64,000 nt of DNA from Eledone cirrhosa. Lineage: Eukaryota. A model generated the notes under the pieces. It did not search any database. It saw nothing but the letters and a program-made list of their open reading frames with translations, and was not told where the DNA came from. The position numbers were made by a program, and so were the translations under genes. Shown piece after piece: positions 1-64,000 of this stretch. The stretch spans positions 128,774,001-128,838,000 of the forward strand of contig OZ024745.1 in the NCBI GenBank assembly GCA_964016885.1. The letters run 5' to 3'. How positions within the stretch are numbered: the stretch's first letter is position 1; every line of letters begins with the position of its first letter.

Positions 1-118
1 CTCTTACTATCCCCTACACATCTGCTACTAGAAAGACTTCTGCCATGCCTAATTTGAAATGGAAAATATAAAGAATAAAAAAAAAAAAAAATGAAATGGA
101 AATGAAAATAAACAATAT

Positions 119-139
119 TTATAAATATATATATATATG

Positions 140-183
<44 letters not shown>

Positions 184-244
184 CACACATATTTATATAT
201 ACATATATATACATACACAAAAACATTTATATATATATATATAT

Positions 245-280
<36 letters not shown>

Positions 281-290
281 CATCATCATC

Positions 291-321
<31 letters not shown>

Positions 322-349
322 TTATATATATATATATATACACACATAT

Positions 350-428
<79 letters not shown>

Positions 429-530
429 ATTATATATATATATATACACACATATTTATATATACATATATATATACATACACAAAAACATTTTTATATA
501 TATATATATATGCGCACACATACATACATA
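119..530. repeat. (TA)n/(CA)n compound microsatellite
   Basis: Dinucleotide tracts; the overlapping YI/HT ORFs are artefacts. Confidence 0.95.
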
Positions 531-734
531 GGATAGCATAAACAAACAATTTTATTTTTCAAAGAGTTCAACTACAGGCCAGCGTTTCCATTTGGTGTTT
601 GTATGTATGGTGTATAGTTCTTTCCAAAATGCCATACAGCATATTTACCACTTTTCTACGACTAAGACAACATTTTCTTTATAGTTACTTTATAGCAATC
701 ACAACAAAACAAAATTAGATTCTACGACCTTCTT

Positions 735-933
735 TATATATGCATGTATGGTATGAGTGTATATGTATGCGTGTGTGTGTGTATATGTATGTGTGTATAT
801 ATATATGTATGTATATGTGTATATATATGTGTGTATGTATATGTGTATATATATATATGTGTATATATACATATATATGTGTGTATATATGTGTATATGT
901 GTGTATATATACATATATATGTGTGTATATATA

Positions 934-964
<31 letters not shown>

Positions 965-1245
965 GTATATGTGTATATATATATATATATGTGCGTATGT
1001 ATATGTATGTATATATATATATATGTGCGTATGTATATGTATGTATATATATATATATGTGTGTATATATATGTATGTATATATATGTGTATGTATATAT
1101 ATGTATGTATATATATGTGTATGTATATATATGTATGTATATATATGTGTATGTATATATATGTATATATATATATATGTGTGTATATATATATGTATGT
1201 ATATGTGTATATATATGTGTATATATATATATGTACACACACACA
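735..1245. repeat. (TA)n/(TG)n compound microsatellite
   Basis: Degenerate TATG/TATA repeats. Confidence 0.95.
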
Positions 1246-2394
1246 TGCATAAATATAAATTTGTTTAATTTGCCTGAAGGCATAACTTGTCTCTATCTGT
1301 TTTGTTATGTCTCAATGTGCACTGGATTGATTGGTATCGACCTTAATGTACTGAAACTGTAGTGATTTTCGGATCTTGACTGAGGAGATAGGACTGTCGA
1401 TCTTTCTGTTGATTTTTTTCCGTTGTCTTTGTCCTGTGCACTCCCTATTTTGATTTATGTATATATATATATATGTTTGAAGAAATGGGAGAAAGGGTAC
1501 TCAATACATGTATTGGGGTTTCTTCATTTGCTTGAAGCCGATGATTCCTGCTATTGTTATTCATAGGTTCTTATATACACAACCATGGTTGCCTTGCACC
1601 TTGGATTATCTCCTTACTGACCACCATTGACGGAGAGTTTGCTATCCACAGGTGTAAGCTTTGCGAGATGGAATGGCTCCTCCAACACATCTCCCTCACC
1701 ATCCTCTAGGGGAAAATGCCTTCGCTAATCTGTCTGCCGGGACTGCGGGATGGCCAGCATGTAGGCTCTGATTTGCATATAACAGTGAAAGAGAGGGAAC
1801 GTAAATGCACACATGTACTTGATAAGATAAAAAAGTTGAGAAGAATGAAAATTTTATATTCATTGTTGTCATTAGTTTACTTATTCACATATTTATTTCA
1901 ACATTTTGTTGTTTGAACAACGACAGTTATCAAGAAACGCTGATTAGTGATGCCATGATTCATCAACTGGGCATGGGTATATTCTCAGTCTGTCTTCTTT
2001 TGCAATCTCATACGACTGTTTGCATCAATCCTGCGCCATCCTGTACATCTGTTGCTCAATAAAAACATTTAAAGCTACCCATTACCCACCTACATGTACA
2101 CATCATTCACTGACACACAAGTCAGTGGGTCTCTCTCTCTCACTGTGTATAGACACACACACACAAACATATATATATATACACACTAACCTAAACAAAA
2201 ACGCAAAAAAATGTCTATAACCCTTCCTTTCTTCCTTCTGTTCTTACCCCCTCCTCTAGGCCTCTGGGTCATGTAGCTGGTTTGTATGTCTGTAAGTTGA
2301 TCTCTGTGTGACTTTCAATACATTGCCACCACTATCCAATCGGGGTAACCACAGTTAGTTAGGTACTCAATACATTGGTACAGTGTACACATGC

Positions 2395-2572
2395 ACTGTA
2401 AGGTGGTCACGAGAAAGAGCACCCAGTCCACACTGTAAATGGGGTTAGAGTTGGGGGAGGGAGCATCATCCAGCTGTAGAAACCAAGCCCAAATCAGTTC
2501 TGTGTGAGGAAAACATGGTTGACTCACAATGGGACAGCTCATCTAACCCTGCTACTGTGGAAAATGGACGTT
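2395..2572 (+). mobile_element. RTE LINE 3' UTR fragment
   Basis: gcacccagtccacactgtaaat...catccagctgtagaaacc...ggaaaatggacgtt matches the 3' UTR of the RTE copies at 21313-22133. Confidence 0.7.
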
Positions 2573-2892
2573 CATCATCATCATTTTACGTCTGCTTTTC
2601 CCTGCTTGCAAGGGTGGGACGAGAACTGGTTCTGGCTTGATTTCTACAGGTGGGTGCCCTTCCTAACACCAACCTCATTTACAGTGAGTGTTGGGTGCTT
2701 TTTTGCCATGGCACCTCCACGACCACCTTGTAGTGGAATGATAGGGACCCCAGTCCCTATCATCTCATTTCTACAGCTGAGTAAACTGGAGCAATGTGAA
2801 ATAAAGTGTCTTGCTCAAGGAAACAACACATCACCTGAACTCACAACCTTTCGATTGCAGGGCCAATGCTCTAACCACTAAGCCATGTGCCC
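2573..2892 (-). mobile_element. tRNA-derived CORE-type SINE with RTE tail (family A)
   Basis: Minus strand: A box TGGCTTAGTGG, partial B box, MIR-CORE-like ccttgagcaagacactttatttcacattgctccagtttactcagctgtagaaatgag, RTE 3' end and (GAT)n tail. Confidence 0.88.
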
Positions 2893-2896
2893 CTAC

Positions 2897-2935
<39 letters not shown>

Positions 2936-3422
2936 GTGTATCAAGGATCATTTGGGAATTATATACCGGGCAGATGAATGAATGAATAAATAATTTGTTG
3001 CAATGTTAAGTATTGAGGTAGTTTTTTTTTTTTTCTGGTGGTTTCAAGTTCTAAGTTGTGGGCTGCACTGGTGGTAGTAGTGGTTGAAAGAGATGCCAAT
3101 ATGGCAGTGAGGTATTTGAATAAAGTGGGTGATTCAGAGAACCAGGAAGGGTACTTGTTTATTTGTTTCTAAACTGATTTTACTTTTAGTCTTGTGTGTG
3201 AAAATGTGTGTAAGATACTGTATTCTATCCTGGGTGTTTTTCTTTGCCCCCCCCCCCCCCCCCTTCTCTCTCTCTCTCTGTCTCTCTCTCTCTCTCTCTC
3301 ATTTTCTAACCCATTAACTCAAATTTGCAGTTAAATAAAACATGTGTGCACTAAAAGAAAATATTGCTGGGAAATTTATTTTATGTTTTGAGAGATTTCA
3401 AGTTTGAATTCATATATATATA

Positions 3423-3489
<67 letters not shown>

Positions 3490-3795
3490 CGCATAAAACT
3501 TAAACAAACAGGACCACCAGCACACACACACACACACATACCTCCATGCCTATAGCCCTGTATAATGTAAAGAAAAGGAAGAAATATATTTTAGAATCTT
3601 GGTAACTCACTTTATTATTTTAATAATAATGATAACAATAATAAGTAATTTCTTAATTTGGCATGAATAATAATAATAATAATAATAATGATAATAATAA
3701 TGAAAATAAAATTATTATTGTTATCATTATTAATATTATTCTTATGTTTATTTCTTTTGATGATGCTGAAGGCAAATTGTTTTTGGTGGAAGACA

Positions 3796-3843
<48 letters not shown>

Positions 3844-3934
3844 CTGTATACAGGCTTAATTGATTTGACCCTAGTACATAGTAGTACTGTTTGTTTTGTT
3901 TTTGTTGTTCCACCAGAAGACTGTAATGGCAATC

Positions 3935-4518
3935 ATAATGTTTTCTGATTTCGGCACAAGGTTAACAGTTTTGAAGGAGGGGCAAAGTTGATTAAATCCA
4001 CCCCAGTGCATTACTGGTACTTTATTTTATTGAACTCGCAAGGATGAAAAGCAAAGCTAACCTCGGCGGGATTTGAACTCACAACATAGAGGGCCGTATC
4101 TCTATGCTGCAAACAAAGCATGGCGTCCGATCCTCTACTGATACTGCCAATCCACCACCTTAATAATTGCTTCTACTTTTACCACAAGGCCAGCAATTAC
4201 CCCAGTGCATTACTGGTACTGACCTTCGTAAGGATGAAAGCCAAAGCAACTTTAGCAGGATTTGAACTCGGCAACAAAGCACGTCGCCCAATGCCATACA
4301 GATACTGCTAATTCACACCCTTCTATAATAATTGTTTCTACTTTTGGCACAAGGCCAGCAATTACCCCAGTACATTACTGGTACTTTATTTTATCGACTC
4401 CGTAAGGATGAAAGGCAAAGTTAACCTCAGCGGGATTCGAACTCAGAATGGCCAGCACCGTAACTCGATGCGTCAAAGCATAGCGTGTCCGACCCTCTAC
4501 CGATACTGCCAATCCACC
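3935..4518 (-). mobile_element. Three tandem tRNA-derived SINE copies (family B)
   Basis: Copies at about 3935-4160, 4161-4316 and 4326-4518. Head ggtggattggcagtatcggtagag, B box gagttcaaatcc, central tttgcctttcatccttacggggtcgataaaataaagtaccag, (ATT) tail. Confidence 0.85.
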
Positions 4519-4631
4519 AATGATTTCTTATATTGGTCACAAAGACACTACAGGACACTGTTACCAACCCAGCCAAAACTGGCTCTGGTTCTATGAAATA
4601 TAACCACCCATTTTAAAGGATTCTGATTTAA

Positions 4632-4838
4632 CCCTTTAGTTACAAACCCAGCCAAAACCACCCTTTTTAAAAGGGTTCCTATTTAAATTAAAATCTTTCC
4701 AACATAATTTTATATAAGAACCTTACATTAAGTTACTATCTTAGTAATGAAGTAATTAATAATTTTAGGAAATCCCTCAAAATTCTCTGTTAATTAATTG
4801 AATTAGTGTAGTTCATTAGAAATCTGGTCATGAAAGGG
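4632..4838. mobile_element. piggyBac-like MITE (family P2)
   Basis: TTAA|CCCTTT...AAAGGG|TTAA; related copies at about 11208-11480, 13317-13541 and 41430-41640. Confidence 0.7.
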
Positions 4839-5367
4839 TTAACTATGTGTTTGTATGTGTTGTGGAACTTAAACAATTCCATTCTATGTCCCTTTTGTCA
4901 TTGCTTGTAGATGGGATGATTTGGTTGGGTACAGTAGCATGTCCAGGTCAGTCCCTTCTTTTCTCATTTACATAACTGAAACATTTTCTATTTTTTTTTT
5001 CTTATCCCTTTTTCTACTGTTTCACATCCATTTTTGTTTGTTCGTTTGTTTGTTTGTGTTTTTTCTTTGGTGCTTGCATGGGCGGGATGATATGTCTGGT
5101 GAAACATTTATTTTTCCAGCTGGATACCATTCCAACTGTTAATCATTCAACCCTGAATTTAGGGGAGTAGCTCCTTTCATATCAGTCAAGCAAACTGGGA
5201 CATGTAGAGTTGTCTGCCTTGTTTAGGGGACACACTATGATTGGTTGTAATGTGGTGTGGCGCAAGTTGTAACCACCAGAAAGGGCAACCTTTACTGGTC
5301 ATTGTGTTTCCACACACACACACACATACATACATACACACACACACACACATACATACACACACAC

Positions 5368-5426
<59 letters not shown>

Positions 5427-5793
5427 CATACATACACACATACATACATACACACACATACACACACATACATACATACATACACACATACATACACACA
5501 TGCTGTTGACATATCAAAACACTTACACACTTACACACACACTATTAAAATAAACACACTATTGACATATACAAATATACACATACACACACTGACATAT
5601 ACAAACAGTTTAGTACGTTGAATGTTGTCTTTGAAAATGTAGATTATATTTAATATGTTATGTTTGACTTCCACTGCTGTGTTCAGGTCTTTGGATACAC
5701 TGGTGCCATATTGGGATTCTTGGCCATACCAAACATCTGTTCCTCTCACTCTGCCTCTACCTGATACTACCCCTTCCCCACCTGATACTACAT

Positions 5794-6072
5794 GGAGGCA
5801 CGTGGCCCAGTGGTAAGGGTGTTGGACTTAGGATCATGATGTTGTGGGTTTGATTCTTAGACTGGGTTGTGTGTTGTGTTCTTGAGCAAAACACTTCATT
5901 TCACGTTGTTCCAGTATACTCGGCTGAAAATGAGTACCAGTAATGGCTGGGGGTTTTAACACTGCGATGGACTGGTGTCATGTTCAGTGTGTGTATGTGG
6001 GGGTGTCTTGTATTCTCAGTTGCTTCGTGTCACAAAACCAAGATAACTGCTGGCCTAAGGCAGACTTTTACT
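5794..6072 (+). mobile_element. CORE-type SINE with alternative tail (family C)
   Basis: ggaggcacgtggcccagtggtaagg head, B-box-like ggtttgattc, CORE-like segment, tail ctgcgatggactgg...cagacttt. Confidence 0.8.
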
Positions 6073-6083
6073 TAATATATATA

Positions 6084-6130
6084 TTTTCTGATGATTTCCT
6101 TTGAATGAAACAGTTCTAGTCCTGTTGAAG
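6084..6130 (+). ncRNA. Weak hammerhead ribozyme-like motif
   Basis: CTGATGA 6088-6094, t-TTC-cttt-GAA-t stem II, GAAA 6107-6110, ACAG/CTGT stem III, GUU; stem I weak. Confidence 0.35.
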
Positions 6131-6610
6131 CCAGTTCTTATGGTTGGGTTTTGCCTACCGCAATTTTCAATTTGTCAAGCTTTTAAAAGTAATGTTATTA
6201 CTCTAAGGACCTACCTTTATTGAGTGGTTTGCTACTCATTCCTTATTGTAGGTCGGCTTTGCTTGGCCACAGCGAAAGCTTCGATTTTACTCAGCTTCCA
6301 GTTGTATATATACAACTGAGAATACAAGACACCCCCACATACACACACACTGAACATGACACCAGTCCATCACAGTGTTATATATATATATATATATATT
6401 ACATAACCCTGTGATATACTGGTGGCCTGTCCAGTGTCTTGTACTCGGTCACTTCACACCACAGAAACCTGTGATAAGCACCAGCCTGATTATCTTTCGG
6501 GCTCATGACAGATTTTAACTAATTTTACATAAAGGACCGTAACTCTGTCACAAGACATGTCCGACACTCTACCAATTACTGTTCATCCACCGCCCCTTGG
6601 TATCAGCACA

Positions 6611-6897
6611 ATAATAATTGTTTCTACTTTAGGCACAAGGCCAGCAATTTGAAGGGAAGGAGAAAGTCAATCAAACCCAGTGTATTACTGGTACTTTATT
6701 TTATCTCACCATAATAATTGTTTCTACTTTTGGCACAAGGCCAGCAATTACTCCAGTGTATTACTGGTACTTTATTTTATCGACCCTGTAAGGATAAAAG
6801 GCAAAGTGAACCTCGGCGGGATTTGAACTCACACCATAAAGGGGCGTAACTCTGCTGTAAAGCATGGCGTCTGACTCTCTACCGATACTGCCAATCC
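6611..6897 (-). mobile_element. SINE family B (partial plus near-full copy)
   Basis: Same motifs as the copies at 3935-4518. Confidence 0.85.
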
Positions 6898-7010
6898 TTC
6901 TAACAATAATAATAATAATAATACACACTTAAAAAAAAAAATGCTTAATCACCACAATTCCTTTCCATTTTCCTATCTGGTTAAAAATAAAATATTTAAG
7001 GCTCTATTTA

Positions 7011-7058
<48 letters not shown>

Positions 7059-7324
7059 TGCAATCTCTTTCTTCTTCACATTTTGAAAACAGAGAGAGAG
7101 GGAGAGAGACTATATGGTGTTTGTAAAGGAAATTCTTTCTCCTTTTCCAAGTCCACTGGGTACATGAGGGTGTATTTTTGGATGGGTTTTTGTTGTTGTT
7201 TCTTAGCCTAGATTGTGGACTGCAAATGTAATAAGACATTTTTAGACACATCTGAAAATAAAATCTAAATTTTCCTTCTTTTCATAATTCATATTAATTA
7301 CTGTTGTTTCAGCCGCCATCAGTA

Positions 7325-7812
7325 CACCACCACCACCACTACCACCATTATCAGCACACCACTACCACCTTCACCACCACCACCACCACTACCACCATTA
7401 TCAGCACACCACTACCACCTTCACCACCACCACCACCACCACCACCACCATTAACAGCACACCACTACCACCTTCACCACCATCACTTCCACTACCATCA
7501 TTACTATCACTACCACCTTCACCATCACTACCACCATCACCACTCCCACCATCACCACCACCACCATCACCACTCCCACCTTCACCACCATCACTACTAC
7601 CACCACCATCACCACTCCCACCTTCACTACTACCACTACCATTACTGCCACCATCACCACTACCACCTTCACTACTACCACCATCACCACTACCACCATC
7701 ACTACCACCACCACCATTACTGCTACCATCACCACTACCACCATCACTACCACCACCACCATTACTGCTACCATCACCACTACCACTATCATCACCATCA
7801 CTACTGTCACCA
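7325..7812. repeat. (CAC/CAT/TAC)n trinucleotide low-complexity tract
   Basis: Source of the His/Thr-rich ORF artefact. Confidence 0.9.
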
Positions 7813-7919
7813 TCCTACAATAACAACATACCACCCCTCACTACCAACATCTCAATACAACCATCTGTATAATGATGATGATGATCATCATCAGTAACAA
7901 CAGAAGTAGCAGCAGCAGC

Positions 7920-8340
7920 ATTCCTGGGCTGGGTTGTGTGTTGTATTCTTGTGCAAAACACTTTACTTCTCGTTGCTCCAGTATACTAGAGTACCACAAT
8001 AGCTGGGGGTTAACCCTGTGATGGACTGGAGTCCTATCCAGGAAGGAGTCTTGTACTCTCAGTCGCTTCATGTTTCAAAACTGGGATAAGTACCAGTCTG
8101 ACGAGCCTCCTGGTTTGAGACAGACTTTAACCTTGCGATGACTGGCATCCTATCCAGGAGAGAGTCTTGTACTCTCAGTCGCTTCGTGTTTCAAAACTGG
8201 GATCAGCACCAGTCTGACGAGCCTCCTTGCTTGAGACAGACTTTAACCTTGCGATGACTGGCATCCTATCCAGGATGGGGGGCTCGTACTCTCAGTCGCG
8301 TCACACCAGAAAACCGGGGTAAGTACTGGCCTGACGAGCT
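7920..8340 (+). mobile_element. 5'-truncated family C SINE with triplicated ~117 bp tail
   Basis: CORE-like segment, then tail units starting at about 8011, 8128 and 8244. Confidence 0.8.
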
Positions 8341-8698
8341 GACTGAGGATTATTATTGGAGATTTACTTTCACTATTGCCAGAAAAACCCTTCACAGTCA
8401 AAGTTTGACTGTTTTGATCAGAATTGACTTGAGACTAAACTTCACAACTATTACCACTACATTCTTCTGCCACACCAGCTTTATTAATTAACTAATTAAT
8501 TATTTCACTAATTAATTCCAGCCACTATGTTTAGCTGATGATGCAGAAGGAGTGTTGTTGTTCAATTTGTGTGGATATTGAATTTACTTCCAGAATTTGG
8601 AATATGGATGTATCTAAGGTGATTGTATGAGGATATGGGTTATGTCTGGACATTTATATATAGTTTGTGTGTGGACAGGCATTTATATATATATATAT

Positions 8699-8985
8699 CA
8701 TCATCATCATCATCATCATTTTACGTCCACTTTTTCCCTGCTTGCAAGGGTGGGACGGACATTGATTCTGGCTTGATTTCTACAGCTGGATGCCCTTCCT
8801 AACACCAACCTCATTTACAGTGAGTGCTGGGTGCTTTTTTTGCTGTGGCACCTCCACGACCACTTTGCAGTGGAATGATAGGGACCCCAGTCCCTATCAT
8901 CTCATTTCTACAACTGAGTAAACTGGAGCAATGTGAAATAAAGTGCCTTGCTCAAGGAAACAACACATCACATGGTCTGAGAATT
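8699..8985 (-). mobile_element. Family A SINE, 5'-truncated
   Basis: Near-identical to 36642-36982; (CAT)n tail lies in a TA tract. Confidence 0.88.
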
Positions 8986-9019
8986 ATATATATATTATAT
9001 ATATATATAATTATATAAT

Positions 9020-9067
<48 letters not shown>

Positions 9068-9112
9068 CTAAATATTAATAAATGAAGACATTCACATAAT
9101 CAAAATATATGA

Positions 9113-9172
9113 TTTATTATATATATTTCGGAGGTACTGTGCTGTTTTTTCAGTACGTCCTCATCAGATAAA
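9113..9172 (-). ncRNA. Type I hammerhead ribozyme
   Basis: Minus strand: tttat-CTGATGA-ggacgtactg...cagtacctcc-GAAA-tatatata^ataaa. Confidence 0.8.
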
Positions 9173-9282
9173 ATGCATGAATTGATGTATGACATACCTC
9201 AACTGTCTTGATGATTCAATTCCAGTAATGGCAGAATTGAACCATCAAGACAGTTGAGGTATGTCATACATCAATTCATGTA

Positions 9283-9344
9283 TTTTATCTGATGAGGACG
9301 TATTTAAAAAACAGCACAGTACCTTCAAAATATATATAATAAAA
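9283..9344 (+). ncRNA. Degenerate type I hammerhead (GAAA->AAAA)
   Basis: ttttat-CTGATGA...c-AAAA-tatatata-ataaaa; mirror copy of 9113-9172. Confidence 0.65.
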
Positions 9345-9487
9345 CATATATTTTGATTATGTGAACATCTTCATTTATTAATATTTCAAATAATATTAAT
9401 AACTCCAGAAAACTTCATTGTAGAGTGCTTTTAATCTATTGTAAAACTATATTCATTGAGTAATCAATGAACCTTATTAACCTTTGG

Positions 9488-9554
<67 letters not shown>

Positions 9555-9811
9555 TTGTGTGTGTGTGGATGGGCGTCTATATATATATATAAAGTGTGTA
9601 TACGTACATACATATATGTATACAGACGTACACTAGTATGTATATATATATATATATATACATACATACATGCACACACATATATATATGTACGTATGGA
9701 TTTACCGAATATTTATTATAATGCTCGGTTTGTTTGTAAACAAACATCCCGAATTACGCCGTACAGTGTTTAGCAACCATCGTTGCCCTTTTGTTCAACA
9801 CTGACAAAGGA

Positions 9812-9854
9812 ACGATGTACTAGTTTCAAGCTCATTAGCTATCGTCAGCATCGT
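9812..9854 (-). ncRNA. Minimal type I hammerhead ribozyme
   Basis: Minus strand: acgatg-CTGACGA-t-agct-aatg-agct-t-GAAA-ctagta^catcgt; 6 bp stem I and palindromic ACUAGU stem III. Confidence 0.8.
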
Positions 9855-9972
9855 ATACCTTCCTGCCAGATGATTGAACGTCTGAAAGTATATACTTTCC
9901 TTATGTATATTAACGGCTGAGTAGCCTAATTTGCATATCGAGTGAGTTAATCGGCCGGGCGCACCGAAAACG

Positions 9973-10165
9973 ATAAATGGAAAAAATGAAACAAAATTTT
10001 ATTTCTCACTCTTAGTACGGCTGCTACTTAAATATAAATATGTATACGTACATACATATATGTATACTGTACGTCTGTATACATATATGTATGTATGTAT
10101 AGACACTTATATTTAAGTAACAGCCGTACTAAGAGTGAGAAATGAAATTTCGTTTAATTTTTTCC

Positions 10166-10171
<6 letters not shown>
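9973..10171. repeat. Fold-back palindrome (~95 bp arms)
   Basis: 9973-10067 versus 10077-10171, e.g. tctcactcttagtacggctg / cagccgtactaagagtgaga. Confidence 0.9.
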
Positions 10172-10212
<41 letters not shown>

Positions 10213-10671
10213 GTGTGTGTGTGTATGTGTATTTATATATAGTTTGTGTGTGTTTGTGTGTGGACAGGCATTTATATATCTATATCTATAGGTATGTATG
10301 TATGAATGTGTGTGTTGCGAGGGTTATTTGTTTATTACATACATATGCATGTCTGTGTTACCATTTTTTATTGTGTGTGTGTGTGTGTGTGACTTTAAAG
10401 TAGCTTGGACAATCCCCTGTTTCCTTCCCCCTCCTCTTCACATTATTTAAGTGATCTCAATGGAATATCCCATGTCAGCTAAACAACTGTGGTATATTTA
10501 ATAGAGGATCTCTGCCAACCTATTTTTGGAAGTACCACTCAACTACTTGCCAACACCATTTTTCAAGAGCCTCTTTTGTGTCTCTGTAGGCCAAGAATTT
10601 GCAACAGAAAAAAATGAAGGGATGAACATAGGCAGTATGTGTGTTTGTTTGTGTTTCCTCATCATTATTTC

Positions 10672-10887
10672 ATCCCCATATACTGGTGTGGGTTGGATAA
10701 GTTTGTAATCCCCATATACTGGTGTGGGTTGGATAAGTTTGTAATCCCAATATACTGGTGTGGGTTGGATAAGTTTGTAATCCCAATATACTGGTGTGGG
10801 TTGGATAAGTTTGTAATCCCAATATACTGGTGTGGGTTGGATAAGTTTGTAATCCCAATATACTGGTGTGGGTTTGATAAGTTTGTA
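10672..10887. repeat. 36 bp minisatellite x6
   Basis: Unit atcccaatatactggtgtgggttggataagtttgta, no spacers. Confidence 0.95.
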
Positions 10888-10942
10888 ACACTGAAACCTC
10901 CAGTGATCCATCTGTTACTTTATCAGTTTCATTATTATCAAG

Positions 10943-11060
10943 TTTGGCAGTGGATTAGCAGTTTACTTTGCCTTTCATCCTTACGGAGTCGATAAAATAA
11001 AGTACCAGTAATACACTGGGATAATTGCTGGCCTTGTGCCAAAAGTAGAAACAATTATTA
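10943..11060 (+). mobile_element. SINE family B, internally deleted
   Basis: Central domain and 3' tail present. Confidence 0.75.
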
Positions 11061-11660
11061 CCAAGTCTGTCCCGATTGTATTCACATCTAGTCCCTTTTT
11101 AGCCTGTATTAACATCTTCTCAGTATGCCTTATCAGTATGTGCTGTAGAATAACTCCAGCTCTTGTTATATGATATATCAAAATATTTGATTGGAAGTTT
11201 GTTGGTGTTAAACCTTTCATGACTGTATTTCTAATGAAATTCTCTATAGTTTAATTAATTAATGAAGAATTTTGAGGGATTTACTAGAATTATTAATTAT
11301 TTCATTACTAAGGTAGTAAAACCCTTTAGTTACCAATCTGGCTAAAACCAGCTTTAGTTCTATGAAATAAAGCCATCCATTTTAAAGGTTTTCAATTTAA
11401 ATTAAAATCTTCCAACATAATTTTATATAAGAACATTACATTAACCCTTTCACGACCGTATTTTTAATCAATTATACTCTGTTTTAATCAATTAAGCGTA
11501 GGTTTAGCTGATTTCTTATGAGGTGGCTTTTTATGAGATTTCTTGAGGGTTTTAATAAGGACTCAGTTGTATCATGGTACTATATTTAGTGTGTTAAAAA
11601 GTAGGAATTGAATTTAGAATTAGGACATCTGAAACAATTGCTACATGTCGGATATTTTGA

Positions 11661-11855
11661 CCCTTTAGCATTTACATTACTCTTGTATTTTCATTGTAAA
11701 GACTTTACCTCACATAATTATCTCATCTAGGAGATTTTGATATTTGTTTTGCAAACAATACCTTAACGTCAGTATGAGTGACCGATTATGGCCAGTTTGA
11801 ACAGAAAGAGGTGAGAGAATTCTGGATGGAAACGGCTGGTTTAAATGCTGAAGTG
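11661..11855. mobile_element. piggyBac-like MITE (family P1)
   Basis: CCCTTTAGCATTTA...TAAATGCTGAAGTG|TTAA; homologous to 27520-27723. Confidence 0.75.
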
Positions 11856-13620
11856 TTAATGATGTTGCCAACCATTTGTCCATGACTAATAAATTATTTG
11901 ATCTTGATTGGATGAAAGACAATTTCTCTCAGGGATTAATTGCATCCTTCAAAACTTCCATACTCCCCAAAATTCACCAACACTACACCTGATATTCCTC
12001 CTCCACACACACGCATGACCCATTCACTGTTCACTTTCTTGACTTTTGTACATTATTCTATGTACTATATATGTACCTTTGATGAGATGTAGTGCACCTG
12101 AGCACTGTACACAATCATTTTCATTATTATTAAGATTTGAACTTGAAGTGTAGAGAGCTGAAACAAATATTGCAAGACATTTTAATCTGATGCTCTAATA
12201 ATGACCCCTGCTCTTTTGACACCTTTAATTCAAAGAATGCTAATAGTGTATTCACTGCACTATCATTGTGGGGGTATGCTGTTTCATGGAGGGAAAATAT
12301 TTTGGAGCACATTGTATATCTGTTCCGATTCCAACTGTTCCAAGTGGTATGATAGTTTCCTGTTGAGATTGAACCTCTTACTTCAATGATAACTGGTACA
12401 GCTTTCATTTCATCGTCATCACTAGTCAATAATAAAGAAATCATTATTATTATTATCATCATACTTAGCTGTAATTTCTCCTTCATTTCTTAACTTCTCC
12501 AAGACAGGATATCATAATAGAGTAGGAAATAAAGCTTCAAGAGGTTGTTCTACTTATATATATATTTTTGAATCTAGGTGAGTGGTGTTGGTTTGTTTGA
12601 AAAACCTTGAAACACTTAGGTCTCATTGCGAGATCAGATTTAATCTCTTAAGCTTATGGTTTGTCATAAAAGGGTTTGTCTTTTTTTTTTTAAAGTTTTT
12701 TTTTACTCTTCTTCGTTGTTGTTGCTAATTTATTTTGACTGTTTATGTATTTGGATTTTCTGAAACCGCTTCATAGAGAGTGGGGGGGGGGGGGGGGTGC
12801 GTGGGTGGTGTAAAAGAGGAGAGGAAAGGAAAGTCGTAATTTGTTGTCAATAGTGGCTTTAGGGGTCAGAAGACCATTCAGAGAGAAACAGGCAGTTGAT
12901 GCATGTAATACAGTGAGATAGGTTTTATTTAGTGCGTTGGTAGAACATACAGTATTTTGTTAAGTCCTTTATGTTTTAGGTTCAATCACACTAGAGTTCT
13001 TCACTTGGCTTTTCGTCCGTCCATGTTTGTTGAAATAAGAAATTGGAACTAACCATTAAGTACTGTGATTGACGTACTCAGCTGTTACCTCCTCCAAAAT
13101 TCATGGGCAATATTTTGGCTCGTTGTGAACAATAAGGCAATTATTGATGTTATATTAACAATACAAGTTGGTGAGTTAGTTGAATTGTTAGTGTGTTAGA
13201 CACCTTGCTGTATTTAGTTGGGACTCTTTATATATTCTGATTTCAAATCCTGTCATTGATAAATGTTTTCTTTCATCCTTTTGGGGTCAGTAAATAAACT
13301 AACAGTCAAGTACAGCGACCACATTTCTAATGAAATACTCTGTTTCAATTAATTAATGAAGAATTTTGAGGGATTTACTAAAATTGTTAATTATCTCATT
13401 ACTAAAAGAGTAACTTAATGTAAGGTTCTTATATAAAATGATGTTGGAAAATTTTAATTTAGATTGGAAATCTTTAAAATGAGTGGTTTTGTTTCATAGA
13501 ACCAGAGCTGGTTTTGGATGGGTTTGTAACTAAAGGTTTAACTGAAGAACTCACCCCCACACCACCACGCAAATGTGTGGCCATGTTAGAAAATATTCAA
13601 ATTAATATTATTATTAACAA

Positions 13621-13812
13621 CGGTGGATTGGCAGTATCGGTAGAGGGTCGGACGCCATGCCTTGAAGCATAGAGTTACCTCCCTTTATGATCTGAGTTCA
13701 AATCCTGCCGCGGTTAACTTTACCTTTCATCCTTACGGGGTCGATAAAATAAAGTACCAGTAATACACTGGGATAATTGCTGGCCTTGTGCCAAAAGTAG
13801 AAACAATTATTA
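13621..13812 (+). mobile_element. SINE family B, full length
   Basis: A and B boxes, central domain, tail. Confidence 0.88.
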
Positions 13813-14162
13813 ACAAGTATCTGCAGAACACCAGACAGAGTTTGATGTGGTAGTTGATCAGTTCTAGAGTCAATAAAACAAATTCCAGTTAAGTTTTGAA
13901 ATCGGTTTCATTGTCTAAAATCTATATTTTACAGACAGAAGTTATACAACAATGGTAATATTTTCTTTTCTTTCAAAAAAGATAACGACAAAATTAAATA
14001 ATGAAAAAAAAAAAGACAAAGGTGGGAAGGGGGTAAAGAAAAACAGATCTGGCTGTATGGGAAAGGACTATAAATGGCATGAATGAGAAGTGGAGGAAAA
14101 GTGCAAGAGGCTATGGAAGAAAGAGAGAGGGAAATGGAGAGAGTGACAGGCTCTGCACTGAG

Positions 14163-14432
14163 ATAATTGTTTCTACTTTTGGCACAAGGCCAGCAATTAC
14201 CTCCAGTGCATTACTGGTGTTGTATTTTATCAACCCCGTAAAGATGAAAGGCAAAGTTAACCGCGACAGGATTTGAACTTAGACCATAAAGGGCCGTAAC
14301 TCTATGCTGCAAAGCATGGTGTCCGACCCTCTACTGATACTGCCATTAGATAATGCTTGATCATAAAGGGCCGTAACTCTATGCTGCAAAGCATGGCGTC
14401 CAACTCTCTACCGATTCTACCATTAGATAATG
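14163..14432 (-). mobile_element. SINE family B with duplicated head segment
   Basis: About 75 bp duplicated at 14285-14357 and 14362-14434. Confidence 0.8.
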
Positions 14433-14770
14433 CTTCAAACTTCTGGCTTTGTGTTTTCTGTTGTTTCAAGAATTTTCCAAGAACTCTGGTAGATATAGTG
14501 TTGATTTAGATATTTGTCGTTAGTCAACCAGTAAAATGTAGTACCTTTAATCAACTTAAACTAATCTCACGAATTCTTAACTAATTTTTACCTAGCTCTG
14601 GTCTGAAGAATTTTCATTGGTTATTCTAGAGTAACTTCTGTAAATTGTGTGTGTGTATCTGCAGAGGGTGTATGTATCTGTATGTGTATGTTTGTGTGAT
14701 TTTTTATGTTCTCTGTTTTGGTTTGTTTGTTTGTCATCTTTCTGCTATTTTCCTAGTACTAATACCATAA

Positions 14771-14989
14771 CCCTTTAGCATTTACATTACTCTATATATA
14801 CTATTGTATTTTCATGGTAAAGGTTTTATTTCACTTAATTACCCCACATAATATCGAACCCGAGATTTTGATATTATTTATTTTGAGAACAATACGTTAA
14901 CATCAGTATGAGCAGCCAGTTATGGCTGATTTGCACAGAAAGAGATGAGAGAATTCTGACCGGATACAGCCAGTTTAAAAGCTAAAGGA
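14771..14989. mobile_element. piggyBac-like MITE (family P1)
   Basis: ATAA|CCCTTTAGCATTTA...AAAGCTAAAGGA|TTAA. Confidence 0.78.
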
Positions 14990-15717
14990 TTAAATGTGGT
15001 CACAAAAGGGTTAATTCAAAAACATTTTATTTCATGAGAAATACGATAAAGAAGCTTGTTTTGTTATTTTTTAGGTTTTTTTTTTTGTGTATATAGGATT
15101 GAAAAACCTAATGTTTATAGCATTTGATATAAATCATAAGGCAATGCAGCCATTTCACCTTCATATAATGTGTGACAATGGCAGTAAAAATAATAGCAAA
15201 AAAAAAAAAACCCAACTAACAAAAACAAAACAACGCAACAATTGGACTTACCTCAGTTTTGAGTAGATTTAAATGAGATAAATATATAATTACTGTATGA
15301 GAGGGGGATTATGTATATATAAGTGTGGAAGAAGAGGTGAGGGGACTGTGATGTTGCAATGATTTGCTGATAAGAAATATTTGTGGATTTCTGCATGTAT
15401 GCACATATATAAATAGACCAACGACCTCTTCCATCGTACATACGTACTTATGTACTTATGTACATACATACATACTCAAGCTAACTGTTTTATATATATA
15501 TTTTCCTGATATATTTGTTTGATATGTGTATATACATATTTTTATTCATCGATTCACAAAAATAATGCATTATTTTCGCTATTGATTATAATATTTATAG
15601 ACTTTGTTTATACATATATAAAAATATATATAGACTTTGTGTGTGCACGCACACACACACACACACACATATATATATACTTTGTATAGCTTTATTATTA
15701 TTACTGTTATTGTATAG

Positions 15718-16052
15718 GGCGGTGGATTGGCAGTATCGGTAGAGGGTTGGAACGCCATGCTTTGCAGCATAGAGTTACGGCCCTTGCCATTCTGAGTTCA
15801 AATCCCGCCGAGGTTAACTTTGCCTTTCATTCTTACGGGGTCGATAAAATAAAGTACCAGTAATGTACTGGGATAATTGCTGGCCTTGTGCCAAAAGTAG
15901 AAACAATTATTACTGTTATTGTTCCGTTCATCCTTTCAGGGTCGATAAAATAAAGTACCTGTAATGCACTGGGGGTCGATTTAATCGACTCCCCCTCCCC
16001 CAAAAAAATAATTTGTTGGCCCTTTACCTATATAAGAAACCATTATTATTAT
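15718..16052 (+). mobile_element. SINE family B full copy plus 3' partial copy
   Basis: Copies at 15718-15912 and about 15927-16052. Confidence 0.85.
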
Positions 16053-16354
16053 TCTTTGAGTCTCAGTCATTGATGTTGTTTTACCTGAAAGTTTGTTCAA
16101 ATGAACATCAAGCCACTACCTGCAACCTCAGATATTCAGGACGTTTCAGAGGGTTCTTGCTGTTCCCAGCAAGCATGCCTTTTGAAGTGTTCCAAAAAAA
16201 GGGGCTGGACTAATATTCTTTAACTATCCTTGAAAACTCTTCGAGATAGTACCTAGTGTTCCTATGACAGTTAGGACGACGTTGATCTCGTGACAGTCCC
16301 AAATTCTTTAAAACTCCCAGTTTAAATCTTGATATCGGTTTAATTTTCTCCTTT

Positions 16355-16552
16355 GGTAGATTGGCAGTATTGGTAGAGGGTTGGACACCATGCTTTGACG
16401 CATAGAGTTATGGCCCTTGCCATTCTGAGTTCAAATCCTACCGAGGTTAACTTTGCTTTTCATCCTTACGGGGTCGATAAAATAAAGTACCAGTAATGCA
16501 CTGGGTAATTGCTGGCCTTGTACCAAAAGTAGAAACAATTATTATTATTATT
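16355..16552 (+). mobile_element. SINE family B
   Basis: Full copy with (ATT)n tail. Confidence 0.87.
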
Positions 16553-17319
16553 ATATTTTTATATATATTTTATATTTTCATGGTTTTGCCATTGTGCACT
16601 TTTGCTCAATCTTATTGTAAAGCCCCCACTGTCCATGTCTTTGTATTGTCCCTACATGCTGACCCTTGTGGCGAATAAATGAAATTATTATTATTATCAT
16701 TGTTGTTGTAGTTGTGATTCCTTGTCTCTGAAATTTTCCCATCATTTCTCAAATCATCCATACAAAGATTTGGGAGTCTGTGATTGCTGTTTTTGCGAGA
16801 CTAGTAAAAATGAAATGTTAAAAGTCAATCACTTATATGAAACATATATGAAGTACTTGATCAGTATTTTATTGGCTTCAGTAAGGTTTGTACTGAAAGT
16901 GTACATAACTAAATACATCAAAGTATTTTTTTTTTATGTCTGATGTTCAATAAATTCCACGCTCTGCTGCTTTTGAATGACTTTCGCAATAAAGCATCAT
17001 TGACATGTAATACACATGCACCTTTTCATGTTCTCCACAAAAAAGACAATGCTATGTAAATACTACAAAGGCAATGCTGTGCACCTGGAGGTGCAGTGTA
17101 ACTCTTAGAAGTTCACATGAAACTATTGAATAAATAATAATAATAGAAATAACAATAGTGATAACAATAACTTTTTGAAATAGACGCATGGTCAGAAATT
17201 TTGGCGGGAGGAAAAAGTTGGTTATGTCACCCCCCACCCACCCCACAAGCCCCATGACTTCACTTTTTCTTTATTTTATCAAGTCTGGTGGAATGAAAGG
17301 TAGAGTTGACATTGGCAGT

Positions 17320-17527
17320 ATTTTAGTATTTAAACCAGCCATATCTGGCTTGAATTCTCTCACCTCTTTCTGTTTAAACCGGCTGTAATCGGCCACTCAT
17401 ACTTCTATTAAGGTATTGTTCTCAAAATAAATAATATCAAAATGTCATAGATTTGATATTATGTGAGGTAAAACTTTTACCGTGAAAATGTAAATGCTAA
17501 ATATAGAGTAATGTAAATGCTAAAGGG
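17320..17527. mobile_element. piggyBac-like MITE (family P1)
   Basis: Ends TAAATGCTAAAGGG|TTAA; internal gaattctctcacctctttctgtt shared with other copies. Confidence 0.75.
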
Positions 17528-17607
17528 TTAAACTAAGAATATAAAATACTGAAACAATACAGCAAGTTTGTCCAATGTACCAACCATTCTGGCAATCCAC
17601 GATCCTT

Positions 17608-17852
17608 ATGATAATGGTTTCTGATATAGGAACAAGGCCAGCATTTTTTTTCGTTGTTTTATTTTTTGTGGAAGGGAAAGTTAATTAAATTGACCCCAGT
17701 GCGTTACAGGTACTTTATTTTAATTTTATCAACCACCGTAAGAATGAAAGGCAAAGCTAACTTCGGCGGGGTTTGAACTCAGAAAGTAAAGACCTGTAAC
17801 TCTATGCTGCTCAGCATGTGCGACGCTCTATCGATTCTGCCAATCCGCCGCC
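17608..17852 (-). mobile_element. SINE family B variant
   Basis: Reverse complement of head and central domain. Confidence 0.75.
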
Positions 17853-18592
17853 CTCACTACCCTGGTGATAATAACAATGATTTCTAGTTTTGGCACAAGG
17901 CCAGCAGTTTTCAGAGGTGGGTAATGTTGATGAAGTTTTATGGAGCCCAGTAAAATGAAGGTCAAAGGTGACCATTGCTGGAGTTGAACTTAGAATACAA
18001 AGAATGCAAACCATTTGTCCAATAGTGTAATGATTCTGGTCAGTGGTGTATTGGTGGGGGTGCATGGCACTATAGCTGCCTCTCCCCTTCAAGATGCTGC
18101 TAGGATATTTAGTGACACTTGTTAGAAAATTAGTCATTTTTGTTGAAAAATTATGATTTGTTTACACTCTCAAAAATGGAGCAATATGCTTCTGGTTTTG
18201 GTTAACCCTGAGCAAGATAGTTGGATACCATCCATGAGCCCAGCTGCTCTCTCACTTGGGGACCCAGCTGGATCAATTGCAGCCGGCAGCTTCTGACAGG
18301 GCCTGCTGGAAGATATGTTTGATGACACTGCCTCCACCACTCTCCCAGGGATACATGGATGAAGAAGTGTATGTATAGGTTAGATTCAGGATTACTCTTG
18401 CTACTAAGCACTCTCTCTACCAGCTGTGGTCCCTGAAATTAGTCAGAGGATAATGTCAAGGTGTCCAAAAGCCCCCCCCCCCACACACACACACACACCC
18501 AACTCTTCAAAGTAAAGGGATTTTAAAATAATAATAAAAAACAACCTGGCAATGATCTATTTATCTACCTATTTATTAGCTCCTGGTGTTGG

Positions 18593-18957
18593 CTGTGGTG
18601 GTGAGGGTGGTGGTAGTGATGATGGTGGGGTGTGATAGTGATGGTGAGGGTGGTGGTAGTGATGATGGTGGGGTGTGATAGTGATGGTGAGGGTGGTGGT
18701 AGTGATGATGGTGGGGTGTGATAGTGATGGTGAGGGTGGTGGTAGTGATGATGGTGGGGTGTGATAGTGATGGTGAGGGTGGTGGTAGTGATGATGGTGG
18801 GGTGTGATAGTGATGGTGAGGGTGGTGGTAGTGATGATGGTGGGGTGTGATAGTGATGGTGAGGGTGGTGGTAGTGATGATGGTGGGGTGTGATAGTGAT
18901 GGTGAAGGTGGTGGTAGTGATAGTGATGGTGAGGGTGGTGGTAGTGATGATGGTGAG
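18593..18957. repeat. 43 bp GT-rich minisatellite (~7-8 units)
   Basis: Unit gtgatggtgagggtggtggtagtgatgatggtggggtgtgata. Confidence 0.92.
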
Positions 18958-19551
18958 GGGGGGGTGGGGGGGGTGGGGGGTGGCAAAAACAAGCTGAAAA
19001 AGCAAAAAAAAAAACTTCAAACATGAATAAACAAAAAAAAAGCACAAAATACAAAAACAAGTAGACTGCCTGTTGGGCAAGCAGAGAGGTCTACTTATAC
19101 AGCATACTAATTGAATCAATATAAGTCTTGTGTCCATCCTCTCCTTAGCACATGACCCAGTTTTAATTGCTGTGCAGCATATATATATATACACACACAC
19201 ACACGCACACACACATATATTTATGTTTGTGTATATATCTATATTTATTTATGTATGTATGTATGTGTGTGTATATATATCTATATTTATGTACGTGTAT
19301 GTTTGTGTGTGTTGGAGTTTGTTGTTGTTACATTTGTTTTAGGTATATTTCTTATTGACATTTTTATTCACCTTCAAGTGTATCACAACAGCTAGCCATG
19401 GTGCTGCTGTTGTTGTTGTTGTTGTTGTTGTGGTGGTTATTTGCTGAGCACAGCAATACACAAGTTCTTTGTGTTTGTGTCTAGATGTGTACATCGCTCA
19501 CTCTCATATATATATATATATATACACGCTTGCACTCACACACACATATAT

Positions 19552-19632
<81 letters not shown>

Positions 19633-19796
19633 GGTGTCCTTTAAAATGTATATATATGTATATTTTTATTTATTGATATATATAGATATATATAAATATA
19701 TTTTTATATATGTATATATATATACATATATACATATGTCCCAAGGCTCTGATACCATCAACACCATAAACACAGAGCTGGCATATCTAAGAACTA

Positions 19797-19852
19797 ACTG
19801 CCTGATGAGGTCATAGCCATTCAATGGCTATCATCAAAATATATATAGCAGT
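19797..19852 (+). ncRNA. Degenerate type I hammerhead ribozyme
   Basis: actgc-CTGATGA-..atagccat-tca-atggctat..-AAAA (GAAA expected)-tatatata^gcagt, then AATAAA. Confidence 0.7.
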
Positions 19853-19910
19853 AAATAAAGGATTATGAGTTCATGCAATTGACTTATGTTTCGTCACTAT
19901 ATATATATAC

Positions 19911-20302
19911 CGAAGACCCGCCTTGCCTAAGTACAAAGCGAAACCTACAGTCAGTAGGCACCTCCTAACCAAAAATACACCCCCATCCCACTACCCCTAC
20001 CCCCATTAACACCATCCCTTTCTCTGTAAAGTTATGTTGGTACCACAACATCCAGTCCTAAATAAATGAGGTCGTGTAGGTGTCACAACAAAAAAAAAAC
20101 ACAGTCCACGCTGTAATGTGGCCGTGGTAAAAACCTCGCAGTCCACACTGTAAATGTGGTTGGTGTTAGGAAGGGCATCCAGCCGTAGAAAACCTGCCAG
20201 GCAGTCCTATATGAGCAAGACAACTAATCTTGCCTCACGTGGGACAATTCCTGTCTAAACCCATGCTAACGTGGAAGATAGACGTTAAAAGATGATGATG
20301 AT
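19911..20302 (+). mobile_element. RTE LINE 3' end (truncated copy)
   Basis: gaagacccgccttgcctaa plus a 3' UTR near-identical to 21294-21688; (GAT)n tail. Confidence 0.88.
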
Positions 20303-20307
20303 ATATA

Positions 20308-21312
20308 TTTATTATTGCCCTTCAGGCTATAACAGAGGAGTTCAAGACCGGCTGCCCATGGGAACTCCTATACGCAGATGATCTAACGCTCATAGCTGAA
20401 TCAATGGCTGAACTAGAGAAGAAATTCCAAACATGGAAGCATGGCTTAGAATCAAAAGGCCTTAAAATTAACCTGTCTAAGACTAAAGTTCTAGTTTGTA
20501 GGAAGGAAAATAGGGCACCGGTCCCATCCGGGAAATGGCCATGCTGAGTGTGTAGGAAAGGAGTAGGCAGAAACTCCATTTTATGTCCCAAATGCAAAGT
20601 ATGGGTGCATAAAAGATGTAGTGGGATCACAGGTAAGCTAACTAAGAATATAGATTTTATATGTGGCTGGTGCGCTGGTACAATAAGTAGCAACAAATGC
20701 CCACAGAATACTAGCTCATTCCATAGCACAGATCGTTCTATAGAAATAGTGGACACCTTCCGTTACCTGGGTGACAAAATCAGCAGTGGTGGAGGGTGCT
20801 CTGAAAGTACAGTAGCTAGAGTCAGAACTGGATTGAAAAAGTTCAGAGAGCTTATACCACTATTAGCCACTAAAGGGTTTTCTCTAAAAATGAAAGGCAG
20901 GCTGTATGATGCCTTCATACGAACAGCAATGTTACATGACAGTGAGACCTGGGCATTGTGTGCAGAGGATATACGCAGACTGGAGAGGAACGAAGCTTGC
21001 ATGCTCCGTTGGATGTGTAATAGTAATATACGTGACCGGCAAAGCATAAATGAACTAAGGGAGAAATTAGGAATAAGAGGGATCAGGTGCTGTTTACTCG
21101 AGAGAAGACTACGTTGGTATGGTCATGTGATGCGCATGAAAGACGACAGCTGTATAAAAAAGTGCAGGGCAATAAAAATAGACGGTAGCCACGGAGTAGG
21201 CAGACCCAGAAAAACCTGGGACGACTTGATAAATTCCGACCTCTCCAAGACAATGTCACTAGACCGAGATCTTTGGCGCTACGCAGTAATACAGAAGACC
21301 CGCCTTGCCTAA
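20308..21312 (+). pseudogene. RTE-clade reverse transcriptase C-terminal ORF remnant
   Basis: In frame FIIALQAITEEFKTGCPWELLYADDL...GLKINLSKTK, stop at 20545-20547, then ...FRYLG...SETW...RRLRWYGHVMR...GRPRKTW...DRDLWR, which are RTE hallmarks. Confidence 0.93.
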
Positions 21313-21688
21313 GTACAAAGTGAAACCCACTACAGTCAGTAGGCACCTCTAACAAAAATACACCCCTGTCCCACTACCCCCACCCCATCCACACCACTCC
21401 TTTCAATGTAAAGTTATGTTGGTACCACAACATCCAGTCCGAAACAAATGAGGTCGTGTAGGTGTCACAACAAAAAACACACAGTCCACGCTGTAATGTG
21501 GCCGTGTAGGTAACACGGTAAAAACCTCCCAGTCCACACTGTAAACGTGGTTGGTGTTAGGAAGGGCATCCAGCCGTAGAAAACCCGCCAGACAGTCCTG
21601 AGCGAGACAACCACTCTTGCCTCAAGTGGGAAAACTCCCATCCAAACCCATGCAAGCGTGGAAGATGGACGTTAAACGATGATGATGA
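20308..21688 (+). mobile_element. 5'-truncated RTE LINE
   Basis: RT remnant, ~375 bp 3' UTR and (GAT)n tail, between TA tracts. Confidence 0.92.
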
Positions 21689-21755
21689 TTTATATATATA
21701 TTTACATATACACACACACACATATTTGTATATATATTTATATATATATTTACTG

Positions 21756-22133
21756 TGTGTCGACCGTGACCTCTGGCGATACGCAGTAAATAAATATATA
21801 ACCCCCCCCCCCCCCACACGGGTACAAGTCGAAGCTGAAGCATATAGACAATATGCCCCACACCCTCCCACTGCAAAGTGGTCGTGGAGGTGCCACGGCA
21901 AAAATGCGCCCATCCCACTGTAAAGTGGACGTGTAGGCACCACAAAAAAAAAGCACCCAACACTCACTGTAAATGAGGTTGGTGTTAGGAAGGGCATCCA
22001 GCTGTAGAAACCAGTCCAGAATCAGTTCCCATATGAGCAAAACAAGGTCAGCCGACCGGACACTGCCCACAACAGGACAGCCTGTCTAATCCATGCTAGC
22101 GTGGAAGAAAGGACGTAAAACGGTGATGATGAT
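21756..22133 (+). mobile_element. RTE LINE 3' end (related subfamily)
   Basis: gaccgtgacctctggcgatacgcagta (DRDLWRYAV), 3' UTR and (GAT)n tail. Confidence 0.82.
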
Positions 22134-22623
22134 ATAATATCACATTGACAGTGTGTATGTATGTGTGTGAGGTAAATGTGTCGCTCTAACCAGCCAGCTT
22201 ACTTGTGTTATTAAAAAGCAGCCATTTTATGTCTATGCTACTCTTGGTCTCCAATGTTTGCCACACTTGCATACTTTATTTGCTTTTACCTTGCATCTAT
22301 ATACAACAAAAAAATAATAGTCTTTGTGTGGTATATGTGTATGTGTGGAAGACTGAGAAAGTGTATATATATACATATACTGTGTGTGTGTGTGTGTGTA
22401 TGCATACATGGGCATATGTGTGAGAACTTTTTTTCCGGCTGTTCAAAAAGTTCTTTTGTATCCGAATATTTGTGTTTTGTTATTGTATAAATGTGTATAT
22501 GTGTAGATGAATACATAGATATTTACCTTCCATATATATATATATATACTTATCTATATATAGTGTTTGTGTGTATAGATATATACATTATATTATATGT
22601 AGACGCATGAACATACACACCCA

Positions 22624-22659
<36 letters not shown>

Positions 22660-22855
22660 TATATATGTGTGTGTATGTATGTGTATATATGTATATGTGT
22701 GTGTGTGTGTGTGTATGTATATGTGTGTGTGTATGTATATATGTGTGTGTGTATATATATATATGTGTGTGTGTGTGTGTATATATGGAAATATCTGCTA
22801 GTAAGAATGCAGGTGTGTTTGTGTGCCTGGAAGGAGTGAGGTGTGTGTCTGCATG

Positions 22856-22886
<31 letters not shown>

Positions 22887-23079
22887 CATATGATTTATAT
22901 ATGAGTGTGTTGTGTATACACACTATGTATATATGCTTACACACACACACATAACCAGAACATGAATGAAGACTTCCACGACAGCACCACTGATAATGGT
23001 TTAATGGAATGGCAAAAACAGAACGAGGTGGGGAGAAAACCCCAATATAAGCCAATCATATATTCATTTATATATACAT

Positions 23080-23157
23080 AGGGGTGTCCCAAAATATGTA
23101 TACACATATTTATTAGAATGCTGTTGGAACATGTGTACATTTTTATGGGACACGCTG
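23080..23157. mobile_element. ~80 bp Tc1/mariner-like mini-MITE
   Basis: Imperfect TIRs GGGTGTCCCAAAATATGTATACACA / TGTGTACATTTTTATGGGACACGCTG in TA context. Confidence 0.6.
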
Positions 23158-23319
23158 ATATATAAATATATATGGTGTAGAATTGCTACTCTCTTTTACT
23201 ACTTCATACTCACTCTCATTCTCTCTCTCTTACTCTCACCTTCCCCCTCTGTCTCTTTCTCTCACTTTCCTCTTCTTTCTCTCTCTCTTCTATGGTTTCT
23301 TTTATATATATATATATAA

Positions 23320-23381
<62 letters not shown>

Positions 23382-23777
23382 TGAGTTTCATTTTTCTCAC
23401 CTTACTCTCTCCTTTTTTTCTTTCATCTCATCTCTTACCTGCTGGCATACAAAAACATATCTAATGCATATTTACAATATACTTGTGTGTGTGTGTTAGC
23501 AGGGAAAATGCTTCTTATATGATGTGTGTGTGTATGTATCTATATATATATTTATGTGTGTGTGTGTGTGTGTATGTGTGTATATATATAAATATATATA
23601 CTGTGTATTCACATACAGATATATTAGTACCATTGCTGTCACACATTATAATCTAAGTATATTACAACATATAGTTTAGTCAAACACCTGTTGACTATTT
23701 TGTATACGCCCCCACCCACCCTCCGTCACGACAAAAAAAGGAAGAGAGAGAAAAGAAAGAAGGGAAGAGAGAAGTGA

Positions 23778-23997
23778 AAAAGAAAAGGGAGGAAAAAAAA
23801 GTCCACGCTGTAATGTGGACATGTAGGTAACACGGTAAAAAGCTCCCAGTCCACACTGTAAATGTCTTTGGTTTTAGGAAAACCTGCCAGATAGTCCTAT
23901 ACGAGCAAGACGCGGTCATCTTACCTCAAATGGGACATTTCTCATTTAACCCATGCTAGCGTGGAAGATGGACATTAAACAATGTTGATGATGATGA
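23778..23997 (+). mobile_element. RTE 3' UTR fragment
   Basis: Matches 21485-21688. Confidence 0.82.
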
Positions 23998-24065
23998 TAT
24001 ATCCCATGGAAGCATGGAAAAACAGCCGTAAAAATTATGATATCAAATATTTATATATATATATA

Positions 24066-24297
24066 TCATCATTATCATCATCGTTTAACGTCTATCTTCC
24101 ATGCTAGCATGGGTTTAGACAGGAATTGTCCCACTTGAGAGGCAAGATTGGTCGGGTGACCATGTCTCGCTCGTATAGGACTGTCTGGCAGGTTTTCTAC
24201 GGCTGGATGCTTTTCCTAACAACAACCACGTTTACAGTGTGGACTGGGAGGTTTTTACCATGTTACCTACACGGCCACATTACAGCGTGGGCTGTGT
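24066..24297 (-). mobile_element. RTE 3' UTR fragment
   Basis: Reverse complement of 20105-20300 and 21485-21688. Confidence 0.85.
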
Positions 24298-24527
24298 TAT
24301 ATATATATATATATATATATATAAATCAATATTTGTGGCAGAGTACAAACTGCTGATTTTGGCCTTTTGCATTACTTTCTATTATTTGTTTTTTGTTGGT
24401 AGTTCTTTTTTTTATTTGTTATCTCTCATAATTTTCTTGATGAAAACTGACTTGGCTTCTGTCCTACATTGGAGAGCTTGATGTCTTATTATTGGTCTAC
24501 TCCAATTGGTTTGACCTAGATTTGTAT

Positions 24528-24578
<51 letters not shown>

Positions 24579-25120
24579 ATAATGTGTGTGTATATATTGG
24601 TTTGGTTTTGTTATTGCTTTTTTGCAGTAGTTTTTGTTCACATTAAAAGCTTAAAAAGTCTTTTTTTTTCTCCTAGTCTACATCTCCCCCACTTACCCCT
24701 GAGTCTATCCTTATTTAATTTCTTTGTGGGAGGTGGAACTGTTGCAATATTTGCTGATACAGCTCTTAATATGTGTTAAATACCAAAAATCAATCTGAAG
24801 AAGAGAAGCAAGAAAATCATCCATAATAATAATAATGATTTCTGATTTAGGCCAACAATTTTTTGTGAGGAACTGAATGGAAAGTTGATTAAATGGACCC
24901 TGGTATGTTGCTGGTACTTTATTTTAATGGGTGAAAGCCAAAGCTAACCTCAGTGGGATTTGAACTCAGAATGCATAGGGCCGTAACTCTATGCTGCGAG
25001 GCATGTTGTCTGATGCTCCACCAATACTGCTTATACCCCACCCTAATAATAATAATAATAATAGTAATGATGAAAGCTAAAGAATACAAAGATTTGTATA
25101 AAAAATTCATCGTCAGGAGG

Positions 25121-25384
25121 TATCATCATTTTACGTCCGCTTTTCCCTGCTTGCAAGGGTGGGACGGGAACTGATTCTGGCTTGATTTCTACAGCTGGAT
25201 GCCCTTCCTAACACCAACCTCATTTACACTAAGTGCTGGGGGCTTTTTTGCTGTGGCACCTCCACGACCACTTTGTAGTGGAATGATAGAGACCCCAGTC
25301 CCTATCATCTCATTTCTACAGCTGAGTAAACTGGAGCAATGTGAAATAAAGTGTCTTGCTCAAGGAAACAACACATCACCCGGT
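25121..25384 (-). mobile_element. Family A SINE, 5'-truncated
   Basis: Near-identical to 36642-36982. Confidence 0.88.
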
Positions 25385-25423
25385 ATATAGTTACTTACTT
25401 GATCTCCAGTACTTATTTCAATA

Positions 25424-25752
25424 TGGCGGCGAATTGGCCGAGTCGTTAGAGTGTCTGATAGAATGCTTTATGGTATTCGTTCCAGCTCTTTGCTCTCGTA
25501 GTTCAAATCCCGCCGAGATCAACTTTGCCTTTCATCCTTTTGAGGTTGATAAAATAAGTACCAGTCTAGTACTTGGGGTTGATTCTTGCTGTATATCTCT
25601 TTCTCATTTCCTCTCTCTCACTCAGTCTATCTTTCTCTGGAATAAACCTGCTGTACTCAGGCCTGGAGAGGGATGGGCTCCGTCTGTCTTAAAATGTTCA
25701 AGAAACGCTGTATGTCAATACAGCGTCCCTATGACTCTACCAGAAGTTACGG
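25424..25752 (+). mobile_element. SINE family B-related variant with extended tail
   Basis: ggcggcgaattggccgagtcgttagag head and central domain; tail homologous in reverse to 27953-28070. Confidence 0.7.
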
Positions 25753-27519
25753 TACCATACATTACATTCATACTTATTTCATTTAGTCTAGAAACCCAAA
25801 TAAAGGGTGTATTTGACCTTGTGCTGGGATCTGAATTCATAAGATAAAATAACATGGCTAAATGCTGAAAAGTAAAGTAACTTGCGATTAGCTCTTGGAA
25901 TTCTACAAAGCCTTGAAGAACAACAGATTTGCCATTTTCTTTTGCATTATTCTTCTATAATGGTTTCTGGAAACTCTCCTGTGAACTTGGCATTTTCATC
26001 TTTTAATTAATTTATTTATTTATTGTTGTCAGATGTTATTGGGTGTGAGTGTAAATTTTCCCTCTTTCCCATTCCTCCTTTCTAGAGAGAGGAGGGTGAA
26101 GGTAGTGGTGTGGTAGTGGTGGGGAGCTTTGTTGTTAGTGTAGGGTGGCAGTTGAGTAAGCTGCCTATTGATGATTGAATGGAATGGTGTTTTACTGGTG
26201 AATGTGTGGGTGTGTGTCTCTCTCTCTCTCTCTGGTATTCTGGTGAGTTAGAGCAGAGCTGATGGTTTCTCTTATATCTGCTGTTAAAGCTGTAGAAATA
26301 ATTATGACTTATTAAAATAGTTTTTTTTTGTTTGTTTGTTTTTCCTCTGTCCTCCTCCTCCTCCTCTCAAGATGTGTACCCCTGTGTAATAGTGTATGTG
26401 CGCGTGCGCATGTATCAAACACCATCTGCTTGCTAATCCTACCCCCTCCCCCTCTATATATATTAAGGGTACTTGTATGTGCTATCGTAATATTTTTTTG
26501 GTGGGTGGTGGCAGAGCTTATTATCCTGTGGTTTAGATATTGACACCCTACCCAGCACACCGCAATCACCGGCAGCAGCAGCAACAACAACAACAGCAGC
26601 AGTAACACCACCACCACCAACAACAACAACAACACCGCCCCCAGAAACACACTACTGCTTCATCTTCATGTATATTTTATTCCATAGTGATTCAGTAAGA
26701 AAATTAATCTGAGCAGCATGAAGATAATTGTTATGGAGCTGGGGAATGAAGACAGACGATGATGATGATGATGAAGTTGTTGTTGTCATGATGATGATGA
26801 TGACAGTAGTATTGAGATATCAAAAAAAAAAAAAAAAGCCTGCATGTTGTTGTTAGACCTGCTGGAAATTGCAGCCAAATCTTGCCCAAATCACACCCTA
26901 ACCTCATCAAAAAATAATGAACAGTAAGAAAGAAAAAGAGATAGTCTAATGTAGTTTTAGATATATGACAAAAAGACTAGATGTACAGTTGGAATGTCTT
27001 TGATCATGGGTTTGCTAGATCTTGACTGACTCAAGGCTAAATAACAGCAGCAGCAACAACAACAACAACAACAGAGTTTCTATACAGATGTGTGAAGTGC
27101 AAAAAATTGCATCTAGATCTCAAATCATACTCAACTATCGAAAAAATGACGGAAAACATATTGATTAATTTAGTCATAGATATACCATGTTTTTAGGGGG
27201 AGGAAAGGTGGAATGGTCATGACTGGAACCTCTTTGATCATATATATGCCAGATAAAGTCTACCCTGGGGCCCAATAACTACTCCCTATGTTTATTTTTT
27301 TCTTTGGTGTCTGACAAAAGTAATTTTAAATATCTGTAGGTCTGCAGCCTGTCATTAGACATTTGTCTCTCAATTTTTAATATTTTTCATTTTGTTGTTG
27401 TTGGTATATTCTTGTTGTTCGTTATATAATTTTCTTGTTACCATTTGTAGATGTTTTAAGTTCTGGTTACCATTCAGTTAATTCTATTCTTAATTTTGGT
27501 CAATACCTTTTTGCTTTAA

Positions 27520-27723
27520 CCCTTTAGCATTTGACCAGCTGTATCCGGCCAGAATTCTCTCACCTCTTTCTGTTCAAACCGGCCATAACCAGATACTCAT
27601 ACTGATGTTAAGGTATTGTTCTCAAAATAAATATCAAAATCTCATAGATTCGATATTATGTGAGATAAAGCCTTTACCATGAAAATGCAATAGTAAATAT
27701 GGATTAATGTAAATGCTAAAGGG
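27520..27723. mobile_element. piggyBac-like MITE (family P1), intact
   Basis: TTAA|CCCTTTAGCATTT...AAATGCTAAAGGG|TTAA; perfect 13 bp TIR and TTAA TSD. Confidence 0.88.
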
Positions 27724-27952
27724 TTAAAAGAATATTAGAAGAGAAAAAATTTCTTCTTTCCTTTTTATACTTGAAGTGATATTTCAGTTTAATATTTCTA
27801 AAAAATGTTTTAATATAAAATACACTTGTCCCAATTAACAGAGAAAATAATTTCATAAATAAATATTAGCTGAAATAGTGATTATAAAGGGTGCATAAGT
27901 GTATGTATATTTGTGTGTATGTATGTGTACATATGCATGCATCCATGGTCTT

Positions 27953-28142
27953 GTAACTCCTGCAGGAGTTGTAAGCGGCGTCATATTGACATACAGTGTT
28001 TTTAAGGCATCTTTGATCTTGGCGGAGCCCATCTCTCCAGGTCTGAATACAGCAGATTTCTTCCAGAGAAGAATAGAAAGTGGGAGAATTGGAGCGAGGA
28101 AGAAATATAGAAGAAGAATCAACCCAGTACTAGACTGGTACC

Positions 28143-28179
<37 letters not shown>

Positions 28180-28302
28180 GACCTCAAATGGATGAAAGGC
28201 AAAGTTGACCTCGGCGGGATTTGAACTCAGAGATCAGCGAGCTGAAAGGAATACCATGAAGCATGCTATCTGATGTTCTAACGACTCTGCCAATTCATCG
28301 CT
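27953..28302 (-). mobile_element. SINE family B-related variant with extended tail
   Basis: Reverse copy of 25424-25752. Confidence 0.7.
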
Positions 28303-28674
28303 TTAACTGTGTGGTAAATAATTGAATATATGTCTGCTTTGTGTTTGAATATATCTAAGATCTGCTATTGCCTTATATCCATTTCACTATAGCCATTGAC
28401 CATAGCGCCATCTCTCTTCCAATTAGCCGTAGAGGACTCCCATTGAATAACTGCCTATTAGGACACATTAACGTGTATATTGTGAGATTCATGTATATTT
28501 AGATGCCATATGTGTGTGTGAGTATGTGTAAAAGATAAAAAAAATATTTCATTACATGTGAATGTGTATGTGTAATGTGTGTATGTATGTGTATATACAC
28601 ACATACACATACACACACTCACTCATACTTACATACAGAAGCACAATGTAAAAATAGTCAGTTCTGGAAATTAT

Positions 28675-29324
28675 ATATGTGTGTGCGTGTCTGAGCTCTG
28701 TCTATGTGTGTGTGTGTGTGTGGCTGGCTGTGTGTGTGTGCGTGTGAGTGTGGCTGTGTGTGTGAATGTGTCTGCGTGTGAGTATAGCTGCGTGTCTGGG
28801 CTCTGTCTGTGTGTGTGTGGTTGGCTGTGTGTGTGAATGTGTCTGCGTGTGTGTGGCTGTGTGAGTGTAGCTGTGTATGTGTGACTGTGTGTGTGTGTGT
28901 GGCTGTGTGTGTGTGTGGCTGCGTGTGAGTGAGCTGTGTGTGTGTGACTGTGTGAGTGTAGCTGTGTATGTGTGACTGTGTGTGTGTGTGTGTGACTGTG
29001 AGTGTAGCTGTGTGTGTGTGTGGCTGCGTGTGAGTGAGCTGTGTGTGTGTGGCTGTGTGAGTGTAGCTGTGTATGTGTGGCTGTGTGTGTGTGTGGCTGT
29101 GAGTGTGTGTGGCTGTGTGAGTGTGTGTGTGTGTGGCTGTGTGTGTGTGTGGCTGTGTGTGTGTGTGTGGCTGTGTGTGTGTGTGGCTGTGTGTGTACTC
29201 TTGCACATATAATAAAACAAAAAATATTTATGGAAATTAATTATATTTGTGTGCGTGTGTGTTAGAAAGTGGACAAAATACTGATATATATGTGTATGTG
29301 TGTGTGTGTATATGTGTGTGTATA

Positions 29325-29381
<57 letters not shown>

Positions 29382-29580
29382 GTGCGTGTGTGTGTGTGTA
29401 TATATATGTGTGTGTGTGTGTATATATATATGTGTGTGTGTATATATATGTGTGTGTGTGTATATATATGTGTGTGTGTGTGTATATATATATGTGTGTG
29501 TGTATATATATGTGTGTGTGTGTAGATATATATATATATGTGTGTGTGTATATATATATATGTGTGTATGTATGTATCTG
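28675..29580. repeat. (TG)n-based compound microsatellite
   Basis: gtgtggctgtgt and TG/TA units. Confidence 0.9.
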
Positions 29581-29709
29581 TGTTTGAGAGAGATTTCTTT
29601 CAGAGAGCAATAGCTTAGAACAACAGTAGGAGGGAGGGGCAGGGTTGGGTTGTTGTTTTTTCTCTCTGAAGATTTATTATTTGTTTGTTTATTTATTTAT
29701 TGCTTTCCA

Positions 29710-29947
29710 GCCCACCCTTATCCCTTCCCCATCCCACGTCCACAACCACCCCACCCTTATCCCTTCCCCATCCCACGTCCACAACCACCCCACCCTTATC
29801 CCTTCCCCATCCCACTTCCACAACCACCCCACCCTTATCCCTTCCCCATCCCACTTCCACAACCACCCCACCCTTATCCCTTCCCCATCCCACGTCCACA
29901 ACCACCCCACCCTTATCCCTTCCCCATCCCACGTCCACAACCACCCC
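29710..29947. repeat. 39 bp C-rich minisatellite x6
   Basis: Unit cccacccttatcccttccccatcccacgtccacaaccac. Confidence 0.93.
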
Positions 29948-30015
29948 ATTTTTTATTTTATATCTCACCACCCTAACAACTCCCCTCCACCCCCAACCCA
30001 TCTATATTTTTATCG

Positions 30016-30154
30016 CCATCAACATCACCATCATCATCATCATCAGAACCATCATCAACATCACCATCATCATCATCAGAACCATCATCAGATCCATCAA
30101 CATCACCACCTCCATCATCATCATCACCACCTCCATCATCATCAACATCACCAC

Positions 30155-30186
<32 letters not shown>

Positions 30187-30253
30187 CCACCTCCATCATC
30201 ATCATCATCATCAACATCACCACCTCCATCATCATCATCATCAACATCACCAC

Positions 30254-30286
<33 letters not shown>

Positions 30287-30319
30287 CATCACCACCTCCA
30301 TCATCATCAACATCACCAC

Positions 30320-30352
<33 letters not shown>

Positions 30353-30373
30353 CATCACCACCTCCATCATCAA
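30016..30373. repeat. (CAT)n-based tract
   Basis: catcaacatcaccacctc interspersed with CAT runs. Confidence 0.92.
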
Positions 30374-31604
30374 TCAGGTTTGGGTTATCCAATATTTGGG
30401 TAATGTAGCTGAAGCATTGTTCCATTTAATAGAATTTATGGACATGGCTATCTGTTTGAAGTCTTGCAGATGACTGGAGTTTTTATGATAAAAAACACTA
30501 AATTAATGAGAGAGAGAGAAAGAGAGAGTCAGAGAGGGGGGGGGGGGGGAGAATGAGGGACTGGGAACAAATGGAAATGTTCATTGCTGTGTGTGTGAAA
30601 GTGTGTGTCTGTATGTGAAAGTATGTGTATGTGTGTTTGCTAGGCCTTTATACTATTTTGTGGCTCTGTCTGTATGATATATATATATATAATTTGTGTG
30701 TGTATTTATGTGTGTGTGTATGTATGTGTATATGTGTGTGTATTTATGTATATAAATGTGTGTGTGCTTGTCTTCTTGTATTTGTAGATGTACTTGCAGA
30801 TAGATTGGTGTATTCCTAAAACTGTATAGTTAGGTGTATGTGTATGTGACTTGGTGTGCACACGTTTATATGAAAATGCATGCGTGTATGTGTGTGTATG
30901 TATATATATATATATACATACACACACAGTGCTGTTGGTGTTAAAATTGGAATGAAAGAATGGAAAAATACATGCCAAGTTTGTGATTCTTTGTTGTTTT
31001 CTGCCTCTGTAAACTATTTCAACCGTATTTTGATATTTTAGAATAGATCTTTCTTCGTTGGAAACAATTTTCTTATTTCTTGTTTTTGAATATATTAGTC
31101 ATTTTTTTTTCTTCATATATATATATATATATATTACACATATAATAGATATATACATATATACACATACATATATATATATGACGGCCTCACCCTTGCA
31201 AGCAGGGAAAAGCGGACGTAAAATGATGATGTTGATGATGATATATATATATATAAAAACATGCACACATAGACACATATACAGGAATATGTTTATATAC
31301 ATACATATACATATACACACATATGCCAATACAAATAAATAATATACTCATAGACACATACATGTGTCTGTGTGTGTGGACTGCATATAGTTATTTTCTA
31401 ACGAGTATTCACATAAAGATTTATGTGGAACCATTGGTTCCATGTGAAATGTTAACATTTCTGCTATTAAATCCTCGTGAGATTCTCTGAGGCTATGGTT
31501 GCCTTGCCTACAAAACTGTTTCACAGGTGTATAATTCTTTCATCATTTGTTGACTATGTGGCATTACACACAGGTGTAGGAATTAAAAGAGCAATCAACA
31601 TGAT

Positions 31605-32040
31605 GATCATCATCATATGTCCATTTTCTACTCTAGCATGGGTAAGACGGGTTGTCCCTTTGTGAGAGATCAGGTCGGTCGGAGGACAGTGTTTTGCTCA
31701 CACAGAACTGATTTTGGCTCGGTTCTATGGCTAGATGCCCTTCCCGACACCAATCACATTTACTCTGTGTGCTGGCTGCTTTTTGTCATGATGCCATCAT
31801 GACCACTTTATTTTGTGGGCCGAGCACTTTTTGTTGTCAACACGGTCACCTTGCAGTGTGAACAGGGCGCGTTTTGTTGTGACACCACAATATGGAAGTA
31901 GAATCATCACCACCATTTAACGTCCATTTTCCTACACTAGCATGGGTTAGATGAGTTGTCCTGTTGTGAGACAAGTCAGATCAGGTGACTGTGTCTTGCT
32001 CATACAGAACTGCTTCTGGTTTGTTTTCTACAGCTGGATG
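31605..32040 (-). mobile_element. Two degenerate RTE 3' UTR fragments
   Basis: tagcatgggt, ctggatgccc and tttac..tgtg motifs in reverse, with CAT tails. Confidence 0.65.
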
Positions 32041-32271
32041 TGTATGAAAACTTTCACTCATCCTTGCTTTACTATTGGTTTCATAGACATATTCAAAATC
32101 CAAATATTCAGATGTGCTAGATCATCATCATCATCATCATCATTGTTTTACATCACTTTTCTATGCTTGCATTTCTTAGCTGAGTTGTCATGTTCTGCTG
32201 CTAGGCAGGTTTGATGACTGTGCCTGATTCTTCCTAATGCCAACCACTTCACGAATGTGTGTCAGGTATAT

Positions 32272-32556
32272 TTTATCATGGCATCACCACTACCACTTGA
32301 CAGGGTGGACTGGGTCCTTTTTATCATGGCACCGGTACTAGCAATTTACAAGGTGGACTGGGTGCTTTTTATCATGGCACCAGTACTAGCAATTTACAAA
32401 GTGGACTGGGTGCTTTTTATCATGGCACTAGTACTAGCAATTTACAGGGTGAACTGGGTGCTTTTTATCATGGCACTAGTACTAGCAATTTACAGGGTGA
32501 ACTGGGTGCTTATTATCATGGCACCAGTACTAGCAATTTACAGGGTGGACTGGGTG
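32272..32556. repeat. 48 bp minisatellite (~6 units) inside an RTE 3' UTR remnant
   Basis: Unit tttttatcatggcaccagtactagcaatttacagggtggactgggtgc. Confidence 0.88.
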
Positions 32557-33167
32557 TATATTATTGTGGTATCTGCATTTCCATTTAAGAAATGTTGGAA
32601 GCCAAACACAGGTTTGCTACAATAATGATAATATTAGAAAATCATGTAAATTACCCTTAAGGACAGAAAATAAGTGGCAGCAACCACTACAGAGAATCAA
32701 ATTGTGTATCTCTTGAGTTCTGGTCAAGTAAATAGAGACATTCATATAGGTGTCACCATCACACACACTCGCATTCAGATATGTCATTTGACTAAGAAAA
32801 ACACACATTTGTTCTTATTTCAAGCACACACATAAACATATAATTACACACACACACACATGTAATTACGCACACACTCAGCCATGATGTCTGTTTACTG
32901 TTCTCTTTTGTTTTATAATGTTTAAAAGAAAAAAGAAAAGGAGCGAGTATGTATGAGAGAGAGTGTGTGAGAGAGAGAGTGTGTGTGAGAGAGAGAGTGT
33001 ATGTGTAAAAAAAACATCTCACTAATTAACTGAATTTTTGAAATTTTCAACTGAGTTTTTACTTAGCCCCAGGACACTGTTGCGGAGATTCACAACCACA
33101 AGTGAATAATTTTAGTTTATTTTTATTTTTCTAACCAACTCTGGCTCCAATCTTATGCACACACACA

Positions 33168-33203
<36 letters not shown>

Positions 33204-33518
33204 GTTTTCGCTCCAACATAGCTATATATACGTGTCACTATGTGTATTTTGTGTGAGCATGTATGTGTGTTTGTAAATATATATATATGTGTGTGCGCGT
33301 GTGTATATATATATTTGTATGTGTGTTTGTATATATATATATACACATATACGTGTTTGTGTGTGTGTATATTTAACTTATGGTTTAAGAATGGCCATAA
33401 GGCAAATCTACACTCTACTTTCCTTAAGTATGAATTACTAAATTGTATAATAGCCTTACCATTCTTAAATTGTAACAATTTATATATATATGTATATATA
33501 TATATTTCGTAGAATCAA

Positions 33519-33610
33519 GACATATCTGAAGACTGCGATTTTCAGAGTCAGGTTCGATCATCGCATCGACCGTGCCTCGAGCTGGTCGACAGAAACGATT
33601 GTAATATGTC
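33519..33610 (+). ncRNA. Type I hammerhead with extended stem II
   Basis: gacatat-CTGAAGA-59 nt-GAAA-cgattgta^atatgtc (7 bp stem I), then AATAAA at 33612. Confidence 0.78.
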
Positions 33611-33744
33611 CAATAAATTCCATTCGTCGCAACACTGATTCTTTTTTGCTGTGATATATATATATATACACACATCATCATCATTTCATTTTACGTCCAC
33701 TTTTTCCCTGCTTGCAAGGGTGGGACATATATATATATATATAT

Positions 33745-33787
<43 letters not shown>

Positions 33788-33943
33788 CATTGACAAATAT
33801 ATCAATATGCCCAGACATTCAGATATATTGCCCTTGGTATGACAGTGTGGTTTTAGCTCAATGTAGGATAACTAGTATACTACAGAGCTGTTATAGTTAT
33901 AGGAATAACCAAAGAGTGCTTACTATTGATATACTCTTGTTTA

Positions 33944-33993
33944 TAGGCTCTGATGATTCCTGCCATGGTGTATGGATGAAACACTGTTAGCTA
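33944..33993 (+). ncRNA. Type I hammerhead-like motif
   Basis: taggct-CTGATGA-t-tcc..gga-t-GAAA-cactgtt^agcta-ATAAA. Confidence 0.6.
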
Positions 33994-34050
33994 ATAAAAC
34001 AATGTATTTCTAAGCATTCTTTGGTTATTCCTATAACTATATATATATAT

Positions 34051-34112
34051 AAAGGATCACTTAAATATATTTGATAATGAAAGAAAGTCATGAGACATAT
34101 TCTATTGCAAAC

Positions 34113-34152
<40 letters not shown>

Positions 34153-34237
34153 TGTGTGTATGAATGTGTAGTAATGTTTGCAATAGAATATGTCTCATGA
34201 CTTTCTTTCATTATCAAATATATTTAAGTGATCCTTT
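34051..34237. repeat. 63 bp perfect inverted repeat with CA/TG spacer
   Basis: 34051-34113 is the reverse complement of 34175-34237. Confidence 0.92.
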
Positions 34238-34588
34238 TTTTTTATTGGCCAGCCTGTATTTCTCATACCATGTACATGTATGTCATAATATGTGTGTTTG
34301 TGTCTGTGTGTTTGTGTACATGTATGTGTATGTTATCAGGGAACTCTAGTTTGTACTACACCAACTTTCCAATTGGAATTGTCTCATTGGTCAAAAATAA
34401 TAATAAAAAAGGCAGCAAAAGTATATTCATCACAGCTCCATGTTTTCCCAGCTTCTCTTAAAATAAAACAAAACAAATTCTCTTTGTCCTTGTCTACATT
34501 GAAAGAAAAAAAGATATTTGTGTATGATACAAATATAGAGTGAGACCCACATGGACAACTCTCCCCAATATATGTATGTATGTATATG

Positions 34589-34637
<49 letters not shown>

Positions 34638-34653
34638 ATGCATGCATGTGTGT

Positions 34654-34703
<50 letters not shown>

Positions 34704-34788
34704 TATACATATGTATGTATATATATATACACACACACACCGAGAGACACATGGACAACTCCTTCCTCAATAGGTGTATGTATGTATG

Positions 34789-34819
<31 letters not shown>

Positions 34820-35512
34820 GTGTGTGTATATATGTATATATATACACACAGTGAGACACATGGACAACTACTCTGTGTGTGTGTATAACTGACATAGTGT
34901 AAATTCACAAGCATAGGTTTCTAAACACCCACCTCAGACTTTATTCTTTCATACAGACACACAAATGCATATTTTATATCCATACATTTGCCAGAAAAAC
35001 CATTATTCAGATCTGTAGAGTCAACATCTCATCCTCTGCTCTCATCTCGCCACCCCAAGTCTCTTTCATTCTTAACCCCAACCCCGCTGCAGTTCACATC
35101 ATTTTGTGTCTCCCATTTTGATGTCTACCCTCTCCTACACTTCTCTCATCAGTTTTGTCAGGTGGTGTGATGGTAGGCAGACTACGTCTGAGTGTTAAGG
35201 TGAGGGAAATGTTGAGAATAGTTATAACTAATTGTATGTGTATATCTGTGTGTAAGTGTCCATGTAGGACTGTATGTGTGTTTGTCCAGCGTGTGTGTGT
35301 GAGCGTGCATATGTGTTAAGGTGAGGTAGAAGTTGATAATAGCTATAAGTAAGTGTATGTTTGTGTATATCTGTGTGTAAGTGTCCATGTAAGACTGTAT
35401 GTGTTTGTCTAAGATGTGTAATATCTGATGGTCTAAAATGCTGGCTAGCAAGCAAGCAGCCCAGTGTTAATGCCACTTCATCCTAGCAACACTGCTGTAT
35501 GCATACACTATA

Positions 35513-35668
<156 letters not shown>

Positions 35669-36641
35669 TCATGCTCATTTCCTCTCTCTTTCTCTCTTTT
35701 ACTCTCTGCATCACATGCATTGGTTCCCTTTGATCTACCGTGTGACCGTTTAAATTTTGTTTTGTAAATTTGAATGATGATTTCAGCCTCTCAAACCCCA
35801 CTGCCACCACCATCATATTTTCATTACTTCACAAGTAATACCAGGGCTGGTGGCAATACTAAGGTTGGTGTTGATGTTAGCAGTATTAGTAAGAACAATG
35901 GTAGTTATTGGTGGTCAAAGTTATTCTGACTATGACCATCTCATTATTTCAAACATAGTACATGTAGGTCATATTGATTAATTTAGTCATAGATATACCA
36001 TGTTTTCTTTGTTTTTTTTTTTTGGGGGGGGGGGGGCGGGGGGTCATGACTGGAACCTCTTTGATCATATATATGCCAGATAAAGTCTACCCCGGGGTCC
36101 AATAACTACTCCCTATGTTTATTTTTTTCTTTGGTCTCTGAAAAAAGTAATTTTAAATATTTGTAGGTCTGCAGCCTGTCATTAGACATGTTTCTCAATT
36201 TTTAATATTTTTCATTTTAATTTTTGTTGTTGGTAGTATATTCTTGTTCATAATATAATTCTCTAGTTACCATTTGTAGATGTTTTAAGTTCTGGTTACC
36301 ATTCAGTTAATTCTATTCCTAATTTTGGTCAATACCTTTAGTATTTGACCGGCCAGAATTCTCTCACCTCTTTCTGTCCAAACCTGAACACAGCGAGTTT
36401 CTTTCAGAGAAGGTTAGATCATAAGACAGAGGAAGAGATATAGAGGAAAAACAACCCCATTACTAGACTGGTACTTTTTTCTGTCAACCTTGACAGGATT
36501 TGAACTCAGGAAGCAGAGAGCTGGAACGAATACTGCAGAATATTATATCCAATGTTCTAATGACTTTATCAGATTGTGTGTATATATATATCATGCAAGC
36601 GTGGAAGATGGACGTTAAACGATGATGATGATATATATTCA

Positions 36642-36982
36642 TTTTCATTTCATTTTCATTGTACATCCGCTTTTTTCCTGCTTGCAAGGGTGGGACAGGA
36701 ACTGATTCTGGCTTGATTTCTACAGCTGGATGCCCTTCCTAACACCAACCTCATTTACAGTGAGTGCTGGGTGCTTTTTTGCCGTGGCGCCTCCACGACC
36801 ACTTTGCAGTGGAATGATAGGGACCCCAGTCCCTATCATCTCATTTCTACAGCTGAGTAAACTGGAGCAATGTGAAATAAAGTGTCTTGCTCAAGGAAAC
36901 AACACATCACCCGGTCTGAGAATTGAACTCACAACCTTTCGCTTGCAAGCCCAATGCTCTAACCGCTAAGCCATGTGTCTCC
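36642..36982 (-). mobile_element. Family A SINE, full length
   Basis: A box TGGCTTAGCGG, B box GAGTTCAATTC, CORE-like domain, hairpin and RTE tail. Confidence 0.9.
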
Positions 36983-37843
36983 ATTAAAGATGTATGTGTG
37001 TGTGTGTGGCTATATAAAGTTTGTATATTTTCTGCTAAATGTTACATGGATTGATGTGTAGGGTGGGGTAGGAATTGTGTTTTATAAAAGTCATGGGAAT
37101 TTTTTTTCACATGTGCACATGTTGTGCGTGTGTTTGCTTACATGTATGTATCTGTGTAATCTGTAGTTATTCATTGTGTGTGATGGGGGCTGGTGACGAC
37201 TGTTCAAAGAACACTCTGCATTTTGACTATTTCATGTCTTTCATGTTATAACTCTCTCCCTTCTCTCTCTCTCTCTCTTCTAACTTACTTTTCATTGATT
37301 CCTGCACTTCTTTCTTTTCCTCTTTATTGTTAACTGCCTTGTCTTTCTATCTATGTTGCATTGCTTCTCTCTCTCTCTCCCTGCTCTTACTGTCTCTATT
37401 TTTGTTTCATCACTCATCTTTTTCTGTCCTCCCTTCTTATCTCTCTCTCTCTCTCTCTCTCACCACTCACCTTATCTTCTTTTGTTCCTATCCTACCTGG
37501 CTTGACTCCCCACTCCCCTGTCCATCCTTATTCCCCCAACCTTGTCCCCCCCTCTCTCTTTCCTTTGCTGCTCATATAGTCTCTATCCCTACCTCCTCCT
37601 CCTATATTCTCTTTCCTTTATTTTCATCTCTCCCCTCCCTCCTTCATATTTCTATACTCTCTCACTACCACTCACAACTTGATCTCTATCTCCCAATCCC
37701 CCCCTGTTTCTCATTATTTGCTCTCCCCTCCCTCTTCCCCTTTCTATTTTTCTTCTTTCTCAATATTCTCCTTCGTAGACCCCCCCCCCCACCATCACCA
37801 CCAAACCTACTTTGGCTCTAATATCTTCTTTACTTTAGCCCCT

Positions 37844-37927
<84 letters not shown>

Positions 37928-37944
37928 TCAATATATATATATAA

Positions 37945-38142
37945 ATGCCAGTTGAAGGAAGATGTGGTAGAGGTAGACCACGAAAAACATGGGCGGAGGT
38001 GGTGGGAACAGACCTCAGATCGTTGAAGCTCACGGTGGAGATGACGAAGGACCGTGACGAGTGGAGAGATGCTGTGCTGAATAAGACCCGTCCCACCCTT
38101 GCAAGCAGGGAAGAGCGGACGTAAAATGATGATGATGATGAT
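37945..38142 (+). mobile_element. RTE LINE 3' end (second family)
   Basis: PVEGRCGRGRPRKTWAEVVGTDLRSLKLTVEMTKDRDEWRDAVLNKTRPTLASREERT*, then directly (GAT)n. Confidence 0.9.
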
Positions 38143-38221
38143 ATATATATAAGATCATTAAGTATGAAATGTCCGATTTCAGATTGAAAGTGTTTAAAGC
38201 AATTGGACATTTCATACTTAA

Positions 38222-38400
38222 CCCTTTAATGTTCGAACCGGCCAAAACTGGCCAGAATTCTCTACCTCTTTCTGTTGAAACTGGCTGTAACTAGTCACTC
38301 AAACTGATGTTAAGGTATTGTTCTCAATATAAATACTTTCAAAATCTCATAGATTCGATATTATGTGAGGTAAAGCATTTACCATGAAAATACAATAGTA
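38222..38400. mobile_element. piggyBac-like MITE (P1), truncated
   Basis: TTAA|CCCTTTA start; internal match to 27520-27723. Confidence 0.75.
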
Positions 38401-38426
38401 TATATTTATATACATATATGTATATA

Positions 38427-38466
<40 letters not shown>

Positions 38467-38471
38467 ATATA

Positions 38472-38511
<40 letters not shown>

Positions 38512-39545
38512 CTCTCTCATATATATATAAATATGGGTATGTGTATGTGTGTTTGTCTGTCTAGCCCCCATTACTCCCCTATTATTCTTCGTTATGCAAT
38601 CCTTATCTACTAGCAGTACTTTTCCTCAGTGCTTGTTCTGCCATAGCATATGCCACCACCCTACCAACACCCAGCCTCTTCTCTTGCCCCCCCCCCTTAT
38701 TTCCTCCAAAATTCATATATTTTCAAAGCCTTTATCCCTCTTTACAAACTCATATCATCTGAACCACCTCAAATCCCAGACATTATCTTGATTCTTTACC
38801 CACCCAGCTTCTTTTTGTTGTTTTTCTTTTTGAACTGAACCAATTAATTAACTAGTTTCACTGTAATTAATCTTAATAAGAATACCAGCAGATTAGCTGA
38901 GGTAATTACGTCACATTAGTAGAACTGCAGAATTTATCAGTTGAGAGAAACAGAGAGAGAGAGGGGGGAGAGAGAGATTATGGAAAATTCTAGGAGTTAA
39001 AGACAGGGAGTTAAAGGGAGGGAGAAAGAGATTATGCAAAAGTCTAGGAATTAAAGACAGACAGAGAGAGAGAGAGAGGGGCGGTGGGGTGAGTGAGAGG
39101 AAAGGTCATGGCGGCAGAGAGATAGTGAGAGGAGAACAACAAATAAGAATGACAAAGACCTGAAGAGAAGAGGAAGAGAGAAAGATATAGAGTACTGTAA
39201 GGAAAGGATAAATAGATAGATAGATAGAGAATGTGTTTGTTCCTATGTTATACACACACACACACACACATACACACACACACACATATATGCTTGCATT
39301 GTTTGGTAAATTATATGTAAAGGCATGTGTAATGTGTACGCATTTGTGATCACACTTCATAGCACACAGATGTATGTGTGTGTATATATATATATATATG
39401 TGTGTGTTTGTGTGCGTGTGTAGATCATCATCATCATCTTCGTTTAACGTCCATCTTCCACGCTAACATGGGTTAGGCAGTATATATATATGTATATATA
39501 TGTAGATATGTATTTTCTATGTATATATATGCACGTGTGTGTGTG

Positions 39546-39579
<34 letters not shown>

Positions 39580-40507
39580 ATGCTCATGAACATTCATCTT
39601 CATGGTTGATGGCATGCTTGTGTGTAGTAAGAGGTATGCAAATGAGGGTGTATGGTGGGATCTAGATAGTTGGAGCATCAGACTACAAACATATTGGTGG
39701 TGGTGGTGGTGTTGTTTGGCTTATGTATTCTTGCAGTGGTGGTGGTGGTGGTGGTGTTAGTGGTGTTAATATCGGTGATGTATTGTTGTAATGGTGGCAG
39801 TTATGCTTTCTTTGCAACAACAGTGGTGGTGGTAGTAGTAGTAGTGATGAAGGTGCTGGTAGTAGTAGTAGTAGTTTGGGAATGGTGGTGGTGGTGGTAG
39901 TAACAGTGGTTGTGTTAATGTTAGTAGTAGTAGTAGTGGTATTAGTGATGGCAGTTGTAGTAGTAGTGGTGGTGGTGGTGGTTGTTGGAAATGCAGAACA
40001 AAGATTTTCATGTCGATTACATAACAATTGCAGAAATATAAATAAATACAAAAAGTGATGGAGGTTTTGTGGGTGTTGTTAGGTGGGGTGTATGGTTCTA
40101 ATGTTGTGAGGAGAGTCAAAACATGAATATATGGGTTATAGTATTATGGGAGTGTTTCTAAGTGCCTGTGGGGAAGGAAAGGCAGAAGGAGACATATAGA
40201 GGTAGAAAATGGAAGAATTCATTCAAAAAGAACCCCATCTTTTGAAATTTAATGACCGTCAGGCTTTTTTTTTCCTTTGTTCTTTGATTATTGATATTTA
40301 TTTTATCTGTGTCTGTATGTCTGACATTTTATATGTGGGTATGTATATATATATACATGCACACATTCATGAAAATGTGTGTGTGTGTATATATATAGAG
40401 ATAGATAGTAAGATAGATAGATATATATACACACATACACACACACATAATCATCATCATCATCGTTTTTACATCTGCTTTTCCATGCTTGCACACACAC
40501 ACACATA

Positions 40508-40575
<68 letters not shown>

Positions 40576-40802
40576 TACATATTTATGCATTCACATACAC
40601 AGCACATGTACTTCAAAGATTTTCAGTTTTGTGTGCATGCATTCTGAAGAATTTCATGTATATTGCATATGTGCAAGAAGCTGAAACCATTGTGCATATT
40701 TAGCTAATCCCCATAGGAAAGGTGTAAGCACCACAACTACCTCGTTAAAATACCTCTTTCCAGTGTACATCTTGAAGTTTCATGCCATTGTATGAGGCTG
40801 TA

Positions 40803-40847
<45 letters not shown>

Positions 40848-41871
40848 AGAGAGAGATGTATGCATGTATTAAATATACTGATGAAATTCATTTAATTTGC
40901 CCCCAAAATGTGTGCATTTATTAAAAATTCCAAAATCATTTAAATTTTCTTTTATTTACCTTTTTTTTTAATTTTTAGATTTCATTTCTAAATTTATTTT
41001 CCAGTTTTTATACCATTATTATTATTATTATTATTATTATCATTATTATTTTAAATATGAAATGATTAAAATTTCTCTCTTTTCCCTCAGATGGCTTTTA
41101 AAGTTTCATGTTTTTATTGTCTGCTATTGGTTTCTGGTTTCTAGCATCACTTCAGCTGGTTCTTCATTATTAGATTGGTTAAAATCTTATTTGAATCACC
41201 TGAGATGCTCTTCTTTCCTTCGTTTCTTCTTTCTTTCATTCTTTATTTCCATCTTTCCTTCATTAGTTGTTATTTGTTTCTTCACCTGTTTTGTTTTATT
41301 TTGTTCTCACTATTTTTTCTCTCTCAAAGATTTTATCATTCAATTCCTTTTTACTTATTTATTGTACCTTAAGCTCTGTAATTGAATGTTATTGATGGTA
41401 GTTGTGGTGGTGGGGGAGTCTTTCTACCATTTTGTTCCCAACCTATCTGAAACTGGCTTTGGTTTATGATACAAAAATGCCCATTTTAAAATGTTCATAC
41501 AAATATGAAAATCTTATATCATAATTTTCTGGACTGGAAGCAATTTTTGTTTTGTGCCAAACAGCATCTTACTAATGAAATAGTTATTTAATCAAATTAC
41601 TCCAAATTTTGATTATTTTCTAAATTAATTGAAACAAAATTTTAAAGTGCAACTTCAACTCTTTAAACCACAGTTCTTTTGAGTATCATCGAAGATGTCC
41701 CTCTTAGCTATCTGGCAAACTTTTGCTGAAATTGATAAGGTCTTTGATAAAATAAAACCCTACTAACTAATGTTTGGGCCCTGTTATATTTCATGTTCAA
41801 ATCTTTTTGATGTTGACTTTGGTGGGTTTGATAAAAAATAGTAGCAATAATGTGGATAGTGTGAATAGTGT

Positions 41872-42098
41872 GAAGGTGCATGGCTTAGTGGTGATAGCAT
41901 TGGGCTTGCAATCGAAAGGTTGTGAGTTCAATTCTCAGACCGGGTGATGTGTTGTTTCCTTGAGCAAGACACTTTATTTCACATTGTTCCAGTTTACTCA
42001 GCTGTAGAAATGAGTTGTGGCATCACCTGTGCCAAGCTGTATCGGCCATTGCCTTTCCCTTGGCCATCATCGGTGGCGTGGAGAGGGGAGGCTGGTAC
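41872..42098 (+). mobile_element. CORE-type SINE (family A head, different tail)
   Basis: Head and CORE near-identical to family A; diverges after aaatgag. Confidence 0.82.
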
Positions 42099-42230
42099 CA
42101 ATAAATTTTAAGGTAGATTTCTATTGGTGGTTTCCTCTACCAACTTTTTTGCCTATGTTGTGTGGCATCAATATCATTCAGAGGGTGATGGATTAATACA
42201 ATTGTTAAAGTGTTGCATGAAATGTCTTGA

Positions 42231-42620
42231 GGAGGAACGTGGTCAAGTGGTAAAGGTGTTGGACTTATGGTCATAATGTCATGGGTTCGATTCCTTGTGT
42301 GTTGTGCTCTTGAGCAAAACACTTCATTTCACATTGCTCCACTATACTTAGCTGAAAATGAGTACCAGCAATATCTGGGGGGGGGGGGACTTTTCATTGG
42401 ACTAGTGTCCTGTCTGGGGAGAGTCTTGTACTCTGTCACTTCACGCCATGAAACTGGGATAAGTACCAATCTGATGAGTTTCATGTCTATAGACAGACTT
42501 TAACCATGCGATGGACTGGCATCCTGTCCAGGGGATTGTCTTGTACTCTCAGGCACTTTATGCCATGAAACCAGAATAAGCACCCTGCCTGACAAGCCTC
42601 CTGGCTTAAGACAGACATTA
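42231..42620 (+). mobile_element. Family C SINE with duplicated tail
   Basis: Head, CORE and two tail units. Confidence 0.8.
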
Positions 42621-42707
42621 GACATGAAACTTTAGACCTCGGTTCTAATCATGCTAAAGTCAAGTTTACTTTTCATCCTTATTGTTGTTATTATTGCCTT
42701 AAATGTG

Positions 42708-42896
42708 CAGTGGATTGGCAGAATCGGTAGAGCATTGAACAATATGCTTTACAACATAGTTACAGCCATGTTCTGAGTTCAATTCCTACCGAGTTTAAGC
42801 TTTGCCTTTCATCCTTATGAGGTTGATAAAATAAAGTACCAGTAATGCACTGGGGTAATTGCTGGCCTTGTGCCAAAAGTAGAAACAATTATTATT
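42708..42896 (+). mobile_element. SINE family B
   Basis: Full copy. Confidence 0.85.
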
Positions 42897-43253
42897 AAAG
42901 GAAAATAAATGGTACATACAGGAATTGATTGGACAAAGATCTAAATTGTTGGTGGTCCATAATTCTGTGTAGGTTGTGTCTCAGGAAATGTTGGTGTAGG
43001 GGAAGGTTATATGTTAGTGTAGAGAGCTAGCTGTGTTGTAGATTAGCAATCACAGAATGTTATAGAGTTCAACTAAGCAATGTCAGTACTATAGACATTG
43101 TTTTGTTGGCTTGCCTCGCATACTTCAACTTCCTGGTGCGGATCTGTATAGCTGAATCTACTGCAACATGGTAGTTAATGCTTTTGGTTTGATGCCCAGC
43201 TGCTTTCCCTATCTCTCTCTCTTTCTCAACACACATACACATATCCCTCTATA

Positions 43254-43287
<34 letters not shown>

Positions 43288-43766
43288 CATCTCTCTCTCT
43301 CCATACACATATATTCCTCTATATTTATACATACACTCATATATATATATTTCTCTCTCCTCCTCCTTTTTCTTCCCCCTCTCTCTCTCTCTGTTTCTCT
43401 CTCCCTTTCTTCTCAATTCACTGGTAGCTTCTTCTTCATACAATTTAACATTTGCATATGAAACAAACCATGCACTCAGCTCATACCTCTGTTAATTCAA
43501 TCAGCAACAAAGTCTTACTGCTGTACTGCACCACACCCCTTCATTGCACAGAGAAGGACTTTAATCCATTGCCAACAGTATTCAGCCAACAACTCACTAG
43601 AATTTCTACTTTCTAAATAGAATATCTTGTTGTATTTAGTTATATCATATTAGGATTTAAGTTCAAATCCTGCCACGATTCAATTTTTCCTTTCAGCCTT
43701 CTGGTCTTGATGAAATATACAAGTACTGAGATCAATCCAGTCAGCTATCCCATACACCCTCATACC

Positions 43767-43947
43767 CAGGCATGTCAAACATGCGGCCCTTTACAAGCAC
43801 ACCTGCGGGCCCGCACAAATGTTTTTACAATACGGGCATGTTTTATCTTCGTAAAATTAGTTGTAATGTGTGCAATTAGTTGTTGTGTGTGGCCCTCAGA
43901 CAACACATATGTGGCCCTCGGGAGGGGACACTCAGTTCAAATGCCTG
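43767..43947. mobile_element. hAT-type MITE
   Basis: CAGGCATGTCAAAC...GTTCAAATGCCTG; 8 bp TSD ctcatacc/ctgatacc. Confidence 0.82.
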
Positions 43948-44212
43948 CTGATACCCACATAAATGTTGACCTTTGTCTTGTGTATACCAGAAAACATTAT
44001 CATTACAGTGTGTGTTGTAGCAGTGGATTGGCAGAATCGTTAGAGGCTTCGGTTGAAATGCATTTCAGTATTTCATTACAGCACAGCCCCCTTACGTTCT
44101 GGTTTCAAATCACACTGAGGTCAGATTTGCATTTCATTCTCCCGACTTCAAAATATCATTGCCTTTCTCTTCACCCCAAATTACTAGTTTTGTGCCAACA
44201 TTAGAAAGCATT

Positions 44213-44256
<44 letters not shown>

Positions 44257-44550
44257 TGTGTGTGTGTATAAAAGTATAATTAACGAAGATCGCAGGTATT
44301 AATTCAACGACCTCCAGTCGCCGTCTAGCCCATTCAATGAATCCGCCGAATTGCAGTAATGCAGTTGCAATCAGCTGTTCAAAGTGCACACATTTGGTTA
44401 ATAGCAGGTACCATGGCTGTGTTTTGGTAGCGAGAAAGGTTTCATTCTCAACAAATATTTATATATATAAATTGATGAGCAGAACAAACAAACATTAAAC
44501 AATCCTTTAAATGAATTAAAAAATGATTTAAATATCTACCTGTTCATAAT

Positions 44551-44629
44551 GCTATTACCGGCGGTTTCCATTTACAAAAGATTAGAAATTCAGAGAATTT
44601 CCAACGGAAAGTAAATTTCATCAGATAGC
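44551..44629 (-). ncRNA. Type I hammerhead with extended stem II
   Basis: Minus strand: gctat-CTGATGA-a-atttac...gtaaat-g-GAAA-ccgccggta^atagc. Confidence 0.75.
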
Positions 44630-45294
44630 TATTTCCATTCTATAGGACTTAAGTCCCACGGATATATATATATATAATTGTTGTGAAATATATATAAGCG
44701 TGTGTGTGTGTGTGTGTAAAAAAAAATCTCGGAAAAAGGGCTTTAGTGGAGGGTTTCAGAAATGTTTGGCCTCGAATGTAGATTGCCCATGGCGGGGACA
44801 GGCTTTTTATATGCAGTTTGGACACACATCAACATCCACCATTCAATCATTCTCACCGTATTTATTTATATTTCCCTTGTTTCTCTGAAGCATTCTCCAT
44901 TCTATAAGAATAGAATAATATATCGCAAATGACTGACGGCTAAGTAAGTGACTATCTAGCTACGTAGCTATCAGCTAAATATAAGTATGGCGGAAACAAA
45001 CAGTTTCTCAGTGGCTGGCGAAAAAGGGGTAGGGTTTCCTGCAAAATGTTCAGATGAGCTGAGTTGGTTTTCACCTTGACCCTACTTCCTCTCATCTCTC
45101 TCTCCCCACCCCCACTCTTCTCTCTCTCCAACTATAAACTGGCTCAATACGACCCTTCCCTATCCTACACCGCATCCGAGTTTTGCTATTTTTGTTTCCG
45201 TGTCGTTGTCTCTCTGACAATACACTTGTGTTCGTATATCTACACGTGTGTGTTGTTGTATATGAATGTATGTATGTATATGTACGTTTTTATA

Positions 45295-45366
<72 letters not shown>

Positions 45367-45497
45367 TTTGTCTGTGTGTATGTGTATGGCTGTGTTCGTG
45401 CTATTGTGTAGGTGTTGGTGTATGTATGTGTATGACTGATTTTGTCCGTATATGATACTGATCGTCTTAGTACTATTGTTTTTTGTGTGTACGACTA

Positions 45498-45565
<68 letters not shown>

Positions 45566-45681
45566 GTGTGTGTGTTTGTGCTTTATGTCATATGTCAATC
45601 TAGCTGTGACTATGTATTTATATGTATGTCGTATGTACTGTGTTGTTGTGTAAATGTGATTATGTTGGTAGTGTTGTGATA

Positions 45682-45718
<37 letters not shown>

Positions 45719-45815
45719 CCTTTTGAAATCTGCTGACTATATGAATATATGATTCGGTTTCTGGGAAAGTGAGAGCTCAGCTGTTTTCAAGGAGTGTGTG
45801 ATTATTAACATTAAT

Positions 45816-45855
<40 letters not shown>

Positions 45856-45994
45856 AGTGAGAGAGGCGGGGCTGAAGCTGAGGCTAAAAAGCGGATAGGA
45901 TAAAGAGAAAGAAGCGTGGGTCGATAAATTTGGAAGGCGAGCAGGATTAGAGAGGGGCAGATAGTATTGGATAGGATAGTAGGATGAGTACGTA

Positions 45995-46038
<44 letters not shown>

Positions 46039-46192
46039 CAGGAGTGTAACTTGGAGTTAATGTAGGTTCACCCGGGTGAACACTCTATGTTTAGGTTCAC
46101 TTCAGTGTCGAGGTGTAGAGCTAGACAGAGTGTATTATAGTGAAATAAGATAACAAGGATGATTGGTTACTCCTTCATTACATTTATTGGTT

Positions 46193-46279
46193 GGTGATGC
46201 GCGCGTTTCGCCACTGATCAGCTCAAAGTTCGATCTGTATCGATCTGACCTGACTCTGTAACCCGCGGCTCGTCAGACC
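46193..46279 (-). ncRNA. Type I hammerhead with extended stem II
   Basis: Minus strand: ggt-CTGACGA-gccgc...gtggc-GAAA-cgcgcgcatc^acc, then AATAAA. Confidence 0.75.
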
Positions 46280-46438
46280 CCCTTGTAATGTTAATATATA
46301 CATATATATATATATATATATAAGGCGGCCACCCGGACTGACAACTGCTAATTTTTGGGCCGCCTTCTCGTCTTGGGCATCTCTCTGCTTTTCAGCCCCT
46401 TGGATTCTGTCTATTATATTCCTTTGTTAAATTTCGGA

Positions 46439-46496
46439 ATACCTGATGATGTCACCGGATTCATACTGAACCCGGTCATTGAAATGTTCATAGTAT
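46439..46496 (+). ncRNA. Type I hammerhead ribozyme
   Basis: atac-CTGATGA-tg..accgg..ccggt-catt-GAAA-tgttcata^gtat-AATAAA. Confidence 0.72.
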
Positions 46497-46539
46497 AATA
46501 AACCTTTAAGGAATTACACCAGTCCAACCTCCTGTTATT

Positions 46540-46616
<77 letters not shown>

Positions 46617-46618
46617 TA

Positions 46619-46754
46619 CAACAGTGACATATAAAGTACTTAAGTTTCGCGGAGTTATCACCCCAAGTCATTCAGCCTGTCATAGATATAACAGACTGAA
46701 TGAGTTGGGGTTAATAACCTAACGAAACTTAAATATCTGTACATATCACTGTTG
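46619..46754. ncRNA. Imperfect palindrome with two divergent variant hammerheads (CUGAAUGA core)
   Basis: Plus strand: acaga-CTGAATGA-gttgggg..cctaac-GAAA-cttaaata^tctgt. Minus strand: acagg-CTGAATGA...GAAA-cttaagta. Confidence 0.62.
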
Positions 46755-46909
46755 ATACTAATTATATATAACACACCCTTTAGGAAGAGTGCTCTAACTA
46801 ACCTTTGGATATTTATACCAACTTGTACTACAGTGTATGTGTGTGTGTGTATATATATATATTTCAATGATATTAATAAATGGAAACTATCTTTATAAAA
46901 CCATATTTA

Positions 46910-46966
46910 TTCTATTATATATATTTCAAGGGTACCAAAACTTTGGTATGCTCTCATCAGATAAAA
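46910..46966 (-). ncRNA. Type I hammerhead ribozyme
   Basis: Minus strand: ttttat-CTGATGA-gag..taccaaa/tttggta..ctt-GAAA-tatatata^atagaa, overlapping AATAAA. Confidence 0.8.
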
Positions 46967-47316
46967 TATAAGATTTGTTTTATAAATAGTGACATATCCA
47001 GGAATCAGACCTTAACAGTTCAAGTTCTATATATGGCTTCTACGGGACTAGAACTGATGATGTTTACACTCTACTAATGTATTGAGTACCTCACTAACTG
47101 TGGTTAGCCCCCCCCCCCTGCCCCCGTTGAATCCGACACACACATACACATATATATAAAATATCAGAATGGAAGAAACAGTTAGACCATTGCTTAACAG
47201 AGTACTCGATACTTGGAGTAGTAGAGTGGGTAATATGAAAAATTCGGGACCCTGCCGTTTCAACAGCTAGATCTGAACACACACACACACACACACACAC
47301 ATGTGTGTGTGTGTGT

Positions 47317-47417
47317 GGTTAGAGAATTGGATTCGCAATCGTGAGGTTTTGCGTTCGATTCCTGGACCGGATGATGCATTATGTCCTTGAGCAAGACACT
47401 TTATTTCACGTTGCTCC
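47317..47417 (+). mobile_element. CORE-type SINE fragment
   Basis: B-box-like gttcgattcc plus CORE start. Confidence 0.72.
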
Positions 47418-47500
47418 TACCGATAGATAGTATTAGCAATTGCAAAGACCAACGGAAACATTGTTTCCTCGGTCCGATTTGACGAAAGCCGATCGACTGT

Positions 47501-47562
<62 letters not shown>

Positions 47563-47810
47563 GCGCGTGTGTATGTGTGAATGTATATCAATGTGTGTGT
47601 GTGTACAGAGAGAAGAGTAAACCAGTTTCAGTAAGCTGAGTACTCATATAATGTCATACTCATGATCTACATGAGTACTCCATGTCAGCAATAGGCCTGA
47701 TAATGTAGCCATGTATTTGCCCTTCAATCTTTCGTTAACGAACAATAAATGTAATTTCATTTCCTAAACAAAGACGATCTGAAAGTAAACTACAAATGGA
47801 TTACTTACTT

Positions 47811-47998
47811 TATAATTATTTCTACTTTTGGCACAATGCCATCAATTCACCAGTACATTACTGGTACTTTATTTTATCGACCCCGTAAGGATGAAAGGCA
47901 AAGTTAACCTCGGCGGGATTTGAACTCAGATCATAAAGGGCCATAACTCTATGCTGCAAAGCATGGCGTCCGACTCTCTACCGATACTACCAACCCAC
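47811..47998 (-). mobile_element. SINE family B
   Basis: Full reverse copy. Confidence 0.87.
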
Positions 47999-48141
47999 AA
48001 TGACCCGAATAATGTGTAAGAATGTCACCACTCCCACTATATAATAAGCTAAAGATGTTTGAATATTATCGAAATTAAGTCAAGTCCTATCTAAGTGAGA
48101 CACACATGTGGTGGTAATGGTGGTGGGGGTAGTGGTGGTGG

Positions 48142-48288
48142 TGCTTTGCAGCATAGTTACGGCCCTTTATGGTCTGAGTTCAAATCCTGCCGAGGTTAAC
48201 TTTGCCTTTCACCCTTACGGGGTCGGTAAAATAAAGTACCAGTAATGCACTGGGTATTTGCTGGCCTTGTGCCTAACGTAGAAACAAT

Positions 48289-48290
<2 letters not shown>
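48142..48290 (+). mobile_element. SINE family B, 5'-truncated
   Basis: B box, central domain and tail. Confidence 0.82.
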
Positions 48291-48320
<30 letters not shown>

Positions 48321-48322
48321 TA

Positions 48323-48480
48323 CAGTGAAATTCCGTCATAACGAAATTCACGGAGTATGAAAAAAATTCGTTGTAACGAAAAATTCTTTATAACGAGATC
48401 GACCTTACACATGAAGCATGTGGCCGGGCATTGAACAAAATTTCGTTATAATGGTATTCGTTATAACGGAATTTTACCCA
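48323..48480. mobile_element. Tigger/pogo-like MITE
   Basis: TA|CAGTGAAATTCCGTCATAACGAA...TTCGTTATAACGGAATTTTAC..|TA with internal ataacga sub-repeats. Confidence 0.75.
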
Positions 48481-49019
48481 TATATATATATACTATTTGT
48501 GTGTGTGTGTGCCCGCATATGTTTGCATTGCATAAATGTAATGTGTATGCATGTTTTGTATAAACTGTGTGGTATATAAGCGTGTGTGTGTGTGAGAGAG
48601 AGAGAGAGAGAATGTTATTTCAGCTGGATATCAACCTTAACACACTCTCTAACCACACAACTGTGATGCGGTGAAGAGGCTGCGAGGCTGTTTATTTATG
48701 TCTTATTTTTATTTTTTATTTTTGTTGTCTCACCCTTCTTTCGTTGAAGCAAGACATATAATGGTTCCTTGCCTATGGCTTCTGTTTCACCTACTATTCA
48801 CCCATGAAAATATATCCAATGTCTGCAAGAAAACTCTGACATAGTATATGGTGTAAGTGCTTAAGTCCCGTTACTTAGCTCTGATTTCAGGAGCAAATCC
48901 CTTCGGAGACGAGTAAACCTGCACTTGCACACTAATCTTAGAGGTCATGGCACTTGTTCCTTCACGTATATCTAAGAAATGACCAACATAAGGTTTCTGT
49001 ATTTAAATCTGTTGCAGGT

Positions 49020-49071
<52 letters not shown>

Positions 49072-49750
49072 GCAGTACCTTTAATTAGTTTACGTACCTC
49101 TTGGATCACCTGAAACATTATGCAATATAGGTCTAGGTCAATTTCTTCTCCAAGGGGGCAATCTGTATTTCATCTACTCAAGACTAGGGTTAGGCTCAAG
49201 TAGAGAGAGGTAGACTGTATGTGAATGTACGACAGAGTATATTTATACCCCCCCCCCCACACACACACACGCGCGTACTCACACACACAGGCCTTAATTT
49301 CATGTACATTACCTCATTCTTCCTAGCTGTCGGGGTTTGTGGTGATGGTCTGAAATTGATAGCAGGCTATCAAAGAACGTTACTTGTGCTAGTCTGCTGC
49401 CATACTCTAAATAATTATTTCCCTACATATATCCTTATCTCCTTGAAAACAGAACTAATTATCAATTTTTATGAAAATCTCTTTGCCTCTGAGAATGCAT
49501 GTTTACATTTGCATTTCTATTGTATCACAAGCACAATAAACATATTGCTCAGGGCTCGCTAGAGAAACAGTGGGCTTTGAAAATTGTTTCTGTCATGGTA
49601 AATCTTAACGAGCACTTATCTTTGCTCTCTCTCCTCTTCCTTCACTAGTGATCAAATATTAATGGAAGGATTCCAGTTTGTGCTAGTTACCTCCTGTGTC
49701 TGACATTGCAATATTACTATCAAATTAGAATGAGGGCACCACTCTTCTGT

Positions 49751-50030
49751 GGTGTCGCGTGGCCTCGTGATGTGGGTGTTGGACCTACGATCATAATGTC
49801 GTAGGTTCGATTCCTGGGTTGCGTGCTGTGTTCTTGAGCAAAACACATTTCATTTCATGTTGCTCCAGTATACTCAGCTAAAAATGAGTACCAGCAATAG
49901 CTAGTCGTTTAACTCTGAGATCGACTGGCGTCCTGTCCGGGGGGGGGGGGGGGCTTGTACTCTCAGTTACTTCATGTCATGAAACCGAGAGAAACACCAG
50001 CCCGAGGAACCTCCTGGCTTGAGACAACCT
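49751..50030 (+). mobile_element. Family C SINE
   Basis: B box ggttcgattcc, CORE and tail. Confidence 0.8.
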
Positions 50031-51201
50031 TGAGGCTTTAGACATCACTCTTAAGGCGGGAGTCAATATCGTTAGTTTCGTTGTGGTAATGTGGTATCTT
50101 GTCCGGATGCACTTGAAATACACTGTAGAACTAAGGGTGTAGAGTTTGTTCCACCCTGTCCTGTTTATCCTCTTCTAAAAAATTCTACTTTTAATTATGT
50201 TTTATGAATTCTAAATAAAATTGTCATACAGGATATTAAAATAATTGGTTCAGATTTTAATGTCTAGTGTTTATACCACTACAGTAATATAGATCTAATG
50301 TTTCGTCAAAATTATGGTTTGGTAATGGGTTAGGAAGGGCAGAACTGGCTGTATGGCAAAGTAGAGGAAAGGACTATGAAAGCCACAAAGGAGAGGAACG
50401 GGAGGGGTAAAGCAATGACTCCAGGGCCACAGAAGAAAGAAAGGGTGAAGGGGGTAATGGGTTCTGGACCTAAGGTGTGGTGATGGTGGTGTTGGGACTG
50501 CGCCTCGCGGACAATGGCCAGCGACACCCGCTGCAACGGCCAACCCCACCTCGCGGGGCTCCTTCCTCAGACGCGATGCTGCAAAAACTATTAATAGAAA
50601 GTGTCTCGCGTGTTTCATTCATAGCCATGTCCATAGTCATTTGTACCAAAATAGGAATCTTGTTGACAAGTTAATATAGTTAGATTATTAATATTGGCAA
50701 GCTGATTCCAGCTGCTTTCAATTAATTAATATGTGAATTAATTTTTGTTTTTTCTAAATCATTTAACTGATGTTGGTTGGGGAGCAATGCTTATTGGTAA
50801 TTTCAAGCCTCATCTAAACTAGCTGAATTGAAATATATGACGTTGCTAATTAATGTTCAATATGAATTCTGAAAGATCCGGTCATTTGAAAGGGAGAAGA
50901 AACACGAGACAGGAAGTTGAGTTGTATTAATGCTTCAGTTCTGGGTGAGCAATGAACTGTGTATGATGTAGACACTCACACACGTGTGTGTATGTGTGTC
51001 ACTATACACACACACACACACGAATGCGTGTGCATGTGTGTGTGTGTGTGTATATATATATATGCTTATTGTCCATCTAATTTGTTGATGACCAACTTCT
51101 CAAATTATGGATCCTTTGATGACTGGCTGTGTATCCCAGTTCTTCATGTGCAGTTTCAGTCATGTCTGTATGCGTGTGTTCCCATACACACACACAATAT
51201 G

Positions 51202-51276
<75 letters not shown>

Positions 51277-51301
51277 GGTATGTGTATATATATATATATG
51301 G

Positions 51302-51338
<37 letters not shown>

Positions 51339-51448
51339 TATGTGTATATATATATATATATATGGTATGTGTATATATATATATATATATGGTATGTGTA
51401 TATATATATATATATATATGGTATGTGTATATATATATATATATATGG

Positions 51449-51481
<33 letters not shown>

Positions 51482-51510
51482 GGTATGTGTATATATATAT
51501 ATATATATGG

Positions 51511-51543
<33 letters not shown>

Positions 51544-51572
51544 GGTATGTGTATATATATATATATATATGG

Positions 51573-51605
<33 letters not shown>

Positions 51606-51632
51606 GGTATGTGTATATATATATATATATGG

Positions 51633-51685
<53 letters not shown>

Positions 51686-51953
51686 TGTGCGTATGTATAT
51701 ATATATATAAATATATGTGTGTATATATATTGACCCTTTGCCCTGTTGCTTGGCAACATATCAAACTGGCAAATTGCCTCTTGACATTAATCTTGTAACA
51801 GGCTTACCGGAACGTTTTTTAAATTTTTTATCCTCAGGTCTTCTCTGATCGAATGGATTTAGATTTAAAGGCATTCCAGCTGTGACCATCCTGTCTTTTT
51901 CTCTCTAAACATAGTTTTTGTAGGATTGCATTAATGTAATTTATTATTATTAT

Positions 51954-52143
51954 GGTGGATTGGCAGTATCGGTAGAGGGTCGGACGCCATGCTTTCCAGC
52001 ATAGATTTACGGCCCTTGCCATTCTGAGTTCAAATCCCGCCGAGGTTAACTTTTCCTTTCATCCTTACAGGGTCGGTAAAATAAAGTATCAGTAATACAC
52101 TGGGATAATTGCTGGCTTTGTGCCAAAAGTAGAAACAATTATT
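51954..52143 (+). mobile_element. SINE family B
   Basis: Full copy. Confidence 0.88.
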
Positions 52144-52311
52144 TACAACATAGGGTAGTGGATTGGCAGTATTGGTGGAGCGTCAGGCACCCTTCTGCAC
52201 AGCATAGAGTTTCGTCCCTTTACGCTCTGAGTTCAAATCTCGGATTTGGATTTGAATGGGATCACTGGTTAAAATATGAGACTTGGTGGTGTAGGGGGTC
52301 ATTGGTTACAG

Positions 52312-52504
52312 CAGGGATATCAAACATGCGGCCCTTTACAAGCACATGTTTTTACAGCGCGAGCATGTTTTATCTTCGTAGAAATTAGTTGTAAAGTGCT
52401 CAATTAGTTGTCGTGTGTGGCCCTAAGACAACACGTATGTGACCCGTGTGGTCCTCAGACAACACATATGTGGCCCCCGGGGGACCCTCAGTTTGACATG
52501 CCTG
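52312..52504. mobile_element. hAT-type MITE
   Basis: CAGGGATATCAAAC...GTTTGACATGCCTG; perfect 8 bp TSD ggttacag; homologous to 43767-43947. Confidence 0.9.
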
Positions 52505-52983
52505 GGTTACAGTAAATGATTTGATGTGAGGCACTGCTTAAGACATGTGGTTTGATGGGAGTTACTAATTATTATAGGTGACTTATTGGGAGTCAGTAAT
52601 TAAGGTAGGTGGGGAGGCCAATGTAGTTATTGCAATTGAAGCCTGCTCTGGTCTTAAAGATATTTGGTTCTTGATACGTTGTTTGTGGTTAAATTGAAAG
52701 AAAACTGGCAAAACTTTGTAGTTGTTAATAGCACCTCCGCCCTCCTATCGTGACACCACACCCAACAATCAACACCATCACCCCTTTGTGTCTAAGTCTG
52801 TTTCTTTGTGTAATGAATGTGTGTGTGTGTGTGTGTCTCTCTCTACCTCTCTCTCTCTTTCTCTCCCCCTCTCTCTCTCTCTCTCTCTGTATATATATCT
52901 ATCAGATAGTGTGGTAAAAAACCAGGTGGGCCATCTAGCTGTCGAAACGACCGGAGCTCAGCTGTCGGGGTCCTGAATCTTTC

Positions 52984-53034
<51 letters not shown>

Positions 53035-53086
53035 GTATGTGGTTGATTGCTGAGAGAAAGGAGTACTCAATACCGAAGTAGAGAAC

Positions 53087-53139
53087 TCTTGTCTGATGGT
53101 CATTCTGTGATAAACAGGCGAAACTCCAGAGTAACAAGA
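53087..53139 (+). ncRNA. Degenerate type I hammerhead (CUGAUGG)
   Basis: tcttgt-CTGATGG-..ctgt/acag..-GAAA-ctccagagta^acaaga; 6 bp stem I. Confidence 0.62.
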
Positions 53140-53163
53140 CTCACTTTTTAACCTTAATGTAAA

Positions 53164-53212
<49 letters not shown>

Positions 53213-53543
53213 CTGTGTGTGTGTGTACTTGTAAGAAGTTCTCACAGTGTCCTTGCTGCCAGAGTTTATAAAAATACTGCTTTTCACATTACCTAATATA
53301 ATTGGTCTGGGTGGTGACTGGACGAGGTTGGGGTGATGCTGTGTTGTAGTAGTAGTAAGAAATGGGATGTGGTGGACCCCCTCCTTCCTCACACATCCCT
53401 CTCCTCTGTCATTATCTCTTCCCCCCCCCCCATCATTATTGCCGCCGCCGCTAATGCAGTTCTGCTATGTCATTTCTGTTTATTTAAATACAACTTTAAT
53501 ACACGCACACGCATACATACATACACACACGCATACACGCACG

Positions 53544-53574
<31 letters not shown>

Positions 53575-54082
53575 ACAGATGCACACACACTGTAGTTGCT
53601 GAAAGCTTTTCCCCTCTCCACAAAAAAATAATTATTCCTATTTTTCTCCTGAATATATATAAACTTTGTTTCACCCACACCTATATTCATTTGGTTTCGG
53701 GGATTTATGTAAATAAATATTCTGACATTATTACATCTACGTTATTATTGGTGGTATTATAGTCAATTAGATTTCTTTTGTATAACAACAGCTCCTTACG
53801 TGATGTTTGCTGAGGTGGACAAAACCGCCTCAGTGTGAGTGTGTGTCCGTGAAACTATACATATACACCGGGTCCCAACACAAAGGAACCAAACTACCAC
53901 TGTCACTAGCCTCCGTCTCTCCCGCTTTCCTTATCTCTCACTATTATGAGAAAATGGGGTCCCACGCGTTAGCTGACCCGTGGCCCCAGGGGACAGAATA
54001 GAGAAGGCGTTTCTCCGGAGGATGCCGATTGTTGTGAGTAGAGAGGTGTCCCTAGGTGCCAAGACACCAGAAGTCTCCACTG

Positions 54083-54400
54083 CAGATTTCTCTTGTATAA
54101 CAACAATTTCCTAGGTCATTTTGGTGATATTATAGTCAATTAAATTTCTCTTGTATAACAATTTATAGTCAAATAGATTTCTCTTGTATAACAACTTGTT
54201 ACGTTATTGTTGGTGGTATTATAGTCAGATTTCTCTTGTATAACAACTTGTTACGTTATTGTTGGTGGTATAATAGTCAGATTTCTCTTGTATAACAACT
54301 TGTTACGTTATTGTTGGTGGTATTATAGTCAGATTTCTCTTGTATAACAACTTGTTACGTTATTGTTGTAGTCAATCAGATTTCTCTTGTGTAACAACAA
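54083..54400. repeat. ~52 bp minisatellite
   Basis: Unit atagtcagatttctcttgtataacaacttgttacgttattgttggtggtatt; a further unit at about 53737-53790. Confidence 0.88.
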
Positions 54401-54847
54401 TTTCTTTAGTTGGTCTTCTTGTTGATGAGCTTGTTATTTCAGTGTGAACTTGTTTCATTCCCACTGTGTGTACTTCGTCTTTGGTCACTGGCTATAGGTG
54501 TGTACCTCCACTTTGGTGTCGGATAGGATTGGTCACCTTTCTAGTTTTATAGATATTTTTTATTGTCTTTGTACTTGTTCTCACCCTATCTCAATGTGCC
54601 ATTATGTGTGTATTATTTCTTTTCTGTGTTTTTATTTCTGTGTTGGTGACAAATCAGAATTACTATATTATACATAATAAAGAAACGATTTGTTATTATT
54701 ATTAGTATTATTATTATTATGGAATAAAAAAAAGATTATTATTGTAAATTAAATGTTCTTTTTGCTTCTCCAAAACTATTTCTATTTAAGATAACAGTAA
54801 TAATAAAACTATTAGTGTTGTTATTACTAATACAACTATTACCATCG

Positions 54848-54913
<66 letters not shown>

Positions 54914-55179
54914 TAATGTGCATTTAATTCGCATTTAACACTTGTTAATACATTATTTATAAAGCAAACTCCCGCACATCAAACGTACACCCTCTACCGC
55001 CCTTCATGTAAATTTTCTTATTTTTATCATTGAGCCATATAAATGAAGAAGCTTCATTCATTCCAGTTATAGCTTTAGAACAACTTTGCATTGGAATGTT
55101 TCTTTTAAAATGCAGCACGATTTCCCAATTGTACTGTTTATATTCTCTCTATCTATTCTGCAAAATAAACACATACATA

Positions 55180-55345
55180 GGTGTGGGTATGACTGCATGG
55201 TTAAAATGTTGGCTTGGTAGCCACGTCATTCTGGTTTGAGTCCCACTGCGCGGCACTAGGGCCAAGTGTGTGTATTCTACTATAGCCTCGAGTTGGCTAG
55301 TGATGTATGAGTGAAATTTGGTAGGCGGAAAACTGCCCCGTCGCA
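55180..55345 (+). mobile_element. Degenerate tRNA-derived SINE (fourth family)
   Basis: A-box-like tgactgcatggtt, B-box-like ggtttgagtccc, 3' gagtgaaatttggtaggcggaaaactg. Confidence 0.55.
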
Positions 55346-55465
55346 TATGTATGCATATGTGTTTGTCTCTGTAATTTCCCGTAATATAAGTACCGGACTT
55401 GATATCAATCTCTCTCTGTATGTATATATGTATGTATATATATATATATATATACACACGCACAC

Positions 55466-55615
55466 AATAAACAACACAATATAATTATTCCATTACCAAA
55501 GGTTTCAGGAAACTAGACGACCTTAACATCTGATGAGCGTACTGGACGTTTCTGTTAGGATCGTCTAGTTTCCTGAAACCTTTGGTAATGGAATAATTAT
55601 ATTGTGTTGTTTATT
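55466..55615. repeat. Fold-back palindrome (~63 bp arms) containing a hammerhead
   Basis: 55466-55528 versus 55553-55615, near-perfect. Confidence 0.92.
55527..55590 (+). ncRNA. Type I hammerhead-like motif
   Basis: cat-CTGATGA-38 nt-GAAA-cctttggta^atg. Confidence 0.62.
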
Positions 55616-56039
55616 ATGTAATTAAATTTTCATACACTTAATTAACATGTATGAGCGACCTTAGGTTTCGCAGTTATGGCCACCGCTGTATAGTGACGCC
55701 AGAGCAAAATTACGAAAAACATTTTCACGTATTCTGCACACGCACGCGCGCGCACACACACATTAAGGTCTATGTCATCAAAGCGGTGCCCCCAGCATGC
55801 CCACTTTCTAATCACTGAAATCAAAATACTAAATAAAGGAAAAAGAAGGCAAACTGGCTGTGTGAGGTGGAGAAGGGTAGTGGACTGTCGACTGTGTCAT
55901 TATGAGTTTAACCAAGACATTTTGATTATGTCCAGTTTAGGACAACCTACTTGAAATCGACTGGCAATTAATATAGAAATGTAAAATAGACCCAAGGACG
56001 TGTGTGTTCTCTAGTAGACACATATGTTGCTCATATAAA

Positions 56040-56215
56040 GCCGTGGCTTAGTGGTTAAGGTATTGTGCTCACGATCCTGGTGTCGTGAGTTCAAATCCCG
56101 TACCGGGAAACCCGTTGTGTCCTTGAGAAAGACACTTTATTTCACGTTGATCTATCTTACTTAGCTGTATAAGATGAGTTGTACCTGTAATTTAAAGGGC
56201 CAGCCTTGACACAGT
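56040..56215 (+). mobile_element. CORE-type SINE
   Basis: TGGCTTAGTGG A box, GAGTTCAAATCC B box, CORE. Confidence 0.8.
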
Positions 56216-56439
56216 GCTTGACTCAAAAGGTTCTTCTCCCTGATTAGATAGATCCTTCGATTTTTGTTAAAACGTCAAGCGTCGGTTATGCATTTCTGGT
56301 CACATAGCTAATAAATTATAGTAAACCTGTGCAACATCTTTAGGCAAGTTTCTGACATTCACCAAGAGCCCATTGCGACCTTTAGGTAGTGCCAGCTTTC
56401 TAAAGCTTGTCTTAAAAAAAAACAATGAAAACACATACA

Positions 56440-56750
56440 GAGCTGTTCTGATAGACAACGAGTCGTAAGTGGCGGATAGCCACACGGCCGCCAGATATGA
56501 TGGTTAGTTGCAATATAAGCGGGCAGTAGCCGGACGAATAAGCAACCCCGGACAAACAGTGGTAAGTTACTAGGGGAGATGGAGCAATTGGTGACACTTT
56601 TAGCTTCCAAGAAAATTCTCACAACCCATGCTATGACGAGGCGAGTAAAGGCCGCCGTCTGAAATAAGCCGTCTTCGTGGGTTTGAGAAAGTACCAGATT
56701 GGTGACTGTCGCGAATAAGACAACTAGCAACTGCAATATGTCGAGAGGTA
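56440..56750 (+). pseudogene. Possible highly degenerate RTE RT fragment
   Basis: Frameshifted pieces LIDNES*VADS, AVAGRIS and LVTLLASK in the same order as SIEIVDT, TVARVR and LIPLLATK of the 20548 ORF. Confidence 0.4.
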
Positions 56751-57080
56751 CACAACAGCAAGTAAATATCAGTGCACATTCAAAATAGAAATATAACCTG
56801 CAATATTTGTGTCATTATATTTTTGTTCTATTTAGTTTTCAAGTTAAAATTTACTCTTTTAAAAAAAGCAACAACTAAAAAACCGCATGATGCCTCCCAC
56901 ACATCCGCTTCTTTCACATCTAAAATATAAAAATAAATCGTTCTTTACATCATTAAGCAGGCAAACCAAAAACATTACAAAAAAAAAAAAAAGCGTTTAT
57001 TTTCTCTCTTCTTCAGTTTCGTAATATTTGAAAATATTTTTTGCACACTCAAAGTATAATTTGCTTGAACATCAACTGAT

Positions 57081-57112
<32 letters not shown>

Positions 57113-57469
57113 CACGGGCACATTTCATCTCTTAAACAAACACTACAATATTTTGTCTGCAAATGGCCGAAATAAACTAGCTCTTTACTTCAATTTAGTT
57201 ATGTTTCTTTTCTCTCTTCTCTCTGAGATTTTCTATATTCATGTTCAGTCTCACTCAACTCACTCCAGTCTCTCTCTCTCTCTCACTCACACGCATACAC
57301 ACACACACACACACACACACACAGATATATATGTAGAGTACTTGCATTTTGTTACTCCATTTTCTGGTAACAATTTCATCGGTTTCCATTTGTCGAAGAG
57401 CTATATTAGGGCACACACACACACACATACACACACACACACACACAGCGTTTATAGATCAGTGTAAGC

Positions 57470-57750
57470 ACAATGGACGAGCTGTGATATGAGAAGGTAA
57501 CGAAGCATGGACATTGATAGCGTTTGTGGGCGACGGAGCATAAATGAACCGAGACCATTTTGTGTGTTAGAGGAATCAGACGGAGCGGGTTGTGCGGAGC
57601 GTATGGAGGGTGAAAGCTTGGTAAGGAAGAAGACCCTGGCGATCAAAATGGAAGGAAACTGTGGAAGAAGACACGAGAAATGATGTAAGCGGCCCTCGGG
57701 ATGTTTAATCTCACTAATATGAAAAAGAGCTGCAACAAGTGGCGGCGAAG
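57470..57750 (+). pseudogene. Degenerate RTE C-terminal fragment
   Basis: RRSINEPR, RGIR and RMEGESLVRKKTLAIKMEGNCGR parallel RQSINELR, RGIR and RMKDDSCIKKCRAIKIDGSHG of the 20548 ORF. Confidence 0.65.
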
Positions 57751-57914
57751 GTGAGGTGGGTGTTATGTTAGTGAAGACCTATACAATTTACGAAAGCATG
57801 GGAATGGATGTAAAATAATGGTGATATATGTCTCCCCCCCCCTATCCCACATATGCATTTTCCATCTACCAGCCCCCCCTCTCTCTCTATCCACCCATAT
57901 CTCTCACTCTCTCT

Positions 57915-62410
<4,496 letters not shown>

Positions 62411-62598
62411 TGGATTGGCAGTATCGGTAGAGGGTCTGACGCTATGCTTTGCAGCAAAGAGTTACGCCCCTTTATGGTTTGAGTTCAAATCCCGCCGAGG
62501 TTAACTTTGCCTTTCATCCTTACGGGGGGTCGATAAAATAAAGTACCAGTAATGCACTGGATAATTGCTGGCCTTGTGCCAAAAGTAGAAACAATTAT
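62411..62598 (+). mobile_element. SINE family B inserted in the TA tract
   Basis: Near-full copy. Confidence 0.87.
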
Positions 62599-62715
62599 AT
62601 ATATATATATGTATATATGTGTATTATATATATATATATATGTGTATTATATATATATATATAATATATATATGTGTATAATATACACATATATATATAT
62701 ATATGTATATATGTG

Positions 62716-62753
<38 letters not shown>

Positions 62754-63040
62754 ATAATATATACATATATATATAATTTGAATCTTACCAGATGATTTGA
62801 CTACAAACTATAACTGGGGTTGCCTGAAACCTGATCGAGACTGGCTGTTAAGTAGAAAAGTTTGAAATAGCGATATACATATATATACATACATACACAC
62901 ACACATACACACCGCTTTTTCAAACTCTTTTACATATACACACACACACACGCACATATATAATATATATATATACACATACACACACACATACACATAC
63001 ATACAAATATATATATATATACACACTACACACACACAAA

Positions 63041-63080
<40 letters not shown>

Positions 63081-63085
63081 TATAT

Positions 63086-63183
<98 letters not shown>

Positions 63184-63552
63184 ACACCCTTTACTCGTGT
63201 AAATGTTTATTGTTATTTTTTCCACACGCACTACGAATAAATTTGTTTGTCTGAGTCAGCAGTGAGAAGTTGCTATAATATAATGTTTATGTATGTTGTT
63301 AGGTTAAGCTAATTACATACCCGGATACACTGCTTTTAACCTGTGTTTTATTTGGTTCGTGGTTCTTTTCTGTTTGACTACAGCGGAGAGGTGTGGTGCT
63401 GTGCTGAAGGTGGCTTGTGGTAGAGTGAGGCATGGCAAGGTTGATTGATCGGGTGGATTGTGGTGAAGTTAGATTGGTTATTTGGGGGTAGATAGATCTA
63501 AGGCGTGGAGTTGGAGTAGATTGTGGTGAAGTATGGTTTCAGGTTTGTTGTA

Positions 63553-63950
63553 GGATTGTGGTGGAGTATTTGGGTAGATCTTGGGCGGGTGGGTTGTGGT
63601 GGAGTATTTGGGTAGATCTAGGGCGGGTGGGTTGTGGTGGAGTATTTGGGTAGATCTTGGGCGGGTGGGTTGTGGTGGAGTATTTGGGTAGATCTAGGGC
63701 GGGTGGGTTGTGGTGGAGTATTTAGGTAGATCTAGGGCGGGTGGGTTGTGGTGGAGTATTTGGGTAGATCTAGGGTGGGTGGGTTGTGGTGAAGTATTTG
63801 GGTAGATCTTGGGCGGGTGGGTTGTGGTGGAGTATTTAGGTAGATCTAGAGCGGGTGGGTTGTGGTGGAGTATTTGGGTAGATCTAGGGCGAGTGGGTTG
63901 TGGTGGAGTATTTGGATAGATCTAAGGTGGGTGGGTTGTGGTGGAGCGAG
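63553..63950. repeat. 38 bp G-rich minisatellite (~10 units)
   Basis: Unit gggttgtggtggagtatttgggtagatctagggcgggt. Confidence 0.93.
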
Positions 63951-64000
63951 GCATGACTGATGGGTTGTGGTGATGTTTGGGTGGAGATAGATCTAGGGGA

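What the first reader, a model, noticed from the sequence alone, without database searches (positions are those of the whole stretch)
9588..10171. ~444 bp monomer with one hammerhead, a partial direct repeat and a terminal inversion
Seen: tgtatacgtacatacatatatgtatac occurs at 9597 and 10041 (spacing 444). A compact hammerhead lies between them (9812-9854, -), and a ~95 bp-arm palindrome (9973-10171) closes the unit. The interior is CpG-rich. Inference: a slightly-more-than-unit-length copy, as expected from reverse transcription of a circular or tandem RNA (retrozyme-like), and probably young.
Basis: partly seen in the sequence, partly recalled or inferred. Interest (0 to 1): 0.72.

Follow-up and report, generated by a model that had tools for sequence, protein, structure and literature searches.

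The report
Hammerhead retrozyme repeat, Penelope-style insertion
This is one young copy of a very abundant ~425-base repeat that carries a hammerhead-type motif predicted to cut its own RNA, and it was likely pasted into a TA microsatellite by Penelope-like retroelement machinery; the kind is already known from other animals.

Summary
All four observed features are real: the exact 27-nt direct repeat 444 nt apart, the hammerhead-like motif on the minus strand, the 95-nt-arm palindrome and the CpG richness.

The locus is one copy of a repeat family. The genome holds 24,916 exact hits to the hammerhead core pattern, often in tandem arrays of ~420-500 bp units.

The motif has a full type I hammerhead core and a three-part helix I, with both-sided changes at two pairs. 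It has a U.U at the base of helix II and a 1-2 bp helix III with a palindromic loop. Both oddities are published for axolotl retrozyme hammerheads. Rfam does not call the window copy, and cleavage is untested.

The "terminal inversion" is not part of the monomer. It is an adjacent inverted 5'-truncated copy. Together with the partial tandem and the (TA)n flanks, this is the published insertion architecture of Penelope-like elements.

In all 18 two-armed insertions whose ends I could classify, one arm ends at unit ~370 and the other at unit 424. A 54-nt "tail" therefore sits at one end only.

This locus has a single hammerhead, so it should not yield a 444-nt circle itself. Verdict: a new member of the known non-LTR retrozyme kind, likely in a mollusc.

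The scan had notes on other hammerhead families in this genome, none on this one.

The parts
9584..9974 (-). Main body, unit positions 1-370 in hammerhead sense (read 9974->9584). Its 3' end (T1, ...CACACTTTATA) abuts a short (TA) run; the exact boundary is ambiguous within about 9579-9593.
   Evidence: BLAST of the natural 424-nt unit (L017:2350-2773) onto the locus; sequence
9975..10091 (-). Partial upstream unit (unit 305-424) in tandem with the main body. It gives the 1.16-unit length and the 444-nt direct repeat (a pLTR-like partial tandem).
9801..9869 (-). Extended type I hammerhead-like motif. Helix I has three parts (6 bp, 2-nt bulge, 4 bp, 4/2-nt internal loop, 5 bp). Then come core CUGACGA, helix II of 4 bp with loop AAUG, GAA, helix III A-[CUAG]-U, and A17.
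   Evidence: sequence; descriptor; pair counts on 72 variants
9817..9818 (-). Predicted self-cleavage site (GUA^C), between 9818 and 9817.
   Evidence: position of H17 in the motif; not tested
9597..9623 (+). First copy of the exact 27-nt direct repeat, inside the TA/CA-rich low-complexity part of the unit (unit ~283-370).
10041..10067 (+). Second copy of the exact 27-nt direct repeat.
10077..10171 (+). Inverted 5'-truncated copy (right arm of the palindrome). In hammerhead sense it runs 10077->10171, covers about unit 330-424 including the 54-nt tail, and ends at T2 (...TTTTTTCCATTT) next to (AT)n. BLAST places the inverted copy at 10025-10169 (unit 279-424).
9973..10067 (+). Left arm of the palindrome; part of the main body (unit ~330-424 on the minus strand).
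9488..9550 (.). (TA)n tract on the T1 side. It is separated from the element by AAATATT(GT)nGGATGGGCGTC and a short (TA) run at about 9579-9591.
10172..10210 (.). (AT)n tract directly abutting the T2 end.

Best explanation
Window 9584-10171 is a 1.16-unit copy, plus an adjacent inverted 5'-truncated piece, of a ~424-bp non-coding repeat whose units each carry a type I hammerhead-like motif, and it was likely inserted into a (TA)n tract by target-primed reverse transcription using Penelope-like-element (PLE) machinery, i.e. it is a non-LTR retrozyme.

Shown:
- The family is very abundant and partly tandem.
- The motif has the full hammerhead core.
- Helix I keeps pairing across subfamilies.
- Insertions are 5'-truncated arrays, often in head-to-head pairs. 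Their 3' ends point outward and stop at two sites (T1 at unit ~370, T2 at unit 424) that abut (TA)n.
- PLEs with RT and GIY-YIG domains are very abundant in the same genome.

Inferred:
- Arrays would be transcribed in hammerhead sense.
- The hammerheads, probably acting as dimers through the self-complementary ACUAGU of helix III, would cut the transcript into unit-length RNAs, and a host ligase would circularise them.
- A PLE enzyme would nick (TA)n and prime cDNA synthesis at the two UA-rich sites of a multimeric or circular template. This would give tandem copies with variable 5' starts, an inverted second arm, and the 54-nt tail at one end only.

The window copy has one hammerhead, so it is most likely a dead-end offspring copy rather than a source of circles.
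For: Abundance and tandem arrangement:
- 24,916 exact genome hits to CTGANGATAGCTAANNAGCTTGAAACTAGTA, against 0 for the reversed control. Many lie 420-500 bp apart.
- A clean array of four 424-426 bp units is seen.

Hammerhead:
- The core, all three helices and a GUA^C site are present.
- There is one descriptor hit in the window and 0 in 300 random windows.
- On 72 distinct variants, 95.9% of 1512 pair cells are paired, against 32.9-45.0% when the partners are slid. Helix I pair 2.3/1.3 occurs as G.U 32, U.G 24, A-U 11, C-G 1, unpaired 4. Pair 14/68 occurs as A-U 51, U.G 5, unpaired 16.
- In the first 100 of 23,987 genome hits I tallied U.G 48, G.U 38, A-U 12 and U/U 2 at pair 2.3/1.3.
- In contigs of two runs, variants at >=10% within 9812-9854 fall only in loop 2 (9833, 9834), at N7 (9844) and at the 1.3/2.3 pair (9815, 9851).
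- Rfam Hammerhead_HH9 aligns a CUGAUGA subfamily copy end to end, at 18.5 bits and E 0.02, below its threshold.
- Both oddities are published for retrozyme hammerheads that cleave in vitro, most efficiently as dimers: a U.U at the base of helix II, and a 1-bp helix III with a palindromic tetraloop (PMC7229834, Results read).
- The circular fold of the unit gives z = -5.9.

PLE-style insertion:
- 29 of 62 insertions sampled by position are head-to-head (-,+), and none shows the opposite (+,-) order alone.
- 5' starts are scattered over the unit.
- 43 of 53 T1/T2 ends have (TA)>=4 within 20 nt.
- In all 18 two-armed insertions with both ends classifiable, one arm ends at T1 and the other at T2 (curated by hand).
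- This matches the published PLE features: 5' truncation, partial tandems, an adjacent inverted 5'-truncated copy, a tail at one end, and (TA)n targets (PMC8557442, passages read).

PLEs in the genome:
- 10,595 GIY-YIG candidates were found; all 150 scored ones are above the cut-off.
- Open reading frames carry RVT_1 plus a C-terminal GIY-YIG domain.
- Three copies carry a minimal hammerhead ~380-400 nt downstream with the same U.U and 1-bp/palindromic-loop features.
Against: - No Rfam hammerhead model matches the window copy even at E<=10.
- The HH9 hit on a relative is far below its gathering score (18.5 against 52 bits).
- Covariation rests on two pairs and probably few events. The copies are closely related, so the shuffle control overstates support. 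16 of 72 variants break pair 14/68.
- Core conservation in my variant set follows from how the instances were picked (<=3 changes in the core).
- The whole unit is young and conserved, so conservation alone does not show selection.
- No RNA data exist here: transcription, cleavage and circles are all untested.
- No autonomous PLE sharing sequence with the unit was found among 36 PLE loci.
- Tandem and inverted arrangements are also made by PLEs that use linear RNA, so a circular template is not required.
Confidence: 0.7

Rival explanations
1. The repeat is a non-autonomous Penelope-like or SINE-like retroelement, or a satellite, in which the hammerhead-like motif is an inactive relic or a chance match. 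It would spread as ordinary linear RNA, and no self-cleavage or circular RNA would be involved.
For: Rfam does not recognise the window copy. Helix III is only 1-2 bp and 10.1/11.1 is U.U. PLEs produce tandem and inverted insertions without any need for circles (PMC8557442, passages read). Only two pairs covary.
Against: The full core is kept exactly in 24,916 copies. Common variants avoid the core and helix II. Helix I changes on both sides in whole subfamilies, with only 2 of 100 mismatched intermediates. The same two oddities occur in retrozyme hammerheads that do cleave (PMC7229834). A chance match of this quality was not seen in 300 random windows.
Confidence: 0.18
2. A DNA-level origin: a foldback, MITE or Helitron/Helentron-type element or a satellite. 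Its palindrome and partial repeat would arise from replication slippage or hairpin formation at the TA-rich low-complexity segment.
For: The palindrome centre and the direct repeat lie in quasi-palindromic TA/CA-rich sequence. (TA)n tracts are frequent in this window. From recall, Helitron-type elements prefer AT targets and can carry tandem repeats.
Against: The junction between arms is not confined to the low-complexity part. It occurs at unit 8/35, 76/76, 223/223, 97/240 and other positions. Arms always point outward with defined 3' ends and truncated 5' ends, which is a retrotransposition signature. No terminal inverted repeats or Helitron ends are seen at the outer boundaries. The strict T1/T2 pairing is not predicted by slippage.
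Confidence: 0.07
3. One reading: this very locus is transcribed and yields a ~444-nt circular RNA joined at 9817/9818.
For: The unit spacing of 444 nt and a hammerhead-like site are present.
Against: Only one hammerhead motif lies in the locus and in the whole window. One cut cannot release a unit-length RNA. The inverted arm lacks the motif.
Confidence: 0.05

Closest known systems
Metazoan non-LTR retrozymes (Cervera & de la Pena 2020, PMC7229834; for example the Mytilus galloprovincialis 350-390 bp repeats, ~5000 hammerheads)
   Same: Non-coding tandem repeats of 150-450 bp with low GC, one type I hammerhead per unit, thousands of copies, co-existence with PLEs, and a highly self-paired predicted circle.
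   Different: Unit sequence and hammerhead sequence are specific to this genome. There are about 25,000 motif copies. RNA circles were not examined here. The head-to-head arms, the two fixed 3' ends and the (TA)n target are not described in the parts of that paper I read.
Amphibian satellite / axolotl retrozyme hammerheads HHR_Amex1 and HHR_Amex2 (PMC7229834)
   Same: Helix III is a single A-U pair capped by a palindromic tetraloop (here CUAG), as in Amex1. There is a U.U mismatch at the base of helix II, as in Amex2. This predicts weak activity as a monomer and better activity as a dimer.
   Different: A different animal group (nearest protein clusters are molluscan), a unit of 424 bp instead of 330-350 bp, and no shared sequence tested.
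Penelope-like elements and their pLTR hammerheads (Craig et al. 2021, PMC8557442; Li, Clavereau & Pollet 2026, bioRxiv 10.64898/2026.07.22.740005)
   Same: 5' truncation, partial tandems, an adjacent inverted 5'-truncated copy, a tail at one end only, and insertion in (TA)n. PLEs of this genome carry minimal hammerheads with the same U.U and 1-bp helix III.
   Different: No RT or endonuclease ORF. The tail is 54 nt against the published 30-40 bp. No sequence is shared with the 36 PLE loci I examined, so the autonomous partner is unknown.
Plant LTR retrozymes (Cervera et al. 2016, PMC4918200; abstract and search listing only)
   Same: Non-autonomous, hammerhead-bearing, thought to spread through circular RNA.
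   Different: As summarised in PMC7229834, plant elements have type III hammerheads inside ~350-bp LTRs, a PBS, a PPT and 4-bp target duplications. None of these applies here.

Membership tests
Hammerhead ribozyme, type I | Conserved core: C3 U4 G5 A6 N7 G8 A9, G12 A13 A14, A15.1-U16.1, H17 | tested here: met
   CUGACGA ... GAA A..U A^C on the minus strand 9848-9818. The core is exact in 24,916 genome copies.
Hammerhead ribozyme, type I | Three helices around the core, with helix I open and helices II and III closed by loops | tested here: met
   Helix I is 5+4+6 bp with an internal loop and a bulge. Helix II is 4 bp plus a U.U. Helix III is 1-2 bp. 95.9% of cells are paired on 72 variants, and two pairs change on both sides. 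Helix III is minimal.
Hammerhead ribozyme, type I | Recognised by curated covariance models (Rfam clan CL00010) | tested here: inconclusive
   No hit for the window copy at E<=10. A subfamily copy gives Hammerhead_HH9 at 18.5 bits and E 0.02, against a gathering score of 52.
Hammerhead ribozyme, type I | Site-specific self-cleavage | not testable with these tools
   Needs in vitro transcription of monomer and dimer constructs.
Non-LTR (metazoan) retrozyme | Tandem repeats of about 150-450 bp with a type I hammerhead in each unit | tested here: met
   Arrays with 420-500 bp spacing of the motif. Some subfamily units reach ~500 bp.
Non-LTR (metazoan) retrozyme | No LTR, PBS, PPT or coding capacity; GC below 50% | tested here: met
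   GC is 37.6%. The unit is 424 nt with no long terminal repeats, and no ORF of 150 aa or more overlaps 9584-10171. PBS and PPT were not searched for explicitly.
Non-LTR (metazoan) retrozyme | Expressed as unit-length linear and circular RNA | not testable with these tools
   No listed run is on record as RNA.
Non-LTR (metazoan) retrozyme | Co-existence with autonomous PLEs | tested here: met
   10,595 GIY-YIG candidates; ORFs with RVT_1 plus GIY-YIG.
Penelope-like-element insertion architecture | 5' truncation, partial tandem, adjacent inverted 5'-truncated copy, tail at one end, microsatellite target | tested here: met
   29 of 62 insertions are head-to-head. 5' starts are scattered. All 18 classifiable pairs are T1/T2. 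(TA)n abuts 43 of 53 T1/T2 ends.
Penelope-like element (autonomous) | ORF with PLE reverse transcriptase and GIY-YIG endonuclease | tested here: not met
   No ORF in the unit. It can only be a non-autonomous passenger.
Plant LTR retrozyme | Type III hammerheads in LTRs, PBS, PPT, 4-bp TSD | tested here: not met
   The hammerhead is type I. There are no LTRs, and no target duplication can be discerned in (TA)n.

The most novel reading that the evidence does not exclude
The 25,000-copy family records how Penelope-like enzymes integrate a retrozyme. Both ends of a broken (TA)n target prime cDNA synthesis on one multimeric or circular hammerhead RNA, at two UA-rich sites 54 nt apart. Every two-armed insertion therefore carries the 54-nt tail on exactly one arm. 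That would explain the so far unexplained 'tail at one end' and inverted-copy structure of PLE insertions, and would give direct structural proof that animal retrozymes are mobilised by PLEs.
Probability: 0.3. Interest if true: 0.6.

Novelty: new member of a known kind. Interest (0 to 1): 0.4.

Why it matters
Hammerhead-bearing tandem repeats that give small circular RNAs are an established class in animals. Another family is therefore not surprising in itself.

What this family adds is scale and regularity. It has about 25,000 young copies with readable junctions. They show Penelope-style head-to-head arms, two fixed 3' ends in (TA)n, and a tail on one arm only. If the rule holds genome-wide, it supports the proposal that PLEs mobilise retrozymes on structural rather than phylogenetic grounds. 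It also offers a natural data set for working out the still undefined PLE integration steps.

Tried and rejected
- Rfam at the gathering score and at E<=10 on 901 nt and on 91 nt: no hammerhead family for the window copy. The many miRNA-like hits come from the palindrome and the TA-rich sequence and were set aside.
- Expression: no RNA holder was listed. The four runs I laid are contigs of unknown kind and show no starts, ends or informative joints.
- A DNA search of the genome with a diverged copy (L013:60-330) found nothing, presumably because its words are masked as too common.
I replaced it with a gapped pattern.
- Autonomous partner: BLAST of the unit against 30 GIY-YIG loci found only one nearby family copy (L075). 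Against 6 long-ORF PLE loci it found only a 19-nt chance match.
- Target-site duplication: none can be discerned in (TA)n. The resemblance of the flanks (...GTGTGGAYRGGCRTYTATATA at 9565 and 10260) is not a duplication made by this insertion, because a third copy lies at 8671.
- The single T2/T2 pair in the mixed sample (C2:106568504) is not a real end. The sequence there continues into the next unit.
- The motif-based end caller made errors: a false anchor in the unit body and a false 'cont' call. I curated the end calls by hand.
- Earlier notes of the scan: none on this family by sequence or by place.
- Twin priming as in LINE-1, and snap-back synthesis, were both considered for the inverted arm. 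Neither alone explains both the equal (223/223, 355/355, 76/76) and the unequal (97/240, 242/3) junctions, so the step remains open.

Full report
**Observation**

- The 27-nt string occurs exactly at 9597 and 10041, 444 nt apart. A 2-mismatch inverted copy lies at 10077-10103, and none is expected by chance.
- The palindrome has 95-nt arms, 9973-10067 and 10077-10171, that are 92% complementary with a 9-nt spacer.
- The interior has CpG observed/expected of 1.53, against 0.44 for the window.
- On the minus strand, 9854->9812 reads CGAUG-CUGACGA-U-AGCU-AAUG-AGCU-U-GAA-A-CUAG-U-A^CAUCG. That is a complete type I hammerhead core with the cut predicted between 9818 and 9817.
- A descriptor I wrote requires a 5-bp helix I, CUGANGA, a helix II of at least 4 bp, GAAA, A..UH, and the helix I return. 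It finds this one site in the window and none in 300 first-order Markov random windows.
- Against this, Rfam reports no hammerhead family for the window copy at its curated threshold or at E<=10 in narrow searches.

**A large family**

- The 283-nt unique interior finds full-length copies at 96-98% identity on many contigs of the 3.0-Gb genome, three of them 425-426 bp apart.
- The core pattern CTGANGATAGCTAANNAGCTTGAAACTAGTA has 12,829 + 12,087 exact hits, and the reversed control has 0. Runs of hits are spaced 420-500 bp apart.
- One array shows four clean 424-426 bp units. I took one natural unit from it as the coordinate frame, in hammerhead sense (L017:2350-2773):
  - position 1 = ATCGTTTTCGG;
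  - the hammerhead is at about 105-175, with the cut at 157/158;
  - a TA/CA-rich quasi-palindromic segment is at about 283-370;
  - position 424 = ...TTTTCC(A/G)TTT.
- The window holds a single copy.
- The copy departs from the >=60% majority of 37 relatives at 5 of 283 positions and keeps 18 CpGs, so it is young.
- The nearest protein clusters for a retroelement ORF elsewhere in the window are molluscan.

**Is the hammerhead real?**

It has 5 bp next to the core, an internal loop (UAUA / UU), 4 bp, a 2-nt bulge and 6 more bp, spanning window 9801-9869.
- On 72 distinct variants, 95.9% of 1512 pair cells are standard pairs, against 32.9-45.0% when the partners are slid. These 72 were kept from 81 distinct sequences among 137 instances; I dropped 9 that had more than 14 differences. 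Instances were picked by <=3 changes in the 31-nt core, so core conservation in this set follows from the selection.
- Two helix I pairs change on both sides. Pair 2.3/1.3 occurs as G.U 32, U.G 24, A-U 11, C-G 1, unpaired 4. Pair 14/68 occurs as A-U 51, U.G 5, unpaired 16.
- In the first 100 of 23,987 genome hits to a pattern left open at both positions, I counted U.G 48, G.U 38, A-U 12 and U/U 2. The changes are subfamily-wide, so they represent few events. This is supportive, not strong.
- In contigs of two sequencing runs, variants at 10% or more inside 9812-9854 fall only in loop 2 (9833, 9834), at the free core position N7 (9844) and at the 1.3/2.3 pair (9815, 9851).
- Subfamilies that are only 74-80% identical to the unit overall keep the hammerhead and the block upstream of it almost unchanged.
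- A CUGAUGA subfamily copy is aligned end to end by Rfam Hammerhead_HH9 at 18.5 bits (E 0.02), well under its 52-bit threshold.
- The two features that look defective are both published for retrozyme hammerheads. A U.U mismatch at the base of helix II is described for HHR_Amex2. A helix III of one pair capped by a palindromic tetraloop is described for HHR_Amex1. Both cleave poorly as monomers and efficiently as dimers (PMC7229834, Results read).
- Here ACUAGU is self-complementary, so two motifs in a multimeric transcript could form a 6-bp shared helix III. This is an inference from the sequence.
- The 424-nt unit folded as a circle has an energy of -123.6 kcal/mol, against -92.2 +/- 5.3 for 100 shuffles (z -5.9). 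The antisense strand gives z -4.1. Much of this comes from the low-complexity palindrome.

**What the direct repeat and the palindrome are**

Mapping the unit onto the window gives three pieces:
- minus strand, unit 1-370 (9584-9974);
- minus strand, unit 305-424 (9975-10091);
- plus strand, unit 279-424 (10025-10169).

The main body is therefore 1.16 units, which makes the 444-nt repeat. The right palindrome arm is a separate inverted copy that starts at about the same unit position as the main body and runs outward.

This is the rule in the family.
- In 62 insertions sampled purely by position (the first 21.7 Mb of contig 1), 29 have a minus arm immediately left of a plus arm. That means they lie head to head in hammerhead sense. 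None has the opposite order alone.
- 5' starts are scattered over the unit, for example 8/35, 76/76, 223/223, 97/240 and 242/3.
- 3' ends cluster at two sites. T1 is ...CATACTTATA at unit ~366-370. T2 is ...TTTTCC(A/G)TTT at unit 424, or ...TTCAACTT in one subfamily. Both run straight into (TA)n.
- In a mixed sample of 40 insertions, 53 of 64 arm ends are T1 or T2, and 43 of those 53 have (TA)>=4 within 20 nt.
- Among the 29 two-armed insertions, 18 have both ends classifiable. All 18 pair one T1 with one T2 (curated by hand). Two of the 18 look like one segmental duplicate.
- If ends were independent, about half would be mixed (my arithmetic). The 54 nt between T1 and T2 therefore sit on one arm only.

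**Fit to Penelope-like elements**

The literature describes PLE insertions as highly 5'-truncated, organised in partial tandems (pseudo-LTRs), and often with an inverted 5'-truncated copy adjacent at the 5' end. They have a 30-40-bp 'tail' at one end only and, for Naiads, a preference for (TA)n. The mechanism is called undefined (PMC8557442, passages read).

Retrozymes were proposed to be mobilised by PLEs from a primed circular RNA (PMC7229834, Discussion read). They were recently argued, from phylogeny in vertebrates, to be non-autonomous PLE derivatives (bioRxiv 10.64898/2026.07.22.740005, Results read). A word search of that preprint found no discussion of inverted copies or target sites.

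The genome is full of PLEs.
- It has 10,595 GIY-YIG candidates; all 150 scored ones are above the Pfam cut-off.
- Long frames carry RVT_1 plus a C-terminal GIY-YIG domain. For the L126 frame, GIY-YIG scores 29.6 bits, above its cut-off, and RVT_1 scores 27.6 bits, just below its own.
- Three such copies (L080, L126, L127) carry GAAC-CUGAAGA-U-UGC-GAAA-GCA-U-GAA-A-GUAC-U-U^GUUC about 380-400 nt downstream. This minimal hammerhead has the same U.U and 1-bp/palindromic-loop design. A TA-rich tract follows about 170 nt further on.
- None of the 36 PLE loci examined shares sequence with the unit beyond one chance neighbour, so the partner is not identified.

**Mechanism, and what is inferred**

Shown: the family, the motif, the pairing, the architecture, the (TA)n context, and the PLE background.

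Inferred: transcription of arrays, self-cleavage (probably dimeric), ligation to circles, and cDNA synthesis primed from nicked (TA)n at the two UA-rich sites of a multimeric or circular template, followed by formation of the second, inverted arm.

A circular template is attractive because priming is internal and arrays start anywhere in the unit. It is not required, since PLEs make the same structures from linear RNA.

The window copy has one hammerhead. One cut cannot release a unit, so this locus is best seen as an offspring copy, not a source of circles.

**Comparison and novelty**

By the published structural definition this is a non-LTR retrozyme. Expression as circular RNA could not be tested: no RNA holder was listed, and the laid runs are contigs of unknown kind.

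It is a new family of a known kind. The part I could not find in the texts I read is the strict one-arm tail rule and the two fixed 3' ends. These rest on 18 insertions and need a genome-wide count.

Earlier notes of this scan describe other, rearranged hammerhead families and (TA)n-inserted Penelope-like repeats in the same genome. None concerns this family.

Noticed in passing
window 9055-9401: A second palindrome (168-nt arms, 92% complementary, 11-nt spacer), flanked by (TA)n. It belongs to another abundant family (680 first-look candidates; 40 scored at 94-100% identity), some copies of which also form head-to-head pairs. Each arm contains CTGATGAGGACG..., a hammerhead-core-like word. It may be one of the rearranged-hammerhead families noted elsewhere in this genome, but a look-up by sequence found no note.
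   Followed up: partly
window 8671, 9565, 10260: The motif (TG)n-GGAYRGGCRT-TTATATA occurs three times, next to (TA)n tracts. The copies differ mainly by CpG transitions. It may be the 3' end of yet another (TA)n-targeting repeat. It explains the apparent similarity of the two flanks of the element.
   Followed up: partly
L126:4304-4340(-), L127:4087-4123(-), L080:2147-2183(+): A minimal hammerhead (CUGAAGA core, 3-bp helix II with a GAAA loop and a U.U base, 1-bp helix III with a GUAC loop) lies about 380-400 nt downstream of Penelope-like RT/GIY-YIG ORFs. A TA-rich microsatellite follows about 170 nt further on.
   Followed up: partly
L128:1850-4865: Two 551-aa Penelope-like open frames lie head to head and overlap (minus 1850-3502, plus 3213-4865). 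This is an autonomous-element example of the same inverted arrangement.
   Followed up: no
L123:9203-9249(-), L128:681-727(+): Another hammerhead-like motif, with CUGAUGA, a U.U at the base of helix II and a 4-bp helix III (ACAG/CUGU), lies near Penelope-like ORFs. Its orientation relative to the ORFs is unclear.
   Followed up: no
window 20548-21312 (+): A 254-aa open frame with a PHD-like zinc-finger region and the C-terminal part of a reverse transcriptase-type retroelement protein. The nearest Atlas clusters are molluscan.
   Followed up: partly
window 41881-41938 (+): A borderline tRNA match (29.7 bits against a gathering score of 29) covering model positions 8-63 only. Possibly a tRNA-derived repeat.
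   Followed up: no
L017 (G000:C1:228128100-228128210): At the end of a four-unit array, the inverted arm reads through the T2 site for 31 nt into the next unit. It then repeats ATTTCATTTTTTCCATTT before the (AT)n tract. This looks like a template slip at the T2 site.
   Followed up: no

Follow-up and report, generated by a model that had tools for sequence, protein, structure and literature searches.

The window analysed here is a 64,000-nt stretch of the Eledone cirrhosa genome (G000:C5:128774001-128838000), a 3.0 Gb genome in which (TA)n and (TG)n repeats abound. When the window sequence was read and parsed, it showed five hammerhead motifs of type I, which belong to the four families M1, M2, M3 and M5. 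They are contained in 774 bp and all fall within the intervals marked in a first-pass annotation. The modules that carry them are divided, as that annotation had described, by TA or TG/TA runs (AT x14.5, TA x38.5, TG x18.5 and one short TG/TA run). Remnants of two more families, F8 and F6, which the first description did not include, extend the stack to 47280, giving six families in 1.2 kb. Its features are listed below in window coordinates (PLE, Penelope-like element).

45995-46040: (TG)n/TA run, with TG x18.5 at 45995-46031, at the 3′ (tail) end of M1
46041-46292, minus strand: M1, a 5′-truncated PLE end in the long (tailed) form; hammerhead 46279-46193, AATAAA 46188-46183
46294-46322: (AT)14.5 run, separating the 5′ ends of M1 and M2
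46323-46545, plus strand: M2, a PLE-type end in the short form without a tail; hammerhead 46439-46496, AATAAA 46497-46502
46541-46615: (TA)38.5 run
46613-46838: M3, a head-to-head inverted pair; short arm 46680-46613 (minus strand), tailed arm 46690-46838 (plus strand)
about 46839-46863: TG/TA run, separating the 3′ ends of M3 and M5
46864-47027, minus strand: M5, a 5′-truncated PLE end in the short form; hammerhead 46966-46910, AATAAA 46911-46906
47033-47111: F8 (fifth family) remnant, a collapsed inverted pair, compared with the complete pair in L099
about 47150-47280, minus strand: F6 (sixth family) degenerate end with the same pair, tail and TA anatomy

The conserved boxes of the five motifs, read from the sequence, are these.

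M1, minus strand: core CTGACGA 46276-46270, GAAA 46209-46206
M2, plus strand: core CTGATGA 46443-46449, GAAA 46481-46484
M3(+), plus strand: core CTGAATGA 46696-46703, GAAA 46724-46727
M3(-), minus strand: core CTGAATGA 46675-46668, GAAA 46648-46645
M5, minus strand: core CTGATGA 46960-46954, GAAA 46927-46924

A possible sixth hammerhead, suggested by a CTGATGA near 47056, was rejected as a deletion-junction product in the collapsed F8 pair. In this remnant the 3′ end of the short arm is fused to the tail, and both hammerheads are deleted.

All five motifs share a CUGAN(N)GA box, a stem II, GAAA, a short near-palindromic stem III and a type I stem I closure. M2 and M5 have the CUGANGA and GAAA boxes, stems I and II and the NUH site of a type I hammerhead, and so does M3(-), which carries an extra core base. 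The predicted cuts are after 46492 on the plus strand for M2 and after 46916 on the minus strand for M5. None of the five motifs was recognised by Rfam, either at the gathering score or at E values up to 10, and the Rfam output at the locus consists of microsatellite or hairpin matches to miRNA models. One of our own descriptors passed one of the five motifs and a relaxed one passed three (M2, M3(-) and M5). M1 and M3(+) fail the descriptors because the 15.2-16.2 pair is broken in the window copies. This position is a C-A mismatch here and is paired in the family majority. In M1 the family GUC triplet reads AUC, with the C15.2-A16.2 mismatch, and stem III has a private 2-nt insertion that is not in the family copies; in M3(+) a G-to-A change gives AUA and the same mismatch. 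Both M3 arms have the 8-nt core CUGAAUGA, with one extra base, which is exact in 25 of 31 other family copies. With a score of at least 15, the relaxed type I descriptor found 44 matches in 900 kb of sampled genome against 0–1 per block shuffle (five shuffles). As the same motif is also present in many genomic copies of each module, we conclude that the hammerhead motifs are not due to chance.

First-look candidates numbered 9814 for the whole block, 1743 for M3, 1796 for M2 and 3839 for M5, and the best 40 of each search, the copies most like those of the window, were scored. Only the window itself matches the whole block (1-976) and no other fetched locus has the modules side by side, so that the block is not a unit repeated elsewhere. 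M1, M2, M3 and M5 each represent a dispersed repeat family of their own.

In each of the four families the 3′ end lies at one of two fixed positions, giving a short form and a form with a tail of 70–150 nt. TATA is found at the end of 212 of the 223 copies terminating at the short or the long end; other end points account for 20 of 243 matches, and 7 pairs involve such an end. All 49 classifiable head-to-head pairs, with all four families represented, consist of one long and one short arm, and solo short and solo long ends are both frequent. A direct pLTR repeat around a body was found for M5 (L273) and M2 (L279); none turned up for M1 or M3 among the fetched loci. The window copy of M1 has the long end, those of M2 and M5 have the short end, and M3 forms a complete pair. 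Judged by their sequences, the four modules carry the PLE tail and inverted-pLTR anatomy. The strict pairing of one long and one short arm in four families lends natural support to the in vitro observation that a PLE has two internal start sites.

The parent elements could be followed to different depths. At L273, M5 occurs as two pLTRs that enclose an RT, an endonuclease and a UTR of 1.2 kb, and an inverted copy is present as well; the M5 family is the pLTR of a full-length RT and GIY-YIG element. M1 is the pLTR end of a GIY-YIG-encoding element. An endonuclease-like ORF lies ∼950 nt upstream of the M1 end on the same strand in L011. This upstream UTR was found at 14 other loci, all of which carry the M1 end, and 8 of the 14 have a same-strand tblastn match to a PLE endonuclease. 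The Atlas neighbours of the M1-linked ORF include a GIY-YIG cluster (40% of members). Pfam gave no match for the M1- and M5-linked ORFs, and PDB likewise nothing useful. The RT and GIY-YIG assignment of these ORFs was made by tblastn among them, from Atlas features and, in part, from motifs that we take to be those of the two domains.

For M2, two direct copies lie 2.1 kb apart in L279, forming a unit in partial tandem. No long ORF was found on either strand of this unit of ∼2.1 kb, and the M2 parent appears to be a non-coding unit that is likely non-autonomous. The ORFs present in L096 and L279 were rejected as M2 parents, as they are part of elements from other families that lie next to M2 in these stacks. 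One is an uninterrupted 832-aa RT and GIY-YIG ORF of a further PLE family (L279:4544-7039, minus strand), tail-to-tail with the M2 end across a TA run. The other is a full-length frameshifted PLE with a CxxC-type linker and an H4-family end (L096:2597-6665, plus strand), which follows an M2 pair and a TA run. M3 copies have at most about 150 nt in common upstream of the ribozyme, and a coding parent was not reached among the fetched family copies.

We interpret the block as the stacked 3′ ends of six PLE-like repeat families, four of them with hammerheads, which very probably arose by serial insertion into one (TA)n tract and persist as likely inert passengers. Serial insertion of different ribozyme elements had already been proposed in the first-pass annotation, and this part of the proposal holds, as the modules are not repeated as a unit and differ in age. 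Differences from the family column majority amount to 30/220 in M3, 11/253 in M1, 4/223 in M2 and 6/164 in M5. Being the most divergent from its family majority, M3 is the oldest module and was likely inserted first. CpG sites show the fastest decay in all families, and no A-to-I editing signature was seen among the copies, sense-strand A>G not being in excess over T>C. No empty site was seen among contigs and RAD reads, which break at the repeats here, and no record spans the locus.

Copies of M5 chosen by the sequence 3′ of the cut site all (30/30) keep ribozyme sequence upstream of it, which suggests that uncleaved RNA is the likely template. None of these 30 M5 copies has its 5′ end at the ribozyme cut site. 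For M3, 2 of 29 copies start within 3 nt of it as judged by eye, both behind a TA run and thus ambiguous. From published PLE biochemistry we infer that the RT-endonuclease of the element would nick AT-rich DNA and that reverse transcription would begin at one of two internal sites in the uncleaved RNA. An early stop would then leave ends of 150–300 bp with the whole ribozyme. TA would be left on both sides of every insertion, so that the tract would remain a target. The stacked motifs would have no same-family, same-strand partner here for dimer cleavage and would be decaying. Non-CpG divergence among copies is 0.010–0.030 in the core boxes vs 0.033–0.096 in the flanks. We read this lower divergence of the core boxes as constraint on the source elements; selection on inserted copies may also contribute.

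In order to assess how unusual the stacking is we annotated 90 stretches of 10 kb, taken at round-number positions on 23 large contigs (L103-L115, L119-L135, L151-L210), with a library of 128 natural copies under 32 labels, which is incomplete. Label H41, which is SINE-contaminated and served as control, and locus L127, a tandem array, were left out, leaving 0.89 Mb. F6 and F7 were counted by anatomy, without a full hammerhead being shown. F6 forms very frequent short inverted pairs (e.g., L002, L005 and L115:5814-6218) with a hammerhead-like 3′ half only and a 5-bp stem III, and a complete hammerhead core was absent from its 82 motif occurrences.

The sample of 0.89 Mb contained 169 elements. 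TATATA was found near 178 of 241 3′ ends, compared with 26 of 266 SINE ends and 918 of 9167 random points. Different-family neighbours within 150 bp occurred 30 times, vs 8.1 expected under uniform placement (maximum 17 in 2000 runs). Two nulls that place elements by TA runs gave 25.5 and 35.1 such adjacencies, with probabilities of 0.14 and 0.91 of reaching 30. For 40 of the 80 other copies of these four families that were examined, an end of another family lies at most 300 bp away. As stacking occurs genome-wide and matches a plain TA-run null, the locus is not a special hotspot, contrary to what had been proposed. TA targeting alone explains the stacking, with the locus as an upper-tail case, the TA-run null being partly circular if insertions lengthen the runs. 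Tail-to-tail orientation was seen in 23 of the 30 neighbour pairs, an excess that we set aside because the library covers 3′ parts only. A 4.5-kb TA-rich microsatellite at 57916-62403 of the window has no library match inside, which shows that a long TA tract can remain unfilled.

The window nevertheless exceeds all 89 sampled 10-kb stretches, with five cores of four families in 800 bp vs a maximum of three, and a six-family chain vs a maximum of four. Family chains in the sample were of size 1 in 94 cases, 2 in 28, 3 in 3 and 4 in 2, and a geometric extrapolation by hand gives ∼300 chains of at least six families genome-wide. We consider the following reading unlikely, though conceivable. The locus would be one of a few hundred dense piles in a genome with on the order of 100,000 motifs, a density at which same-family copies would often share one pre-mRNA. 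Such copies could dimerise or be switched on by PLE protein, and host transcripts on either strand could then be cut or polyadenylated too early, with the M3 core as an active variant.

More than TA targeting could be involved if PLE proteins home to the ends of older PLEs, or if the RNAs of two families are copied in one event. M1 (minus strand, long) and M2 (plus strand, short) stand head-to-head and mimic the rule of one long and one short arm, and in both L279 and L096 the end of M2, or of an M2 pair, is abutted by a full-length PLE of another family. Insertion of PLEs in or beside existing copies has also been described (PMC6765202). However, the 30 observed adjacencies lie within the TA-run nulls. 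A mixed pair is argued against by the 29-bp AT run between M1 and M2, as same-family pairs mostly join without one, and by the frequency of solo short and solo long ends. We therefore regard both variants as quite unlikely.

The first-pass annotation further suggested that the serially inserted stack now acts as a two-way barrier, cutting or terminating RNA on either strand. Motifs do lie on both strands, the core boxes and stems I–III are intact in M2 (plus), M5 (minus) and M3 (minus), and the motif density is above that of every sampled stretch. The AATAAA signals that it had noted are present downstream of M1, M2 and M5; neither M3 arm has one. However, AATAAA is a trait of the families rather than of the locus. 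It occurs at most about 25 nt past the predicted cut in 13 of 28 families (background 2%) and often overlaps the 3′ strand of stem I.

Cleavage is also doubtful on structural grounds. The motifs are of the dimer type with a short palindromic stem III, for which poor cleavage even as dimers is described in one report (PMC4209133), and cleavage only with PLE protein, with no read ends at the cut site, in another (PMC11167929). Each family has one copy per strand, so that the block holds no same-family, same-strand partner, and cross-family pairing by stems III and I fails in 8 of 8 same-strand combinations. In M1 and M3(+) the cleavage stem is damaged. The arms of M3 pair with each other, and the M3 pair folds as one long hairpin on either strand (-56.9 and -80.5 kcal/mol; z -9.7 and -13.8). 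A scan of 150 of 287 candidate ORFs over 84 kb around the block gave no host-gene domain and only a LINE reverse-transcriptase fragment (RVT_1, window 20302-21309, plus strand), a search in which short exons would be missed and which leaves an intronic position possible. The barrier is thus unsupported and in our view very unlikely. A further reading, in which the whole block moves as one piece, either as one composite element or as a tandem unit of the retrozyme type, is almost certainly wrong, since apart from the closeness of the motifs nothing favours it, no second locus matches across the module borders, the module order is not repeated in any fetched locus, module ages differ and no head-to-tail repeat of one unit occurs in the block.

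The reading as inert, serially inserted PLE ends agrees well with known systems. The PLE pLTR hammerheads of Cervera and De la Pena (2014, PMC4209133) are like those found here in being type I with a short palindromic stem III, mostly solo from truncated PLEs with some close opposite-strand pairs, and of many families per genome. Unlike these, our locus has an extra-base M3 core and four families within 0.8 kb, and the genome ∼1.5e5 motifs, counted with a different descriptor. According to two papers (PMC4209133, PMC6765202), metazoan PLE hammerheads of this palindromic type probably depend on a partner from the same family and cleave weakly even with one. For an anole PLE in vitro, one study describes uncleaved RNA as template, a ribozyme that cut only with protein, and RNA-seq without read ends (PMC11167929).

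Reports on C-terminal EN+ PLEs (Arkhipova 2013, PMC3846280; Frangieh 2024, PMC11167929; Craig 2021, PMC8557442) describe, as here, a pLTR-ORF-pLTR structure with an inverted 5′-truncated copy, a tail on one arm, AT-rich or (TA)n targets, a GIY-YIG endonuclease after the RT and an uncleaved RNA template. The tails of ∼70–150 nt found here differ from the 30–40 in these elements, and the 3′ UTRs here are 1–1.4 kb. Non-LTR retrozymes (Cervera and De la Pena 2020, PMC7229834; bioRxiv 10.64898/2026.07.22.740005) are non-coding, type I and PLE-related, like the unit of M2. In contrast to these retrozymes, there is no head-to-tail 300-bp array, the four families are of mixed orientation and the M2 unit is ∼2.1 kb; a head-to-tail tandem with a hammerhead in each copy, as expected of a retrozyme, was not found in the block.

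The one extra base after A6 in both M3 arms corresponds to the A6a core insertion (Perreault 2011, PMC3088659). In that study A6a is a low-activity natural variant, whereas here an entire dispersed family has it as its usual core. The M3 family makes it possible to ask whether an element can be successful with a core insertion that is reported to be weak. An M3-type core may already be listed in work on PLE hammerhead dimers by Lunse et al.

The descriptor density of ∼49 per Mb corresponds to ∼1.5e5 motifs genome-wide (bootstrap 0.9–2.1e5), as extrapolated from 900 kb, and intact box pairs in library matches extrapolate to 2.7e5. The sampled hammerhead-type motifs belong to at least 25 families. 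Published counts are ∼2,000–9,000 per genome, with ∼9,000 in Xenopus (PMC4209133), and 5,000 in mussel (PMC7229834). Compared with these counts, which were obtained with other descriptors, the number of hammerhead-type motifs in the present genome seems to be higher by one to two orders of magnitude. An octopus repeat annotation gives active PLE families, and the word ribozyme is absent from the portion covered (PMC13282606). Our search of openly available main texts found nothing on multi-family stacks or on cephalopod hammerhead counts. For PLEs, the hammerheads and tails, the inverted pairs and the targeting of TA have all been published before. The locus is real, is explained by known PLE biology and is denser than usual. 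By itself it is of little weight, being a dense case of a genome-wide TA-targeting behaviour of PLEs.

Several other elements were observed during the annotation. Other-family PLE-type hammerhead ends lie in the window at 9063-9488, 19766-19897, 33505-33654, 33910-34037, 44470-44664 and 55462-55752, and a smaller cluster with three labels at 9063-9868. The tandem array of L127 (L127:259-9797; G000:C28:110.00-110.01 Mb) consists of ∼420-bp units over the whole 10 kb, most with a type I hammerhead, and is non-LTR retrozyme-like; a solo copy of this unit lies at 9749-9868 of the window on the minus strand. At 41881-41938 (plus strand) the window has a tRNA-like head that was not called by ARAGORN and, together with many repeat pieces of 50–110 bp, likely represents SINEs.

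Follow-up and report, generated by a model that had tools for sequence, protein, structure and literature searches.

The locus consists of two decayed 3′ ends of a Hydra-clade Penelope-like element (PLE) in inverted orientation, and the 8-nt hammerhead core carried by both of its arms, CUGAAUGA, is the older state of the element family. This core has one adenine inserted after A6 (A6a). Comparison of core sequences among the family's lineages and with related elements indicates that A6a was most likely gained at the family base and lost in the youngest branch. The hammerhead core is commonly treated as nearly fixed; G12-A9 is required for catalysis, and the core numbering used here is likewise standard.

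Results

Anatomy of the Locus

Within the window (the whole 64,000-nt stretch analyzed), the locus occupies positions 46545–46833. The 136 nt first singled out are a head-to-head palindrome adjoining a (TA)n tract, and the element extends past their end at 46754, via its tail to about 46833. The (TA)n microsatellite forms the left flank (46545–46611) and is the likely insertion target, in line with the Hydra-clade preference for (TA)n. Next to it, on the minus strand, lies an inverted, 5′-truncated copy of the element 3′ end (46614–46680), consisting of a damaged type I hammerhead and a short downstream stretch, without the tail. Its core lies at 46668–46675 and is followed by C in place of G10.1; damage affects both stem II and the 3′ strand of stem I, and the GAA, palindromic stem III block and GUA triplet (46637–46648) are intact. 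A 10-nt junction (46681–46690) separates the two arms, both truncated just 5′ of stem I.

The plus-strand type I hammerhead (46691–46740) has its core at 46696–46703, a stem I of 5/5 pairs (46691–46695/46736–46740) and a stem II of six pairs, one of them G-U (46704–46709/46718–46723). Its stem III is broken by a G16.2-to-A change, and the predicted cut falls after 46735. The downstream stretch and one-sided tail (46741–46833, plus strand) correspond to the start of the 5′ UTR in full-length copies. This map agrees with the original prediction, which had described an 8-nt core instead of CUGANGA in both arms, a perfect stem I and good stem II in the plus arm, and a perfect stem III in the minus arm. 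Damage is complementary, each arm being broken where the other is good. Mismatches to the family majority number 10/68 positions in the plus arm and 9/68 in the minus arm; both arms are probably dead and are predicted to be inactive copies. By our own arithmetic, the chance of both arms keeping the 8 nt is ~0.09, so their shared core is unremarkable by itself and its real support is family-wide.

Either strand of the locus folds as a single long hairpin (−55.8 and −79.8 kcal/mol). A short-read contig equals window 46612–46750 with 0 differences, which makes an assembly artefact an unlikely source of the palindrome, although the read run may be that of the source sample. With rows of small share set aside, read runs containing locus DNA belong to one organism only. 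Rfam, at E up to 10, gave no hammerhead at the locus, and eight loci that include canonical sister ribozymes were likewise without a match; weak microRNA model matches, far under threshold, reflect the palindrome.

Other features of the window are recorded here as separate observations. A decayed hammerhead at 55530–55592 (plus strand) has a canonical core, and its stem III and cut site follow the pattern found in the intact sister families. Weaker CUGAUGA look-alikes at 46443 (plus), 46960 (minus) and 47055 (plus), all within 400 nt of the locus, have poor or missing stems and are possibly older PLE ends. An inverted repeat of a different family (47811–48292) encloses 206 nt between 138-nt arms that are 90% complementary; positions 57916–62403 form an array of 4.5 kb, rich in (TA)n and interspersed with G; and a partial tRNA match barely over the Rfam threshold (41881–41938, plus strand) is possibly a SINE head.

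The 8-nt Core across the Family

The original prediction had proposed searching the genome with the 8-nt core. Across the 3.0 Gb searched, the core in family flanks returned 507 exact matches (control, 0), compared with nine for the 7-nt form, only one of which belongs to the family, having lost a single base. Exact core and exact stem III block occur together in 446 copies, and a DNA search with the locus gave at least 78 matches from the best 40 of 1436 candidates. A core-blind pattern on the stem III side gave 753 genome matches. Ninety of these were examined (5 duplicates; 16 truncated or unalignable), and the 74 alignable matches comprise 37 with exact CUGAAUGA, 12 with CUGAAGAA and a remainder of decayed forms. 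When 20 loci were chosen by coding sequence alone, the core was visible in 13, with 16/16 arms in the 8-nt register and 12 exact. The family-wide core bears out the proposal that the insertion is older than the duplication at the locus. The duplication itself is no separate, later event: an inverted truncated copy is typical of Penelope-like insertions.

Lineages were defined on 172 of the 203 arms found, 31 partial arms being excluded. The family-majority hammerhead has a core surrounded by three stems, arranged as in type I: a 5-bp stem I, a 6-bp stem II and a 2-bp stem III with a palindromic loop. GAA and the GUA triplet are present, with A15.1-U16.1 as A-U in 162/172 arms; the C3 U4 G5 A6 N7 G8 A9 series is interrupted by a single inserted A in lineages A to B2. 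The core reads CUGAAUGA-G in lineages A and B1, and lineage B1g has an additional A-to-G change in loop III. In B2 the core is CUGAAUGA-A, so that G10.1 is lost, yet the lineage spread; in B3 it is CUGAAGA-AA. Measured over the columns that did not serve as search anchors, divergence from the lineage's own majority is 0.119 in A (which pools several lineages), 0.062 in B1, 0.061 in B1g, 0.077 in B2 and 0.049 in B3. A midpoint-rooted tree of 23 long-flank arms, with no B2 row, places its single B3 row within B1g and B1g within B1.

Canonical cores elsewhere in the family, which the original prediction had named as counting against its reading, occur in part: the B3 form, in canonical register, has 166 exact genome matches, but this sub-lineage is the youngest and is nested within CUGAAUGA lineages. 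Outside the family, two intact sister families in the same genome both have canonical cores, and CUGANGA(N) is found in 26/26 Hydra rows in the accessible part of File S2 of PMC8557442. The inserted A is therefore confined to the family side of this comparison, which argues for its gain at the family base. No other A6a family emerged from 77 further matches in the same genome, which are mostly this family or chance and fall under the control count.

The Host Element

Long copies of the family extend 5′ into a decayed ORF. One ORF fragment has 1249 homologues, many of them ~700 aa long, and some of these have PF00078, PF26215 or PF01541 on record (reverse transcriptase [RT], helix–turn–helix and GIY-YIG). 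The copies align to intact sister ORFs of the same genome over residues 1–702, at ~35–63% identity per segment. Among 20 loci, motifs were found at the expected place for RW(K/R) in 5, DKT in 6 and CxCX5C in 3, and CxxC is also present. Pfam on the decayed element fragments returned no relevant family, the PDB search no match, and a short C-terminal fragment used as query no homologue. From the motifs and the (TA)n target, the family appears to be a Hydra-clade PLE; a first guess of Neptune or Nematis was dropped in favor of Hydra on the motif definitions and the motifs found.

As far as the accessible text describes them, Hydra-clade PLEs (Craig et al. 2021, PMC8557442) share with this family a single ORF with a C-terminal endonuclease and RW(K/R), DKT, CxCX5C, CxxC and Cx(H/R) motifs, as well as a (TA)n target, an inverted truncated copy, a one-sided tail and a 3′ hammerhead. 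The family tail is longer than 30–40 bp, unlike that of the Hydra-clade elements described there. Among 85 distinct arms, the 5′ end lies 0–30 nt 5′ of stem I in 48, inside the ribozyme in 13 and further upstream in 24. An inverted partner accompanies 30/85 arms and is absent in 55/85; in 25/28 inverted pairs, the tail is limited to one arm. Both the inverted truncated copies and the one-sided tail have been described for PLEs (PMC8557442, accessible text). At one long locus, L083, ~200 nt separate the ORF from a ribozyme copy upstream of it, and the 5′ UTR starts with the tail sequence.

The strong truncation hot spot just 5′ of stem I coincides with a U-rich tract ending in ACAG, which is splice-acceptor-like and overlaps stem I. 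Separately, the family 3′ UTR and tail contain several short conserved motifs that are splice-donor-like on the antisense strand (L071, 6330–6340).

Other element classes do not fit. Non-LTR retrozymes are defined, in the accessible part of 10.64898/2026.07.22.740005, as head-to-tail tandem repeats that each contain a hammerhead, whereas here the copies are ends of a coding element, scattered singly or as inverted pairs. MITEs are non-coding and have fixed terminal inverted repeats; here the variable 5′ ends enter the ORF and most arms are unpaired. At 14 metagenome loci with related elements, the A6a core was found in none and a canonical core in one, a comparison of little weight because several contigs stop near the ORF end.

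Conservation, Covariation and Folding

Comparison of four lineages by their majority rows shows differences at 78/146 columns of the upstream region and at 5/48 of the ribozyme (Fisher P = 7e-8), most arms having been found via patterns within the ribozyme, which biases the set toward conserved arms. Four of the ribozyme changes are in loop II and one in loop III, with 0 in core and stems, and the loop III change preserves dimer pairing as G-U. The downstream stretch is likewise conserved (2/13 columns differ), so the constraint on the ribozyme may not be catalytic.

Stem covariation was absent within the family (172 arms): the stems are invariant, not compensated. The plus-arm stem I has an A-U swap, which was rejected as covariation because it occurs in 3/172 arms against ~0.7 expected by our own arithmetic. 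A pairing of loop II with the 5′ flank, picked out by eye, comprises 4 bp, requires a register shift between lineages and is unsupported. In cofolding, the natural arm L107 adopts a dimeric hammerhead at minimum energy. The hammerhead dimer was obtained for 1/4 correctly registered arms; a fifth arm, L114, is one base out of register.

Relation to Known Hammerheads

An insertion at A6a was known once before, in a natural hammerhead whose activity was present but low (Perreault et al. 2011, PMC3088659); the expectation expressed there, in the accessible text, is that A6a harms the core. In the text layer of its Fig. S6, an example from a marine metagenome reads as this 8-nt core, and the literal core has 0 matches in the accessible Dataset S1, where gaps may hide some. 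That example is a rare one of low activity whose stem III is long, whereas in the present family the insertion is fixed in hundreds of copies and stem III is minimal and palindromic. The proposal that CUGAAUGA is a natural core variant therefore stands in its family-wide occurrence, but the variant is not new.

In other respects the family resembles the minimal PLE hammerheads described in the accessible text of Cervera and de la Pena 2014 (PMC4209133). These are type I, with a 5-bp stem I, a 6-bp stem II with G10.1-C11.1, a short palindromic stem III, a U-rich 5′ flank, opposite-strand pairs and a predicted dimer. The consensus core given there is CUGANGAH, with the extra base between A9 and G10.1; in this family it follows A6, and A9 abuts G10.1.

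The original prediction also held that standard descriptors miss the core. Rfam and the CUGANGA pattern do miss it, but the failure is not specific to the insertion, since Rfam also missed the canonical-core sisters L266 and L273.

The A6a Core in Phage and Other Contigs

Viral contigs were scored for complete type I or III hammerheads, with the same script for every pattern. Among the matches listed, CUGAAUGA lies in a complete type I or III hammerhead in 7/117 distinct matches in phage contigs, on six contigs and with differing stems, compared with 70/130 for the canonical core, 0/100 for a scrambled-core control, 0/115 for C, G or U as the extra base, and 2/117 (1 convincing) for other bases at position 7. 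Counted per contig among the matches listed, the result is 6 versus 0/215 pooled controls (P = 0.002), and A6a occurs at roughly 1–2 per 100 U7 hammerheads, a rough figure over the matches listed. On one phage contig, an A6a ribozyme lies together with two canonical hammerheads, and the Rfam alignment of the A6a ribozyme has a single inserted A after CUGA; RF00008 gives sub-threshold matches at 2/6 phage A6a loci. In prokaryote genomes, the 121 matches include one weak, probably chance case.

As a side observation, two viral contigs, L318 and L734, contain homologous type III hammerheads with A6a in both, U or C at position 7 and a compensated stem I.

Discussion

We consider it reasonably probable that master copies of the family used a dimer-forming type I hammerhead with A6a to cut their own RNA, probably slowly, and that the Hydra-clade 3′ ends seen now are decayed copies. 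Two same-sense ribozyme copies would pair via the 8-nt palindromic stem III; A6a would bulge out and leave C3-G8 and G12-A9 in normal register; and cleavage after GUA would trim the element RNA. Reverse transcription would often stop just past the ribozyme and add an inverted copy, giving palindromes like the locus. Counting for a cleaving ribozyme are the divergence of the upstream region relative to the ribozyme (78/146 versus 5/48 columns), the 446 copies with core and block, the minimum-energy dimer of L107, the low but present activity published for A6a, and the phage A6a hammerheads. Counting against it are the absence of covariation, the B2 loss of G10.1, the B3 core change and the dimer cofold in only 1/4 arms, together with the harm expected in PMC3088659 and the dispensable cleavage of PMC11167929, in whose accessible text hammerhead mutants of another PLE inserted in vitro without loss and no read had its end at the cut site.

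Several of these points fit the main rival account, which we hold to be rather unlikely: that A6a crippled the ribozyme, that the family spread without cleavage, that the sequence was kept as a protein-binding, priming or splice signal at the element's end, and that B3 either drifted or came back to a normal core. Conservation of the downstream stretch matches that of the ribozyme, B2 spread without a G10.1-C11.1 pair, and the U-rich tract and ACAG before the core are splice-acceptor-like, as in Drosophila Penelope (PMC4209133, accessible text). In the accessible text of the respective papers, A6a activity is low (PMC3088659) and cleavage was dispensable for in vitro insertion of another PLE (PMC11167929). 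A sequence kept for such reasons sits poorly with lineage changes confined to loops II and III, with the core and all paired bases spared and the loop III change retaining dimer pairing, and with phage hammerheads in which, among the matches listed, the insertion recurs as A only and the stems are intact.

It is very improbable that the core is to be read in the usual PLE register, as CUGANGA plus an extra base before stem II, with two substitutions (G8U and A9G) and no insertion. The 8-nt spacing equals that of the CUGANGAH consensus (PMC4209133, accessible text), and B3 arrives at this register by a two-base change; but the reading breaks both C3-G8 and G12-A9, which are catalytically required, and the Rfam alignment of the phage examples places one A after CUGA. 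The requirement for C3/G8 is documented in the accessible text of PMC11167929. To a MITE-like or microRNA-like palindrome that resembles a hammerhead by chance we give the least credence: the fold of the locus as one long hairpin and the weak, far sub-threshold microRNA model matches favor it, but the continuation of long-copy arms 5′ into an RT–endonuclease ORF already refutes it, in addition to the 55/85 arms that stand unpaired and the canonical hammerheads that sister families carry at the corresponding position.

A wider reading can be put tentatively, and we are inclined to doubt its full form: A6a would be a recurring, fully usable second form of the core, adenine-specific, with separate origins in phages and in an animal retroelement, and missed by CUGANGA descriptors. 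Within one genome, the family would have passed from CUGAAUGA-G through CUGAAUGA-A to CUGAAGA-AA, the last step restoring register after the loss of G10.1. The retention of A6a through several lineages and the separate phage cases suggest tolerance in the core. They also suggest that census patterns undercount hammerheads, as CUGANGA misses A6a. Some 150,000 PLE hammerhead variants were reportedly collected by Lunse et al. 2017, and these may include the A6a core. A6a in a PLE or an animal was not found in the literature consulted, including the accessible parts of PMC6765202, PMC10085705, PMC6962438 and 10.64898/2026.10.21.760802. Nor did this accessible literature contain a retroelement family with the insertion fixed, its adenine-specific recurrence among phage contigs or its later loss. 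The dated natural core series A, B1, B2 and B3 offers a ready set on whether PLEs need the ribozyme, a point left open in the accessible text of PMC8557442 and PMC11167929.

Other PLEs of the same searches merit brief mention. Just upstream of one family copy, a second PLE has at its end a motif resembling a hammerhead, with U3 and A8 (L073, ~6825–6875; one copy only); a U3 and A8 covariant core is known from Schistosoma PLEs (PMC4209133, accessible text). The loci L258–L287 (e.g., L258 and L273) include two young PLE families of Hydra type whose ORFs, of ~714–719 aa, are open; in the L273 family the cut site is G in the 3′ hammerhead and A in the upstream copy.
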